From: an uncultured Pseudomonadota bacterium
Lineage (GTDB): Bacteria > Pseudomonadota > Alphaproteobacteria > JACZXZ01
Direction: 5' to 3'
Assembly: GCA_963749075.1 (NCBI GenBank)
Contig: CAVVLJ010000016.1
Coordinates: 640,001 to 704,000 of the forward strand
DNA: 64,000 nt
Position numbers and translations under genes: made by a program. Below the pieces are notes generated by a model. It saw nothing but the letters and a program-made list of their open reading frames with translations. It was not told the DNA's origin and ran no database searches. Positions 1 through 64,000 of this stretch are shown one piece after another (positions within the stretch are counted from its first letter, which is position 1; every line of letters starts with the position of its first letter).

Positions 1-8
1 CGAGGGAT

Positions 9-1022
9 ATGAGCAAGAAGCACTTCGTGGCCGCGGTCGTGGCCGCGGCGCTCGCCGTGGCCGGCCATCATGCTGCGGCGCAGAGCGGCGCCACGGCAGC
101 CGACAAGGGCCTCAAGAAGATCACCTTCCTCACCAGTTACGTCTTCCACGGCCGCCATACGCCATTTTTCGTGGGCCTCGACAAGGGCTACTACAAGCAG
201 GCGGGTTTCGCCATCGAGATCGCGCCCGCCACCGGCAGTGGCTCCGTGGTCGCCGCGGTCGACCGCGGCGACGCCGACTTCGGCATGGCGGAGTCGACCG
301 CGGTGGTGCAGGCCGTCGCGAGGGGCGCCAAGGTCAAGGCCTTCATGGTGTTCATGGACATCACGACGGGCGGGCTCGCCTCGCTCAAGCCCTATCCGAC
401 GCCGGCATCGATCGGCGCCGCCACGGTGGCCGCCGCGCTCACCGATTCGGCGCGCGTCATCCTGCCGATCATCTACAAGCAGAAGGGCCTCGACCCCGCC
501 TCCATCCATTGGGAGGCCGCGGATCCCGCCGTCTATTTCTCGCTGCTGCTCGGCGGCAAGGCCGACCTCTTCGCCGCCTCCATCGACGGCGACGTGCCGG
601 CGCTCATGAAGGTGGCGCAGCCCCAGGGCAAGACCGTGTCGTTCAGCTCCTTCGCCGACTGGGGCTACGACGTGTACGGCTACTTCCTCGTGGCCAGCGC
701 CGAGCGCATCGCCAAGAGCCCGGCCGAGGTCAAGGCCTTCGCCGCCGCCACCGCCAAGGCGGTGCAGTACTCGATCGCCCATCCCGAGGAGGCCGCCGAG
801 ATCATGGTCAAGCACAACCCTACCCTCAACTTCGACACCACGGCGGCGCAGTGGAAGCAGTCGGTCAAGGCGATCGAGACGATTTACGAGAAGCAACACG
901 GCTACGGCGTCGCCACCGACGACCGCGTCCAGCGCACCATCGATCTGGCGCGCCAGGCGCTCAACCTCGACGCGAATCTCGTCCCGGCCGACGTCTACGC
1001 GAGCGGCATGATCGCCAAATAG
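9..1022 (+). CDS. ABC transporter substrate-binding protein, NMT1/THI5/TauA-like
   Basis: Signal peptide (MSKKHFVAAVVAAALAVAG...AAA), H-x-PFFVGLDKGYYK motif, GSG..V..V..G.ADFG and YG pattern typical of SsuA/NMT1 binding proteins; RBS GAGGG upstream. Confidence 0.85.
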   Translation: MSKKHFVAAVVAAALAVAGHHAAAQSGATAADKGLKKITFLTSYVFHGRHTPFFVGLDKGYYKQAGFAIEIAPATGSGSVVAAVDRGDADFGMAESTAVVQAVARGAKVKAFMVFMDITTGGLASLKPYPTPASIGAATVAAALTDSARVILPIIYKQKGLDPASIHWEAADPAVYFSLLLGGKADLFAASIDGDVPALMKVAQPQGKTVSFSSFADWGYDVYGYFLVASAERIAKSPAEVKAFAAATAKAVQYSIAHPEEAAEIMVKHNPTLNFDTTAAQWKQSVKAIETIYEKQHGYGVATDDRVQRTIDLARQALNLDANLVPADVYASGMIAK

Positions 1023-1245
1023 CGTCGCCGTGCTGCGGCCGCGGGCGGGCGCGACGCGGACGGCGGCCTTGGGGGCCTGTGACGATGGTCATATTCCGCG
1101 CCGGGAGCCTTGCGCTAGAGGTGGCGACGGCCGCGCCAAGGCCGGTCGCTCCGCCGCGGTGCTCGCAGCGCTGCCGAGGCGCATTGAGGGTGCCATGATT
1201 TGGTGTAGGATGGCGCTGCCGCTAAAAGCACGCCGGGGGTGGATC

Positions 1246-1935
1246 ATGGGCAGCAGGCGTTGGGCCGCCGTGGCCGGCCTTGCCGTCTTCGTCCGCTTGA
1301 CGGTGCCGGCATTCGCCGGCGAGCCCGTGGCGATGGTCGAGGAGGTGACGGGTGCCGCGCCGGGGGTGGAGTTCATGGAATATCTCTCCGAGGGCAAGGT
1401 GATCCATCTCGCTGCCAAGGACACGTTGCTCCTGGACTATTTCCGCTCCTGCGTGCGCGAGAGGATCAGCGGCGGCACCGTCACCATCGGCGCCGAGAAG
1501 AGCAGCGTCGCGGGCGGCACCGTCGAGAGCGAGAAGGTGCAATGCGACGGCGGCCAGTACCGGCTCTCGTCGCGGCAGGCAATGGCTAGCGGCGTCGTGG
1601 TCTACCGCGCCTTGCCGCGGCCGACCGATAACGAGGCCAAGGCGGTCGAGGTCGACCGCACGCTCTACGGCCTGAGCCCGCTCTTCGACCTGGGGGGCAG
1701 TGCCGGCACGCTCGTCGTCGAGCGGGTCGACCGGCGCGGCGAGCGCATCGTGCTCAAGCTCAGGCACTCCGACCTCGTGCGCGGGACGTTCTACGATTTC
1801 GCCGCGCACGGCCAGGCGCTCGCGGCAGGCGGCACCTATCGCGCGAGCAGCAACGGCCGCAGCATCGTTTTCAAGATCGATCCCTCGGCGCAGCCGGGGG
1901 AGGCGGCGCTTGCCGGACGGCTGGTTCGGCTGTGA
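1246..1935 (+). CDS. Exported hypothetical protein with a Cys pair
   Basis: ATG 1246 gives a signal peptide (MGSRRWAAVAGLAVFVRLTVPAFA). Coding-like codon usage starts here. Cys in SCVRERI and VQCDGG. The upstream part of ORF 1030 looks non-coding. Confidence 0.7.
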   Translation: MGSRRWAAVAGLAVFVRLTVPAFAGEPVAMVEEVTGAAPGVEFMEYLSEGKVIHLAAKDTLLLDYFRSCVRERISGGTVTIGAEKSSVAGGTVESEKVQCDGGQYRLSSRQAMASGVVVYRALPRPTDNEAKAVEVDRTLYGLSPLFDLGGSAGTLVVERVDRRGERIVLKLRHSDLVRGTFYDFAAHGQALAAGGTYRASSNGRSIVFKIDPSAQPGEAALAGRLVRL

Positions 1936-1979
1936 CAGATGCGGCGTCGGCCTAGCGCCGCGCCGCCGGGAGGCGAGCT

Positions 1980-4311
1980 ATGAAACGCCTGGCGTTGCTG
2001 GTTCCGCTCCTTGTGCTCTCGCTGCCGTTGGGTGCTACGCCCGCGGCCGCGCAAGGGAACTTCATCATGCGCTCGCAGACGAACCGCACGGTCGATGCCA
2101 TCCAGAATCAGATCAGGCAGGCGGTGCGGCCGCACCTTGCGGTGCGCAATCCGGCGGGGGCCGTCGAGTCGATCGCCTTGAGCCAGGACGGCAAGCTCCT
2201 CGCCGTCGTCCTTGCCGACAACACGATCCGCGTCTTCGATCTGCAGGCGGGCGTGCAGCGCGCCCGCCTGACCGGCGGCAGGGGCCGCCTGCACGCCGCC
2301 GCGGTGACCGGCGACGACCGCTTCGTGCTGAGCGGCGGCGACGACGGCACGGTCGGCGTGTGGGATGCGGCGACGGGCGCCAAGCTGCGCGACCTCAGCG
2401 GGCACCGCGGCGCCGTGAACGCCATCGTCTCGGCCGCCGACGGCAGCGCCGTGGCGACGGCGGGGGCGGACGGCACGGTCCGCCTGTGGGCGCCGGCAAG
2501 CGGCCAGGCCCTTCGGGTGCTGAGCGGCCACAGCGGTCCCGTGCTCTCCCTCTCGTTCAGTGCGGACGGGCGCACGCTCTTGAGCGGCGGCGCCGACGGC
2601 AAGGCCATCCTGTGGAACCGCGCGGACGGCAAGCCCGAGGAGACGCTCGACGACCACGGCGGCAAGATCGTCGCCGTCGGCTTCGACAACAGCGGCCGCG
2701 GCGTCACCACGGACGAACAGGGCTCCGTGCATATCTGGGGGCAGAGGGGAGCCGGGCCCGCGCGGACCTTCCGCGGCACGCAGCAGGCCGTCGGCGCCGA
2801 GGTCACGGGCGACGGCCGCTACGTCGCGGTGAGCAGCCCCGACGGCCATGCGACGCTGCGCGACATCGAGAGCGGCCGGGTGCTCAAGGAATTCACGGCT
2901 CCCTCCGGCTCGGCGCAAATCGTCGTCGTCGACGTGCAGCGCCAGCGCCTGATCACGGGCGGCGCCGACGGCATGGTGCGCGTGTGGAACCTCGGCAGCG
3001 GCGCCAATCTGGCCCAGATCATCGCCACCTTGGGCGGCTGGGCCGTGCTCGAACTCCCAGGGCCGCTTCGACGGCTCGCAGCAAGGGGTCACCGACGTGG
3101 CGTGGATCGCCAACCAGGCCGCACTGCCGATCGACAATTTTTCGCAGCGCTACTACGAGCCGGGTCTCTTGGCCAAGGATTTCGCGGAGCGCCCTGCCTT
3201 CGCCTCCCAGCCCACGGCGGCGGTCTCCGACGGCATTTTCCTGCCGCCGCAGACCACCATCACGGTGGCGCCGGGCGGGCCCTACCAGCTTGGCCAGGCC
3301 ATCGACGTGACGGTCAACGCCGAGGACCGCGGCGGCAACATCGGCACGATTCGCCTCTTCCACAACGGCAAGCTCGTGCCCGGCGATTTCGCCACCCTGC
3401 ACGACGAAACGCGGAACAACGTCAAGGTGCGCCAGGCGGTCTACCGCGTGCAGCTCACGGCCGGCAGCAACATCTTCGAGGCCCTCGCCGTCAGCGACCA
3501 GGGCATCGACGGCGTGCCGGTGAGCGCCACCGTGACCGCACCCGGCACGCGCGCGCTCCCGACCCTCCATATCGTGACGATCGGCATCAACAAATACAAG
3601 GACGCGAGGCTCGACCTCAACTACGGCGTGCCCGACGCGCTGGCGGTGCTCAAGGCGTTCAACGTCTCGACCGCCTCCGTCTTCGCCAAGATCGTCGAAT
3701 ACCGGCTGACCGACGACGCGGCCAGCCGGCAGAACATCCTCGATCTCATGAAGGGCCTGCGCGGCGTGCGCGCGGACGACGAGGTCGTGATCTTCTACGC
3801 GGGGCACGGCGAGATCTTCAACAACCAGTGGTACCTCATCCCCTACGACGTGAACCTGGCGAGCGACGCCGACGCGGAGCGCAGCAGCATCTCGGCGAGC
3901 GAGCTTCGCGATGCCATCGTCCATATCGGCGCCGAGCGCATCATGATCTTCGTCGATGCCTGCAAGTCGGGCGGCAGCATCGAGACGCTTGCGAGCGCGC
4001 TCGACCGCAAGGTGCTGCGCGAGGTCGCGCGCGAGGCGGGCGTGGCGATCCTCGCCGCGACGCGGCGCGACCAGCTCGCGGCGGAGCTGCCCTCTCTCGG
4101 GCACGGCGCCTTCACCTATGTCGTGCTCGAAGGCCTGGCGGGCCGCGCCGACCGCGATCCCGCCGACGGCCAGATCACCGTGAGCAAGATACTGCGCTAC
4201 TCGATCGAGACGCTGCCGGCCATGACCGAGAAGCTGGGCAGCCTGCCGCAGGTGCCGGTCGCCTACCAGCGCGGCACCGACTTCGTCGTCAAGGCGGGGT
4301 TGGGGGGCTGA
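1980..4311 (+). CDS. Exported WD40-repeat + caspase-like (peptidase C14) protein, split by a +1 frameshift near 3052
   Basis: ORF 1980 has a signal peptide and about 7-8 WD40 repeats (SGHRGAVNAI..DG..VATAGADGTVRLW). ORF 3097 has an Ig-like segment and the caspase dyad motifs FYAGHG and FVDACKSG. Removing one A in GAACTCC (3051-3057) gives WAVLDSQGRFDGSQ and one ORF of about 776 aa. Confidence 0.85.
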
Positions 4312-4336
4312 GCTGAAGGCGGCGAACGCGCGAGCG

Positions 4337-5209
4337 ATGCCCGGCGGCCGTGCGCGCGCGGGTGCGCGGCACCTCGCCTCCGCCCTGATCGCGGCAGAGC
4401 TCGCACTCGGCTTGGCCGGCTGCGCCGCGGCGCGGCGGGAGCAGGCGCTCGCCGAGGCCGAGCGCATCGCGGCGCCCCACGGTCTCAAGCGGCAGCTCAT
4501 CCCGGCGGGCGACTTCACGCTCCTCTCCTATCAGCGTCTCTCTCCCGCCGGCGATGACCGCCTCGTCGTCTATCTCGAGGGCGACGGACTTGCCTGGATC
4601 AACCGCGGCCAGATATCCGACGATCCGACGCCCGAGGATCCGCTGGCCCTGCGCCTCGCGGCCGCGGACGATGCGGCGAGCGTCCTCTATCTCGCGCGGC
4701 CATGCCAGTTCGTCATGGCGAGCCATCCGCGCAACTGCGCGCCGCGCTACTGGTCGACCGCGCGCTACTCGGAGGAGGTCGTCGCCTCCGCCGGCCGGGC
4801 GATCGACCTGGTCGAGGCCGCAGCCGGCAAGCGCAAGCTCGAGCTCGTCGGCTATTCGGGAGGAGGGGTGCTGGCGGCCCTGCTCGCGGCGCGCCGCGAC
4901 GATGTGGTGCGCGTCATCGCGGTGGCGGCCGATCTGGACCTGCCGTCCTGGACCGCATACCATCATTTGACGCCGCTCGCGGAGTCCCTGAACCCGACCG
5001 ACTTCGCGGCACGGCTTGCCCGGGTTCCGCAGGTGATCTTCCTCGGCGAGCGCGACGACGTCGTGCCGCCTTCGGTCGTCCAGCACTACCGGTCGGCCCT
5101 GCCGGCGAGCGCTCCGATCGCGATCGTGCCGCTCGCGGGCTTCTCCCACGACTGCTGCTGGGTGGAGGCATGGCCCGCGCTTCTGCGCAAGGCGCGCGCG
5201 CTACCGTAG
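4337..5209 (+). CDS. Alpha/beta hydrolase lipoprotein
   Basis: Lipobox LAGC, VVYLEGDG motif, nucleophile elbow GYSGG, D in GERDDVV, H in FSHDCCW. Confidence 0.8.
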   Translation: MPGGRARAGARHLASALIAAELALGLAGCAAARREQALAEAERIAAPHGLKRQLIPAGDFTLLSYQRLSPAGDDRLVVYLEGDGLAWINRGQISDDPTPEDPLALRLAAADDAASVLYLARPCQFVMASHPRNCAPRYWSTARYSEEVVASAGRAIDLVEAAAGKRKLELVGYSGGGVLAALLAARRDDVVRVIAVAADLDLPSWTAYHHLTPLAESLNPTDFAARLARVPQVIFLGERDDVVPPSVVQHYRSALPASAPIAIVPLAGFSHDCCWVEAWPALLRKARALP

Positions 5210-5222
5210 CCGGGCCGGAAAA

Positions 5223-6587
5223 CTAGAACACGATGCGCAGGTTCGCGGCGGCGACCACGTCCGTGCTGTGGGTGCGTCCCTCCTCGGTCGTGGCGACGAA
5301 GCCCGCCTTGACCTGGTCGGTCAGCTGATAGCGGAAGCCGGCGCCCACGGTCACGCCGAAGCGGCCGGTGCCGTCATGCGGGTCGGTCGTCTCGTAGGCG
5401 AGGGTGAGCGGTATATAAGGCTCGAAGTTGCCCATCGGATAGGCGGCCTCGCCGCCCAGCTTGACCGCGCTATAGTGCACCGTGGTCGGCTGCGTGCCGA
5501 TGAAGGCGGGCGCGCCGTTGTCTGGATTCTCGAGCGCGTAGACATAGCCCAAGAACCCGGTCAGCGAGAACTGGCCGACATCGTAGAAGGCGTTGAAATT
5601 CGTGGCGCCGGTATAGCGGCTCGAGTCGTAGCTCGGCGTGCCGATGACCGCGTTCGACAGCCGCGTGTAGTTGAAGAGCGCGTCGACCGTGAAATGCGAG
5701 CTTATGATGTAGGAGGCATAGGGCCCGAACTGCGCGCCGTCGGCGACGCGCGGTCCGAACATCTTCACGCTCACGTCGGTGCGGACGTAGCCGGCGCTGA
5801 ACCCGACGAGCCAGGTATTTTCGATGTTGTAGTCGACGCCCGCGAGGCCGGTGACGGTGTAGCCCTCGAACGACGAGACCGCGCTGTCGTCGCTGATGTA
5901 GGATCCCGAGCCGTCGACCCAGAAGCCCCACTTGTGATCGGGCGAGCCGGCCAACATGCCGTTATAGATGAGATGCGGCGCCTCCGACTGCTGGTTCGGG
6001 TTTCCCTTGGAGCGGGCGATGTCGCGCGAGATCGACTGGACGCGCGTGGCGATGATCGCCGTCGTCGCATCGACCTGCGAGCGCACGGTCGTCTGCGCAG
6101 CCCCTCTCACGGCGGCCGCGCTGGCGTTGCCCGTCCCCCCGAAGAGCACCGCGATCGGCCCGCATTGGCCGGAGTACGAGCCGCTGCTGGTGATCGTGCA
6201 GTTGAGCGGGCTCGTAATGCCATCGATGGTCTCGGTGCCGATGATGGTCACCGAGTTCGACGTGTTGGAGAAGTTGAACGTGCCGCTGCCGCTGTCTTGG
6301 CCGCTGACGGAGAAAGAGCCCGTCCCGTTCGTGTTGTAATTGACGGTGTAAGTGTCCCCACTGAACGAGCCGGTGAAGCTGCACATCCCGTTCCCGTTGC
6401 AGACTCCGGGGAGGGTCGCCGCCCGCGCGGGGCGATCGGAGGTGCCGAGGACAAGCATGGCGCTTGCGGCAAGGAGGAGGCTGGCGCCGAGCGCAAGACG
6501 CGAGAGGCGCGCCCTTGCGCCCCGGCGCGCCCCGAGTAGGCCGCGCCGCGCCGCGAGATGGCCGGCGCTTCCCCTTGGTCCGCTCAT
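5223..6587 (-). CDS. Autotransporter-type outer-membrane beta-barrel protein with a short Ser/Gly/Thr-rich passenger
   Basis: Long signal peptide, small passenger with 4 Cys, helical linker, amphipathic beta-strands (WGFWVDGSG, GVDY, GPYASY) and C-terminal Phe (ANLRIVF). Confidence 0.8.
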   Translation of the reverse strand: MSGPRGSAGHLAARRGLLGARRGARARLSRLALGASLLLAASAMLVLGTSDRPARAATLPGVCNGNGMCSFTGSFSGDTYTVNYNTNGTGSFSVSGQDSGSGTFNFSNTSNSVTIIGTETIDGITSPLNCTITSSGSYSGQCGPIAVLFGGTGNASAAAVRGAAQTTVRSQVDATTAIIATRVQSISRDIARSKGNPNQQSEAPHLIYNGMLAGSPDHKWGFWVDGSGSYISDDSAVSSFEGYTVTGLAGVDYNIENTWLVGFSAGYVRTDVSVKMFGPRVADGAQFGPYASYIISSHFTVDALFNYTRLSNAVIGTPSYDSSRYTGATNFNAFYDVGQFSLTGFLGYVYALENPDNGAPAFIGTQPTTVHYSAVKLGGEAAYPMGNFEPYIPLTLAYETTDPHDGTGRFGVTVGAGFRYQLTDQVKAGFVATTEEGRTHSTDVVAAANLRIVF

Positions 6588-6773
6588 GGCTCCCCCCAGA
6601 TTCCAGCGAAACCCGCTTGATATCTAGTACCTAACGCGCCTTTCTCAGTCAACCTCGATTGCGGGACGAGAGAGGCCGCGTTTCCGGCTTGGCCGGGAGC
6701 GGCGGGCAGTATTTGCCCGGAAAACGGCTCGCACCCGGCGCCGGCCGCGGTGCCCCGCCTGTCGGGCGGCGGT

Positions 6774-6945
6774 CTAGAGGGCGGCGAGGAACTGGCGCAG
6801 CCGTTCGAGCTCGTGGTGCAGCGCGCCGCGATCGCCTCCCAGTCATTGGCGCGGCCCGCGCGCTCGATCTCCTCGCACACCTCGGCGAGCACCGCGGCGC
6901 CGGCCATGCGGCTGGCACCCTTGAGGCGGTGGGCTGCCCGCACGC
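6774..6945 (-). pseudogene. Remnant of an Hpt-domain C-terminus, paralogous to the end of the hybrid kinase at 10905-11082
   Basis: Minus strand reads RAAHRLKGASRMAGAAVLAEVCEEIERAGRANDWEAIAA, then after a short frameshifting deletion LHHELERLRQFLAAL-TAG. The kinase ends RASHRVKGASRMVGATPLAEVCERIERAGHANDWAAIAADRGALLRELERLNDYLERL-TAG. Confidence 0.75.
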
Positions 6946-7273
6946 CAGCGCCTCCGGCTGCGAGCGCCTGTGCCAAGCCAAGGCCCGCCAACCGGCGCCG
7001 ATTGCGGCCGGAGCGGCGACGCTTGCTCGGAGGCGTTTCCTGCCCGTCCGGCATGAAGGCTGGCGGTTTCCGGGCCGCCGCGGCGGTACGACTTTGCCGG
7101 AAAGATGGTGCCGTATCGCCGCTCGAAATAGAAGGCGGCCGCAGCGCGCGGCGCCGCCGCCTGCGAATGCAAGCGAGTAGCGACGCGCCATTGCCCCGGC
7201 TTGCACGCCGGGGCGAAGGCCGCGCGGCGCAGCCGGCGGCCGCGGAGCCCGCGATCCCCTCGGCCCGCAATCC

Positions 7274-7301
7274 TTGACACCTCGGGCGGCTCTTATAGAG
7301 T
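7274..7301 (+). promoter_or_regulatory. Putative sigma70 promoter for the hybrid kinase
   Basis: TTGACA (7274-7279), 16-bp spacer, TAGAGT (7296-7301). Confidence 0.45.
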
Positions 7302-7374
7302 GGCCTGTACTGGATCACGCGGAAGCACAAGCTGCACCGAGCCTGGGAAGTCATTGCGGGGATTCGGATCAGCC

Positions 7375-11082
<3,708 letters not shown>

Positions 11083-11117
11083 CGTCGCGAGAGGGACCGG
11101 GAGTTCGAGGATGCATC

Positions 11118-12317
11118 ATGGAGATTGAGGTCCTGCGCTTTCTCGTAGCCGAAGATCACGACTTCCAGCGCCGCACGCTGGTGCGCATCCTGACCATGCT
11201 GGGCGCCAAGCACATCGCCGAGGCGAGCGATGGCAAGGCGGCGCTCGAGCTCTTCCGCGACCCCGCCCAGGCCGTCGACATCATCATCAGCGATCTCGAC
11301 ATGCCGGGCATGGACGGCATGGAGCTGATCCGCCATATCGGCGCCGCCGGCATCCCGGTCTCGATGATCCTCTCGAGCGCCGTCGAGCGCTCGCTGCTCT
11401 CCTCGGTCGAGACGATGACGAAGGCATACGGCATCAACCTCCTCGGTGCCATCGAGAAGCCGGTGTCGCCGCGCAAGCTGCGGGCGCTCATCGAGCTGCA
11501 CGAGCCGCCGCGGCCGGCGGCGGAGCGCGCCGCTGCCGCGGCACCCGCCTTCACGCTCGAGGAGATCCGGCACGGCCTGGAGAGCGGCGAGTTCGAGCCC
11601 TTCTTCCAGCCGAAGATCGATCTCGCCAAGGGCTCCGTGGAGGGAGCCGAGGCGCTGGCGCGCTGGCGCCACCCGCAGAAAGGCATCGTCCCGCCCTACG
11701 CCTTCATCTCGCGGCTCGAGGAGAGCGGCCTGATCGACGACCTCACCTGGCTGATGCTGGAGAAATCGGCGCGCTATTGCCGCGACTGGGTGCAGGGCGG
11801 CCTCGACGTCGTCATCTCGGTCAACCTCTCGCTGAAGTCGCTCACCGATACCGACATGGCCGAGCGCGTGGTGCAGATCGTGCGCGGTGAGGGGCTGGAG
11901 CCGCACCACATGGTCCTCGAGGTGACCGAGTCGGCCGCCATGACCGAGGTCGGGAAGGCGCTCGAGAATCTTGCGCGGCTGCGCATGAAGGGCTTCGGGC
12001 TCTCGATCGACGACTACGGCACCGGCTATTCGTCGATGCAGCAGCTCTCGCGCATCGCCTTCACCGAGCTCAAGATCGACCAGTCCTTCGTGATGAGCGC
12101 CACCGAGGTCGAGGCCAGCAGGGTCATCCTCGAATCGAGCCTCGACATGGCGCGCAAGCTCAGGCTGCAGTCCGTGGCCGAGGGCGTCGAGACGCGGGCC
12201 CATTGGGACCTCCTGCGCGAGCTCGGCTGCGACCTGGTGCAGGGTTACTTCGCGGCCAAGCCGATGCCGGCGGCGGATTTCGCGCCGTGGGCAAGGAGCT
12301 GGACGCCGCCCGCTTAG
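11118..12317 (+). CDS. REC-EAL response regulator / c-di-GMP phosphodiesterase (RocR-like)
   Basis: REC (VAEDH, SDLDMPGMDG) plus EAL domain with FFQPK, AEALARW, SVNLS, LEVTES, DDYGTGYSS, VAEGVE, QGY. Confidence 0.92.
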   Translation: MEIEVLRFLVAEDHDFQRRTLVRILTMLGAKHIAEASDGKAALELFRDPAQAVDIIISDLDMPGMDGMELIRHIGAAGIPVSMILSSAVERSLLSSVETMTKAYGINLLGAIEKPVSPRKLRALIELHEPPRPAAERAAAAAPAFTLEEIRHGLESGEFEPFFQPKIDLAKGSVEGAEALARWRHPQKGIVPPYAFISRLEESGLIDDLTWLMLEKSARYCRDWVQGGLDVVISVNLSLKSLTDTDMAERVVQIVRGEGLEPHHMVLEVTESAAMTEVGKALENLARLRMKGFGLSIDDYGTGYSSMQQLSRIAFTELKIDQSFVMSATEVEASRVILESSLDMARKLRLQSVAEGVETRAHWDLLRELGCDLVQGYFAAKPMPAADFAPWARSWTPPA

Positions 12318-12326
12318 GCAGCGCCG

Positions 12327-13499
12327 CTAGGCTGCCAGCGCCTTGAGCGCCTCCGAGAGGGCGAGAAAGAGGTGATAGGGGGTGGTCGCCGGCAGCGCCG
12401 TCGTCTGCGGCTCGAGCTTGCGGTCGAGCACTTCGCGCCAGCCGCCGTCCGCGAGGAGATAGTGCGCGAAGAGGAATTCGACGAGCGCGGCGAGACGCGC
12501 GCGCGCGGCGTCGCCCTCCGCCCGCGGCAGCTTGGCGCGCGCGCGCAGCGTATAGGCCTTGATGCGCTCGCACTGCGGCCAGATGCGCTTGCTGTCCTTG
12601 ACCACGTGCCCCTGCCGGTCGAGCGCGTCGAACACGCCGCCATGCTCGGCGTCGACGCCGTGCCGCTCGGCCCAGGCGAAGAGGCGCTCGGCGGCGGGCA
12701 GCATGCGCGCGTCGTGCCAGAAGGCACTGCCCTCGTATATGAGCCAGTACCACTCGAAATGATGGCCCGGCTCGACCAGGTTGCCCGTCTCCGCATGGGG
12801 CCGGCCGCGCTCGTCGAAGAACTCGCCGAGGATGCCGGCCTTCGCGTCGAAGAGGTGGCGCTGGAAGAGCTCGGCGAGCGCTGCGGCCTCCTCCCTGAAG
12901 GCCGGCTCGTCGTTCGCGCGGGCGAGCGCCACGTAGGCCTCGAGGAGATGCATGTGGGGGTTCTGCTTGAGCGTATGGTCGGCGATCGACCAGTCTTGCT
13001 GGGCACGCGAGGCGAACCAACCCGCGGGCAGCCGCAGGTGGCGCCCGAGGAGATGCCCGGTCTCGCGCGCGATCTCGAGCGCCTCGCGCCGGCGGAAGCT
13101 CTGGAAGTAATGGGCGAGGCCGAACATGGCGAAGGCGTGGCCGTAGAGGTCCTTGCCGGTGTCGAGCGGGCTGCCGTCGAGGGCGACGGTGAAGAACCAG
13201 CCGCCGAAGCGGTGGTCCCAGAAGCGCCGCACGAGGTAGTCGTAGATGCGGTGGGCCACGTCCTCATGGCCCGTCCCGGGGCGCAGGCGCGCCGCCTCGC
13301 TGAAGACATAGAGCTGGCGGCCGCACACGGTGAGCCTGCGGTGCTCGAGCGGCGAGGGCGAATGGTCGGCCTCGAGCCGCTCGAAGAAGCCGCCGTGGAG
13401 GCGGTCCCAGCCGTGCTCGGCCCAAAGCGGCAGGAGCTCGCGAAAGAGATAGTCGTCGATCCTCTTGCCGAGCGGCGGCGCAGCACTCCCCATGGACAC
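12327..13499 (-). CDS. AGE-family epimerase/isomerase (N-acylglucosamine 2-epimerase / type III mannose-6-P isomerase-like)
   Basis: RQLYVFS, DLYGHAF, QNPHMHLLEA, EPGHHFEW, WPQCERIKA and YH motifs. Confidence 0.88.
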   Translation of the reverse strand: MSMGSAAPPLGKRIDDYLFRELLPLWAEHGWDRLHGGFFERLEADHSPSPLEHRRLTVCGRQLYVFSEAARLRPGTGHEDVAHRIYDYLVRRFWDHRFGGWFFTVALDGSPLDTGKDLYGHAFAMFGLAHYFQSFRRREALEIARETGHLLGRHLRLPAGWFASRAQQDWSIADHTLKQNPHMHLLEAYVALARANDEPAFREEAAALAELFQRHLFDAKAGILGEFFDERGRPHAETGNLVEPGHHFEWYWLIYEGSAFWHDARMLPAAERLFAWAERHGVDAEHGGVFDALDRQGHVVKDSKRIWPQCERIKAYTLRARAKLPRAEGDAARARLAALVEFLFAHYLLADGGWREVLDRKLEPQTTALPATTPYHLFLALSEALKALAA

Positions 13500-13771
13500 T
13501 CTTTACACGCTCGCCCCAGACGCCGGAAGGCCTGCCAAGCGCGGCGGCGGCCGCCGCCGCCCGCTCGAGGGAGCCGGCTTGTTAGCTCCGGGCACTACCT
13601 GCGCCGGCGGTGGGCGGGACCGAGCGTCCCGCCGTTGGGAGTTCGCTGGCTGCCGCCGCCGCTCTCGCGCTCCGCGTCCCGCCATAGCATACTATGGCGA
13701 TGCGCCAAGGGAAGCGGCCGTCCGCGGCAGTGCCGGCGGGAGAAAGTGCCGTGGGAGGGGAGACGAGGACC

Positions 13772-14827
13772 ATGCCGGGAGAAGCGCGATGGAAACGGCG
13801 TCCCGAGGGATCGACCTGGGGCGATTACGGACCGGACGACGAGCTCGGCCGGCTCAACCTGCTCACGCCGGAGAAGGTGAAAGAGGGCATTGCCGAGGTG
13901 CGCGAGGGCTTGACCTTCTGCCTGAGCCTGCCGCTCGACTATCCGGGGGGCAACGTGCTCAACCCGCGCCGCCATCCGCCCGTGCTGAGGCCCACGCTGC
14001 GCGGAGATAAGCCCAACTTCCTCTACCGCACGGCCGCCGACGACGCGAAGCTCACCGACGTGATCAACGACGACGCGGTCATCCTCCACCTGCAATACTC
14101 CACCCAGTGGGACAGCCTGGCCCACGTCGGCCAGCTCTTCGACGCCGACGGCGACGGCACGCCCGAGGCGGTCTTCTACAATGGCTACCGCGCGGGCGAG
14201 CACATCGTGGGTCCGCGGGACGCCAAGGACGCCGGCGCCGTGGGCGAGGTGCCGGCGCGCTCGACCTCGGCCGCGAAGAAGCTCGGCATCGAGAACATGG
14301 CGGCGAAATGCATGCAGGGCCGCGGCGTGATGATCGACCTCCACGCCCATTTCGGCCGCGCGCGCAAGATCGTGGGCTATGACGATCTCATGCGCGTGCT
14401 AGAGGCCGACAAGGTCGCGGTCGAGTCGGGCGACATGGTGTGCCTCCACACCGGCTTCGCCCAGCTCATCCTCGAGATGGGGAAGAAGCCCGACGGCGCC
14501 GTGCTCGCCAATTCCTGCGCCGCGCTCGACGGGCGCGATGAGCGGCTCCTCGAATGGATCAGTGCCTCCGGCCTCGTGGCCCTCATCGCCGACAATTACG
14601 CGGTCGAGGCCAGTCCGGCGCGCCCCGGCCAGGGAAAATGCGCGCTGCTGCCGCTCCACGAGCACTGCCTCTTCAAGCTCGGCGTCAATCTCGGCGAGAT
14701 CTGGCAGCTGACGCCGCTTGCGGACTGGCTGCGTGCCCACGGGCGCTGCCGCTTCCTGCTGACGGCGCCGCCGCTCAGACTCCCGGGTGCCGTGGGCTCG
14801 CCCGCGACGCCAGTCGCCACGGTCTAG
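13772..14827 (+). CDS. Cyclase-family metal-dependent hydrolase
   Basis: WGDYGPDDELGRLNLL, QYSTQWDSLAH, GRGVMID, GEIW..LA..L, PGAVGSP; RBS GAGGA before ATG 13772. Confidence 0.85.
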   Translation: MPGEARWKRRPEGSTWGDYGPDDELGRLNLLTPEKVKEGIAEVREGLTFCLSLPLDYPGGNVLNPRRHPPVLRPTLRGDKPNFLYRTAADDAKLTDVINDDAVILHLQYSTQWDSLAHVGQLFDADGDGTPEAVFYNGYRAGEHIVGPRDAKDAGAVGEVPARSTSAAKKLGIENMAAKCMQGRGVMIDLHAHFGRARKIVGYDDLMRVLEADKVAVESGDMVCLHTGFAQLILEMGKKPDGAVLANSCAALDGRDERLLEWISASGLVALIADNYAVEASPARPGQGKCALLPLHEHCLFKLGVNLGEIWQLTPLADWLRAHGRCRFLLTAPPLRLPGAVGSPATPVATV

Positions 14828-14846
14828 CGTTCCCGTCCGCATAGCC

Positions 14847-16940
14847 ATGTCCAATGCGAGCCTCAAGGCGGCGCTCGAGCCCAAGTCCGTGGCGATCGTG
14901 GGCGCCTCCGAGAACCCCAACAAGATCGGCGGCCGGCCGGTCGCCTACCTCAACCGCTTCGGCTTCCGCGGCAAGGTCTACCCGATCAACCCGCGGCGCG
15001 CCGAGGTGCAGGGCTTCGCCACCTACGCCGATCTTAAGAGCCTGCCCGAAGTGCCCGAGATGGCGATCGTGGCGCTGCCGGGCGACGCCGCGGTGGCGGC
15101 GGTCGCCGAATGTGCAGCACTCGGGGTCAAGGTCGCGGTCGTCATGACCTCGGGCTTCGGCGAGACCGCGACGGCGGAGGGGCGCGCCAAGGAACGCGAG
15201 ATGGTTGCCGCCGCGCGCGCCCACGGCATGCGCATCGTCGGCCCCAACGCGCAAGGCCTCGCCAATTTCGGCAGCGGCACGGTCGCGAGCTTCTCGACCA
15301 TGTTCATCGAGGAGGCGCCGGCCGACGGCCCGGTCGCCATGTGCAGCCAGAGCGGCGCCATGAGCGTGGTGCCCTACGGGCTCCTCCGCCGGCGCGGCAT
15401 CGGCGTGCGCCACGCCCATGCCACGGGCAACGACGCCGACGTGACGGTGGCCGAGCTCGCCGCGGCGGTGGCCGCCGACCCGGCCGTCAAGCTCCTCCTC
15501 CTCTATCTCGAGAGCATCCCCGATCCCCACCAGCTGGCCGAGGCGGCACGCATCGCGCGCGAGCGCGAGCTCCCCATCGTGGCGCTGAAATCCGGCCGCA
15601 CGGCGGCGGGGCAGCGCGCGGCGCAATCCCATACCGGCGCGCTTGCCACCGAGGACCGCGTCGTCGACGCCTTCTTGGTACAGCACGGCATCTGGCGCGT
15701 GAATGACGTGGCGGGTCTCGTGGAGGCGGCCGAGCTCTATCTCAAGGGCTGGCGGCCGCCGGGAAGGCGCCTCGCGGTCGTGAGCAATTCGGGCGCAACT
15801 TGCGTGATGGCGGCGGATGCGGCGACGCTCGCCGGCCTCGCCATGGCGCCGCTCGCGCCTGCCACGCGCGAGGCCCTCGGCCGCGTGCTGCCGAGCTTCG
15901 CCACCACCACGAACCCGGTCGACATCACCGCGGCCCTCCTCACCAACAGCCGGCTCTTCGGACAAATCCTCCCCATCCTCGCGCGCGACGCGGCGGTCGA
16001 CGCACTCATGGTAGGTCTTCCCGTGGCAGGCGAGGGCTACGACGTGGATGCCTTTGCCACGGACGCCGCCGCCTTCGCCAAGGAGACCGGCAAGCCGGTC
16101 GTCGTCATGGCGCCCCAGCTCAAGGTCGCAGCCCCTTTCAAGGCCGAGGGCCTCGCCACCTTCGAGCTCGAGGCCCAGGCGATCGCGGCCCTGAGCCAGT
16201 TCATCCGGCACCGCGAGCTCATGGCCGAGGTGCGGCTCAAGGCGCCGCCCGTGCCGGTGCCGCCGTTGGCGAGCGGCCCGGGCCGCGCGCTCAACGAGGC
16301 GGAGAGCCTGGCGCTCGTCGCCGGCTGCGGCATCGCCGTCGTGGCGCACGCGCTCTGCCGCTGCGAGGCGGAGGCCCGGGCGGCGTTCCGCAAGCTCGGC
16401 CCGCCCGTCGCGGTCAAAGGCTGCTCCGCCGAGGTGGCGCACAAATCCGAGCTCGGCCTCGTCCGCCTCGGCGTCGCCGACGAGGATGCGGCCATAGCTG
16501 CCTATCGCGACATGGCGCGCATTCTCGCGGAACGTGGCGCGCGCTTCGACGGCGTCATCGTCGCGGCGATGGCGCGCGGCCGCCACGAGCTCATGATCGG
16601 CGCGCACCGCGATCCCGTCTTCGGCCCGGTCGTGATGATGGGCGAGGGCGGCAAGTACGTCGAGGCGCTGCCCGATCTCCAGACGCTCCTTCCGCCCTTC
16701 ACGGCTGCGGACGCCGAGCGCGCCCTCGGGCGGCTGCGCATGGCGCCGCTTCTCGCGGGCGTGCGCGGCGAGCCACCCATGGACAGGGGCGCCTTCGCAG
16801 AGGCCGCCGCGGCGGCCGGCCGCATGATGGCCGGGGCCTCGCCCCGCACCTTGAGCCTCGATCTCAATCCCGTGCTGCTCGGGACTGCGGGGGAGGGATA
16901 TGCGGTGGTCGACGCGGTGGCGATCGTCGAGGAAGTGTAA
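14847..16940 (+). CDS. Acetate--CoA ligase family (ADP-forming acyl-CoA synthetase)
   Basis: PKSVAIVGAS CoA-binding fold, IVGPNAQG, SQSGA, SHTGALA (phospho-His), NPVD, ATP-grasp HKSELGLV, DLNPV. Confidence 0.9.
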   Translation: MSNASLKAALEPKSVAIVGASENPNKIGGRPVAYLNRFGFRGKVYPINPRRAEVQGFATYADLKSLPEVPEMAIVALPGDAAVAAVAECAALGVKVAVVMTSGFGETATAEGRAKEREMVAAARAHGMRIVGPNAQGLANFGSGTVASFSTMFIEEAPADGPVAMCSQSGAMSVVPYGLLRRRGIGVRHAHATGNDADVTVAELAAAVAADPAVKLLLLYLESIPDPHQLAEAARIARERELPIVALKSGRTAAGQRAAQSHTGALATEDRVVDAFLVQHGIWRVNDVAGLVEAAELYLKGWRPPGRRLAVVSNSGATCVMAADAATLAGLAMAPLAPATREALGRVLPSFATTTNPVDITAALLTNSRLFGQILPILARDAAVDALMVGLPVAGEGYDVDAFATDAAAFAKETGKPVVVMAPQLKVAAPFKAEGLATFELEAQAIAALSQFIRHRELMAEVRLKAPPVPVPPLASGPGRALNEAESLALVAGCGIAVVAHALCRCEAEARAAFRKLGPPVAVKGCSAEVAHKSELGLVRLGVADEDAAIAAYRDMARILAERGARFDGVIVAAMARGRHELMIGAHRDPVFGPVVMMGEGGKYVEALPDLQTLLPPFTAADAERALGRLRMAPLLAGVRGEPPMDRGAFAEAAAAAGRMMAGASPRTLSLDLNPVLLGTAGEGYAVVDAVAIVEEV

Positions 16941-16964
16941 CGGGCATCAAGCGGGGAGGATCGC

Positions 16965-17795
16965 ATGAGCATGAGCCAAAGCGAGAAGGCACGAGCATTT
17001 CGCGCGCTGCACGAGGGGCCCGGAGCGTTCGTCATTCCCAATCCCTGGGATGTCGGCACGGCCCGCATGCTGGCGGCCCTCGGGTTCAAGGCGCTGGCGA
17101 CGACGAGTGCCGGCTTCGCCTTCTCGATCGGCCGCCGCGATGGCGCGGTCACGCGCGATGAGGCGCTCGCCCATTGCCGCGCCATCGTCGCGGCGAGCGA
17201 GCTGCCGGTCTCGGCCGATCTCGAGAAGTGCTTCGGCGACGCACCGGAGACGGTCGCCGAGACGATCCGCCTGGCGGCCGGCACGGGCCTCGTCGGCGCC
17301 TCGGTCGAGGATGCCAGCGGCGATCCGCGGCGCCCGATCTACGATCTGGCACTCGCCGTCGAGCGGGTCGCCGCGGCGGTCGAGGCGGCGCGCGCGCTGC
17401 CGTTTCCCTTCACGCTCACGGCGCGGGCGGAGAATTTTCTTCAGGGCAGAGCCGATCTCGACGATACGATCCGCCGCCTTCAGGCCTTCGCCGCCGCCGG
17501 TGCCGACGTGCTCTATGCGCCGGTCCTGCCCAGTCTCGAGGCGGTCAGGATGGTCTGCGCTGCGGTGGCGCCCCGGCCGGTCAATGTGCTGACCGCCGGA
17601 CCGGCTGCTGCCTCCTCCGTTGCCGAGCTTGCCGCCGCCGGCGCGCGGCGGATCAGCGTCGGCGGCGCGCTCTACCGGGCGGCGCACGGCGCCTTCCTTC
17701 TCGCGGCGCGCGAGATGAAGGATCGCGGAACCTTCAGCTATATCGCGGATGCCGCGTCCGGCGCCGAGCTCGCCGGCTTCATGGCCAAGCGCTGA
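16965..17795 (+). CDS. Isocitrate lyase / PEP mutase family protein
   Basis: PNPWDVGTAR, ALATTSAG, PVSADLE, SVED, ARAENF, GADVLYAP, RRISVG. Confidence 0.88.
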   Translation: MSMSQSEKARAFRALHEGPGAFVIPNPWDVGTARMLAALGFKALATTSAGFAFSIGRRDGAVTRDEALAHCRAIVAASELPVSADLEKCFGDAPETVAETIRLAAGTGLVGASVEDASGDPRRPIYDLALAVERVAAAVEAARALPFPFTLTARAENFLQGRADLDDTIRRLQAFAAAGADVLYAPVLPSLEAVRMVCAAVAPRPVNVLTAGPAAASSVAELAAAGARRISVGGALYRAAHGAFLLAAREMKDRGTFSYIADAASGAELAGFMAKR

Positions 17796-17803
17796 GACGG
17801 CCC

Positions 17804-19678
17804 TTACAGGAACCCGATCGAGAGCCAGGGGACGGCGGCGACGATGACGAGGGCGGCGAAGAGGGCGGCGAGATAGGGCCAGATGCGCCCCATGCTCTCG
17901 TCGGGCGAGACGCGGCCGATGGCGCAGGCCGCGTAGAAGCCGACGCCGAAGGGCGGGGCGAAGAGCCCGAGCCCCATGGCGAGGATCACCACCATGGCGT
18001 AATGCACCTCGTGCACGCCGAGGGCGCGCGCCACCGGGAAGAGGAGCGGCCCGAAGAGCACGATGGCGGGGATGCCCTCGAGCACGCTCCCGAGCACGAT
18101 GAAGACGGCGATCGAGATGGCGAGGAAGCCCGCGTGCCCGCCCGGCACCGCCGCCATCATGGTGACGAGCTGGTGCGAGAAGCCCGACTGGGTGAGCGCC
18201 CATGCCATCGCCGTCGCGGTGCCGATGATGAGGAGGATGGCGCCGGAGAGGGAAGCGGTCTCGATGAGGATGGGATAGAGCCGGCGCAAGGGGAACTGGC
18301 GATAGACGAGGATGCCGACGGCGACGGTATAGACGACGCCCACGGTCGACACCTCGGTCGCGGTCGCGACTCCTTCGATGACCGCGGCGCGGATGACGAA
18401 GGGCAGCACGAGTGCCGGCAGCGAGACCACGAAGGCGCGCAAGACCTCGCGGCCCGTGGCGCGGCGCACGCCGCGCATATCCTCGCCGCGCGAGCGGAAG
18501 AAGCACACCGCGACGAGGGCAAGGGCCGCGACGAGTGCCGGGAGGAGGCCGCCCGTGAAGAGTGCGGAGATCGAGACGCCGGTAACCGAGCCGATGGTGA
18601 TGAGCACCAGGCTCGGCGGGATCGTCTCGGCCATGGCGCCCGAGGAGGAGAGGAGGGCCACGAGCTCGCCCGGCTCGGCCCCGCGCCGCTTCATCTCGGG
18701 GAAGAGCACCGGCGCCACCGCCGCCATGTCCGCCGCCTTCGAGCCCGAGATGCCCGAGACGAGATAAATGGCGCCGAGCAGCACATAGGCGAGGCCGCCG
18801 CGCACGTGGCCCAAGAGCGAGGCGAGGAAATCGACGAGCACGCGCGCGAGCCCGGTCATCTCGATGAGGAGGCCCAGGAAGACGAAAAGCGGCACCGAGA
18901 GCAGCACCAGGTTCGACATGCCCTCGTCCATGCGGTTGACCACGATGGTGAGCGGCACGTGGGTGGCGAGCGCCAGGTAGGAGAGCGTCGCGACGCCGAA
19001 GGCGAAGGCGATCGGCACGCCGATGGCGACGCAGGCGCCGACGATCAGCACGAAGAAGATCACGAGATTGAGGTTGCCGATCGAGAGCAGCGCCGGCCGC
19101 GCGAGCCAGAGTGCCGCCGCGACGAGGCCGATGACGAGGAGGGAGCCGAGCGCCTCGCGCACGCTCGAGCGCCCGAAGAGGCGGAAGAGCGCGATCACCA
19201 TCATGAGGACGGCGCCAACCCCGATGGCGAGCACGCGCAGGCCGTCGTGGATCTCGAGCGCCGGCGTGATGATCGCCCATTCGCTCTCCACATAGGCCGC
19301 GGCCGAGGGGATGATCTCGATCACGAAGAGCGCCACCACCATCGCGGCGAGCGTATCGAGCCAGCGCCGGCGCGCGGCACCCGCGTAGCCCACGATCGCC
19401 GTGAGCCGCATGTGCTCCTCGCGGCGGAGGGCGATCACCGCACCCAGCATGGCGAGCCAGAGAAAGAGGATGGAGGCGAGCTCGTCCGACCAGGTGAGCG
19501 GCCGGTCGAAGACGTAGCGCGACACCACGCCCGCGAAAAGCACGATGGTCTCGACCACCACGAGGACCGCGGCCGGCAGCTCGGTGAGCCAGCCGAGCGT
19601 GCGCTCGAACCGCGGGAGCCGGTCGCGCATGATCGGCGCCGCGAAGCTAGTACTCACCATCGCTGAGGCCTGCGTCAC
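17804..19678 (-). CDS. TRAP transporter fused small/large permease (DctQM)
   Basis: DctQ part (WSDELA, EHMRL) fused to DctM (SGSKAAD, IPPS, ATEVS, PPFGVG). Start approximate. Confidence 0.9.
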   Translation of the reverse strand: MTQASAMVSTSFAAPIMRDRLPRFERTLGWLTELPAAVLVVVETIVLFAGVVSRYVFDRPLTWSDELASILFLWLAMLGAVIALRREEHMRLTAIVGYAGAARRRWLDTLAAMVVALFVIEIIPSAAAYVESEWAIITPALEIHDGLRVLAIGVGAVLMMVIALFRLFGRSSVREALGSLLVIGLVAAALWLARPALLSIGNLNLVIFFVLIVGACVAIGVPIAFAFGVATLSYLALATHVPLTIVVNRMDEGMSNLVLLSVPLFVFLGLLIEMTGLARVLVDFLASLLGHVRGGLAYVLLGAIYLVSGISGSKAADMAAVAPVLFPEMKRRGAEPGELVALLSSSGAMAETIPPSLVLITIGSVTGVSISALFTGGLLPALVAALALVAVCFFRSRGEDMRGVRRATGREVLRAFVVSLPALVLPFVIRAAVIEGVATATEVSTVGVVYTVAVGILVYRQFPLRRLYPILIETASLSGAILLIIGTATAMAWALTQSGFSHQLVTMMAAVPGGHAGFLAISIAVFIVLGSVLEGIPAIVLFGPLLFPVARALGVHEVHYAMVVILAMGLGLFAPPFGVGFYAACAIGRVSPDESMGRIWPYLAALFAALVIVAAVPWLSIGFL

Positions 19679-19716
19679 CCCCTCCCCCCTTGAGGGGGAG
19701 GGTTAGGGAGGGGGGT
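19678..19716. repeat. REP-like palindromic repeat (CCCTC hairpin family)
   Basis: CCCTCCCCC-CTTGA-GGGGGAGGG followed by TTAGGGAGGGGG; same hairpin-plus-tail layout as the copies at 35028, 39834 and 60386. Confidence 0.6.
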
Positions 19717-19742
19717 GTGGCGCGCATAGATGGCCTGGGATG

Positions 19743-20774
19743 CTACGCCAGCTGCCCGACGGCCTTCTCGAGGAGCGCCCAGGCCTCGGCGCCGTATTTC
19801 TCCTTCCACTCGCCGTAGAAGCCGGCCTTGCGCAGCGCCGCGCGGAACGCCTCGGCATTCGTGTTGTTGAAGATCATGCCCTTGCCTGCGAGATCGCCTT
19901 GCAGCGTGTCGTTGAGATGGCGGACGTCCTCGCGGTCCTTGAGCGCCGCCGCGTTGAAGTTGCGCTCGACGATCTCCTGGACGTCCTTCGGCAGGCGCTG
20001 CCAGGCCTGGCCGTTGGCGAGGAACCAGAAGCCGTCCCACATGTGGTTGGTGATGGCGCAGTATTTCTGCACCTCGTAGAGCTTGGCGACGGAGATGATG
20101 GAGAGCGGGTTCTCCTGACCCTCGACGACCTTGGTCTGCAGCGCCGAGTAGACCTCGGAGAAATTGATGCTCGCCGGTGCGGCGCCGAAGGCCTTGAACA
20201 TCGAGGTCCAGAGCGGGCTCGGCGGCACGCGTATCTTGAAGCCCTTGAGGTCCTCGGGCGTGTTGATCGGGTGCGTGCTCGAGGTCATCTCGCGGTAGCC
20301 GTTGTCCCACATCTTCTCGAAGGAGTAGAGGTTCGCCTTGGCGATCGCCGCGCGCACGTGGGCGCCGAGCGCCCCGTCCATGGCCGGCCACACTTGCGAA
20401 TAGTCCTTGAAGGCGAAGCCGATGCCGTTGATGGAGGCGACGGGCACCAGGGTCGCCAGGATGAGGCCGGAGAGGGTGAAGAACTCGATCGCCCCCGAGC
20501 GCACCTGGGAGAGCATGTCGGTGTCGCCGCCGAGCTGGTTGTTGGGAAAGATCTGGATCTCGAGCCGCCCGCCGGTCTCCTCCTTGATCTTGGCGACCGC
20601 TTCCTGGGCGCGGATGTTCATCGGATGGGTGAGGGGCACGTTGTTGGCGTATTTGTAAGTGAACTCGGCCGCCTCGGCCGGATGCTTGAGAACCGTGAGG
20701 GCGGCAGCACCCGCCGTCGCGACGGCGGCGCTGCCAAGGAACGTTCTTCGGCTGATCTTCGTCATCGTCCTCAT
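19743..20774 (-). CDS. dctP: TRAP transporter substrate-binding protein (DctP), Tat signal
   Basis: SRRTFL twin-arginine motif, QLGGD, NGYR, DLKGFKIRV, EVYSALQTKVVEGQENP. Confidence 0.92.
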   Translation of the reverse strand: MRTMTKISRRTFLGSAAVATAGAAALTVLKHPAEAAEFTYKYANNVPLTHPMNIRAQEAVAKIKEETGGRLEIQIFPNNQLGGDTDMLSQVRSGAIEFFTLSGLILATLVPVASINGIGFAFKDYSQVWPAMDGALGAHVRAAIAKANLYSFEKMWDNGYREMTSSTHPINTPEDLKGFKIRVPPSPLWTSMFKAFGAAPASINFSEVYSALQTKVVEGQENPLSIISVAKLYEVQKYCAITNHMWDGFWFLANGQAWQRLPKDVQEIVERNFNAAALKDREDVRHLNDTLQGDLAGKGMIFNNTNAEAFRAALRKAGFYGEWKEKYGAEAWALLEKAVGQLA

Positions 20775-20885
20775 CTCCCGTTATTGAGCGTCATCCTCCA
20801 TGCCGCAGTATCACCGCGGGCGGTTGCGGGCGATTCTATGACATGGTTCCGACGGGTGCGAAAGGGCGATCGTGCGCTTTGGCGC

Positions 20886-21866
20886 TCACTCGCCGATGCG
20901 GAAGCGCTGGCCGAGCCAGGGCATCATGCGCTTGAGCGCCGGCACCGAGCGCTCCTTCAGGACCGCCCGCGCGAGTGCCGCGACGCGCTGCGGCACGCGG
21001 CCGAGCTCGCCCGCGCGCGCGACGAGCCAGATGCGCCGCGCGATCCCCGGCGGCGGCAGCGGGGCGACCTCGACGAGGGCCGGGCCCGGTGCCGCCTCGA
21101 GGAGGCAGAGCGGGGTGGTGATGGCCCAGCCGAGGCCGCGGGCGACGAGCGCCACCACCCCCTCGGTCGTGTCGAATTCCTGGCCCAGCGGGATTTCGAG
21201 GCGGAGCCGCCTCAGGTAGCGCTCGACCTCCTTTCCGGTGAGCGAGCGCGCGGTGTAGCGGATGAGCGGCAGCTCGGCGGCGATGCGCGAGAGGCTCTTG
21301 GCGTCCTCGGCGCGGCAGCCGGCCGGCAGCAGGAGGACGTAGGGCTCGTGGAGGAGGGGCGCGCGCTCGAGGCCCTGGGCGTCCTCGAGCGCATCCTGGG
21401 TGATCGCGATGTCGAGCTCGCGCTTGCGGAAGGCGGCATTGTGCGCGTCGCTCAGGCCGGACCACAGCGAGAGCTGCGCCACGGCGTCGCGCAGCTCGAC
21501 GCCGAGCACGGGTGCCAAGGGTGCGAAGAAGGAGTTGATGATGCCGATGCGCACGAGCGGGATCTTGGAGGCGGCGCGGTCGCGCACCGCCGGTGCGATG
21601 CGCCTCGCCTCCTCGAGGAGTGCCGCCGCGCGCTCCCGCAGCACGCCGCCCGCCACCGTGAGCGCCAGCGGCCTCAGCTTGCGGTCGAGGAGCTCGACGC
21701 CGAAGCGGCGCTCGAGCTCGCGCACCATCTGCGAGACGGCCGGCTGCGTGAGCCCGAGCCTGGCCGCCGCCGCCGTCATGCTGTGCGTCTCGGCGACCGC
21801 GAGGAAGGCGTCGAGCGCGCGGAGATCGAAGGGCAGCGGCCCGGCTCCGGCGAGGGCGCGCTTCAC
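20886..21866 (-). CDS. LysR-family transcriptional regulator
   Basis: HTH FDLRALDAFLAVAETHSMTAAAARLGLTQPAVSQMVRELE and C-terminal V..GLG. GTG 21866 is the probable start. Confidence 0.9.
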   Translation of the reverse strand: MKRALAGAGPLPFDLRALDAFLAVAETHSMTAAAARLGLTQPAVSQMVRELERRFGVELLDRKLRPLALTVAGGVLRERAAALLEEARRIAPAVRDRAASKIPLVRIGIINSFFAPLAPVLGVELRDAVAQLSLWSGLSDAHNAAFRKRELDIAITQDALEDAQGLERAPLLHEPYVLLLPAGCRAEDAKSLSRIAAELPLIRYTARSLTGKEVERYLRRLRLEIPLGQEFDTTEGVVALVARGLGWAITTPLCLLEAAPGPALVEVAPLPPPGIARRIWLVARAGELGRVPQRVAALARAVLKERSVPALKRMMPWLGQRFRIGE

Positions 21867-21889
21867 GGTTCCACCATGCGGGCTGCTTC

Positions 21890-21906
21890 CATAAGAAAAA
21901 TTTATG
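21890..21906. promoter_or_regulatory. LysR recognition site (T-N11-A) between the LysR gene and soxB
   Basis: Palindrome CATAA-GAAAAAT-TTATG; T21892 and A21904 are separated by 11 nt; lies in the divergent intergenic region. Confidence 0.65.
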
Positions 21907-21945
21907 TTACATCCGGAGCCGCTTGCCGGCAAGATCGCGCCCGCG

Positions 21946-23203
21946 ATGTCCCGCTATTCCTTCCTCGAGCTCGCCCGCCAAGCGCTCGCCGGCCACAAGC
22001 ACTGGCCGCGCGCCTGGCGCGATCCCGTGCCCAAGCCGGCTTACGACGTGGTCGTCATCGGCGGCGGCGGCCACGGCTTGGCGACCGCCTATTACCTCGC
22101 CAAGCTGCACGGCATTCGCAACGTGGCGGTGCTCGAGAAGGGCTGGCTCGGCGGCGGCAACACCGGGCGCAACACCACGATCGTGCGCTCGAACTATCTC
22201 TTGCCCGCGAACGCGCATTTCTACGAGTTCTCCCTCAAGCTCTGGGAGGGACTCTCGGCGGAGCTCAACTTCAACGTCATGTTCAGCCAGCGCGGCGTCT
22301 TCAACCTCGCGCACTCGGACGCCCAGCTCGACGCTTACGCCCGGCGCGGCAATGCCATGCGCCTGCACGGCATCGATGCGGAGCTGCTCGGTCGCGAGGA
22401 GGTGGGCGCCATGGTGCCGCTCCTCGACGTTCTCGGAGCGCGCGCGTTTTCCTATAGTCGGCGCGCTTTTCCAGCGCCGCGGCGGCAACGCGCGGCACGA
22501 CGCGGTGGCCTGGGGCTATGCCCGCGCGGCCGACGGGCTCGGCGTCGACATCATCCAGAACTGCGAGGTGACCGGTTTCGCGCGGGCGGGCGGCCGCGTC
22601 GTCGGCGTCGAGACCTCGCGCGGCGCCATCCGTGCCGGTAAGGTCGGCATCGCGGTCGCCGGCCACAGCGGCCACGTCGCCGCCATGGCGGGCCTGCGCC
22701 TGCCGATCGAGACGCACGTCCTCCAGGCCATGGTGTCGGAGCCGCTCAAGCCCGTGCTCGACACGGTCATGACGTACGGCGCCGGGCACTTCTACGTGAG
22801 CCAGTCGGACAAGGGCGAGCTCGTCATGGGCGGCGATCTCGACATGTACAACAGCTACGGCCAGCGCGGCAACCTGCCGGTGCTCGAGGAGGTGGTCACA
22901 GCAGGCCTGCAGCTCTTCCCCTTCATGAGCCGGCTCAGGATGATGCGCCACTGGGGCGGCGTCATGGACATGACCATGGACGGCAGCCCGATCATCGGCA
23001 AGCTGCCGCTCGAGGGTCTCTACTTCGACGGCGGCTGGTGCTACGGCGGCTTCAAGGCGACGCCGGCATCGGGCTGGGTCTTCGCCCACACCATCGCGCA
23101 CGACCGCCCCCATGCGCTCAACGAGGCCTTCACCCTCGAGCGCTTCGCAAGCGGCCATATGATCGACGAGAAGGGCGCCGGCCCCGTGCCCAACGCCCAC
23201 TGA
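21946..23203 (+). CDS. soxB: Sarcosine oxidase beta subunit, split by a +1 frameshift near 22429
   Basis: YDVVVIGGGGHGLATAYYLAK and GGGNTGRNTTIVRSNY in ORF 21904; RHDAVAWGYARAA and GWCYGGFKATP in ORF 21923. Deleting G22429 joins PLLD-FSERARFPI into about 418 aa. Confidence 0.92.
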
Positions 23204-23215
23204 GAAGGCTCTCCC

Positions 23216-23488
23216 ATGCTGCTCATCAAGTGCCCCTGGTGCGGCGAGCGCGACCAACGGGAGTTCACCTACGGCGGCGACGCCAAGGCGGCCAGGAGCC
23301 GGCCCGCGGCCGACGCCCCGCTCGCGGCATGGTACGAGTACGTCTATCTGCGCGACAATCCGCGCGGACCGCATACCGAGCTCTGGCACCATACGGCGAG
23401 CTGCCGGCGCTGGATCGAGGTGGTGCGCGACACCCTCACCCACGACATCTCGGCGACGGCGCCCGCCCGCGGCGGGGGCGAGCGATGA
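23216..23488 (+). CDS. soxD: Sarcosine oxidase delta subunit
   Basis: MLLIKCPWCGER..EF.YGG, R.NPRG, W.H..SC Zn-binding pattern. Confidence 0.92.
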   Translation: MLLIKCPWCGERDQREFTYGGDAKAARSRPAADAPLAAWYEYVYLRDNPRGPHTELWHHTASCRRWIEVVRDTLTHDISATAPARGGGER

Positions 23489-26472
23489 GCCAGCCCTTCC
23501 GCAACCGCGACGGCGGCCATATCGACCGCGGGCGCACGGTCGGCTTCGCCTTCGACGGGCAACGCTACGAGGGCCATCCGGGCGACACCCTCGCCTCGGC
23601 GCTGCTGGCGAACGGCGTGCGGCTGGTGGCGCGCAGCTTCAAGTATCACCGGCCGCGCGGCATCTTCACCGCCGGCCCCGAGGAGCCGAATGCGCTCGTG
23701 CGCATCCTGGGCGGCGGCACGAGCGAGCCCAACGCGCGCGCCACCATGGTCGAGCTCCGCGACGGGCTCCAGGCCGAGAGCCAGAACCGCTGGCCGTCGC
23801 TCGCTTGCGATCTCCAGGCGGCGAGCGGCCTCTTCGCACCGCTCTTCCCCGCCGGCTTCTACTACAAGACCTTCATGGCGCCGCGCGGCCGCTGGATGTT
23901 TTACGAGCGCTTCATCCGCAAGGCCGCCGGCATCGGCATCGCCCCGCGCGAGCCCGATCCGGACACTTACGAGAAGTCCCACGCCCATTGCGACGTGCTG
24001 GTGGTGGGGGGCGGCCCGGCGGGGCTCGCAGCCGCGTTGGCCGCCGGACGGACCGGTGCCCGCGTCGTCCTCGCCGAGGAGACCGCCGCCTTCGGCGGCC
24101 AGCTCAAGGGCCGCCAAGTGGCGATCGAGGAGGCACCGGCGCTCGACTGGGTCGGCTGGGCGGTGGCCGAGCTCGCCGCCCTCCCGGAGGTGCGGCTCCT
24201 CGCGCGCACCACCGCCTTCGGCTATTACGACCACAATCTCGTGGCGCTTGCCGAGCGGGTGGCCGACCATCTGCCGGCAAGGCCTCCCTATGCGCCGCGC
24301 CAGCGCCTCTGGCACGTGCGTGCGCGCGAGGTGGTGCTGGCAACCGGCGCCATCGAGCGGCCGCTCGTCTTCGCCGGCAATGACCGGCCGGGCGTCATGC
24401 TGGCGGGTGCCGCGCGCTGCTACGCCAATCAGTTCGCCGTGCGCGCGGGCAGCCGCGCGGTCGTCTTCGCCAACAACGACGATGCCTACCGCGCCGCCGT
24501 CGAGCTCGCCGGCGCCGGCGTCGCCGTCGCCGCCATCGTCGACGCACGGCCGAATGTCGGCGGCCCGCTCGAGGCGCTGGCGCGCGCCAAGGACATCGAG
24601 GTCATAACCGGCCACGCCGTCGTGGCTGTCCGCGGCGGACGCCGGGTGCGCGGCGTCGCGGTGGCGGCAATCGACGGGCACGGCATCGCGCACGGGCCTC
24701 AGCGCAGCATCGCCTGCGACCTCCTTGCCGTCTCGGGCGGCTGGAGCCCGAGCGTGCATCTCCATTCCCAGTCGGGCGGCAAGCTCGCCTACGACGAGAC
24801 GCTCGCCGCCTTCGTGCCGGCGGAGGCCAGGCAGCGCGCGCGCTCGGCCGGCGCCGCGCGCGGGCGTCTCACCCTCGCTGCTTGCCTTGCCGACGGCTTT
24901 GCAGCGGGTGCGGCGGCGGCGCGCGAGGCGGGCTTCGGCAACGGCGCGGTAGCGCCGGCGCCGCGCGTCGAGGACGAGGGCGAGCCCGGGCTGCGCCCGC
25001 TCTGGGCTGTCTCCGCGCCGGGCCACAAGGGCAAGCGCTTCGTCGATCTCCAGGACGACGTGACGGTGGAGGACATCGGCCTCGCCGCGCGCGAGGGCTA
25101 CGTCTCGGTCGAGCATCTCAAGCGCTACACCACCCTCGGCATGGGCACCGACCAGGGCAAGACCTCGAACCTCAACGGCCTCGCCATCATGGCGCACTTG
25201 CGCGGCACGGCGATCCCCGCGGCCGGCACCACCACCTTCCGGCCGCCCTACACGCCGGTCGCCTTCGGGGCGTTCGGCGGGCGCGAGACCGGCAAGTCCT
25301 TCCAGGCGACCCGCCGCTCGGCCATGCACGAATGGCACGAGGAGCAGGGTGCCGTCTTCCTCGAAGCGGGCCTCTGGCTGCGCCCGCGCTATTACCCGCG
25401 CGGGCGCGAGGACATGCGCACGGCGGCCGCGCGCGAGGCCAAGCACGTGCGCGAGGCGGTCGGCCTCGTCGACGTCTCCACCCTCGGCAAGATCGAGCTC
25501 GAGGGCAGCGACGCGGCCGAGTTCCTGAACCGCGTCTACGTCAATGGCTGGAAAACGCTTGCGCCGGGCCGCGCGCGCTACGGCCTCATGCTGCGCGAGG
25601 ACGGCATCGTGTTCGACGACGGCACCACCTCGCGCATCGGCGAGCGCCGCTATTTCATGACCACGACCACCGCGAACGCGGCCAAGGTGCTCGCCCATCT
25701 CGAATATTACCTCCAGGTCGCGTGGCCCGATCTCAAGGTGCAGGTGACCTCGGTCACCGAGGAGTGGGCGGCGATGGCGCTCGCCGGGCCTAGGAGCCGC
25801 GCGGTGCTCTCGAGGCTCGCCCAAGCCGACGTGAGCAATGCTGCCTTGCCCTTCATGGGCGTGTGCGATTGCCGCATTGCCGGCGTCCCGGCGCGCGTCT
25901 TCCGCATCAGCTTCTCGGGCGAGCTCGCCTACGAGATCAACGTGCCGGCCGACTGGGGCCGCCAAGTGTGGGAGGCCATCATGGCCGAGGGCAGGAGCGA
26001 GGACATCATCGCCTATGGCACCGAGGCGATGGGCACGCTGCGCATCGAGAAGGGTCATCCGGCCGGCGCCGAGCTCAATGGCCAGACCACGCCCGCGGAC
26101 ATCGGGCTTGGCCATCTGGTCAGCAGCAAGAAAGACTTCATCGGGAGAGCGCTCCTGGCGCGACCTGGGCTTCAGGACCCCGAGCGGCCGCGTCTCGTCG
26201 GCCTCACGCCGCTCGACGGCAAGACGCGCATCGCGAACGGCTGCCAGATCGTGGCGGAGGCGAGCGGGACGGGAACGGCGATCGGCCACGTCACCTCGGT
26301 GGCGTCGAGCCCGGCGCTCGGCCACCCGATAGCACTCGCGCTCGTGGCCGGCGGCTTGAGGCGCAAGGGCGAGACGCTCTATGCCAGCTTCCCGATGCGC
26401 GGCACGGTGATGCCGGTCACGGTCGGCGACAGCGTCTTCGTCGATCCGGAGGGGAGGCGCCTCCATGGCTGA
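23485..26472 (+). CDS. soxA: Sarcosine oxidase alpha subunit
   Basis: GDTLASALLANG, RSFKYHRPRG, GFYYKTFM, KRYTTLGMGTDQGKT, GcvT-like C-terminus (DVSTLGKI, RISFSGELAYE, LRIEKGH); ATGA overlap with soxD. Confidence 0.93.
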   Translation: MSQPFRNRDGGHIDRGRTVGFAFDGQRYEGHPGDTLASALLANGVRLVARSFKYHRPRGIFTAGPEEPNALVRILGGGTSEPNARATMVELRDGLQAESQNRWPSLACDLQAASGLFAPLFPAGFYYKTFMAPRGRWMFYERFIRKAAGIGIAPREPDPDTYEKSHAHCDVLVVGGGPAGLAAALAAGRTGARVVLAEETAAFGGQLKGRQVAIEEAPALDWVGWAVAELAALPEVRLLARTTAFGYYDHNLVALAERVADHLPARPPYAPRQRLWHVRAREVVLATGAIERPLVFAGNDRPGVMLAGAARCYANQFAVRAGSRAVVFANNDDAYRAAVELAGAGVAVAAIVDARPNVGGPLEALARAKDIEVITGHAVVAVRGGRRVRGVAVAAIDGHGIAHGPQRSIACDLLAVSGGWSPSVHLHSQSGGKLAYDETLAAFVPAEARQRARSAGAARGRLTLAACLADGFAAGAAAAREAGFGNGAVAPAPRVEDEGEPGLRPLWAVSAPGHKGKRFVDLQDDVTVEDIGLAAREGYVSVEHLKRYTTLGMGTDQGKTSNLNGLAIMAHLRGTAIPAAGTTTFRPPYTPVAFGAFGGRETGKSFQATRRSAMHEWHEEQGAVFLEAGLWLRPRYYPRGREDMRTAAAREAKHVREAVGLVDVSTLGKIELEGSDAAEFLNRVYVNGWKTLAPGRARYGLMLREDGIVFDDGTTSRIGERRYFMTTTTANAAKVLAHLEYYLQVAWPDLKVQVTSVTEEWAAMALAGPRSRAVLSRLAQADVSNAALPFMGVCDCRIAGVPARVFRISFSGELAYEINVPADWGRQVWEAIMAEGRSEDIIAYGTEAMGTLRIEKGHPAGAELNGQTTPADIGLGHLVSSKKDFIGRALLARPGLQDPERPRLVGLTPLDGKTRIANGCQIVAEASGTGTAIGHVTSVASSPALGHPIALALVAGGLRRKGETLYASFPMRGTVMPVTVGDSVFVDPEGRRLHG

Positions 26473-27073
26473 GACGCTGGCGCGCCGCTCGGCACTCGCT
26501 GCCGTGGCTCACGCCGGCGACTATGGCACGGTGCCCACGAGCGGTCCCGGCGTGGTGCTCGCCGAGCGCCGCGGCTTGGCCATGGTGCAGCTCGCCGCGG
26601 CACCCGACGCTTATGCGAGTGCTGTCGCGCGCGTCACTGCGGCGATCGGCCTCGCATTGCCGACAGCGCCCAATAGCGCCCTCGCGGCGGGCGAACTTGC
26701 CGCCCTGTGGACCGGCCCGGGCAGAGCACTTCTCATCGCCCCCGACGCGCATCCGCTCGAGGAGAAGCTGCGGCAGTCGCTTGCCGATCTCGAGGTGGCG
26801 GTCACGGCGCTTGGTCACGGACGCACGGTGATCCGGCTCTCCGGCAGCCATGTGCGCGACCTCCTCGCCAAGGGCTGCGGGCTCGACTTCCACCCGCGCG
26901 TCTTCGGCGCCGGCAGCGCCGTGCAGAGCGGCTACGCGCACGTCAACGTGCTGCTCCACGCGCTCGACGATTCCCCCACCGTCGATCTTTACGCCGCGCG
27001 CGGCTTCGCCGTCTCGCTCTGGGAGCATCTCCTCGAGGGTGCCCTCGAATACGGCTGCCGGGTCCTCGGATAG
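26465..27073 (+). CDS. soxG: Sarcosine oxidase gamma subunit
   Basis: Follows soxA with overlap; LWTGPG, RDLLAKGCGLDFHP, RGFA.SLW..L motifs. Confidence 0.88.
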   Translation: MAETLARRSALAAVAHAGDYGTVPTSGPGVVLAERRGLAMVQLAAAPDAYASAVARVTAAIGLALPTAPNSALAAGELAALWTGPGRALLIAPDAHPLEEKLRQSLADLEVAVTALGHGRTVIRLSGSHVRDLLAKGCGLDFHPRVFGAGSAVQSGYAHVNVLLHALDDSPTVDLYAARGFAVSLWEHLLEGALEYGCRVLG

Positions 27074-27081
27074 CGCCGCCG

Positions 27082-28617
27082 CTACGCGCCGGGCCACGCG
27101 GCGTCGCCCACGTCCGCGAGGCTGGTCACCAGCTGCAATTCGCCGCTGCGCAAGGCGTCCGCCGGAGCCAGCGTGAGCCGCTGGAAGAGCCTCTCGGGCC
27201 GCGTCCGCTCGGCGCTGAAAAGCCCGACCCAGGCGTTGCGGCCGCCGCGCTTCGCGAGATAGAGCCCGCGGTCGGCAAGCTCCACGACCTGGCTCCAGGC
27301 GATGAGACGCGGATGGGCCGGAAGGAACGGGAAGCAGGCGAATCCCACCGAGCATGTGGCGGTCAGGCTGAGGCCGTCGCCCAGCTCGAAGGGGCTGCCG
27401 CCGACCACTTCGCGCACCCGCTCCGCCATGCCCTGGGCTTCCGAGCGGTTGACCGCGCGGGCCACCACGAGGAACTCCTCGCCGCCCCAGCGTACCAGGT
27501 GATCGGACGCGCGAAAGACCTCCTTGAGACGGTGGTGCATCTCGACCAGCGCCTGGTCGCCGACGGCATGGCCGTAGCGGTCGTTCACCGCTTTGAAATG
27601 GTCGAGATCGACGAGGTAGAAAATCATATCCGCGGTGGCGGGCAACGGCTGCGTCGGACGCCTCAGCCATTGCTCGTAGTGCCGCAGCGTGAGGGCCACG
27701 TCGGCGTCCATGTATTGCTGCAGGAACCGGCGGTTGCGCATGCCGGTCAGCGGGTCCGTCAGGCTGACCTCCTCGATCGCGCGGTAGGCCGCCTCGGCCT
27801 GCTGCCGCTGCTCCGTGATGTCGCGATAGACCCAGGCCACCGCCGAGAACGGCAGCGTGCCGGCGGAGACTTGTGCGGCATAGCGGATGACGACGCGGCC
27901 GTCCTTGAAATGAAGCTCGTCCGTCCGCGGCGCCGGCAACCGGCCGGCCTGCAGGATGTCGAGGCTGTTGTCGACGAAGCCTTCGGGGACCACGAGCTGA
28001 TCGGTGAACGGCTTGAGGAGCTCGGCCGAGATCGGAGGGCCGGACTGGCGCAGCCGGATGTAGTCGTCGCTGAGGCGCCACATCTCCTTGTATCTCTTGT
28101 TCCAGAAGAGGTATTTGCCCTTCGGATCGGACACCATGATGCCGTCGGGAGAGGCCTCGGCGGTAGCCTCGAGCAGGGTGCGAAACTCGCTGAGCCTGCG
28201 CTCCGCCGCACGCCCCGCCCCGCCCTCGGCACCCGAGCTCAAGCCGCCGATGACGGCGCCGGCGTCATCGCGCACCAGCGTGTGGTGCCAATCGACCAGG
28301 CGCGTCCCGCCGCGGCTAGTCAGCACCGCCGTCTCCATGCCCTGGCTGGTCTCGTGCTGCCCGCCGAGAAAGGCCGCATAGAGCGCTCTTTGCTCCTCGC
28401 GCCCGGCTTCCGGCACGAACTCGTCGAACCAATTGCGCCCGAGGGCGTCTTCCTCGCTCACGCCGAGAAGCTCGCAGCCCTTGCGATTTAGGAGGGCCAC
28501 CCTCAGCGCCGTATCGAGCACGACGATGACGACGCCGGCGATATCGAGGTATCTCCGGGCGTGATCGCGCCGCAATTGCAGCGCCAGCTCCTCGTGCTCC
28601 GCGCGCGCGATGGCCAT
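27082..28617 (-). CDS. PAS-PAS-GGDEF diguanylate cyclase
   Basis: Two PAS domains, then TDPLTGMRNRR, DLDHFKAVNDRYGH, I-site RASD and RWGGEEF. Start ATG 28617; the upstream part of the 921-aa ORF overlaps hemC in another frame. Confidence 0.9.
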   Translation of the reverse strand: MAIARAEHEELALQLRRDHARRYLDIAGVVIVVLDTALRVALLNRKGCELLGVSEEDALGRNWFDEFVPEAGREEQRALYAAFLGGQHETSQGMETAVLTSRGGTRLVDWHHTLVRDDAGAVIGGLSSGAEGGAGRAAERRLSEFRTLLEATAEASPDGIMVSDPKGKYLFWNKRYKEMWRLSDDYIRLRQSGPPISAELLKPFTDQLVVPEGFVDNSLDILQAGRLPAPRTDELHFKDGRVVIRYAAQVSAGTLPFSAVAWVYRDITEQRQQAEAAYRAIEEVSLTDPLTGMRNRRFLQQYMDADVALTLRHYEQWLRRPTQPLPATADMIFYLVDLDHFKAVNDRYGHAVGDQALVEMHHRLKEVFRASDHLVRWGGEEFLVVARAVNRSEAQGMAERVREVVGGSPFELGDGLSLTATCSVGFACFPFLPAHPRLIAWSQVVELADRGLYLAKRGGRNAWVGLFSAERTRPERLFQRLTLAPADALRSGELQLVTSLADVGDAAWPGA

Positions 28618-28652
28618 GCCTTCATTTATACCACAAAAGAATGTAAATCTAT

Positions 28653-29591
28653 TCAGGTAAGGGCCGCAAAGAAGCCCTTCCCCGCCATCGCCTTGAGCGC
28701 GGCACCGGCCTCGCGGCCGATGCGCAGGGCGTCGCCGTGGGGGCCGCTCACGGCCGTGCGATGGATGGCGCTGCCGTCGGGCATGGCGACGAGACCGCGG
28801 AGCGTGAGCTCGCCGCCGCTTGCGATCACGGCGAGCCCGGCGATGGGCGTGCGGCACGAGCCCTCGAGCTCGGCGAGCATGGCGCGCTCGGCTGCGACCG
28901 CCAAAGCGCTCGGCGCGTGGTCGAGAGGGACAAGCCAAGCCCGCGCGCGCGCGTCGTCGGCGCGGATCTCGACGGCGAGGGCGCCCTGCGCCACCGCGGG
29001 CAGCATCTCCTCCGGCTCGAGGATGCTGCGCGCGGCATCCTGCCTGCCGATGCGGCGCAGCCCGGCGATGCCGAGGATGGTGGCGTCCGCCTGGCCGGCG
29101 CCGAGCTTGTCGATGCGCGTCCCGGCATTGCCGCGGAAGGGTACCACCTTGAGGGCGGGCCAGCGGGCGAGAATCTGGGCCTGGCGGCGCGGCGAGCTCG
29201 TGCCCACCACGGCACCCGAAGGCAGCGCTGCGATGCGCTCGGCGTGCGGCGAGACGAAGGCGTCGCGCGGGTCGTCGCGCTTGAGGATGCAGGCGAGCTC
29301 GAGGCCGCGGGGCAGGAAGCCCGGCACGTCCTTGGCCGAATGCACGGCTATGTCGATGCGCCCCCCCGCTAACGCCTCCTCGATCTCCTTGATGAAGAGG
29401 CCCTTGCCGCCGATCTCGGCGAGGGCGCGGTCCTGCACCCGGTCGCCCGAGGTCTTGATCGCCACGATCTCGATGGCGCCCGCCGCGGCCAGCGCGGGAT
29501 GAGCCGCCATCAGCGCGTCGCGCACCTGGTGCGCCTGGACGAGCGCCATGGGGCTGCCGCGCGTGCCGATGCGGAGAAGTGCGGTGGCCAC
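28653..29591 (-). CDS. hemC: Hydroxymethylbilane synthase (porphobilinogen deaminase)
   Basis: RIGTRGS.MA..QA, GGKGLF.KEIE, VHSAKD, GTSSPRR, RGN, PAVAQGAL, LEGSC.TPI; GTG start 29591. Confidence 0.95.
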   Translation of the reverse strand: MATALLRIGTRGSPMALVQAHQVRDALMAAHPALAAAGAIEIVAIKTSGDRVQDRALAEIGGKGLFIKEIEEALAGGRIDIAVHSAKDVPGFLPRGLELACILKRDDPRDAFVSPHAERIAALPSGAVVGTSSPRRQAQILARWPALKVVPFRGNAGTRIDKLGAGQADATILGIAGLRRIGRQDAARSILEPEEMLPAVAQGALAVEIRADDARARAWLVPLDHAPSALAVAAERAMLAELEGSCRTPIAGLAVIASGGELTLRGLVAMPDGSAIHRTAVSGPHGDALRIGREAGAALKAMAGKGFFAALT

Positions 29592-29743
29592 GGCCGAACC
29601 TCGATCCTCGCGAGCCTTGAACCGCCCATTGATCGGGGAGAACCCGCGCAAGATCAAGTGGCAACTCAGGATCTTCGCCTTCGCTGCAGCCTCGCCGCGC
29701 GGGCGCCGATGCGCTATGAGTGGGGCAAAACGGGAGGGATGGC

Positions 29744-30700
29744 ATGGCGCTCGCAAAAGGCACCAAGGTCGCGGTCATAGGCGCAGGCCTGATCGGCCGC
29801 TCCTGGGCCATCGTCTTCGCGCGCGCCGGCGCCGAGGTGGCGGTCATCGACGCCGACGAGACGCTCGGCCGCGCCGCACTCGGCGAGGTCCGCCGCGGGC
29901 TCGAGGTCCTGGCGGAAGACGGCCTCCTCGAGGAGGCGCCGGCAGCAGCACTCGCGCGCGTGAGCCTGGCGCCCTGCCTGGCCGAAGCGCTGGCGGGCGC
30001 CGCTTACATCCAGGAGAGCGTCGCCGAGACCCTCGAGGCCAAGCGTGCGATCTTCGCCGCGCTCGACGAAGTGGCAGGGCCGCGGACTCTGCTCGCGAGC
30101 TCGACCTCGAACATCCCGGGCTCGCAATTCATGGAGGGGATCAAGGCCCGCGCCCGCGCGCTCGTGGCGCACCCGGTCAACCCGCCGCACCTTGTGCCGC
30201 TCGTCGAGCTCGTGCCGACGCCCTGGACCGGCCCCGATACGGTCGCCAGCGCCAAGGAGCTCTTGGCCTCAGCGGGCCAGGTGCCCATCGTGCTCAAGCG
30301 CGAAGTCGAGGGCTTCATCCTCAACCGCCTGCAGGCAGCGCTCGTGAGCGAGGCCTTCCGCCTCGTCGAGGACGGCTATGTCTCGACCGAGGACCTGGAC
30401 AAGACGGTCAGGCACGGCCTCGGCCTGCGCTGGTCCTTCATGGGCCCGTTCGAGACCATCGACCTCAACGCACCCGGCGGCGTGCGCGACTATGCGGTGC
30501 GCTACGGTGCCGCCATCCGGCGCCTCGTCGAGCAGCAGGCCGACCCGCGGCCCTGGCCTGAGAGCCTGATCGAGCGCATCGAGGCCGAGCGCCGCGCCCT
30601 TCTCCCGGCGGACAGGCTCGCCGAGCGCGCCCATTGGCGCGACCGCCGCCTGGCCGCGCTCCTCGCCCACAAGCGCGAGCAGGAAGCGAGCGGACGCTGA
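29744..30700 (+). CDS. 3-hydroxyacyl-CoA dehydrogenase family (L-gulonate 3-dehydrogenase / carnitine dehydrogenase-like)
   Basis: VIGAGLIGRSW, QESVAE, SSTS, HPVNPPHLVPLVE, GFILNRLQ, GLGLRW.FMGPF. Confidence 0.88.
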   Translation: MALAKGTKVAVIGAGLIGRSWAIVFARAGAEVAVIDADETLGRAALGEVRRGLEVLAEDGLLEEAPAAALARVSLAPCLAEALAGAAYIQESVAETLEAKRAIFAALDEVAGPRTLLASSTSNIPGSQFMEGIKARARALVAHPVNPPHLVPLVELVPTPWTGPDTVASAKELLASAGQVPIVLKREVEGFILNRLQAALVSEAFRLVEDGYVSTEDLDKTVRHGLGLRWSFMGPFETIDLNAPGGVRDYAVRYGAAIRRLVEQQADPRPWPESLIERIEAERRALLPADRLAERAHWRDRRLAALLAHKREQEASGR

Positions 30701-30709
30701 GTCCGCGGC

Positions 30710-30738
30710 TTGACACGTTGTCCGCTACAAGAGACAAT
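30710..30738 (+). promoter_or_regulatory. Sigma70 promoter with an overlapping operator palindrome for the TA operon
   Basis: TTGACA (30710-30715), 17 bp, GACAAT (30733-30738); inverted repeat TTGTC-N10-GACAA (30718-30737); the toxin GTG at 30744 is near the expected +1. Confidence 0.65.
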
Positions 30739-30743
30739 CCGCC

Positions 30744-31036
30744 GTGATCAAGGTTCGGCAGACTGACGAGTTCGCCGACTGGTTTGCGAGAGCTGAGAGG
30801 ATCGCGAAGCTCGCGCCCGCATCACGGTTCGCATCCGCCGCTTGTCGCTTGGCAACGCGGGTGACGTGAAGCCGGCGGGCAGCGGCGTCTCGGAAATGCG
30901 AATCGACTACGGCCCCGGTTACCGGGTGTATTTCGTGCGGCGCGGCGACGCGATCGTGATCTTGCTCTGCGGCGGCGACAAACGGACGCAGGATCGCGAC
31001 ATCGCGCGCGCCGTCGAACTGGCGCAAGAGGTTTGA
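30744..31036 (+). CDS. RelE/HigB-like addiction module killer toxin, frameshifted near 30789-30799
   Basis: GTG 30744 reads MIKVRQTDEFADWFA. Removing two extra bases gives ELRDREARARITVRIRRLSLGNAGDVKP..GVSEMRIDYGPGYRVYF..LLCGGDKRTQDRDI, about 96 aa. Confidence 0.85.
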
Positions 31037-31047
31037 GAGAGGGCGAT

Positions 31048-31329
31048 ATGGCTCGCAAGACTCGCCGCTGGGATGCTGCCGATACTCTGAAGACCAAGGA
31101 GGATATCGCCGCCTATCTCGACGCCGTGCTTGAGGACGGCGACCCAGATTTGTTGAAGGCTGCGCTGGGCAACGTCGCCCGCGCCAAGGGCATGACCGAG
31201 ATCGCCCAGGCCGCGGGACTCGGCCGAGCCAATCTCTACAAGGCGCTGTCGCCTGACGGCAATCCGGAGTTCGCGACTGTCGCCAAGGTTCTGCGCGCGC
31301 TCGGCCTGCGGCTCACAATCGCCGCCTGA
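31048..31329 (+). CDS. Addiction module antidote protein (HigA-like HTH antitoxin)
   Basis: WDAAD.L...[20 protein letters not shown]...[23 protein letters not shown]. Confidence 0.9.
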
Positions 31330-31475
31330 ACGGCGGCCGCCTTCTCGAGCGTAGCGCATATTGTGCTGCGACCGTCGATGCCACTCCCGCTCCGTTCCTG
31401 GGTTTGACGCGAGCCTATGGCGCGGACGAGAATGGCGCCCGCCGGGCCGCACCGCGGCTGTGGCGGGGGAGGACC

Positions 31476-32252
31476 ATGGCGCGCCGGCTGATCGACATCT
31501 CGATGCATCTGGAGAACGACGTGGTCTCGGACCCGCCGGGCTACGGGCCGCGCATCGAGTACTTGACGCACCGCAATACCGCGGCCGACGTGGTGAAGTT
31601 CTTCCCCGGCCTCAAGGAGGAGGACCTGCCCGAGGGCCAGGGCTGGGCGATCGAGTGGATCCGCCTCATGACGCACAACGGCACCCATCTCGACGCGCCC
31701 TATCACTTCCATGAGACGATGAATCGCGGCGAGCGCGCGATCACGATCGACGAGGTGCCGCTCGACTGGTGCCTGAGGCCCGGCGTCAAGCTCGACTTCC
31801 GCCATCTCGCGGACGGCCACGTGGTGAGCGCCCGCGAGGTCGAGGCCGAGCTCGCGCGCATCGGCCACGCGCTCGAGCCCTTCGACATCGTGCTCGTCAA
31901 CACGCGCGCCGGCAGCGCCTACGGCCAGGCCGACTACGTCTCGGCCGGCTGCGGCATGGGCCGCGAGGCGACGCTTTATCTCCTCGAGCAGGGCGTGCGG
32001 CTCACCGGCACCGACGCCTGGAGCTGGGACGCGCCCTTCGTCCATACGCGGGAGCAATACCGCGAGACGGGCGACGCCTCGCTCATCTGGGAGGGCCACA
32101 AGGCCGGGCGCGAGATCGGCTATTGCCATCTCGAGAAGCTGCACAATCTCGAGGTCCTGCCGTCGCGAGGCTTCGTCGTGAGCTGCTTTCCCGTCAAGAT
32201 CCGCGGCGCCTCGGCGGGCTGGACCCGCGCCGTCGCCATCCTCGAGGACTGA
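31476..32252 (+). CDS. Cyclase-family protein (kynurenine formamidase-like metal hydrolase)
   Basis: [12 protein letters not shown] metal motif, [26 protein letters not shown]; RBS GGAGG. Confidence 0.9.
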
Positions 32253-32287
32253 ACAAAACGCGCGACTAGAAGGGGGGAGTTCCAAGC

Positions 32288-33217
32288 ATGGCACGAAAGG
32301 TCATCATCACCTGCGCGGTCACGGGCTCGATCCATACGCCCACCATGTCGCCGCATCTCCCGCTGACGCCCGACGAGATCGCGCGCGATTCCGTGGCGGC
32401 GGCCGAGGCGGGCGCCTCGATCATCCACCTCCATGCGCGCGATCCCAAGACCGGCAAGCCGACGCCCGATCCCGCCGTCTTCATGGAGTTCCTGCCGCGC
32501 ATCAAGCAGGGCTGCGATGCGGTGGTCAACATCACCACCGGCGGCGGCCAGGGCATGACGGTGCAAGAGCGCCTGGCCGCCCCCTTGCGCGCCAAGCCCG
32601 AGATGACCTCGCTCAACATGGGCTCGATGAACTTCGGCCTCTACCCCATGCTGGCTCGCTACAAGGAGTGGAAGTACGATTGGGAGCCGGCGCACCTCGA
32701 GGCTTCGCGAGATGCCATCTTCAGAAACACTTTCAAGGATATAGAGTATATCCTTAAGGAATTAGGCGAGGGTTGCGGGACGCGCTTCGAGTTCGAGTGC
32801 TACGACATCGGCCACCTCTACAACCTTGCGCACTTTCTTGAGCGCGGCCTGGTCAAGCCGCCGCTCTTCGTGCAGACCATCTACGGCATCCTCGGCGGCA
32901 TCGGCGCCGATCCCGAGAACCTCATGCACATGCGGCGCATCGCCGACAAGCTCTTCGGCGGCGATTACGAGTGGTCGATCCTCGCCGCCGGGCGCCACCA
33001 GATGAATTTCATCACCATGGGCGCCATCATGGGCGGCAACGTGCGCGTCGGGCTCGAGGATTCGCTCTATCTCGCCAAGGGCCAGCTCGCCAAGAGCAAC
33101 GCCGACCAGGTCGCCAAGATCAAGCGCATCATCGAGGAGCTCTCCCTCGAGGTGGCGACGCCCAAGGAGGCGCGCGCCATCCTCAAGCTCAAAGGCGGCG
33201 ACCAGGTGGCGTTCTGA
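32288..33217 (+). CDS. Beta-keto acid cleavage enzyme (BKACE / DUF849 family)
   Basis: VIITCAVTG, IIHLHARD, SLNMGSMNFG, FECYD.GH, NVRVGLED. Confidence 0.92.
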   Translation: MARKVIITCAVTGSIHTPTMSPHLPLTPDEIARDSVAAAEAGASIIHLHARDPKTGKPTPDPAVFMEFLPRIKQGCDAVVNITTGGGQGMTVQERLAAPLRAKPEMTSLNMGSMNFGLYPMLARYKEWKYDWEPAHLEASRDAIFRNTFKDIEYILKELGEGCGTRFEFECYDIGHLYNLAHFLERGLVKPPLFVQTIYGILGGIGADPENLMHMRRIADKLFGGDYEWSILAAGRHQMNFITMGAIMGGNVRVGLEDSLYLAKGQLAKSNADQVAKIKRIIEELSLEVATPKEARAILKLKGGDQVAF

Positions 33218-33249
33218 GGAGACTTTGAGGAGGCTCGCAGTGCCATCGT

Positions 33250-33366
33250 GGGTCCTTCGAGACGCAACCTATCGAGTTGCTCGCTCAGGATGAGTCGAAT
33301 TCGTGTGTGGCAGAAAGACTTAGCCTCGTCCTGAGGAGCGAGCGCAGCGAGCGTCTCGAAGGACCC
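33250..33366. repeat. Inverted pair of REP-like elements (TCCTGAGG..TCGAAGGA family) between convergent genes
   Basis: GGGTCCTTCGAGACGC (33250-33265) and GCGTCTCGAAGGACCC (33351-33366) form a perfect 16-bp inverted repeat; inner arms CTCAGGATGAG / CTCGTCCTGAG. Confidence 0.75.
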
Positions 33367-33395
33367 GCCGCTTGCGGTCCCCGGCGCCCATCTCT

Positions 33396-34631
33396 TCAAC
33401 CCAAGAGCTCCGCGACCACATCCCTGAGCCTCCGCGTGCCGTCGCCGAGCATGGCGGGCTCGACTTTCGCCTTGAGCTCGACGAGCTTGCGCGCGAAGCG
33501 GATCTCGCCGCCCATGTTGAAGGCGGTGGCGCCGACGACCGCACCGCCCGCGAGATTGAAGCACATGAAGCGGCCGCTTGCCGGATCGCCGCGCAGAACG
33601 ACAGCATCGGTCGTGCGCGGTGCGCCCACCATCTGGATGTTGAACTCGTACTGATCGGACCAGAACCACGGCACTTCGGCGTAGGGCACGTGCGCCCCGC
33701 ACATGTTGCGCGCCGCGGCGATCGCCTGGTTCTGCGCGTTCTGCCAGGATTCGAGGCGCAGGCGGTGGCCGAGGAGCGGGTTCGGGTGATTGGCCACGTC
33801 GCCCGCCGCATAGACGTCGGCGACGCTCGTGCGGCAGCACTCGTCGACCACGACGCCGTCGTCGACCGCTGCACCCGCCGCGGCGGCGAGCTCTGAGTTG
33901 GGCTCGATGCCGACGGCGACGACGGCGAGATCGGCCGCGATGCGCGTGCCGTCCGCGAGCAAGACCGTCTCGAGGCGGCTCCCGCCGGCGATGCCGGTAG
34001 CCCTGGCGCCGAGGCGGAGCTCGACGCCCTTGGCACGGTGGATATCGGCGACGAAGCGCGCGATCTCCGGCGCCATGGCGCGGTCGAGAAGATGGGGCTG
34101 GAGCTCGATGAGCGTGACCGCGAGACCGAGCTTCCTGGCACTCGCCGCCACCTCGAGGCCGAGGAAGCCTCCGCCGATGACGGCTAAGCGCCCGGCCGAC
34201 TTGAGCGCCGCGGCGAGCGCCATGGAATCCTCGACGGTACGCAGATAGAAGACGCCGGGCGTTCCGATGGGTGCAAAGGGAAGCGTGCGCACGCGCCCGC
34301 CCGTCGCGAGGAGGAGCTTCCGATAGGCAATGCGGCGGCCGTCCGCGAGGATGACGTTTCTCGCGCCCGCATCGAGGGCCGCCGCCCGCCTGCCGGTCAA
34401 GAGCTCGATGCCATGCTCGGCATAGAAGCCGGCCGGCAGCAGCGCGGTCGAGCTTGCCGGCTTGTCGCCCGTGAGCACGGCCTTGGAGAGCGGCGGCCGC
34501 TCGTAAGGCTGGCTCGCCTCCTCGCCGATGAGGAGGACACGCCCGGCGAAGCCCGCTTTGCGCATCGCCTCGGCGGCACGTCCGCCGGCCTGGCCGGCGC
34601 CGACGATGACGAAGCCCGCCTCCTCGGCCAT
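33396..34631 (-). CDS. FAD-dependent NAD(P)H:ferredoxin reductase (ring-hydroxylating oxygenase type)
   Basis: VIVGAGQAG, PYERPPLSK, LLLATG, VIGGGFLGLE, VYAAGDVA, RLESWQNA, VPWFWSDQY. Confidence 0.92.
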   Translation of the reverse strand: MAEEAGFVIVGAGQAGGRAAEAMRKAGFAGRVLLIGEEASQPYERPPLSKAVLTGDKPASSTALLPAGFYAEHGIELLTGRRAAALDAGARNVILADGRRIAYRKLLLATGGRVRTLPFAPIGTPGVFYLRTVEDSMALAAALKSAGRLAVIGGGFLGLEVAASARKLGLAVTLIELQPHLLDRAMAPEIARFVADIHRAKGVELRLGARATGIAGGSRLETVLLADGTRIAADLAVVAVGIEPNSELAAAAGAAVDDGVVVDECCRTSVADVYAAGDVANHPNPLLGHRLRLESWQNAQNQAIAAARNMCGAHVPYAEVPWFWSDQYEFNIQMVGAPRTTDAVVLRGDPASGRFMCFNLAGGAVVGATAFNMGGEIRFARKLVELKAKVEPAMLGDGTRRLRDVVAELLG

Positions 34632-34639
34632 GCGGGGGA

Positions 34640-34954
34640 TTACGCCTCCGGCAGATCGACGAGGATCTGGCCGCCCTCGGTCTTGACCGCGAAGGTCCTG
34701 ATCGGCTCGCTCGCAGGTGCCGCGCGCACCTCGCCGCTCGCGATGTGGAAGCGCGCCTGGTGCAGCGGACACTCGATGCAGTCGCCCTCGATATAACCGT
34801 CGGAGAGGAGGGCGAATTCGTGGGTGCACACGTTGCTGGTGGCGTAGAAGGCGCCGCCCAGCTTGTAGATCGCCACCGGCTCGCCGTCGACTACGACGCC
34901 GATGACCTCGTTCTCGGGCACCTCGTCCGCTCGCGCCGCCACGTGCCAGGCCAT
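34640..34954 (-). CDS. Rieske [2Fe-2S] ferredoxin
   Basis: CTH...LSDG and ECPLH..F Rieske motifs. Confidence 0.93.
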   Translation of the reverse strand: MAWHVAARADEVPENEVIGVVVDGEPVAIYKLGGAFYATSNVCTHEFALLSDGYIEGDCIECPLHQARFHIASGEVRAAPASEPIRTFAVKTEGGQILVDLPEA

Positions 34955-35027
34955 GCCGCTCTTCCTCCCCCTCAGCACCGGCGCAGCACGCTAAGTGCAA
35001 AGGTGCGGCCCGTCAACGGGCGTGATC

Positions 35028-35160
35028 CCCTCTCCTCCTTTAGGAGGAGAGGGTAAGGGTGAGGAGGTGGACGTGCAAAACATGTCGTCGGCACCGGGGC
35101 CTCCTCACCTTCCCATCCCTTCGGGATGGGCCCCTTCCTCTCCTCCTAAAGGAGGAGAGG
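35028..35160. repeat. Empty inverted REP pair (REPIN-like) with the same arms that flank the DUF559 gene
   Basis: CCCTCTCCTCCT-TT-AGGAGGAGAGGG-TAAGGGTGAGGAGG (35028-35067), 32-bp spacer, then the inverted arm CCTCCTCACC...CCTCTCCTCCT-AA-AGGAGGAGAGG (35100-35160). Confidence 0.85.
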
Positions 35161-35176
35161 AGAGCTGCCTTCACGC

Positions 35177-35890
35177 CTAGTCGAGACCGAGGTAGATGTG
35201 CTGCACCTGGGGATCGTCGGCGAGCTTGGCGGCGGGACCCTCGAGCACGGTGCGCCCGGTCTGCAGCACGTAGGCGTAGTCGGCGACCTCGAGCGCCAGC
35301 TGGATCGACTGCTCGGCCAAGAGGAGGGTGAGGCCGGCCTCGTGCAGCCGGCCGAGCGTCTCGTAGAGCGCCTCGACGATGGCGGGGGCGAGGCCCAAGC
35401 TCGGCTCGTCGAGGAGGAGGAGCCTGGGCTCGCTCATGAGCGCGCGGCCGAGCGCCAGCATCTGCCGCTCGCCGCCCGAGAGCGTGCCGGCGCGCTGGGC
35501 GCGGCGCTCCTTGAGCCGCGGGAAGAGCGTATAGACGCGATCCAAGAGGGCAGGTGCCCGTGCCTTGTCGGCGAGCGGCGTGGTGCCGAGCTTGAGGTTC
35601 TGCTCGACGGTCTGGCCGGTGAAGAGGCGCCAGCCCTCGGGCGAGAGTGCCAAGCCCTTGCGCACGATGGCGTAAGCCGGGAGGGCTGCGATGCTCTCCT
35701 CCTGCCATTCGATGCGGCCCTTGCTCGCCGGCACGAGGCCGGCGATGGCATTGAGCGTCGTCGTCTTGCCGGCGCCGTTCGAGCCTAGGAGGGCCACGAT
35801 CGAGCCCGGCCTCACCTCGAGCGAGACGTCGGCCACGCCGACGAGATCGCCGTAGCGCACCTCGAGATGCTCGACCTTGAGGAGGTCCAC
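35177..35890 (-). CDS. Branched-chain amino acid-type ABC transporter ATPase (LivF-like)
   Basis: GSNGAGKTT, LSGGERQMLA, LLLDEPSLGLAP, EQ; GTG start 35890. Confidence 0.92.
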   Translation of the reverse strand: MDLLKVEHLEVRYGDLVGVADVSLEVRPGSIVALLGSNGAGKTTTLNAIAGLVPASKGRIEWQEESIAALPAYAIVRKGLALSPEGWRLFTGQTVEQNLKLGTTPLADKARAPALLDRVYTLFPRLKERRAQRAGTLSGGERQMLALGRALMSEPRLLLLDEPSLGLAPAIVEALYETLGRLHEAGLTLLLAEQSIQLALEVADYAYVLQTGRTVLEGPAAKLADDPQVQHIYLGLD

Positions 35891-35898
35891 GGCCGCCC

Positions 35899-36633
35899 TC
35901 AGGCCTGGCCGCTGCGCCGCGCGTGGGCGCGCCCGAGATAGGCGTCGATCACCGCCGGGTTGCCCACCACCTCCTTGGGCGTGCCCTCGGCGATGACGCG
36001 GCCCTGGTTGAAGACGACGACGCGCTCGGCGAGCGTCAGGATGACCTCCATGATGTGCTCGACGATGACGAGCGTGGTGCCGAGGCGGTGGATGGCGCGC
36101 ACCAGCTCGATCGCCTGGTGGACCTCCGCGGGAGTCAAGCCCGCAAGCGCCTCGTCGAGCAGCAGGAGACGCGGCTCGGTCGCCATCACGCGCGCGATCT
36201 CGAGACGCTTGCGGCCAGGCGTGCCGAGGCTCTTCGCCTTCTGCCCGGCGGCTCCCTCGAGGCCGGTCAGCGCGAGTGTGCGCCTTGCCGCCTCGCGCGC
36301 GTGATGCTCGCGCGGGTGGCGCAGGAAGGCGCCGACCATGACGTTCTCGAGGATGGTCATCTCCTCGAAAGTCTGCGGCACCTGGAAGGTGCGGCCGATG
36401 CCGAGCCGCGCGTGGGCCTCGGGCGAGGCGTTGGTGATGTCGACGCCGTCGCACAGCACGCGCCCGGCGGTCGGCTTGAGCTCGCCGGCAAGGCAATTGA
36501 AGAAGGTCGACTTGCCGGCGCCGTTGGGGCCGATGAGGCCGATGATCTCGCCCTCGCCCACCGCGAGGCTGGCGTCCGCGACCGCGAGGAAGCCACCGAA
36601 GGCCTTGCTCACTCCCTCCGCCTTAAGCAGCAC
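35899..36633 (-). CDS. Branched-chain amino acid-type ABC transporter ATPase (LivG-like)
   Basis: GPNGAGKST, GRTFQ, LLLDE..AGL, IVEH, V.DAYLG. Confidence 0.92.
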   Translation of the reverse strand: MLLKAEGVSKAFGGFLAVADASLAVGEGEIIGLIGPNGAGKSTFFNCLAGELKPTAGRVLCDGVDITNASPEAHARLGIGRTFQVPQTFEEMTILENVMVGAFLRHPREHHAREAARRTLALTGLEGAAGQKAKSLGTPGRKRLEIARVMATEPRLLLLDEALAGLTPAEVHQAIELVRAIHRLGTTLVIVEHIMEVILTLAERVVVFNQGRVIAEGTPKEVVGNPAVIDAYLGRAHARRSGQA

Positions 36634-37630
36634 GGCCGCCTCCGGCGCTGTCGAGGCTGCGTACCCTGGCCGCGCGCGCGTCGCGCCGCGCGGCAAAGCG
36701 CTCCCACAGCTCGAGCAGGCCGCCCGGCTCGAAGCGCGCCAAGATCATGATGATGCCGCCATAGAGGATGAAGGCGAGGCCGGTGCCCTCGCCGCCGAAG
36801 AGGCTGTTGGTCGTGGTCTGCAGCGGCACCAGGATGACGGCGCCGAGGAGGGGACCCAAGAGCCGCCCCGCACCTCCCAAGGCCGCCATCACGATCATCT
36901 GCACCGAGACGAGGATGCCGAAGGCGCTCGTGGGATCGACGAAGCCGAACTTGGCGGCATAGAGCGAGCCCGCGAGCGAGGTGAAGGCAGCGCTCAGCAT
37001 GAGCGCATAGAGCTTGCAGCGGCTGACCGGCACGCCGAGGCTGCGCGCCGCGCGCTCGCCGGCGCGGATCGCGCGCAGGTAATAGCCGAAGCGGCTGCGC
37101 TCCAGCCGCCACGTGAGATAGAGCAGCAGCGCCAGCACCGCGAGGAAGATGTAGTAGTAGGGCACCGAGCTGCGATAGACGAGGTCCCACCAGCCGCGCG
37201 GCGTCGCCGGCCCCATGAGCCCGATGGCGGCACCGAGGAAATCCCAGCTGCCGACCAGGATGCGCACGAGCTCGGCGACGGCGATGGTCGCCATGCTGAA
37301 GTAATGGCCGGAGAGGCGGAAGGTGGGCACGCCGACGACGGCGGCGATCGCGACGCTCACCGCGACGCCGGCGGGAAAGCCCAGCAGCGGGCTCGCCGCC
37401 CACAGCTTGTAGAAGAGGAGCGGCATATAGGCACCGGCGCCGAAGAACACGGCGTGGCCGACCGAGACCTGGCCGGCGTAGCCGCCGACGAGGTTCCAGG
37501 CCGAGGCCGAGATCGCCGAGAGGATGACGAAAGCGGCGAGCTGCTCGTAATAGGGGTTGGTGAAGACGAGGGGAAAGGCGAGGAAGACGCCTGCGAGGAC
37601 GAGCCAGCCGATGAGCGGCCGCGTCGGCAC
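36623..37630 (-). CDS. Branched-chain amino acid-type ABC permease (LivM-like)
   Basis: WNLVGGYAGQVSVGHA.FFG.GAY, GHYFSMAT, SRFG..LRAI. Confidence 0.92.
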   Translation of the reverse strand: MPTRPLIGWLVLAGVFLAFPLVFTNPYYEQLAAFVILSAISASAWNLVGGYAGQVSVGHAVFFGAGAYMPLLFYKLWAASPLLGFPAGVAVSVAIAAVVGVPTFRLSGHYFSMATIAVAELVRILVGSWDFLGAAIGLMGPATPRGWWDLVYRSSVPYYYIFLAVLALLLYLTWRLERSRFGYYLRAIRAGERAARSLGVPVSRCKLYALMLSAAFTSLAGSLYAAKFGFVDPTSAFGILVSVQMIVMAALGGAGRLLGPLLGAVILVPLQTTTNSLFGGEGTGLAFILYGGIIMILARFEPGGLLELWERFAARRDARAARVRSLDSAGGGRAA

Positions 37631-38488
37631 TTAGGCCTTCCCCAAAAGGCCGTGCGGGCGCACCCAGAGGATGACGACGAAGAGCCCGAAGACGAAGACG
37701 TCCTGGTAGACCGGTCCGAAATAGAAGGCGGAGAGCGCCTCGATGAGGCCGATCATGAGGCCGGCGATGAGCGCCCCCGGCACGCTGCCGAAGCCGCCGA
37801 GCGTCACCGTCACGAAGGCGATGAGGGCGAGCGATTCGCCGACCGTCGGCGAGATGGGGAAGAAGGTGGCGATGAGGGCGCCGGCGATCCCGGCGGAGGC
37901 GCCCGAGAGGCCCCAGGCGAACGCCTGCATGCGGTCGGGCCTGATGCCCATCAGCATGGCCGCCTGGCGGTCCTCGGCCACGGCGAGGATGCGGCTGCCG
38001 AGTGCGGTGCGCGTCAAGAGGAGGTGCATCCCGATGGTCAAGAGGATGGCGACGATGCCGGCCGCGAACTTGGGGCCGCTCACGAGGATGCCGCCCAGGT
38101 TCAGGCCGCGGCCGAAGAGGCCCTCGGGCAGCGTCACGAAGTTGGCCGAGAAGGCCCAGAAGGCGCTGTAGCGCAGCAGCAGGAGGAGGCCGAAGGTCGA
38201 GAGGATCTGGGCCAGCATGGGCCCGCGCATGACGTGCCGGATGAGCGCCATGTAGACGAGCACGCCGAGGATGAAGAGCAGCACGGCGGCGAGCGGAGCG
38301 AAGGCGGCGGGACCGAGATGCGCGAGCGTGAAGGCCCAGAACGCGACATACATGCCCAGCATGACGAATTCGCCGTGGGCGAAGTTGATCACGTTCATCA
38401 TGCCCCAGATGAGCGTGAGCCCGGACGAGAAGAGCGCGTAGACGGCACCGATCAGGAGACCGCCGACGATCACCTGGAGCAGAATCAT
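37631..38488 (-). CDS. Branched-chain amino acid-type ABC permease (LivH-like)
   Basis: GLTLIWG...VINFAHGEF, A.LMGI, LGGFGS..GA, RPHGLLG. Confidence 0.92.
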   Translation of the reverse strand: MILLQVIVGGLLIGAVYALFSSGLTLIWGMMNVINFAHGEFVMLGMYVAFWAFTLAHLGPAAFAPLAAVLLFILGVLVYMALIRHVMRGPMLAQILSTFGLLLLLRYSAFWAFSANFVTLPEGLFGRGLNLGGILVSGPKFAAGIVAILLTIGMHLLLTRTALGSRILAVAEDRQAAMLMGIRPDRMQAFAWGLSGASAGIAGALIATFFPISPTVGESLALIAFVTVTLGGFGSVPGALIAGLMIGLIEALSAFYFGPVYQDVFVFGLFVVILWVRPHGLLGKA

Positions 38489-38494
38489 CCGCCG

Positions 38495-39736
38495 TTAATT
38501 CCAGCCCTTGAAGGGATATTCGATCGCGTGCTGCGCCGCTTTGGCGGGCCAGACCGCGATGTATTGGCTGCCGAAGAGCTGGATGAGATAGGTGGCGGCG
38601 AGCACGTTCTGGCCGGTCTGGTCGAAGCGCACGCCCTTGAAGCCCATGATGAGCTGCTCGGGCTTGAGGTCGGTCGCCTGGAGCGCCTTCTGGATCGCCT
38701 CGGGCTTGGTCGAGCCCGCGCGGTTGATGGCGTCGGCGAGGACGAACATGGCCTGCATGCCGCGCGCACTGGTGTCGTCCAGGTCCTGCCCGGTCTTGGC
38801 CTTGTACATCTCGTTGATGCGCCAGGTGGTGCTGTCCTTGGGTCCCACGTCCCAGGCGCTGCGGTTGATGATGCCCTGGGAGATGTCGCCGACCGCCTTG
38901 ACGAAGGCGGGATCGGAGAAGCCGGCGTCGTCGGCGATGACGAGCTTCGGCAGGTAGCCCAGGCTCTTCATCGTCTTCATGTAGAGGATGGCGTCGGCGG
39001 TGTAGGAGATGAAGACCACGGCGTCGGGGTTCTTCTCCTTGAGCTCCAGCACCTGGGGCGAGACGTTGGCGCCGTTGGCATTGTAGGCGATGTCGGCGAC
39101 CACGGTGATGCCGTGGGCCTTGGCCGAGTCGCGCACCGTGCCGGAGACCGAGGTGCCGTAGTCGGTATTCTCGTAGACCAGCCCCAGCGTGCCCGCCGGA
39201 TGCCCCGCCTTCTTCATGTCGGCGAGGAATTCCATGTAGTTGTTGCCGAAGTCGCTGGCGATGGGCGTGGTGCGGAAGATCCACTTGAAGCCGCGGCTGG
39301 TGATGTTGGCGGCCACCGAATCGCCGACCACGAAGGGAATGCCGTAGCGCTCCGCGACCGCGGTCGCGGTGAAGGTGACGCTCGAGTGGTAGCTCCCCAG
39401 CATGGCCGCGACATGCTCCTGGGTGATCAGGCGCAGCGTCTGGTTCTGGCCCTCGGTCGGGTTGCCCTGATGGTCCGCCGCGAGGATCTTGAGCTTGGCG
39501 CCGCCCAGGTTGGGCAGCCCCGGCACCGTGCCGATCGGCAGGTTCTTCAGCTCCGGATGGCCCTGGTCGATGATGTCGGCGGCCACCTCGATCGCCGCCA
39601 GCTCGGCCTTGCCGGCACTCGCGGAATTGCCGCTGAGCGGCATGATGACGCCGATCTTCACGTCCTCCGCCGCATGGGCGGCGGCGCCAAAGCCGAGTGC
39701 TGCCGCGAGGGCCGCACAGAATAGCCGGTTGATCAT
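38495..39736 (-). CDS. Branched-chain amino acid-type ABC substrate-binding protein
   Basis: Signal peptide, VKIGVIMPLSG, GSYHSS, ENTDYG, GV.FD..GQN. Confidence 0.9.
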   Translation of the reverse strand: MINRLFCAALAAALGFGAAAHAAEDVKIGVIMPLSGNSASAGKAELAAIEVAADIIDQGHPELKNLPIGTVPGLPNLGGAKLKILAADHQGNPTEGQNQTLRLITQEHVAAMLGSYHSSVTFTATAVAERYGIPFVVGDSVAANITSRGFKWIFRTTPIASDFGNNYMEFLADMKKAGHPAGTLGLVYENTDYGTSVSGTVRDSAKAHGITVVADIAYNANGANVSPQVLELKEKNPDAVVFISYTADAILYMKTMKSLGYLPKLVIADDAGFSDPAFVKAVGDISQGIINRSAWDVGPKDSTTWRINEMYKAKTGQDLDDTSARGMQAMFVLADAINRAGSTKPEAIQKALQATDLKPEQLIMGFKGVRFDQTGQNVLAATYLIQLFGSQYIAVWPAKAAQHAIEYPFKGWN

Positions 39737-39833
39737 TTTCCGCTCCCTGTTCGCGGCGCGTAGACCGCCTTGCTCATTATGCGACTGAGCAGCTTAACCT
39801 ATTGAGCATTTTGTTCCAGCCTTGTCGAGTGTC

Positions 39834-39895
39834 TTCCCTCTCCCGTTTACGGGAGAGGGAAGGGGCCCATCGCAAAGCGATGGGAAGGGTGAGGG
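39834..39895. repeat. REP-like double-hairpin repeat (CCCTCTCC family)
   Basis: TTCCCTCTCCCGT-TT-ACGGGAGAGGGAA, then GGGGCCCATCGC-AAA-GCGATGGGAAGGGTGAGG; collinear with the reverse complement of 35100-35160. Confidence 0.8.
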
Positions 39896-39900
39896 AGCGC

Positions 39901-41646
39901 TCAGCCGCCGCTATTGCGCAGCGCCGCCGTGCGCGCCCGATCGACGCCGCCCCCGGCCGTGAGCGCCACTTTGTAGACCGTCTCCGCCGTCTCGCGCGAG
40001 ACGATGCCGTCGCGCACGTCCGCGGCGACGCGCTCCGGCTCGCGCCTCTCGGGCGAACCGAAGCCGCCGCCGCCCGGAAGCTCCAGGCGGATGCGGTCGC
40101 GCGGCGGCACGGTCTGGCGGCCCTTGGGCCGGATCGGCCGGCCGGAGACGAGGCTCACCCGGCCCGGCGCACCGCTGAGCCCGCCGTTGCGGCCGCGCGC
40201 GGGGTTCTTCACGCGCTCGAAATTGCACAGCAGGCTAAGCGGCGAGCCGTCGGCGCCGCCGATCTCGATGACCTGGCCGAGCCCGCCGCGGCTCGTACCG
40301 GCGCCGCCCGAGCCCTCGCGGAACTCGCGGCGCCAGAAGACGATGGGCGCCACCGTCTCGGTGGCCTCGACCGGGATGGTGCGCACGCCGCTCGGGAAGG
40401 CGGTCACGTCGAGGCCGTCCTTGGTCGGCCTGGCGCCCGAGCCGCCGCAGTGGAAGATCACCGTCGAGAACTGCGGCAGGCTCGCGGGGTCGGTGCCCTC
40501 CTCGACCTCGTCGACCATGGAGCCGCCGCCGTAGATCTGCGGGTTCCACAAGGAGGAGGCGCCCTCGGCCGGCACGCCGCCCTTGATCACCTGGTGGAGG
40601 CAGCCGAACACCGCGTCGGGCAGCATGTGGCCGACGGTGTGGCGGGCGGCGACCGCCCACGGCCGCCTGACGTTGAGCACCGAGCCCTCGGGTGCGGAGA
40701 CCGTGATGGTCTCGAGCGAGCCTGCGTTGTTGGGCACCTCGGGCGCTACCAGCACGCGCACGCCGAAGGCGGTATAGGCCGTGCAGTAGTTCATCACCAC
40801 GTTGATGCCGTAGGCGCTGGCCGGCGAGGTGCCGGCATAGTCGACGTGGATGCCGTCGTAGCCGATCGTCATGGTGGCGGCGAGCGTCAGCGGCTTGTCG
40901 TAGCCGTCCATGGTGACGACGTTCTTGTAAGTGCCGGGCTTGAGCTTGCGGATGGCGTTGAGCGTGGCCTGGCGCGACGCCTCGATGATCTGGTCGCCGA
41001 GCGCCTCCACGTCCTCGAGCTCGAACTCGCCCATCATGTCGAGGAGGCGGCGGCCGCCCTCCTCGTTGCAGGCGGCGCAGGCGAAGATGTCGCCCTCGAC
41101 CTGGAAGGGCTCGCGCACGTTGGCGCGCACGATGGCGAGGAGGTCCTGGTTGAACTCGCCGCGCCGCGCGAGCGGCATGATGGGGAGCGCCAGCCCCTCC
41201 TCGAAGACCTGGCGGCCGTCCGGCCCCATGCCGAGGCCGCCGATGTCGACGACGTGGATGGTGTTGGCGAAGAGCGCCACGGCGCGGCCGTCCTTGAAGG
41301 TCGGCGTCACCACCGTGATGTCGTGGAGGTGGCCCGAGGTGAGCCAGGGGTCGTTGGTGATGTAGTGGTCGCCCTCCCGCATGCCGTCGATGGGGTAGAC
41401 GGCGAGGAAATGCTTGACCCCCATGGCCATCGAGTTGACGTGGCCGGGCGTGCCGGTGACGGCCTGGGCCAGCATGCGGCCCTCTCGGTCGAAGACGCCG
41501 GCCGAGAGGTCGCCCGCCTCGCGCACCGAGGTCGAGAAGGCGGTGCGCATGAGGGTCTGGGCCTGCTCCTCGACGACGGCGATGAGCCGGCTCCACATGA
41601 TCTGCATGTGGATCTGGGAGAGCGCGGTGTTGCTTGCTACGGCCAT
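39901..41646 (-). CDS. Hydantoinase B / 5-oxoprolinase family protein
   Basis: RTAFS..VRE..D.S, NDPW...GHLHD, H..DIGG, GSGGAG..RGG.G, PGGGGFG.P. Confidence 0.92.
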   Translation of the reverse strand: MAVASNTALSQIHMQIMWSRLIAVVEEQAQTLMRTAFSTSVREAGDLSAGVFDREGRMLAQAVTGTPGHVNSMAMGVKHFLAVYPIDGMREGDHYITNDPWLTSGHLHDITVVTPTFKDGRAVALFANTIHVVDIGGLGMGPDGRQVFEEGLALPIMPLARRGEFNQDLLAIVRANVREPFQVEGDIFACAACNEEGGRRLLDMMGEFELEDVEALGDQIIEASRQATLNAIRKLKPGTYKNVVTMDGYDKPLTLAATMTIGYDGIHVDYAGTSPASAYGINVVMNYCTAYTAFGVRVLVAPEVPNNAGSLETITVSAPEGSVLNVRRPWAVAARHTVGHMLPDAVFGCLHQVIKGGVPAEGASSLWNPQIYGGGSMVDEVEEGTDPASLPQFSTVIFHCGGSGARPTKDGLDVTAFPSGVRTIPVEATETVAPIVFWRREFREGSGGAGTSRGGLGQVIEIGGADGSPLSLLCNFERVKNPARGRNGGLSGAPGRVSLVSGRPIRPKGRQTVPPRDRIRLELPGGGGFGSPERREPERVAADVRDGIVSRETAETVYKVALTAGGGVDRARTAALRNSGG

Positions 41647-41655
41647 GGCGGTACG

Positions 41656-43749
41656 CTACTCCCGGCGGCGGACGAGTTCAATATAGCCGAAGCCGTCGAT
41701 GCGCGCGCGGAAGCCAGGGCTCACTACGGTCGAGGTCTCGTCCTCCTCGATGACCGCGGGTCCGTCGAGGACGGTGCCCGGCTTGAGCGCCTCGCGGCGG
41801 TAGAAGGGCACCTCGAGGAATTCGCCTGAGCCGGGATCGAAGACCTGGTGCCGCGCCATCGGCTCGGCCGTGCCCGGCACCAGTGCCGCCGCCGTCTCCT
41901 CGCGGAGCACGAGGGGTGCCGTCACCACTGCGACCCAGCTCAGGATCTCGATGTCGACGCCCGGGATGGCGCGGCTGTAGAGCGCGCGGTAGGCCGCCTC
42001 GAAGGCGTCGCGCAGAAGCCCCGTGTCGCCGGCGGCGAACTCCCGCGCCGGCAGTGCCACGGCGATCTCGTGGCCCTGGCCGCGGTAGCGCATGAAGGCG
42101 GAGCGGCGCTCCTCGAGGGCCGCCGAAGCACCCGCACCGCGGCGCACGATGGCCTCGGCCTCGGCGCGCATCTCGCCGAGCACGCGGTTGGCGGCTGCGG
42201 CATCGAAGCTCGAGAGGCGCTGCATGTGGCTCTTCACGATCTCGAAGGCGATGGGGGCGCGGAGGAAGCCGATCGCCGAGCCCACGCCCGCGTTGGTCGG
42301 CACCAGCACACGCGAAAGCCCGAGCTTCTCGGCCACGCGCGAGGCGTGGAGCGGGGCCGCCCCGCCGAAGGCGATGAGGGTGCGCTCGGCCACGTTCTTG
42401 CCGCTCTCGATGGTGTGCACGCGCGCGGCGTTCGCCATGTTCTCGTCCACCATCTCGCTGATGCCGAGTGCCGCGAAGGCGCCCTCGAGCCCGAGGGGCT
42501 CGCCCACCCCGCGAGAGACCGCCGCGGCCGCGGCCGGGAGGTCGAGTGCTATCTTGCCGCCCGAGAAGGCCGCTGGATCGATGCGGCCGAGCACGAGGTC
42601 GGCGTCGGTGACCGTGGGCTCGCTCCCGCCGCGGCCGTAGCAGGCGGGCCCGGGCTCCGAGCCGGCGCTGTCGGGCCCGACCGCGATGCGCGCCATGGCG
42701 TCGACGCGCGCGATCGAGCCGCCGCCGGCGCCGATCTCCACCATCTCGATCACCGGGATGCGGAGCGGGATGCCCGAGCCCTTCTTGAAGCGGTAGATGC
42801 GCGCCACCTCGAAGAGGCGGTTGGTCTGGGGCTTGGCGTCGTCGATCAGGCAGATCTTGGCGGTGGTGCCGCCCATGTCGAAGGAGATCACCCGCTCGAG
42901 GCCGCATTGGCGGGCGATGTGGCTCGCGAAGATGGCGCCGCCCGCGGGCCCCGATTCGACGAGGCGCACCGGGAAGCGGATCGCCGTCTCGACGGTGGTG
43001 AGCCCGCCGCCCGAGGAGATGAGATAGAGCGGGCAGCGGAAGCCGGCAGTACTGAGGCCGTCCTCGAGATTGCGCAGGTAGCGGCCGATGAGGGGCTGCA
43101 CATAGGCGTTGGCGCAGGCGGTCGAGAAGCGCTCGTACTCGCGCATCTCGGGCGACACCTCGGAGGAGAGTGTCACGGTGACGTGCGGCAGCCGCGCCGC
43201 GATGAGCTCGCGCGCGCGGCGCTCGTGGGCCGGGTTGGTGAAGCTGTGGAGGAAGCCGATGGCGACGCTCGCGATCTCCTCGCGCGCGAGCTCGTCGATG
43301 ACCCGGCCGAGGCCTGCCTCGTCGAGCGGGGCCAAGATGCGCCCTTGCGCGTCGCTGCGCTCGGAGACGCCATAGCGCCAGCGCCGCGGCACCAAGGGCG
43401 GCGGCAGGTCGATGTCGATGTCGTACTGCTCGAAGCGGTTCTCGTGGCGGATCTCGATCACGTCGCGGAAGCCCTCGGTGGTGACGAGCGCCGTCGGCGG
43501 GCCCTTGCGCTCGATGAGCACGTTGGTCGCGAGCGTGGTGCCGTGGATGATCATGACGAGCTCGGCGGGGTTGAGCCCCGCCTCGGCGAGCGCCGCGCCG
43601 ATGGCCGCCAGCACGCCCTTCTCGGGCGCCTGGGTGGTGGTCAGTATCTTGCTCGTGTAGCGCTTGCCCTCGGCCGTCTCGAGCGCCACGTCGGTAAAGG
43701 TGCCGCCGATGTCGACGCCAAGGCGCGCGCCGCCGCGATCTCCGCTCAA
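41656..43749 (-). CDS. Hydantoinase A / 5-oxoprolinase family ATP-binding subunit
   Basis: GVDIGGTFTD, HGTTLATN, ESGPAGG, DMGGTT, GAGGGSIA, PGPACYG, FGGAAP.H; TTG start 43749 with RBS GGGGAG. Confidence 0.92.
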   Translation of the reverse strand: MSGDRGGARLGVDIGGTFTDVALETAEGKRYTSKILTTTQAPEKGVLAAIGAALAEAGLNPAELVMIIHGTTLATNVLIERKGPPTALVTTEGFRDVIEIRHENRFEQYDIDIDLPPPLVPRRWRYGVSERSDAQGRILAPLDEAGLGRVIDELAREEIASVAIGFLHSFTNPAHERRARELIAARLPHVTVTLSSEVSPEMREYERFSTACANAYVQPLIGRYLRNLEDGLSTAGFRCPLYLISSGGGLTTVETAIRFPVRLVESGPAGGAIFASHIARQCGLERVISFDMGGTTAKICLIDDAKPQTNRLFEVARIYRFKKGSGIPLRIPVIEMVEIGAGGGSIARVDAMARIAVGPDSAGSEPGPACYGRGGSEPTVTDADLVLGRIDPAAFSGGKIALDLPAAAAAVSRGVGEPLGLEGAFAALGISEMVDENMANAARVHTIESGKNVAERTLIAFGGAAPLHASRVAEKLGLSRVLVPTNAGVGSAIGFLRAPIAFEIVKSHMQRLSSFDAAAANRVLGEMRAEAEAIVRRGAGASAALEERRSAFMRYRGQGHEIAVALPAREFAAGDTGLLRDAFEAAYRALYSRAIPGVDIEILSWVAVVTAPLVLREETAAALVPGTAEPMARHQVFDPGSGEFLEVPFYRREALKPGTVLDGPAVIEEDETSTVVSPGFRARIDGFGYIELVRRRE

Positions 43750-43900
43750 ACTCTCCCCCTCCGCCGGACGCGGAAGGGCCGCGAGCCCGGCTCGGCAATC
43801 GAGTCTCCAAGGTGCCCGAGAGTGCGGGCGGGCGCGGGCGCTGTCAACCGGGGCTGGCTGGCGGCTCACGTTGGTTTCGGATCGGGCGGTCGAGGAAACG

Positions 43901-44012
43901 GGCGTCCGGGGTCAGGGCGCGCAAGAGGACGCCAGCGAAGGGTCGCACTTCCCCGGTAAGCGGACCAGTTGGCCGACGGCCGGCGCGGCCGGGATGTGCC
44001 AATAGCAGAAAT
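43901..44012 (+). repeat. Degenerate GGGGTCA...GATGTGCCAA element, left copy
   Basis: Boxes GGGGTCA (43908), GGTCG (43941), CCCC, GCGGAC (43960) and GATGTGCCAA (43993), in the same order and similar spacing as the copy at 49686-49806. Confidence 0.55.
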
Positions 44013-44058
44013 CGGCTGGAGGACCGGGGTCTGGCGGGGTAAGACATCACCCCCAGAT

Positions 44059-45159
44059 CTATGCAGAAGCTTCGCGGACCCATAGACGGATCGCACCTGC
44101 CCGTCCGCGGAGCGTCTGGTCGCCCTGATCGCGCAAACGGCCGAGCAGGGCCCTTGCCTTGTCGGAGGGCGCCACTTTGATCGCGCAAACCAGCGCGTCG
44201 CTAACCACCAGCGGCGTTCCGAGGTTACGCGTCAGCGCCTGCAGCCGGCTCGCGGTGTTCACGGTGTCGCCGATTACCGTGAACGCCATGCTGTGCTTGC
44301 TGCCAACATCGCCGAGCACGGCAGGCCCGTAGTTGAGTCCGATGCCAATCGACAGTTGCGGTTCGCCCCGCGCTTCGCGTTCGCCGTTCCAGCGATCGAG
44401 TGCCGCGAGCATCAACTCGGCACAGTTGAGTGCGTTGGCGGCGTCGTTGCCGCTGGCAGTCGGTATCCCGAAGACCGCGAGGATCGCGTCGCCGATATAT
44501 TTTTCGACAGTGCCGCCGCACGTGAAAATCTCTGCCGTCATCCGCTCGTGGAACTCCCGGAGCAAGGTCACCACCGCCTCGGGCATCATGGCTTCAGCCA
44601 TGCGTGTGAAGCCGACGATATCGACGAACAGCACTGCGACAGTTTGCCGCCGCACGGCCCCCAGCGGCTCGTCCTGGGCGGCCAGCATCTCGACGATGTT
44701 CGGCGAGAAGTAGCGTGACAGGTTGGCGCGCGCCCGCTCGGCTGCCATGCGGAGTCGATCCATTTCGCGCAGCTTGGCGATATCGGCAAGCGTCTTGCGA
44801 ATGGTGATCTCAAGATCGTTAAAATCGACCGGCTTGGTGACGAAATCAAATGCGCCGCGGTTCATCGCGGTCCGCAGGTTGGTCATGTCGCCGTACGCGG
44901 AGACGATGATCGCCTTCACCGGCAATTGCCGATCGCGCAAGCACGAGAGCAGGGTAAGTCCGTCCATGACCGGCATATTGATGTCGAGAAGCATCAACTC
45001 GACATCGGGATCGGCGCCGAGCAGGCCCAACGCTTCTTCACCATGACGGGCAAATTGGAACGCGAACTCCTGATCTCGGATCTGCCGGCGGAAACGCTGC
45101 CTGATCAGCACCTCGAAATCGGGTTCGTCGTCGACGGCAAGGATCTTTGAGGGGCTCAT
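44059..45159 (-). CDS. REC + class III adenylate/guanylate cyclase
   Basis: REC (AVDDE, LLDINMPVMDG) then VLFVDIVGFT, EKYIGD, TVIGDTVNTASRL; the Lys/Thr specificity residues suggest ATP as substrate. Confidence 0.92.
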   Translation of the reverse strand: MSPSKILAVDDEPDFEVLIRQRFRRQIRDQEFAFQFARHGEEALGLLGADPDVELMLLDINMPVMDGLTLLSCLRDRQLPVKAIIVSAYGDMTNLRTAMNRGAFDFVTKPVDFNDLEITIRKTLADIAKLREMDRLRMAAERARANLSRYFSPNIVEMLAAQDEPLGAVRRQTVAVLFVDIVGFTRMAEAMMPEAVVTLLREFHERMTAEIFTCGGTVEKYIGDAILAVFGIPTASGNDAANALNCAELMLAALDRWNGEREARGEPQLSIGIGLNYGPAVLGDVGSKHSMAFTVIGDTVNTASRLQALTRNLGTPLVVSDALVCAIKVAPSDKARALLGRLRDQGDQTLRGRAGAIRLWVREASA

Positions 45160-45545
45160 CCGCGGAGCATCGACGGCAGGCGGCTCAGCTGTTCCTTGAG
45201 CGCGTCGAAATTGACTGGCTTGGTGAGGAAATCCATAGCGCCGGCCTCAGTGGCGCGCCGGCGGCGCTCGTCGTCGCCATAGGCGGTTACCATCATAACC
45301 GGCAGATTAGGGCGCCGCCGCTTGACCTCGCGCAGCAAGGTGAGGCCGTCCATCCCCGGCATGTTAATGTCCGACAGAATGACGATCAGCTCCGGCCTGA
45401 CCTCCGGAAGCTGATCGAGTGCCTCCTCCCCCGAGGCGGCGAAATGCAGCACGTAGGTGCCCTGGCGCGCCTCGCGTCGAAAGCGCTGGCGAAACAGGTC
45501 GGCGACATCGGGCTCGTCGTCGACAACCATAATGCTGACGCTCAC
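45156..45545 (-). CDS. Single-domain response regulator
   Basis: [23 protein letters not shown]; 4-bp overlaps with both neighbours. Confidence 0.92.
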
Positions 45546-48500
45546 GTTACCCTCCCCTCCGTCGTTGCGTGCCGATTGCGCGGCAATCGCACGGTGAATT
45601 CGGTGAACGCGTCCACCTCGCTGGCGACCTCGATCGTGCCGCCATGCTGTTGCGTGACGATCTCGTAGCTGATCGAGAGGCCAAGCCCGGTACCCTCGCC
45701 GGTCGGCTTGGTCGTGAAGAACGGCTGAAAGAGTTTGTCGCGATATTCGGGAGCAATGCCGACACCGTTGTCGCGCACACGGATCTCGACAAAGGCGCCG
45801 AGATTACGCGTCGATACCTTCAGAACGGGTCGGCTTCCGGCTGTACGGCTCCGCTTGACGGCGGCGTAAAAGCCATTGCCGATCAGGTTCAGCAATACGC
45901 GGGTTATGTCCTGCGGCACCAGCTCGATCGGGGCGAGGGCAGGATCGAGCTCGCGCTCCAGAGTGATGTTGAAGTTCGGGTCCTGGGCACGGGCGCCGTG
46001 ATAGGCGAGATTGAGTGCTTCCTCGATGAAGGCATTGAGATCGACGCTCTGCCGTTCGCCGCTGCCGCCGCGCGAGTGCAACAGCATGCTCTTGACGATA
46101 CCGTCGGCACGGCGGCCGTGCTCGGCGATCTTGGCGAGATTGCCGGTCAGCATCGCGATCGTCTCGTCGATCTCGGAACGCTTGTCCTTGTCCAGAGCCG
46201 CCAGCGCCGGCGCCGCCGCCTCCTTGAACTCGTCCAGCAGTTCGACGGAAAGTCCGGCGAAGTTGTTCACGAAGTTGAGCGGGTTCTTGATCTCGTGGGC
46301 GATCCCGGCTGTCAGTTGGCCCAAGGACGCCATCTTCTCCGCGTGAATGAGGCTTGTCTGCGCTGCTTTCAATTCGCGTAACGCGACCTCGGCGGTGTCG
46401 CGCGCGGCGCGGATCTGTTCCTCGGCGCGTTTGCGCTCCGTGATGTCGCTGTAGATAAGCACGAACCCACCGCCCGGCACCGCGTTCCGGCGGACCTCGA
46501 TAATCCGGCCGTCGGGCCGCGTGCGCTCGAGGCGAATTTCCTGATCGGCAGCTTCGAGACGGCGGCTCAATTCCGCCTCGATGTTATCGGTGCCGAATTC
46601 ACCGCGCTCGGCAAGGAGGCGGATGTAGTCGGCATAGCTCGGACGCTCCGCCAAGAGTCCATCGGGCAGGTCGAGGATCTGCTGGAAATTGCGGTTCCAG
46701 GCGGCGAGGCGCAACTCTGCATCGAACATTGCGACGCCGTCCCCCATGTTATCGAACGTGACACGCAATTCGGCCTGGCGCTGGCGGATCTCGTCCAGCA
46801 GCCGAGCATTGTCAATCGCGATCACCGCCTGCACCGCGAAGCTCTCCAACAGCGCAATCTCCTTGTCAGAGAAGGGCCGCATCTCCAGCCGGTTCGTGCT
46901 GAGATAGCCGAGCACGGCGCCGTCCTTGCGCAGCGGAACGAGCAGCATCGTGCGAAGGCCCAATTCGACGGCGCCCATGCGTTTCGGATCATCCCGCCCC
47001 CACAACGTTTCGACCGCAAGATCGGGAATATGGATGACGCGTTCATCGCCAAACAACCGCGCGTGGGGGCTGTTCGGCAACGGGCGGAACGGTCGGCGCA
47101 GCAACCCTGCCAGTGGCTCGGGATACCCGCGCGTCGCCACCGCCTGCAAATGCTCGCCGTCATAGGTTACTAACGCGCCGAAATTGACTCCGCAGAGGCG
47201 GTGCGCTTTCTCCAATATCGCGTCGAACACCGGCTCAAGCTTCCCGGGTGAGGTGTTGATCACCTGCAAAATCTCGGCGGTCGCGGTCTGTTGCTCCAGC
47301 GCGTCACGCGTCTCGGTAATAAGCCGCGCATTCTCCATCGCGATGACGGCCTGAGCCGCGAAGCTTTGCAACATCGTGATCTGCTTTTCGGAGAACGGCC
47401 GCACCTCTTGACGGTAGACCGTCAGCGAGCCAAGCAGCACGTTGTCCTTGACCAGCGCGACCTGAATGACGCTGCGGGCACCCGCGAGGTCGACCAGCGC
47501 ACGCCGCACCGGGTCGCCCGCCCGGTAGGGCTCTTCGTCGGCGACATCGACGCTGACGATCAAACGCTCACCACGCAGCATGCGGCCGAGCGGGTTGTCC
47601 GGGCGGACCTGCACCGGGTTGCGGGCGATCTCCGCGTAGGCCGCAGGCGCGCCGTGCAGGGCGGCCGCGTGAAATTTCTCGCCGTCGCAGAGCCAGAGGA
47701 TGCCGAAGGCAGCTTCGCACAGCTCGGTCGCCTTCTCCAGCAGAGCGTCGAACACCGGCGCGAGGTCGCCGGGCGACTGGTTGATGACCTGCAAGACCTC
47801 CGCCATTGCGGCCTGCTGGGCCAAGGACTCGCGCAGCTCATTGAGCAGGCGGGTATTCTCGATGGCGATCACCGCCTGATCGCCAAAGGTGGTCACCACC
47901 GCGATTTGTTTCTCTGTAAAGGGCTGCGGCACGATTTTTGCCACGAAGATTACCCCTACGACACTTCCCTTATGCAAGAGCGGGACGCCAAGCGCTGATC
48001 GGTAGCCACCAACCTTTTGAGCTTCACCATAGGTATATTCCGGGTCCGCCAGCACATCGGGAACATGAACCACTCTCGCCTCGAGCGCTGCTCGCCCAAC
48101 CACGCTGCCCCGATCGGTGAGGACTACATGGGTCTTGAAATATTTCTTGATCCGCGCATGGACGTCAGTTGCGTGGCCGAAGCTGGCGACCCAGCGTAAG
48201 ACTTCGCCCTCGCGCTGGAACAACCATGCATGATCGGCGTCACACAACCGCGTTGCCGCCTGCACCAGCGTATCGAGGACAGTTTGCAAGTCGAAAGTCG
48301 AGCCGCTGATAGCCTTGAGCACGTCGGCGGTGGCAGTCTGCTGCGACAATGACTCGCGCAGCTCGCCGAGCAGGCGCGTATTCTCTATGGCGATGACTGC
48401 CTGCGCGGCGAAGTTCGTCACCAGCTCGATCTGCTTGTCGGTGAAAGGCTGTACCTCCTGGCGCATTATGCTGATTGCACCGATCAGCTCATTGTCCTTG

Positions 48501-49538
48501 AGCATCGGAACCGCGACGATTGTGCGATAACCACCGAGTTTGACGGCGGAGACTAGGTATGGATCGCCCTCAGTGTAGGACTTCACCGTCGTAATATCGA
48601 CGATCTGAGCCACTTGGCGGGTTTTGGCGACCTGCCCAAGAGCCGAGTCCGGTGGTGGTCGCGCCAGATCGCGCTTGCGTGCTTCGGCATACGCTCGTGG
48701 TGCATTGTGTGTCGCAACCGCGCGGAAAGCATTTGCGTCTCGGAGGTACAGCGAGCCGAACTTGGCCTCGCAAATACGGGTCGCATTTTCCAGCATAGCT
48801 TGAAACACCGGATCCAGCTCTCCGGGCGAGCTGCTGATGACTCTGAGCACATCGGCGGTAGCGGTCTGCTGTTGGAGCGACTGACGGAGTTCGTTTAACA
48901 AGCGCGCGTTCTCGATCGCAATCACCGCCTGGTCGGCGAAGGTGGTCACCAGTTCGATCTGCTTGGCCGCAAACGGCTCCGGTACCGTTCTTGCCACGAA
49001 GATCACCCCTACGGTATTTCCCTCTCGTAGGAGCGGGGCGCCGAGCGTCGCTCGGTAGCCGCTAATCTTTTGGGCATCACCGCGGGCGTATTCCGGATCG
49101 GCCAGCACGTCCGGAATATGAACCAGTCTGCCCTCAAGCGCAGTTCGGCCAACGACACTGCCTCGATCAACCGAAATTGGATTCAGTTCGAGGTATTCTT
49201 GATGTTCGAGTGAAAACCCGTAGCGTGCGGCGACGCGGTAGAATTCGCCATCCCGTAAGAAGATGAAGGCATCTTTCGCCTCGCAGAGGCGAGTTGCCGA
49301 ACTCGACCAGCGTATCGAGCACCGTCTGCAGGTCGAAAGTCGCGCGGCTTATGACCTTCAAAACGTCGCCGGTCGCAGTTTGCCGCTCCAGCGCTTGCGC
49401 CAGCTCGCGTTTGAGTATGACATTTTCTCGTTTCAGGTCGACGGCGGGCTTGGCAAGTCTCCTCGCCGCTCGTGCCTTCAATAGCCGTTGCTTACGCTTC
49501 GCCATTGGCGTGAGCCTGAAATGCATTAATTTGTCCAT
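45542..49538 (-). CDS. Multi-GAF (5x) + PAS sensor histidine kinase, +1 frameshift near 49300
   Basis: Five QQTATAxVL...[11 protein letters not shown] units, PAS, H-box [35 protein letters not shown] 49167-49538 joins ORF 45542-49108 if one T is removed at about 49300 ([12 protein letters not shown]). Confidence 0.88.
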
Positions 49539-49685
49539 GCCCTTCCCGAAGGTAGAACCGGACTAACTCGCCTTTTCTCATTTGGCCCCCCAGACCAGTG
49601 CTAAGGACCCCGTGGAGCATAGTACGTTGCCGTCCAGCCGTGTGTCGACAGGACCGCTTTCAAGTGGCGCGACGTTCGCTACGGG

Positions 49686-49806
49686 ATGTCCGGATGGGGT
49701 CACGGGCGGCGGTCGCAAGCATGTCCGCGCTTGGTCGGATTAACCCCCAACTGCGGTCGAATTGGTGCGCCGGAACAAAGGAGCGAGATGTGCCAAACCG
49801 GCGATC
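49686..49806 (+). repeat. Degenerate GGGGTCA...GATGTGCCAA element, right copy
   Basis: ATGTCCG, GGGGTCA (49696), GGTCG (49733), CCCC, GCGGTC (49753), GATGTGCCAA (49787). Confidence 0.55.
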
Positions 49807-49880
49807 CGCTGCCTCGCGGGCCGGCGATCGCCTTGCAGTCGGAGCGCCACCAGCCTTGGAGACGCGATCCACGCCGCCGG

Positions 49881-50687
49881 CTATCCGCTGTTGCGCTTGA
49901 GGAAGCTCAGCGTCCTTTCGTTGAACTCGGCGACGTTCTCGTAGATGGGGGCATGGGCGCAGCCCTCGAAGACCGTCGTCTCGCTGCGGCCGATGCCGTT
50001 CCTCATGGCATCCGCGAAGCGGGTGGAGGTGACGGCGTCGTGGCGGCCGAAGGTGATCTGGGTCGGGGCCTTGATCGCGGCGAGCGCGGCCCCGGCATCG
50101 TGGGCGATCACCGCGTCGGATTGGCGCAGGAAGGCTTCGAGCGGCTGCGCCGGACGGCCGCGCACGAAGGCGGCGAGCGCCTCGATATAGTCCGGCTTCG
50201 CCGCGTAGAGCTCCGGCGTGAAGCACCAGGGGAAGATGCCTTGGATCACCATCTCCGTGACGCTGCCGAGGCCCCTGGCCATGGTCTGCCAGCCCTGGAC
50301 CACGGCCTTGAGAAAGGGGTCTGACTTGCTCCAGCCGCTGTGCAGCGACAGCGATTTGACCTTTTCCGGGTGCCTCGCGGCAAGCCACAGTCCGGTCGCG
50401 GCACCCAGCGACAGGCCGGAGACGTGCGCGGAAGCGATGCCGATCGCCTGCATGAAGGCGGCCACGTCGTCGGCGAAGAGCTCCGTCGAGTAGGTGCCGG
50501 CCGGCTTGTCGCTCTCGCCCGCACCTCTAGGGTCGAGCGAGATGCACGTGAAGTGCTTGGCATAGTCCGCGACCTGAAAGGCGTAGCAGGCGTTGTCGGC
50601 CGCCAGATAGGGAATGAGGACGAGCGGCTCTCCCGTGCCTTGCTGCTCGTAGTTCATGGTGATGTCATTGACCTTGATCTTGGGCAT
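49881..50687 (-). CDS. Alpha/beta hydrolase (3-oxoadipate enol-lactonase-like)
   Basis: DPRGAGESDKP, GLSLG nucleophile, G..D, AHAP.YE; RBS GAGGGA. Confidence 0.88.
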   Translation of the reverse strand: MPKIKVNDITMNYEQQGTGEPLVLIPYLAADNACYAFQVADYAKHFTCISLDPRGAGESDKPAGTYSTELFADDVAAFMQAIGIASAHVSGLSLGAATGLWLAARHPEKVKSLSLHSGWSKSDPFLKAVVQGWQTMARGLGSVTEMVIQGIFPWCFTPELYAAKPDYIEALAAFVRGRPAQPLEAFLRQSDAVIAHDAGAALAAIKAPTQITFGRHDAVTSTRFADAMRNGIGRSETTVFEGCAHAPIYENVAEFNERTLSFLKRNSG

Positions 50688-50886
50688 CTCCTATCCCTCC
50701 CTCTTGGCTCGCCTCGGTTGGCCGGCCTGCTGTGGGCGAGTTTGGGCATCTTGAGGGGTCGTTGCAACCGCTGGCTGGAACAGGCCCTCCGACGGGGTTC
50801 CCATCATCAGGGGAATGTCGGCTAAAGTGCCCGCGCGGGCTGAGCTCGGCGCGGCGGTCGCGGCCGCTCTCGGGAGGTCTCGGGCC

Positions 50887-51939
50887 ATGTCGATGGCGAA
50901 TGGTGGCAGGCTCCTGCTCGCTCTCGCTCTGATCGCGGGCGCCGCCGCCGCCGGCGCCGAGGACGATGCGCGGACAAAGCAGCTGCGGCTGCTCTGCGCG
51001 CAGTTGAGCGGCGACCTGACCGAGCCCGGCGGCATCGCGGCGTTCCGCCGCTGCCTCACCCAGGATCCCGCCGCGGCGATGCGCGAGAACGCGTTTGGTG
51101 CTGCGCCCGCGGGGCGCGCGCCGGTGGCCCCTGCCGGCTATGGACGGAACAGCCGCCGCCTGGTCGCCGGCGCCGTCGCGAAGTTTCAGGCGTTGAGCGG
51201 CAACGCGCTCTATGTCGTCACCACCGACGGCAAGCTGTGGCGGGAGACCATCGACAAGAAGGACGGCCGGGTCGTCGATCCGGCCGTGGCCTCGTTCCAG
51301 GCGCTCGACGCGACCCTCTTCTATGCGCTCGGCCCCGACGGCAAGCTGTGGCGCGAGAGCGGCGACGCCAGGACGAGGAGCCTCGTCGATGCGGAGGTCA
51401 CCGCCTTCCAGGCGCTCGACGGCAGTCTCGTCTACGTGCTCGGGAGGGACGGCAAGCTGTGGCGCGAGCAGGGCGACATGAAGAGCCGCGCCGAGGTGGA
51501 CCGCGAGGTCGCCGCTTTCCAGGTGATCGACGCCTCGCTCGTCTATGTGAGCGCGCGCGACGGCACCCTGTGGCGCGAGACCGGCAGTGCCGCCAACCGC
51601 ACCCTCCTCGCCTCGAAGCTGGCCGCCTTCCACGTCGTCGGCGACACCACCTACGCCCTGACGGCCGCCGATCGCGTGCTGTGGCGCGAGGCCGGAGGCG
51701 ACAAGCCCGAGCAGGTCGACACCGGGGTGGCGGCGTTCCAGCCCATCGACATGCATCTCGTCTACGTGCTCGCCAAGGACGGCAGGCTGTGGAGCGAGCT
51801 CGTCAACAATCAGCACCGCACGCTGGTCGATGCGGGCGTCATGCTGCAGCCGGACGTCGCCTCGTTCCAGGCCATCGATGCGCACCAAGTCTATGTCCTC
51901 GGCAGCGACCACCGGCTGTGGGTCGAGAAGATGCCGTAG
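50887..51939 (+). CDS. Exported protein with seven ~37-aa repeats (predicted 7-bladed beta-propeller)
   Basis: Signal peptide; repeats VxxFQxLDxxLxYVLxxDGKLWRE with a 111-nt period (51175, 51286, ...); RBS GGGAGG. Confidence 0.8.
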   Translation: MSMANGGRLLLALALIAGAAAAGAEDDARTKQLRLLCAQLSGDLTEPGGIAAFRRCLTQDPAAAMRENAFGAAPAGRAPVAPAGYGRNSRRLVAGAVAKFQALSGNALYVVTTDGKLWRETIDKKDGRVVDPAVASFQALDATLFYALGPDGKLWRESGDARTRSLVDAEVTAFQALDGSLVYVLGRDGKLWREQGDMKSRAEVDREVAAFQVIDASLVYVSARDGTLWRETGSAANRTLLASKLAAFHVVGDTTYALTAADRVLWREAGGDKPEQVDTGVAAFQPIDMHLVYVLAKDGRLWSELVNNQHRTLVDAGVMLQPDVASFQAIDAHQVYVLGSDHRLWVEKMP

Positions 51940-51968
51940 GCGGAGGCAGGCATCTTGGTCGGGGCGCC

Positions 51969-52385
51969 ATGTCCGGAAGAACGTCGTTGAAACGGCTCAC
52001 TCTCGAAATCCTCGACCAGGAGCTGGCGGTCGTCCGCCTTGCCCGGCACGAGCCGCTGCCCGCTTGGTTCGAGTGGGGGGCTCGGCCGCTCTCGTCGGTC
52101 ACGCGCACGGACGACGAGACGTCCATTCTCTCTCCCGCCAGGCTGGTGCCGCCCGACGCTCGAGCGGAGCGCGGTTGGCGGGCGATCAAGGTACGGGGGC
52201 CCTTGGACTTCTCTCTGACGGGCATTCTCCACTCGATTCTTGCGCCGCTCTCGGCCGCCGGGGTCAGCGTCTTCGCGCTCTCGACCTACGACACCGACTA
52301 CCTCCTCGTCCGGCACGCCGACATGCCGCGCGCGCTCGCGGCGCTGCGACTTGACTTCGACATCGTCAATACCGATGCCGCATAA
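51969..52385 (+). CDS. ACT-domain protein (ACT_7 / CASTOR-like)
   Basis: SVTRT.DE.S, GWRAIKV.GPLDFSLTGIL, A.VSVFALSTYDTDYLLV. Confidence 0.88.
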   Translation: MSGRTSLKRLTLEILDQELAVVRLARHEPLPAWFEWGARPLSSVTRTDDETSILSPARLVPPDARAERGWRAIKVRGPLDFSLTGILHSILAPLSAAGVSVFALSTYDTDYLLVRHADMPRALAALRLDFDIVNTDAA

Positions 52386-52635
52386 GCGATGCGGCATAGG
52401 ACGCGTCCGGCGCCGGATTGCTTCATCCGCGGGTGGCGGACTGCCGATCTTGCGGTCGCGGCGGCGCACTCGACCCTAATGCGACCTTGATCGGACGGCG
52501 CCGATCACGTGTCCGTATTGCCGGCCGAAAAACGTGCGATGGAGGTCGAGGCGGGCGACCGCGATAAGCGGCCGGAAGCAGGCGCACGGCCTTGCGGCGG
52601 ATCAACTCCCTGCACCGTCTCTCGGCACGCGGCGG

Positions 52636-53250
52636 CTAGTCGCCGCGGATCAACTCGGCTCTGCCGTCAGTTCCGACCTTGTAGGTCCGATCTTCCGATC
52701 GCTGCCGTCCGTCCGGTCCCATCAGCCAGTGGACATTGAGGGTCGCCGTTTCTTGGTTCCATTCGATTCCGGGCGAGGCCAACTCGACATTGTCGCGGCA
52801 GCTCGCAATCTTAAGCCGGAGCGTCTCGCGCGCGTTCTGATGGGCTATCGAGATGACGCGCAGGAACTGCTCCTTGCCGGCTTGGCAGAAAGACAAGCCC
52901 CCGGGGATCGAGCGGTAGGTGTCGGAAAGAACGATCGCGGCAGCGGGAACTTCTCCTATGACCCGCAACGCGACGACCGGCGCCGTCTCCGGCACCGTGC
53001 TGTCGCGCTCGAGCAGGGCATGAAGCGCAGCAGGTCCGCTCTCGATGCCTGGGCGGACGATGTCGAGTGTCGTCCGGTTGCCGCGCGTCCCGAGCTGAAG
53101 GATGTCGCCCGACGCGAGCCTCGCCACGAGCGGTTTCGCATCGCCGGTCTCGCCATGCGCCGCCGGTACCCAGATCGCGGCAGCGTACTCGGCGATCGGC
53201 GGCGCGATGACGAGAAGCGCGCAAGCCTCAGCCAAGAACGCGATCCGCAT
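52636..53250 (-). CDS. Exported hypothetical protein, putative immunity protein for the upstream muralytic enzyme
   Basis: ATG 53250 overlaps the upstream stop; N-terminal signal-like MRIAFLAEACALLVIAPP; Cys pair FCQAG..E / IASC. Confidence 0.6.
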   Translation of the reverse strand: MRIAFLAEACALLVIAPPIAEYAAAIWVPAAHGETGDAKPLVARLASGDILQLGTRGNRTTLDIVRPGIESGPAALHALLERDSTVPETAPVVALRVIGEVPAAAIVLSDTYRSIPGGLSFCQAGKEQFLRVISIAHQNARETLRLKIASCRDNVELASPGIEWNQETATLNVHWLMGPDGRQRSEDRTYKVGTDGRAELIRGD

Positions 53251-54055
53251 AGCACACTCCGAAATAATCCCAATGATCGCCCGATGCGGGCGGCGACGAA
53301 TAGCTCGTGCTGTCCCGTGCACGAAGGTCCTGCTCGGTCTTTCCCTTGTTGGCGGCATCCGTCATGTCCCAGCCGATATTCCCGGTCTTGGTATCGCACA
53401 GAATATCCGGATTGCGGACCCATGCCTTGGCCTTCTCGTCCCATGTGTGATAGCTGCCGCCGTTCCATCGCGAAACCGTCTCATATTCGAGCTGAACGTC
53501 CGTGTAGGTTCGCCCTTGCTGGGAAAGGTATTTCACGGCCGCGGCCCGCTTCTGGCCAAAAAGAAGAAGCCCGGCATCGATGTTGAGCTTCCAGTTCCAC
53601 ACCTGCTCATAGGTGGGGGCAGGATTGGTAAGTTGGGCCATGCCGTAGCCGTTGTCGAAAGACCGAACCGGCTCGCCCTGCGCATTGAAGTGGCGCGCTT
53701 TCGTTTCATGCTGGAGAATACTGTCGAACCCGGTACTGTTCGGTTTCGTCTGGAGATAGGTCGTCACTTGCTGCGCGGTCGGATTGGTTCCGGTGATTTT
53801 TCCGGCAAAACTTGCAGTTTCCTTGCCGGCGATCGCCGTCACGGTAAGCGTGCCGCCGAAATTCGCGAGGACGGAAAGCGCATTCCACAGATTGCCCGGC
53901 GTTGTCAGATTGCCGGTCTTGGTATACGTGCGCCAAGCGATGCTCCATTTCCAAATGTGGGCGCCGACGCCGTCCGTCTGAAACGTCAACGCCGGCCAAG
54001 TCGCATCCTGACCGATGACGAGATTCGCGCCGGCGCTTGGCGACATGATTTTCAT
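53228..54055 (-). CDS. Lysozyme-like / lytic transglycosylase-fold protein
   Basis: RBS AAGGAG before ATG 54055; SLT-like motif series ILQHET (catalytic Glu), GYGMAQLT, WNWKLNIDAG, SRWNGG, YADRVL. Confidence 0.65.
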   Translation of the reverse strand: MKIMSPSAGANLVIGQDATWPALTFQTDGVGAHIWKWSIAWRTYTKTGNLTTPGNLWNALSVLANFGGTLTVTAIAGKETASFAGKITGTNPTAQQVTTYLQTKPNSTGFDSILQHETKARHFNAQGEPVRSFDNGYGMAQLTNPAPTYEQVWNWKLNIDAGLLLFGQKRAAAVKYLSQQGRTYTDVQLEYETVSRWNGGSYHTWDEKAKAWVRNPDILCDTKTGNIGWDMTDAANKGKTEQDLRARDSTSYSSPPASGDHWDYFGVCYADRVLG

Positions 54056-54504
54056 GAGGCGCTCCTTCGCAGGATTCGATTGACCCGATATTGCGGGTGG
54101 CCGATCAAAACAGCTCCTTCTGGGGAACAACAAGAACCCGATATCCACCGAGCACCCTCATAAAGGGTACAACAGATTCGCGCATCGCGGCAAACCTACC
54201 TAAAGGTTCGCCCCCTCCACCGCAGAAGCCGTAGTGCAGCACTGAAGAATTTCACATCCGCTCTAGGCTACTGGTCTGACGGCGCTGTTGCAGGGCACAA
54301 ATCTGGCGCACGGCAGGGAGCTTCGCGACCCTCCGGGTCAGGCATTGTCCAATTCGCCAACTGTACCGACCGTGGCGCCATTCCCGGCATCGACGGCGGC
54401 TGGCACCCGCTGGCAGACTCGTCGTCCGATGCCTATTATGTTATCATTCGTCAAAAGCGGGGTGCAGACGGGCGGCGCCGGGGTTCTCTAGCCTGGAGGA
54501 AGCG

Positions 54505-55044
54505 ATGCGGAGTTTTGCGGTGAGAATCGGCGGTTTGGCGGCCTTGCTCGCGCTCGCAAGCGGGCCTGCCTCAGCCATGACGCCGACCGTCCAGGTCCTG
54601 CCGGCGCCCAACAAGCCGCCCGAGGTCTTCCAGCAGGACCAGTACGTCTGCATGCAATATGCCGAGCAGCAATCCGGCGGCACGGCGGCGCAGAACCAGG
54701 CCGCCAACCAGGCCGTGGGGAGCGCCATCGTGGGCACGATCCTCGGCGCCGGGCTGGGTGCGGCGTTCGGCGGCGGCCGCGGTGCCGCCATTGGCGCCGC
54801 CTCCGGCGCCGTGGCGGGGACCACCTACGGCGTCGCCAACGCGCAGGCGGCGCAGTGGTCCATCCAGCAGCGCTACGACGTGTCCTACATGCAGTGCATG
54901 TACGCCAAGGGCAACCAGGTGCCGAACTTCGACCCCAACAACCCGCAACCCCCGCCGCCTCCGGGCAATTCCCCGCCGCCGCCGCCAAGCGGCTCGCCGC
55001 CCCCGCCGCCGAGCGGAGCACCTCCCCCGCCGCCGCCCCAATAG
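54505..55044 (+). CDS. Exported glycine-zipper protein with a proline-rich tail
   Basis: Signal peptide, F..DQ..C..YA, GAGLGAAFGGGRGAAIGAASGA zipper, Y.QCMY.KG, PPPPP-xGS/A repeats; RBS GGAGG. Confidence 0.8.
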   Translation: MRSFAVRIGGLAALLALASGPASAMTPTVQVLPAPNKPPEVFQQDQYVCMQYAEQQSGGTAAQNQAANQAVGSAIVGTILGAGLGAAFGGGRGAAIGAASGAVAGTTYGVANAQAAQWSIQQRYDVSYMQCMYAKGNQVPNFDPNNPQPPPPPGNSPPPPPSGSPPPPPSGAPPPPPPQ

Positions 55045-55181
55045 CGCCAAGGCTCAGCGCCTCGGGCTGGCGCCGCTCGCTTGCAGAGATGCGTCGGCGC
55101 GAGCCCGGGCGCCGCATTCCGTTGCCGCGAGGTAGCTGCTAGGATCGCGCCCGCGAAGGGCACCCGAGGAGAAGACGGCTC

Positions 55182-56447
55182 ATGTCGACCACGTCGGAAC
55201 GGCTGGATGCGGCCTCCCCATTGCCGGGAGCGCCGGCCGCGCGCGGCACGCTGAGCGCCGCGCGCGAGGAGCCGCGCGTTCCGCCTCGGCTGCGGCGTTA
55301 CCTCTCGCTCGAGGATTTCGAGCGCGCGGCGCGCCGCCGCTTGCCGCGCATGCTCTACGGTTTCGTCTCGGGCGGCGTCGAGAGCGATGCGGCCTTGCGC
55401 GACAACCGCCGCAGCTTCGCGGAATACGCCTTCGTCCCGCGGGTGCTCGTCGACGTCTCCGCCCGCAGCGCCGCCAAGAGCCTCTTCGGCCGCGGCTATG
55501 CCGCACCCTTCGGCATAGCCCCCATGGGCTCGAGCGCGCTCATGGCCTACCGCGGCGATTGCGCGCTCGCGCGCGCCGCCGCCTTAGCCAACATCCCGAT
55601 GATCGTGAGCGGCGCCTCGCTGATAGCACTCGAGGAGATCAGGCGCCAGGGACCGACCGCCTGGTTCCAGGCCTATCTGCCGGGCGAGCCGTCGCGCATC
55701 GAGGCGCTGGTCGAGCGGGTAGCTGTGGCCGGCTACGACACCTTCGTGCTCACCGCCGACGTGCCGGTCTCCGCCAACCGCGAGAACAACCTGCGCAACG
55801 GCTTCAGCATCCCGCTGCAGCCGAGCCTGCAGCTCGTGGGGGACGGCCTCGCCCATGCCTCCTGGCTGCTCGGCACGGCGCTCCGCACGCTCTTCAGCCA
55901 CGGCATGCCGCATCTCGAGAACATGGACGCGCGGCGCGGGCCGCCGATCCTCTCCCGCGATCTCGTGCGCGACATCGGCCCGCGCGACCGCCTCGGCTGG
56001 GAGCATCTCAAGCTCATCCGGCGCCTCTGGAAAGGGAAGCTCGTGCTCAAGGGCGTGCTCGCCAAGGAGGACGCCCGCCTGGCGCGCGAGTGCGGCGCCG
56101 ACGGCATCATCGTCTCCAATCACGGCGGCCGCCAGCTCGATGGCGCCACAGCGCCCTTGCGTGTGCTGCCCGAGATCGCGGCCGCGGCGGGCGGCATGGC
56201 GGTGATGCTCGACAGCGGCGTGCGGCGCGGCACCGACGTGCTCAAGGCATTGGCGCTCGGCGCCGATTTCGTCTTCGTCGGGCGCCCCTTCCTCTGTGCC
56301 GCCGCGGTCGGCGGCGAGGAGGCGGTAGGACACGCGATCCATCTGCTCGCGAGCGAGGTGGAGCGCGACATGGCGCTCCTCGGCGTGAGCTCGCTTGCCG
56401 AGCTCGGCCGCGAGCTCGTCATGCGCATCCCTGCCGATCGCGCTTGA
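55182..56447 (+). CDS. FMN-dependent alpha-hydroxy acid dehydrogenase/oxidase (LldD-like)
   Basis: PRVLVDVS, APMG, WFQAY, LKGV, VSNHGGRQLDG, DSGVRRGTDVLKALALGA. Confidence 0.92.
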   Translation: MSTTSERLDAASPLPGAPAARGTLSAAREEPRVPPRLRRYLSLEDFERAARRRLPRMLYGFVSGGVESDAALRDNRRSFAEYAFVPRVLVDVSARSAAKSLFGRGYAAPFGIAPMGSSALMAYRGDCALARAAALANIPMIVSGASLIALEEIRRQGPTAWFQAYLPGEPSRIEALVERVAVAGYDTFVLTADVPVSANRENNLRNGFSIPLQPSLQLVGDGLAHASWLLGTALRTLFSHGMPHLENMDARRGPPILSRDLVRDIGPRDRLGWEHLKLIRRLWKGKLVLKGVLAKEDARLARECGADGIIVSNHGGRQLDGATAPLRVLPEIAAAAGGMAVMLDSGVRRGTDVLKALALGADFVFVGRPFLCAAAVGGEEAVGHAIHLLASEVERDMALLGVSSLAELGRELVMRIPADRA

Positions 56448-56458
56448 GGCGCCGCTCC

Positions 56459-57511
56459 GTGGGCAAGCGAATCGCCATCGTGGGTGCCGGCGCCGTTGGC
56501 GGCTACGTGGGTGCCCATCTCGCGCGCACGGGTGCCAACGTCCTCCTCATCGATCCCTGGCCGGAGCACGTCGAGACGATGCGGCGCCGGGGCCTCTCGG
56601 TCGAGGGCATGACCCAGGGTGAGAATTTCACCGTGCCCGTGCGCGCGCTGCACCTGACCGAGGTGCAGTCCCTCACCCGGGAGAAGGCGGTCGACATCGC
56701 CATCGTCAGCGTGAAATCCTACGATACGGAATGGGCCGCCGCGTTCATCCGTCCCTATCTGGCGCCCGACGGCTTCGTCGTCTCGATGCAGAACAGCATC
56801 AACGAGGAGTGCATCGCCGGCATCGTCGGCTGGGGCCGCACGGTGGGCTGCATCGTCAGCATGCTCGGCGCCGAGCTCGTCGAGCCGGCTCGTGTGGTGC
56901 GCGCCTCGCCGCGCGGCGACGACGGCCACGTGGGCTTGCGCGCCGGCGAGCCGCACGGCCGCATCACGCCGCGCCTCGAGGAGCTCGTGCGTCTCATCGA
57001 GTGCGCCGATTCGGCCAAGGCCACCACGAACCTCTGGGGCGAGCGCTGGTCGAAGCTCGTCATCAACTCGATGCGCAACGGCGTGTCGGCCATGACCGGC
57101 ATGAGCGGCCAGGAGCGCGACCTCGACGGCGAGGTGAGGAATCTCACCATCCGCCTCGGCGGCCAATGCATCCGCGTCGGCCAGGCGCTCGGCTACCGGC
57201 TCGAGCCGACCGGCGGTATCGATCTCGACCTGCTGGCCGCCGCAACCGACGGCGACGCCAAGGCCTATGAGACGCTCTCGCAACAGATCGTGCGGGTGGC
57301 GCGGAGCCGCAGCGAGCGCCAGCGCCCCTCCATGGGCCAGGACGTGCAGAAGGGCCGGCGCAGCGAGACCGACTTCATCAACGGCCTCGTCGCGCGCAAG
57401 GGCGTGGAGGCGGGCATCGACGCCTCGCTCCATGCGCGCGTCGACGCCATCATGCGCCAGATCGACGCCGGCAAGCTCAAGCCGGGACGGGAGCTGGCGC
57501 GGGGGCTGTAG
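56459..57511 (+). CDS. Ketopantoate reductase family oxidoreductase
   Basis: IAIVGAGAVGG, VKSYDT, SMQNS, WSKL..N, PSM.QD..KGRRSE.DFING; GTG start 56459. Confidence 0.88.
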   Translation: MGKRIAIVGAGAVGGYVGAHLARTGANVLLIDPWPEHVETMRRRGLSVEGMTQGENFTVPVRALHLTEVQSLTREKAVDIAIVSVKSYDTEWAAAFIRPYLAPDGFVVSMQNSINEECIAGIVGWGRTVGCIVSMLGAELVEPARVVRASPRGDDGHVGLRAGEPHGRITPRLEELVRLIECADSAKATTNLWGERWSKLVINSMRNGVSAMTGMSGQERDLDGEVRNLTIRLGGQCIRVGQALGYRLEPTGGIDLDLLAAATDGDAKAYETLSQQIVRVARSRSERQRPSMGQDVQKGRRSETDFINGLVARKGVEAGIDASLHARVDAIMRQIDAGKLKPGRELARGL

Positions 57512-57516
57512 AGCGG

Positions 57517-58467
57517 CTACTCGTTCGTGAGCTTCTGCGCGCGTGCCACGAGGGTGAGGCACTCGAGCATTACCGTGCCGGCGAGGAAGGCGGTCATGCC
57601 GCCCACGTCGTGGGGCGGGCTCACGGTATTCACGTCGGCGGCCACGATGTCGAGCCCAGCCAGGCCCTGCAGGAGCGAGAGGCCCTCGCGCGCGCTGGCG
57701 CCGCCCCAGGTCGGCGTGCAGACGCCGGGTGCGCAGGATGGATCGAAGAAATCCATGTCGAAGCAGAGATAGACCGGCCGGCCGCCGAGGCGCTCGTGCA
57801 AGTGCGCAAGGGTGGCGGGGATGCCGCGCTGGAAGAGCTCGCTGCCGTCGATGAGCTCGTAGCCGAACTTTCGCGTATGCTCGAAGACGTGCTGCACCGC
57901 GAGCGGCCCGCGCGCCCCGATGTGGAGCGAGTTGCGCGCGTCGACGATGCCTTCCTCGGCGGCGCGCGTGAAGGTGGTGGCGGGGTTGTACTTGTCGAGG
58001 CCCTCGCCCTCGCCGGGATAGGTGTCCGTATGCGCGTCGATGTGGAGGAGCGCTATGTCCGGATATTTGCGGTGGAGCGCGCGCAGCTGGGGGAGGGAGA
58101 TGGAGCCGTCGCCGCCCATGGTGACCGGCACGGCGCCCGCCGCGACGATGCGCGAGACCGCCGCCTCGATGCGCGCGTGCGCCTCTAGGATGAGCGACGG
58201 CGTCACGTTCACGTCGCCGCAATCGACCACGCCCAGCCGCTCGAGCGGGTTGAAGTCCGCGGCGGGCGGCTGGTAGGGGCGCACGAGCGCCGATTGCTCG
58301 CGGATGGCGCTTGGCCCGAGGCGTGCGCCGATGCGCGTCGGATGGATGCCGCAATCGAAGGGCACGCCGAGAATGACGGCCTTGGCACCCGCGAGCTCGT
58401 AGCCGTGCGGCACCCCCATGAAGCTGCGGGTCGGGCGGAAAAGCTCTGGGTCGAAAATGCCGGCCAT
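57517..58467 (-). CDS. Agmatinase / ureohydrolase (arginase family)
   Basis: GARLGP.AIR, GGD.S, HIDAHTD, FDMDFFDP..APG..TP. Confidence 0.9.
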   Translation of the reverse strand: MAGIFDPELFRPTRSFMGVPHGYELAGAKAVILGVPFDCGIHPTRIGARLGPSAIREQSALVRPYQPPAADFNPLERLGVVDCGDVNVTPSLILEAHARIEAAVSRIVAAGAVPVTMGGDGSISLPQLRALHRKYPDIALLHIDAHTDTYPGEGEGLDKYNPATTFTRAAEEGIVDARNSLHIGARGPLAVQHVFEHTRKFGYELIDGSELFQRGIPATLAHLHERLGGRPVYLCFDMDFFDPSCAPGVCTPTWGGASAREGLSLLQGLAGLDIVAADVNTVSPPHDVGGMTAFLAGTVMLECLTLVARAQKLTNE

Positions 58468-58621
58468 GGTCCGCGGTCCTCTCGTTGCAATGCGCCGGCC
58501 CGGAGTGTGCCGGAGGGCCGCGGGCGAGCGCCAGAGCTATGGAGCCCAGGGCTGCAAGAGAGGCTGCGACAGAGGCCCTCGCCAAGCGCGCTCCGATTTG
58601 CTAAACCCTCGTAATGCTTAC

Positions 58622-58631
58622 TGGTATACAA
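58622..58631. promoter_or_regulatory. Possible GntR-family operator upstream of fhs
   Basis: Near-palindrome TGGTATACAA in an AT-rich divergent intergenic region. Confidence 0.3.
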
Positions 58632-58685
58632 CACACAAGGCGCTAATCACCACCCGAAATTGTAGAATAGCGAGAGGAGACGCGA

Positions 58686-60365
58686 ATGGCCGAGGTCAAG
58701 AGCGACATCGAGATCGCGCGCGAGGCGCGCCTGCAGCCCATCGAGGCGATCGGCGCCAAGCTCGGCATTCCGGCCAACGCCCTCTTCCGCTTCGGCCATT
58801 ACAAGGCGAAGGTCAGCCTCGACCATGTGGCCAGCCTCAAGGACCGCCCCGACGGCAGGCTCGTGCTGGTCACCGCGATCACGCCGACGCCCGCGGGCGA
58901 GGGCAAGACGACGACGACGGTCGGCCTCGGCGACGCGCTCAACCGCATCGGCAAGGGCGCCGCGATCTGCCTGCGCGAGCCGAGCCTGGGGCCCTGTTTC
59001 GGCGTCAAGGGCGGGGCTGCCGGCGGCGGCTATGCCCAGGTGGTGCCCATGGAGGACATCAACCTGCATTTCACCGGCGATTTCCACGCCATCACGTCTG
59101 CCAACAACCTCCTCGCCGCCATGGTCGACAACCACGTCTATTGGGGCAATCCCCTCAACATCGACGTGCGCCGCATCAGCTGGCGCCGCGTGATCGACAT
59201 GAACGACCGGGCGCTGCGCGCAATCGTCTCCTCGCTCGGCGGTGCGGCCAACGGCTTTCCCCGCGAGGACGGCTTCGACATCACGGTCGCCTCCGAGGTG
59301 ATGGCGATCTTCTGCCTCTCCAAGGACATGAACGACCTCATGCATCGCCTCGGCAACATCGTCGTGGGCCAGACGCGTGAGCGGAAGCCCGTGCGCGCGC
59401 GCGAGCTCAAGGCCGACGGCTCGATGGCCGTGCTCCTCAAGGACGCGCTGGCGCCCAACCTGGTGCAGACCCTCGAGGGCAATCCCGCCTTCGTCCACGG
59501 CGGCCCCTTCGCCAACATAGCACACGGCTGCAACTCGGTGATGGCGACCACGACCGCGCTCAAGCTCGCCGACTACGTGGTGACCGAGGCGGGTTTCGGC
59601 GCCGACCTGGGCGCCGAGAAGTTCTTCGACATCAAGTGCCGCAAGGCGGGGCTCAAGCCCGAGGCGGTGGTCATCGTGGCGACCGTGCGGGCGCTCAAGA
59701 TGCACGGCGGCGTGGCGCGCGAGGAGCTCGGCAAGGAGAATCTCGCGGCACTCGACAAGGGCTTCGCCAACTTGAAGCGCCATCTCGAGAACCTCGGCCG
59801 CTTCGGCGTGCCGGCGGTGGTGGCGATCAACCGCTTCAACTCCGACACCGCGGCCGAGCACGAGCTCATCCGCAAGAAGTGCGGCGAGATCGGCACAGAG
59901 GCCGTCCTCTGCACCCATTGGGCCGAGGGGAGCAAGGGCACCGAGGCGCTCGCGCGCACCGTGGTCAAGCTCGTCGAGAGCAAGGCGGCGCAGTTCAAGT
60001 ACCTCTATCCCGACGACATGCCGCTTCTGGAGAAGGTGCGCACCATCGCGAAGACGCTCTACGGCGCCGCGGACATCGCGGCCGAGCAGCGCGTGCGCGA
60101 CCAGCTCAAGGACTACGAGAAGAGCGGCTACGGCCACTTCCCCGTGTGCATGGCCAAAACCCAGTACAGCTTCTCGACCGATCCCAATTTGAAGGGCGCT
60201 CCCTCGGGACACGTGCTCGCCGTGCGCGAGGTGCGCCTTGCCGGCGGCGCCGAGTTCGTCGTCGCCATCTGCGGCGAGATCATGACCATGCCCGGCCTGC
60301 CCCGCGAGCCCGCCGCGCACCGCATCCGCATCAACGAGCAAGGCCTGGTCGAGGGGCTGTTCTGA
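58686..60365 (+). CDS. fhs: Formate--tetrahydrofolate ligase
   Basis: [67 protein letters not shown]. Confidence 0.97.
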
Positions 60366-60385
60366 TTCTGAGGCGAGCGCCGATC

Positions 60386-60870
60386 ACTCCCTCTCCTCCT
60401 TCAGGAGGAGAGGGTCGGGGTGAGGAGGCCTTCGAAGAACTCACCATGCCCGATCGCCAAACAAAGCAACGCCGCGCACCAGGCTCGAACGCCCGCGCCC
60501 GCGAGCTCCGCCGCGAGCAAACCAAAGCCGAGCAAAAACTCTGGCGCCTCCTCCGAGATCGCCAGCTCGAAGGGGCGAAATTCCGCCGCCAAATGCCGAT
60601 TGGACCCTATATCACCGACTTCGCCTGTCCGATCGCCCGTCTCGTCATCGAGCTCGATGGGGGTCAGCATGCCGATCAGCAGGCGCATGACGAGGCACGC
60701 ACGCGCATACTCGTCACGCAAGGCTATCGCGTGCTTCGCTTCTGGAACAACGAGGTGATGGAGAACCTCGAGGGCGTGGCGGAGGCGATACGGGCTGCGC
60801 TCCGGGCGTAACGGCTTGGCTTCGACACCTCCTCACCCCGACCCTCTCCTCCTAAAGGAGGAGAGGGAGT
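60386..60870. mobile_element. Putative REP-flanked DUF559 element (43-bp terminal inverted repeats around an endonuclease gene)
   Basis: Left ACTCCCTCTCCTCCTTCAGGAGGAGAGGGTCGGGGTGAGGAGG (60386-60428); the right arm (60828-60870) is its reverse complement with one loop mismatch. Confidence 0.65.
60446..60811 (+). CDS. DUF559 endonuclease (Vsr-like PD-(D/E)xK)
   Basis: ARELRR.QT.AE..LW..LR, KFRRQ.PIGPYI.DF.C, LVIELDGGQH, D..R...L...GYRVLRFWN. Confidence 0.92.
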   Translation: MPDRQTKQRRAPGSNARARELRREQTKAEQKLWRLLRDRQLEGAKFRRQMPIGPYITDFACPIARLVIELDGGQHADQQAHDEARTRILVTQGYRVLRFWNNEVMENLEGVAEAIRAALRA

Positions 60871-61991
60871 CATGCGAACTCGCGGCGGATCGCCGCGCTG
60901 TGCTCGCCCAAGGCGGGGACCTTGCCGAGGGGCTCGGCGGGCTCGTCCGGGTGGCGCACGGGAGGGGCGATGAGCTCGATGGCGCCGGCCTCGCTCGCGA
61001 CCGTGGTGCGGCGGAGCTGGGGATGGCGGCTCGCGGCGGCGACGCCGTTGAGCGTGCCGAAGGCGATGCCGAAGCGCCTGAGCTTGGCGATGAGAGCCTC
61101 GCGCTCGAGCGAGGTGAAGGTGCGGGCGATCACGGCGTCGAGTGCGGCGCGGTTGGCGAAGCGGTCGGGGGGGCCGGCGAAACGCGGGTCGTCGGCGAGT
61201 GCAGGATCCTCGAGCACGCCCGAGCAAAGTGCCCGCCACTCGCGCTCGTTCTGGATCGAGATGACGACGGGCTCGCCCCGCGTCGGGTAGGCGCCGTAGG
61301 GTGCGATCGAGTGGTGGCTGATGCCGACGCGCGGCACCACCACGCCGCTGTGGATGTACTGGAGGAGGAGGGGCGACATCCAGTCGGCGACGGTGTCGAA
61401 GAGCGAGACCTGCACCCCGCTGCCGCGCCCGCTCCGCGTGCGCGCATGGAGCGCCTCGAGGAGTGCCGAATAGGCGGTGAGGCCGGTCGAGATGTCGCAG
61501 ATCGAGACGCCGACGCGGCCCGGCGCCTCGGGCGTGCCCGTCACCGCGGCGAGGCCGCTTTCGGCCTGCACCAGGAGGTCGTAGGCCTTCATCTCGCGGT
61601 AGGGCCCCTCCTCGCCGTAGCCCGAGATGTCGCAGGTGACGAGACGCGGGTACGCCGCGCGCAAGTTCGCCGAGCCGAAGCCCGCGCGCTCGGCGGCACC
61701 GGGGGCGAGGTTCTGGATGAAGACGTCGGCTCTGGCGAGGATGCGGCCGAGGAGGCGGGCGTCCTCCGCCTCCTTGATGTCGAGCTGAAGCGACTCCTTG
61801 CCGCGGTTGAGCCAGACGAAATACGAGCAAAGCCCGTTGACATAGTCGTCGTAGCGCCGCGCGAAGTCGCCCTCGGGCCGCTCGATCTTGATGACGCGCG
61901 CGCCGGCGTCGGCGAACTTGACGCTGCAGAAGGGTGCGGCGACCGCCTGCTCGAGGGAGACGACGAGGAGGCCTGACAGCGGCTTCGTCAC
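60870..61991 (-). CDS. CaiB/BaiF family CoA-transferase
   Basis: LEQAVAAP, GARVIKIERPEGD, NRGKES, ADVFIQN, ISGYG, P.LGEH; GTG start 61991. Confidence 0.92.
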   Translation of the reverse strand: MTKPLSGLLVVSLEQAVAAPFCSVKFADAGARVIKIERPEGDFARRYDDYVNGLCSYFVWLNRGKESLQLDIKEAEDARLLGRILARADVFIQNLAPGAAERAGFGSANLRAAYPRLVTCDISGYGEEGPYREMKAYDLLVQAESGLAAVTGTPEAPGRVGVSICDISTGLTAYSALLEALHARTRSGRGSGVQVSLFDTVADWMSPLLLQYIHSGVVVPRVGISHHSIAPYGAYPTRGEPVVISIQNEREWRALCSGVLEDPALADDPRFAGPPDRFANRAALDAVIARTFTSLEREALIAKLRRFGIAFGTLNGVAAASRHPQLRRTTVASEAGAIELIAPPVRHPDEPAEPLGKVPALGEHSAAIRREFA

Positions 61992-62001
61992 GGCGGCGGC
62001 C

Positions 62002-62478
62002 TCAATAGCGGTTGCCGCGCTTGTCGGTCCACACGTCGCCCTCGGCCGCCGCGCGCACGTGAAGGTCGACGTCCGGATAGCTGCATTCGTCCTCCATGCT
62101 GCGGCTGCCGATGGCGAGGAAGCGCGCCGTGCGCGCACTGCGGTTGACGAGATGATGCCCATCCGCCTTGCCGGCGGGGAAACCCGCGGCGAGGCCCGGA
62201 GTGAGCGTCTGCTCGCCGGCCTCGGTCACCAGCACGAGCTCGCCCTCGAGCATATAGACGAGCTCGTCCTCGCGGCTGTGCCAGTGCCGCTGGGAGGACC
62301 AGGCGCCGGGCGGCACTTCGACGAGATTGACGCCGAACTGGGTGAGCCCCACGGCCTCGCCGAGGCGGCGCCAGCGGCGCGCGGCGACGGGCGCCTTGAA
62401 TGGCTCGGGATAGCCCGAGCCCGCTTGCTCGGGAAGCGCTCTCGGGTCGAACGCGGGCAGCGTCACGCGCGCGGGCAT
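62002..62478 (-). CDS. Cupin domain protein
   Basis: GSGYP.PF, GLTQFGVN, SSQRHWH..EDE..Y.LEGE, GHHLVN, YPD.DL. Confidence 0.88.
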   Translation of the reverse strand: MPARVTLPAFDPRALPEQAGSGYPEPFKAPVAARRWRRLGEAVGLTQFGVNLVEVPPGAWSSQRHWHSREDELVYMLEGELVLVTEAGEQTLTPGLAAGFPAGKADGHHLVNRSARTARFLAIGSRSMEDECSYPDVDLHVRAAAEGDVWTDKRGNRY

Positions 62479-62497
62479 GGTGAAGCCTCCGTGGCGG

Positions 62498-63691
62498 TCA
62501 GTAGGAGCGCGGCAGGCCGAGCACGTGCTCGGCGATGTAGGAGAGGATGAGGTTGGTCGAGATGGGGGCCACGCGGTAGAGCCGCGTCTCGCGGAACTTG
62601 CGCTCGATGTCGAACTCCTCGGCGAAGCCGAAGCCGCCGTGGGTCTGCACGCACATGTCGGCCGCCTGCCACGCCGCGTCGGCGCCGAGCAGCTTCGCCA
62701 TGTTGGCCTCCTTGCCGCAGGGCTCGCCGCGGTCGAAGAGCAGCGCCGCGCGCTCGACCATGAGGGCCGCCGCCTCGCTCGCCGCATAGGCCTCTGCGAT
62801 GGGGAACTGCACGCCCTGGTTCTGCCCGATGGGGCGGCCGAAGACGTTGCGCTCGCGCGCATAGGCCGTCGCCTTGTCGATGAACCAGCGCGCGTCGCCG
62901 ATGCATTCGCCCGAGATGAGGATGCGCTCGGCGTTCATGCCGTCGAGGATGTAGCGGAAGCCCTTGCCCTCGTCGCCGATGAGGTTGTCTATGGGCACCT
63001 TCATGTCGTCGAAGAACACCTCGGTGGTGGCGTGGTTCATCATGGTGCGGATGGGGCGGATGGTGAGCCCCTTTCCCTTGGCCTCGCGCATGTCGACGAC
63101 GAAGACGGAGAGCCCCTCGGTGCGCTTCCTCGCCTGCTCCTTGGGCGTGGTGCGCGCCAAGAGCAGCATGAGGTCGGAATGCTCGGCGCGCGAGGTCCAT
63201 AGCTTCTGGCCGTTGACGACATAATAGTCGTTGCCCGCGCGCACCGCCGTGGTGCTGAGCGAGAGCGTGTCGGTGCCCGACGTGGGCTCGGTCACGCCGA
63301 AGGCCTGGAGCCTGAGCTCGCCGCGCGCGATGGCGGGCAGCCAGCGTGCCTTCTGCGCCGCGCTGCCGTGCCGGAGAATGGTGCCCATGGTGTACATCTG
63401 GGCGTGGCAGGCGGCACCGTTGCAGCCGCTCCGGTGAACCTCCTCGAGGATGGCGGTGCTTGCTGCGATGCTGAGGCCGCTGCCGCCGTACGTCTCGGGG
63501 ATGAGGGCGGCCAAGTAGCCGGCCTTGGTGAGGGCCGCCACGAACTCGCTGGGATAGCTGCGCTCGCGGTCGCACTTTCGCCAGTATTCGCCTGGGAAGG
63601 CGGCGCAAAGCGCCCGCACGGCGGCGCGGATCTGGAGGATCTCCTCGGCGCTCGTGGCGTGGGGCTGGCTCGCCTCTTCGAGAGCGGTCAT
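62498..63691 (-). CDS. Acyl-CoA dehydrogenase
   Basis: IPETYGGSG, FGVTEPTSGTD, NGQKLW, R.VFG.PIG.NQ, HGGFGFAEE..IERKFRE. Confidence 0.92.
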   Translation of the reverse strand: MTALEEASQPHATSAEEILQIRAAVRALCAAFPGEYWRKCDRERSYPSEFVAALTKAGYLAALIPETYGGSGLSIAASTAILEEVHRSGCNGAACHAQMYTMGTILRHGSAAQKARWLPAIARGELRLQAFGVTEPTSGTDTLSLSTTAVRAGNDYYVVNGQKLWTSRAEHSDLMLLLARTTPKEQARKRTEGLSVFVVDMREAKGKGLTIRPIRTMMNHATTEVFFDDMKVPIDNLIGDEGKGFRYILDGMNAERILISGECIGDARWFIDKATAYARERNVFGRPIGQNQGVQFPIAEAYAASEAAALMVERAALLFDRGEPCGKEANMAKLLGADAAWQAADMCVQTHGGFGFAEEFDIERKFRETRLYRVAPISTNLILSYIAEHVLGLPRSY

Positions 63692-63850
63692 CGGCGCACC
63701 ATCGGCTTCATGCGCCGCAGTCAAGCCGGATTTGCCGCGGAGCGCAAGGGCGGCGAGGCAGGTCCGAGGCGGTGTCAAGGCGGCAAAAAACCTACTAAGC
63801 TGGCGCCGGCCTCGATGCCGCAAGAAGCTCAGGCGAAGGGAGGATCGGAC

Positions 63851-64000
63851 ATGAAGCTGTTGTGGTTCCACCTCATGCCCTATACCGAGCTGCCCGACGA
63901 CTTCCGTCAGAAGCACCCCTCCGTCTGGGTCGACATCCACTCCTCTCTCTTCGACCCCCGCCGGGCGCACCTCATGTACAACGACTTCATGGACGAGCTG
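63851..64000 (+). CDS. LLM-class flavin-dependent oxidoreductase, 5' partial (runs off the window)
   Basis: RBS GGAAGGA; MKLLWFHLMPYTELPDDF..SVWVD....FDP....YN...DEL resembles luciferase-like monooxygenase N-termini. Confidence 0.65.
   Translation, partial: MKLLWFHLMPYTELPDDFRQKHPSVWVDIHSSLFDPRRAHLMYNDFMDEL

What the first reader, a model, noticed from the sequence alone, without database searches (positions are those of the whole stretch)
60386..60870. DUF559 endonuclease bracketed by 43-bp inverted hairpin repeats: candidate autonomous element of a non-RAYT REP/REPIN system
Seen in sequence: the 121-aa DUF559 gene sits between two 43-bp arms that are reverse complements except for one loop base. 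Each arm is a 12-bp-stem hairpin plus a GGGGTGAGGAGG tail. The unit lies between convergent fhs and the CoA-transferase gene. An empty version with nearly the same arms and a 32-bp spacer is at 35028-35160, and single arms are at 19678 and 39834. Established: HUH RAYT transposase genes are flanked by REPs and spread gene-less REPINs. Inference: a Vsr-like PD-(D/E)xK nuclease plays the RAYT role for this CCCTCTCC hairpin family, nicking or cutting the hairpins to spread them. I am not aware of a mechanistic description, but did not search the literature.
Basis: partly seen in the sequence, partly recalled or inferred. Interest (0 to 1): 0.8.

Follow-up and report, generated by a model that had tools for sequence, protein, structure and literature searches.

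The report
Nuclease gene bracketed by triplex repeats
A small DUF559 nuclease gene sits between two inverted copies of a known but unexplained bacterial repeat (BoxC/PIT triplex motif), and the same pairing recurs across many bacterial phyla, which points to this nuclease as the repeat's long-missing partner enzyme.

Summary
A 121-aa DUF559 gene (60446-60811) lies between two 43-nt arms that differ by one loop base.

Each is a pyrimidine/purine hairpin plus a tail that mirrors the purine arm. That is the architecture of BoxC/PIT/TM_ECO intrastrand-triplex repeats. The authors of the main survey found no mobility gene for them.

The pairing is general. Among 79 relatives (50-69% identity, many phyla) with enough flank on that side, 60 have a correctly oriented arm upstream and 52 downstream. 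Control windows give 93 of 7646. The published TM_ECO consensus is 34-fold enriched within 150 bp of the gene. E. coli ycjD also has such a motif beside it.

The closest relative carries near-identical arms around a 75%-identical gene in a different genomic context. Homology ends at the outer hairpin edges.

The gene is mostly syntenic among relatives. It is low-copy while the repeats are many, as with RAYT/REPIN.

I found no paper linking DUF559 to these repeats.

No data show what the nuclease does. Homing, biased repair and mobilisation all remain open.

The parts
60386..60428 (+). Left arm. It is a triplex-type repeat: pyrimidine arm CCCTCTCCTCCT, purine arm AGGAGGAGAGGG (hairpin 60389-60414), loop TCG, then tail GGGTGAGGAGG (60418-60428). 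The tail mirrors the purine arm at 11 of 11 positions, with one A replaced by T. The tail points toward the gene.
60446..60811 (+). DUF559 gene, 121 aa plus stop. It is a Vsr-like PD-(D/E)xK nuclease with the candidate catalytic residues D58, E69, D71 and H75 present.
   Evidence: Pfam PF04480 E=3e-44. PDB 3HRL E=5e-27. These residues are invariant in 32 homologues. The start codon agrees with the closest homologues.
60828..60870 (-). Right arm, the reverse complement of the left arm apart from one loop base. Its tail also points toward the gene. It abuts the stop codon of the CoA-transferase gene.
35026..35068 (+). Left arm of a gene-less inverted pair, of the same subtype as the arms around the gene.
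35100..35161 (-). Right arm of the gene-less pair, after a 32-bp spacer (35068-35099). It is a composite: tail 35100-35111, extra hairpin 35112-35130, main hairpin 35136-35161.
19680..19714 (+). Single repeat of another subtype (CCCTCCCCCC ... GGGGGAGGG TTA GGGAGGGGG), in the gap between the TRAP transporter genes.
39833..39897 (+). Single composite repeat. The main hairpin is 39833-39862, followed by a second hairpin CCCATCGC-AAA-GCGATGGG, then the tail GGGTGAGGGAG (39887-39897).

Best explanation
The 485-bp unit is the protein-coding member of the BoxC/PIT/TM family of triplex-type repeats. It consists of a resident, low-copy DUF559 (YcjD-type, Vsr-like) nuclease gene set between two inward-facing copies of its own repeat. 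Many gene-less pairs and single copies lie elsewhere in the genome. In organisation it resembles a RAYT gene flanked by its REPs.

Shown:
- the anatomy;
- the generality and specificity of the association;
- the co-variation of the two arms;
- the unit boundaries at the outer hairpin edges;
- the low gene copy number against many repeats.

Inferred:
- The nuclease recognises the repeat, either as sequence (the GGGTGAGG tail is strikingly constant) or as a folded hairpin or triplex on single-stranded or extruded DNA, and nicks or cuts there.
- Repair of those breaks, copied from other repeat copies, keeps the repeats uniform. The arms are about 100% identical between two genomes whose nuclease genes are only 75% identical.
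- That repair now and then copies a repeat pair, with or without the gene, to a new place.

I favour break-and-repair (homing-like) spread over a transposase-like cut-and-join. Hydrolytic nicking and homing are the activities documented for this fold.
For: Anatomy.

Repeat class: the published description and consensus are in PMC4666352. The mirror relation of tail to purine arm can be read directly from the sequence.

Generality, in 80 loci from genome contigs:
- A strict detector finds 5-9 repeats per kb within 50 bp of the gene ends, against 0-0.16 per kb beyond 500 bp.
- A relaxed detector finds a correctly oriented arm upstream in 60 of 79, downstream in 52 of 79, and on both sides in 42 of 77. 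Control windows give 93 of 7646.
- Counted per distinct genomic context, the figures are 37 of 54, 36 of 54 and 26 of 52.
- The published TM_ECO regex gives 48 of 78 matches within gene +-150 bp, which is 4.5% of the DNA. That is 34-fold enrichment. 37 tails point toward the gene and 11 away.

Specificity: 26 of 27 inward pairs at gene-size spacing enclose DUF559.

Arm co-variation:
- Same-locus left and right arms score 0.75 in similarity against 0.475 between loci, with 0 of 2000 permutations reaching this.
- Distant repeats resemble their own locus's arms, 0.41 against 0.30, with 0 of 2000 permutations.
- Paralogues within one genus carry different arm types, while 82%-identical orthologues share one.

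Discrete unit: window against L002.

RAYT-like population structure:
- There are 56 genomic contexts for 81 units, and units of 83% identity or more are nearly always syntenic.
- Large replicons hold one place each.
- An S. meliloti chromosome-size record has at least 40 repeat places and one gene. pSymB records have 12-18 repeats and no gene hit.

E. coli:
- ycjD is 57% identical to the window protein.
- It has a perfect TM_ECO 170 bp downstream.
- In an evenly spaced sample, 37 ycjD+ genomes have 17-29 repeat places and 23 ycjD- genomes have 2-16.

More distant homologues in cyanobacteria, Deinococcus, Sinorhizobium, Sphingomonas and Photobacterium also have lineage-specific repeats of the same architecture beside the gene (by inspection).

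The catalytic residues are invariant.
Against: - There is no biochemical or genetic evidence for any activity of a DUF559 protein on these repeats.
- The E. coli contrast is confounded by phylogeny. ycjD marks phylogroups A, B1 and C (PMC12817139), so there are only a few independent events.
- Repeats persist in lineages without ycjD, at 2-16 places per genome. The hrpB-mrcB repeat pair is present in O157-like genomes that lack ycjD.
- E. coli ycjD itself has no clean arms. It has a degenerate one at its stop codon and none upstream.
- 11 of 77 relatives show no arm with my detector, although several of these have arms by eye.
- Orientation is reversed in Azospirillum, Deinococcus and Synechocystis.
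- Units are mostly syntenic among relatives. I saw no near-identical units at different sites and no target-site duplication, so recent mobility is not shown.
- Holder et al. report that in vivo footprinting did not support a stable triplex (passage).
- A hydrolytic nuclease alone cannot explain insertion at naive sites (my recollection of the fold's chemistry).
Confidence: 0.5

Rival explanations
1. Homing-type selfish gene. DUF559 is a free-standing homing endonuclease whose target is a gene-less repeat pair. It cuts the pair and is copied into the spacer by repair, using the arms as homology. Something else creates and disperses the repeats.
For: - The gene always sits in the spacer of a pair. 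Gene-less pairs in the same orientation with 16-35 bp spacers exist in the window, in E. coli K-12 (4 of 5 pairs) and in the loci (16 short inward pairs).
- A homing endonuclease is grouped with Vsr and DUF559 in one PD-(D/E)xK clade (PMC3424549 table; I-Bth0305I abstract in the listing).
- The gene occurs between both pair orientations.
Against: - Gene-less and filled pairs of the same subtype coexist in one genome (window). The gene stays at one or two copies while dozens of repeats remain empty. Active homing should fill them.
- Units are mostly syntenic.
- This model leaves the spread of the repeats unexplained.
- No sequence similarity to the homing-enzyme structure was detected at E<=1.
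Confidence: 0.2
2. Repair-type maintenance without mobility. Like Vsr, the protein nicks next to a mismatch in a specific sequence context, here the repeat. Mutated or heteroduplex repeats are thereby corrected back to consensus. This preserves the repeats and over-represents them but does not move them.
For: - Vsr is the closest characterised relative, and its role is context-specific T/G mismatch nicking (PMC3424549 passages).
- The arms are much better conserved than the gene between them.
- Holder et al. note an 'extraordinary degree of identity' among the 23 E. coli copies.
- One subfamily keeps a fixed G.A mismatch in the hairpin (Table 1 type 'A mm'; also L004, L008, L039, L040).
- Units are mostly syntenic.
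Against: - It does not explain why the gene is bracketed by repeats, nor how repeats reach new sites or other replicons.
- The Vsr model scores only 18.4 bits against a cut-off of 97.85.
- The window's arms have no mismatch.
Confidence: 0.15
3. Passive or regulatory association. The repeats act as insulators or as expression or translation signals for a potentially toxic nuclease gene, or they simply accumulate beside it. The protein has another target, for example foreign or modified DNA.
For: - The tail often lies 4-15 nt before the start codon and contains GAGG.
- Source annotations call many homologues DNA methylase or very-short-patch-repair endonuclease.
- There are weak PADLOC hits to DpdF and to a methyl-directed restriction enzyme.
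Against: - The same architecture recurs on both sides of the gene across phyla, with lineage-specific sequences.
- The repeats are overwhelmingly found away from any DUF559 gene.
- Earlier work cited by Holder et al. found no promoter or terminator activity.
- Among about 1.1 Mb of flanking DNA, only one other gene is bracketed in the same way.
Confidence: 0.1

Closest known systems
BoxC / PIT / TM_ECO intrastrand-triplex repeats (Holder et al. 2015, PMC4666352; earlier BoxC and PIT work known to me only through that paper)
   Same: - The architecture is the same: pyrimidine arm, loop, purine arm, loop, purine-rich mirror tail (class II purine motif).
- They are intergenic.
- They occur singly and as inverted pairs.
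- They carry the GGGTGAGGG-type tail.
- They are widespread in Proteobacteria and cyanobacteria.
   Different: - The window's arms have 12-nt stems ending in TCCT and 2-3 nt loops. They do not match the strict published consensus (0 matches).
- Two of the window's six copies carry a second hairpin in loop 2.
- The paper reports no associated gene.
REP/REPIN-RAYT systems
   Same: - A low-copy, mostly vertically inherited nuclease gene is flanked by its own short palindromic repeats.
- There are many gene-less inverted doublets and singles.
- No target-site duplication is seen.
   Different: - The enzyme is a PD-(D/E)xK Vsr-like nuclease, not an HUH tyrosine transposase.
- The repeats have a third, mirror-symmetric segment.
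- The chemistry for strand joining is not evident.
Vsr very-short-patch repair endonuclease
   Same: It belongs to the same PD-(D/E)xK clade (PMC3424549). The protein is small and has a single domain.
   Different: - The match falls below the Vsr family cut-off (18.4 against 97.85 bits).
- No cytosine methyltransferase partner was seen next to it.
- It is bracketed by repeats.
I-Bth0305I-type (EDxHD) homing endonucleases
   Same: It is a Vsr-like catalytic fold used by a selfish gene that sits inside its own target.
   Different: - Those enzymes are intron-encoded in phage.
- No sequence similarity was detected here.
- The DUF559 gene is chromosomal, syntenic and low-copy.
E. coli YcjD and N. 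gonorrhoeae 3HRL (DUF559 proteins of unknown function)
   Same: They belong to the same subfamily. YcjD is 57% identical and 3HRL matches at E=5e-27. ycjD also has a TM_ECO repeat beside it.
   Different: - ycjD has lost clean arms.
- The gonococcal gene has only a degenerate repeat, plus direct repeats of about 70 bp.

Membership tests
DUF559 (Pfam PF04480) | Match to the family model above the curated cut-off | tested here: met
   149.8 bits against a 20.6 cut-off, E=3e-44, covering 105 of 109 model positions
DUF559 (Pfam PF04480) | Conserved acidic and histidine residues of the Vsr-like active site | tested here: met
   D58, E69, D71 and H75 are invariant in an alignment of 32 homologues. 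Their assignment as catalytic is by analogy and was not tested.
YcjD equivalog (NCBIfam PRK09767) | Score above the equivalog cut-off | tested here: not met
   118.6 bits against a 218 cut-off. It is the same subfamily but not the E. coli equivalog.
Vsr (TIGR00632) | Score above the family cut-off | tested here: not met
   18.4 bits against 97.85
Vsr (TIGR00632) | Partner cytosine-5 methyltransferase gene next to it | tested here: not met
   The neighbours are fhs and a CoA-transferase. No methyltransferase is among the 35 further window ORFs scanned.
BoxC/PIT/TM intrastrand-triplex repeat | Pyrimidine arm, complementary purine arm, then a third segment mirroring the purine arm (G with G, A with A or T) | tested here: met
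   The hairpin has 12 bp. The tail mirrors the purine arm at 11 of 11 positions after a 3-nt loop.
BoxC/PIT/TM intrastrand-triplex repeat | Strict TM_ECO consensus CCCTCNCCC N3-6 GGGNGAGGG N3 GGGNGAGGG | tested here: not met
   0 matches in the window. The arms are a longer-stem variant. 39 of the 80 related loci do hold strict matches.
BoxC/PIT/TM intrastrand-triplex repeat | Forms a triplex as single-stranded DNA | not testable with these tools
   The folding tool models hairpins only. In vitro triplex formation is reported for the E. coli motif in PMC4666352 (abstract).
REP/REPIN-RAYT system | Flanked gene encodes an HUH tyrosine transposase | tested here: not met
   The Pfam hits are DUF559 and MTES_1575 only.
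REP/REPIN-RAYT system | Low-copy, vertically inherited gene flanked by its repeats, with many gene-less inverted doublets elsewhere | tested here: met
MITE / insertion sequence | Terminal inverted repeats with target-site duplication and a transposase | tested here: not met
   Inverted arms are present. No direct duplication is seen at the window, L002 or the E. coli empty site. No transposase is among the scanned ORFs.
Homing endonuclease gene | Cleaves the gene-less allele and is copied into it | not testable with these tools
   Gene-less pairs exist, but no cleavage or conversion data are available.

The most novel reading that the evidence does not exclude
DUF559/YcjD proteins are the cognate nucleases of the BoxC/PIT/TM triplex-forming repeats. 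Together they would form a second repeat-enzyme partnership, independent of RAYT, that spans Proteobacteria, cyanobacteria, Deinococcus and other phyla. In it, a Vsr-fold nuclease reads a folded hairpin or triplex and drives the spread and homogenisation of the repeats by break-and-repair copying.
Probability: 0.35. Interest if true: 0.9.

Novelty: new variant of a known kind. Interest (0 to 1): 0.8.

Why it matters
BoxC/PIT/TM repeats have been known in E. coli since the 1990s. According to PMC4666352 they occur thousands of times across hundreds of genomes. The authors tied them to local genome instability but found no gene that could move or maintain them.

DUF559 is a very large family with a solved structure and no function. 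More than 7,900 clusters matched here.

A specific, cross-phylum link between the two gives each orphan a candidate partner. It also makes both questions directly testable in E. coli K-12, with one protein and 23 defined sites.

If the nuclease reads a folded triplex or hairpin, it would also be a rare case of a protein that targets non-B DNA in bacteria.

Tried and rejected
- **Rfam.** No family reached the gathering score in the window. Permissive hits on the arms are chance-level miRNA and sRNA models.
- **Promoter and terminator scan of the unit.** It found nothing in the unit.
- **PADLOC.** Only weak partial hits, with no defence-system assignment.
- **Mirror against direct-repeat test of the tail.** The result is weak: mirror is better in 64 cases, direct in 38, with 70 ties. 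Most purine arms are themselves mirror-symmetric. Only asymmetric stems (window, L002, the CCTTCCCC types) clearly favour the mirror.
- **E. coli empty-site comparison at hrpB-mrcB.** The presence/absence polymorphism is real, but the junction is not clean. There is no target duplication and no mechanistic clue.
- **E. coli ycjD against repeat count.** Separation is complete in 60 sampled genomes, but phylogeny confounds it. I treat it as consistent evidence, not as proof.
- **Plasmid search.** Only 33 of 72,556 records match, mostly chromids or chromosome-size records. This gives no support for plasmid-borne spread.
- **Supplementary tables of PMC4666352.** They could not be searched. They may list ycjD as a flanking gene.
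- **Chance.** Rejected.
- **Not done.** A genome-wide arm count in the source genome was not possible, because the genome is not in the collection; the best relative is 69% identical.
Full report
**1. The observation**

The left arm is 60386-60428. It has a perfect 12-bp hairpin CCCTCTCCTCCT/AGGAGGAGAGGG at 60389-60414, followed by TC and the tail GGGGTGAGGAGG. The right arm, 60828-60870, is its reverse complement. Written on the same strand, the two 43-mers differ at one loop base.

Between the arms lies a 121-aa ORF, 60446-60811, that matches Pfam DUF559 at E=3e-44. One search had failed on a one-base coordinate slip.

The unit fills the gap between two convergent genes. fhs ends at 60365. 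A CoA-transferase III gene on the other strand has its stop at 60870-60872.

- a gene-less inverted pair at 35028-35067 and 35100-35161, with a 32-bp spacer;
- a single copy at 19680-19714;
- a single copy at 39833-39897.

Two details were missed. The right arm of the gene-less pair and the copy at 39833 each carry a second small hairpin (CCCATC...GATGGG) between the main hairpin and the tail.

The hairpin pattern occurs 4 times in the window and in none of 100 shuffles.

**2. What the arms are**

The tail is not arbitrary. After a 3-nt loop, GGGTGAGGAGG is the mirror image of the purine arm GGAGGAGAGGG at 11 of 11 positions, with one A replaced by T.

A pyrimidine arm, a purine arm and a mirror-image purine tail make up the class II purine-motif intrastrand triplex. 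Holder et al. 2015 describe it (PMC4666352; I read the abstract, sections 3, 12, 15, 16 and 18, and passages from term searches).

That paper identifies the E. coli form with the older BoxC and PIT elements. It gives the consensus CCCTCNCCC N3-6 GGGNGAGGG N3 GGGNGAGGG. It counts 3610 copies in 262 proteobacterial genomes and 23 in E. coli K-12, five of them as inverted pairs, and it reports triplex formation in vitro. [quoted passage not shown] The words DUF559, ycjD and endonuclease do not occur in its main text.

The window's arms share the architecture but are a longer-stem variant. They do not match the strict consensus (0 matches).

**3. The protein**

The only solved relative is 3HRL, a Neisseria gonorrhoeae 'endonuclease-like protein' (E=5e-27).

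A survey of PD-(D/E)xK nucleases places Vsr, DUF559 and DUF2726 in one clade. That clade includes the structures 1cw0, 3hrl and 3r3p and an entry for a group I intron homing endonuclease (PMC3424549, table passage).

In an alignment of 32 homologues, D58, E69, D71, Q74 and H75 are invariant. A working active site is therefore plausible.

The protein falls far below the Vsr family cut-off (18.4 against 97.85 bits). It hits the E. coli YcjD model below its equivalog cut-off. It is 57% identical to YcjD over 100 residues.

The family is very large and well conserved. 7975 of 8000 scored candidates matched. Identities of 60-70% extend to proteins labelled Alphaproteobacteria, Chloroflexi, Dormibacteraeota and Binatia.

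Many homologues have N- or C-terminal extensions that read like translated arms, such as PLAGEGKGEG and DPHPSLSLKGRG. That was the first hint that the pairing is general.

**4. Test of generality**

One scan of the species-genome collection returned 80 loci with relatives of 50-69% identity. They come from Alpha-, Beta- and Gammaproteobacteria, Terriglobia, Binatia, Rokubacteria and others. The source genome itself is not in the collection.

*Strict detector.* I wrote a detector for the three-part architecture. It requires a stem of at least 7, a mirror tail of at least 8, and at most one mismatch in each. It recovers the canonical window copies. It found 210 repeats in 1.19 Mb.

Density is 5-9 per kb within 50 bp of the gene ends. 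Beyond 500 bp it is 0-0.16 per kb. Orientation is strongly biased. All 24 repeats overlapping the start region, and 17 of 27 in the next 50 bp upstream, have the tail toward the gene. So do 32 of 37 in the first 50 bp downstream.

*Relaxed detector.* This version allows inserts in loop 2. It finds a correctly oriented arm upstream in 60 of 79 genes with enough flank, downstream in 52 of 79, on both sides in 42 of 77, and on neither side in 11 of 77. Strand-specific control windows more than 1.2 kb from the gene give 93 of 7646. Suppose all control hits lay in intergenic DNA, and intergenic DNA were about 12% of the sequence (my assumption). The control rate would then still be only about 10%.

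Several of the 11 loci scored as having no arm do have arms by eye, for example L013, L014 and L040.

*Counting each genomic context once.* The figures become 37 of 54, 36 of 54 and 26 of 52.

*Published regex, independent of my detector.* It places 48 of its 78 matches within gene +-150 bp. That region is 4.5% of the DNA, so the enrichment is 34-fold. 37 tails point toward the gene and 11 away.

**5. Specificity, co-variation and boundaries**

Among adjacent GC-rich repeats, 27 inward-facing pairs lie 151-2000 bp apart. 26 of them enclose a DUF559 gene. The exception encloses a MacB/FtsX-like permease next to a repeat cluster.

The left and right arms of one gene resemble each other more than arms of different genes do. 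Similarity is 0.75 against 0.475. None of 2000 permutations reaches this, and 14 of 42 arm pairs have identical cores.

Repeats elsewhere in a locus resemble that locus's own arms, 0.41 against 0.30, with 0 of 2000 permutations. Some of the 57 distant hits in that test are spurious AT-rich matches.

In Allosphingosinicella, orthologues of 82% identity share CCCCTCCC-type arms. Paralogues of 52-54% identity in the same genomes carry CCCTCTCCC-type arms.

The most telling comparison is with the closest relative, L002.
- The arms are identical at 43 of 43 positions on one side and about 41 of 42 on the other.
- The ORF between them is about 75% identical in DNA and 69% in protein.
- Homology stops at the outer edge of each hairpin.
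- The flanking genes are different: a solute-binding-like ORF and an IlvD/Edd-like ORF, judged from the translations.

The unit is therefore a discrete module bounded by the repeats. The repeats are held more tightly than the gene. No target-site duplication is visible.

**6. Population structure**

The 81 units fall into 56 flank-homology contexts. Units of 83% DNA identity or more nearly always share their flanks. Examples are nine Rhodanobacter/Dyella loci, five or six Azospirillum loci, and groups in Methylococcaceae and Sulfuricella.

There are a few exceptions. L014-L044 are 87.6% identical, L050-L071 are 82.7%, and L004-L008 are 82.1%. Two Hyphobacterium chromosomes carry units 77% identical. 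None of these pairs shows flank homology.

Inheritance is therefore mostly vertical, with occasional relocation.

In the plasmid collection only 33 of 72,556 records hold a relative. Most are chromids or chromosome-size records, with one place each, and two places in three Sinorhizobium records.

pSymB records have 12-18 repeat places and no gene hit.

One gene with dozens of repeats, spread over several replicons, is the pattern described for RAYTs and REPINs in the abstracts listed.

**7. E. coli as a natural experiment**

*The ycjD locus in K-12.*
- ycjD has a degenerate hairpin at its stop codon.
- A duplicated fragment of its own 3' end follows.
- A perfect TM_ECO lies 170 bp downstream. 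This is motif no. 9 in Holder's Table 1.
- With 23 motifs in 4.6 Mb, chance proximity within 200 bp is about 0.2% by my arithmetic.

*Pairs in K-12.* Four of the five pairs face inward with 16-27 bp spacers, like the window's gene-less pair.

*Distribution of ycjD.* It is present in 3378 of 5426 complete genomes. Where it is absent, the sapF-fabI interval holds a TetR/RND efflux operon. This is published as eefRABCD. In that paper ycjD is confined to phylogroups A, B1 and C plus two sequence types, and no link to repeats is drawn (PMC12817139, passages).

*Repeat counts.* All 5426 genomes hold the motif, at 1-31 places with a median of 18. In an evenly spaced sample of 60 genomes, 37 with ycjD have 17-29 places, a count that includes the ycjD locus. 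The 23 without ycjD have 2-16.

*Caveats.* The separation is complete, but it rests on few independent events. Repeats also persist without the gene. The hrpB-mrcB pair is missing in 10 of 29 sampled chromosomes, yet it is present in O157-like genomes that lack ycjD. The empty site gives no clean junction.

**8. More distant relatives**

I inspected eight homologues of 44-59% identity from the plasmid collection (by eye).

| Organism | Repeats beside the gene |
|---|---|
| Picosynechococcus, Pseudanabaena | Inward arms with C5-6/G5-6 stems and G-run tails |
| S. meliloti, Sphingomonas | Inward arms of their own types |
| Deinococcus, Synechocystis B12 | Arms with tails outward |
| Photobacterium | Downstream arm only |
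| N. gonorrhoeae | Degenerate copy, plus direct repeats of about 70 bp |

The architecture persists while the sequence changes with lineage.

**9. How it most likely works**

*Shown.* DUF559 genes of this subfamily and triplex-type repeats form a specific, ancient, co-varying unit. The gene is low-copy and mostly vertically inherited. Gene-less repeats are many.

*Inferred.* I infer that the nuclease acts on the repeats. The constant GGGTGAGG tail, with T at a fixed position, argues for sequence reading in addition to any structural constraint.

I consider break-and-repair copying the most likely route (confidence 0.5 for the partnership as a whole). Hydrolytic nicking and homing are the documented activities of this fold. 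This route also explains why the arms are homogenised.

*Rivals.*
- A pure homing gene that targets gene-less pairs (0.2). The coexistence of empty and filled pairs weakens it.
- Vsr-like biased repair that maintains the repeats but does not move them (0.15). A conserved G.A mismatch in one subfamily is suggestive here.
- A passive or regulatory association (0.1).

I saw no duplication, no recent copies and no joining chemistry.

**10. Known or new**

The repeat class is known. The protein family is known, but its function is not.

I found no paper linking the two. The searches were:
- DUF559 (25 papers held, 22 listed);
- the tail 9-mer with 'repeat';
- RAYT/Vsr combinations;
- triplex/BoxC/PIT/ycjD/DUF559 combinations (no paper holds a repeat term together with a gene term);
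- ycjD;
- 'intrastrand triplex' since 2015;
- COG2852/PF04480/IPR007569.

The library omits most subscription journals. The original BoxC and PIT papers and the supplements of PMC4666352 were not seen.

I rate the finding a new variant of a known kind: a repeat-enzyme partnership like REP-RAYT, but with a different enzyme fold and a different repeat structure.

**11. Limits**

- All functional statements are inference.
- The loci were chosen by the protein. The reverse question, how many repeat-rich genomes lack the gene, is open except in E. coli.
- The genome-wide arm count in the source organism, and the fhs-CoA-transferase interval in relatives, could not be examined.
- The Pfam scan of the window covered 37 ORFs and left 43.9-49.9 kb and 52-54.5 kb unscanned.

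Noticed in passing
window 35112-35130 and 39866-39884; also L013, L037: A second, conserved small hairpin (CCCATC..GATGGG) sits in loop 2, between the purine arm and the mirror tail. It occurs in two of the window's six repeats and in arms of other alphaproteobacterial loci. Other lineages have different GC-rich hairpins at the same spot (L028, L075, L071, L015). Loop 2 looks like a preferred insertion or variable site.
   Followed up: partly
L029 and L051 upstream arms; L049 downstream; L081: A different repeat of about 50 nt (beginning GACGACTGCATGGATGCAGG...) is inserted between hairpin and tail of the arm in Rhodanobacter loci. It recurs near the gene in unrelated loci. It may be another small mobile element that targets loop 2.
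   Followed up: no
L001 7300-7420 (E. coli K-12, downstream of ycjD): A fragment duplicating the last ~50 nt of ycjD (GAGACGGTGCTGGAGAATATTC...) lies between the degenerate hairpin at the ycjD stop codon and the intact TM_ECO. It looks like the remnant of a second gene copy or of a rearrangement.
   Followed up: no
L048 3064-3438 and 5677-6084: Two DUF559 units lie 2.2 kb apart on one Allosphingosinicella contig. They are 53% identical and each has its own arm type.
   Followed up: partly
L088 about 1830-1900 and 2470-2530 (N. gonorrhoeae record): The gonococcal DUF559 gene, the species of structure 3HRL, is flanked by direct repeats of about 70 bp. Each ends in a degenerate CCCTCTCCC hairpin.
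   Followed up: no
E. coli strain ETEC6, hit H151: ycjD is interrupted by an IS1 element in this genome.
   Followed up: no
Holder Table 1; L004, L008, L039, L040: One repeat subfamily keeps a fixed G.A mismatch in the hairpin (CCCTCGCCCC against GGGGAGAGGG). It occurs in 13 of 23 E. coli copies and in unrelated taxa. That is odd for a hairpin, and suggestive given that the partner protein is related to a mismatch endonuclease.
   Followed up: no
window 3097-4308: An ORF with a caspase-type peptidase C14 domain (E=6e-12) lies among ordinary metabolic and signalling genes.
   Followed up: no
L009 about 4540-4600: A run of N (a masked stretch) interrupts the region just upstream of the left arm in this locus, so its upstream repeat cluster could not be read fully.
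   Followed up: no
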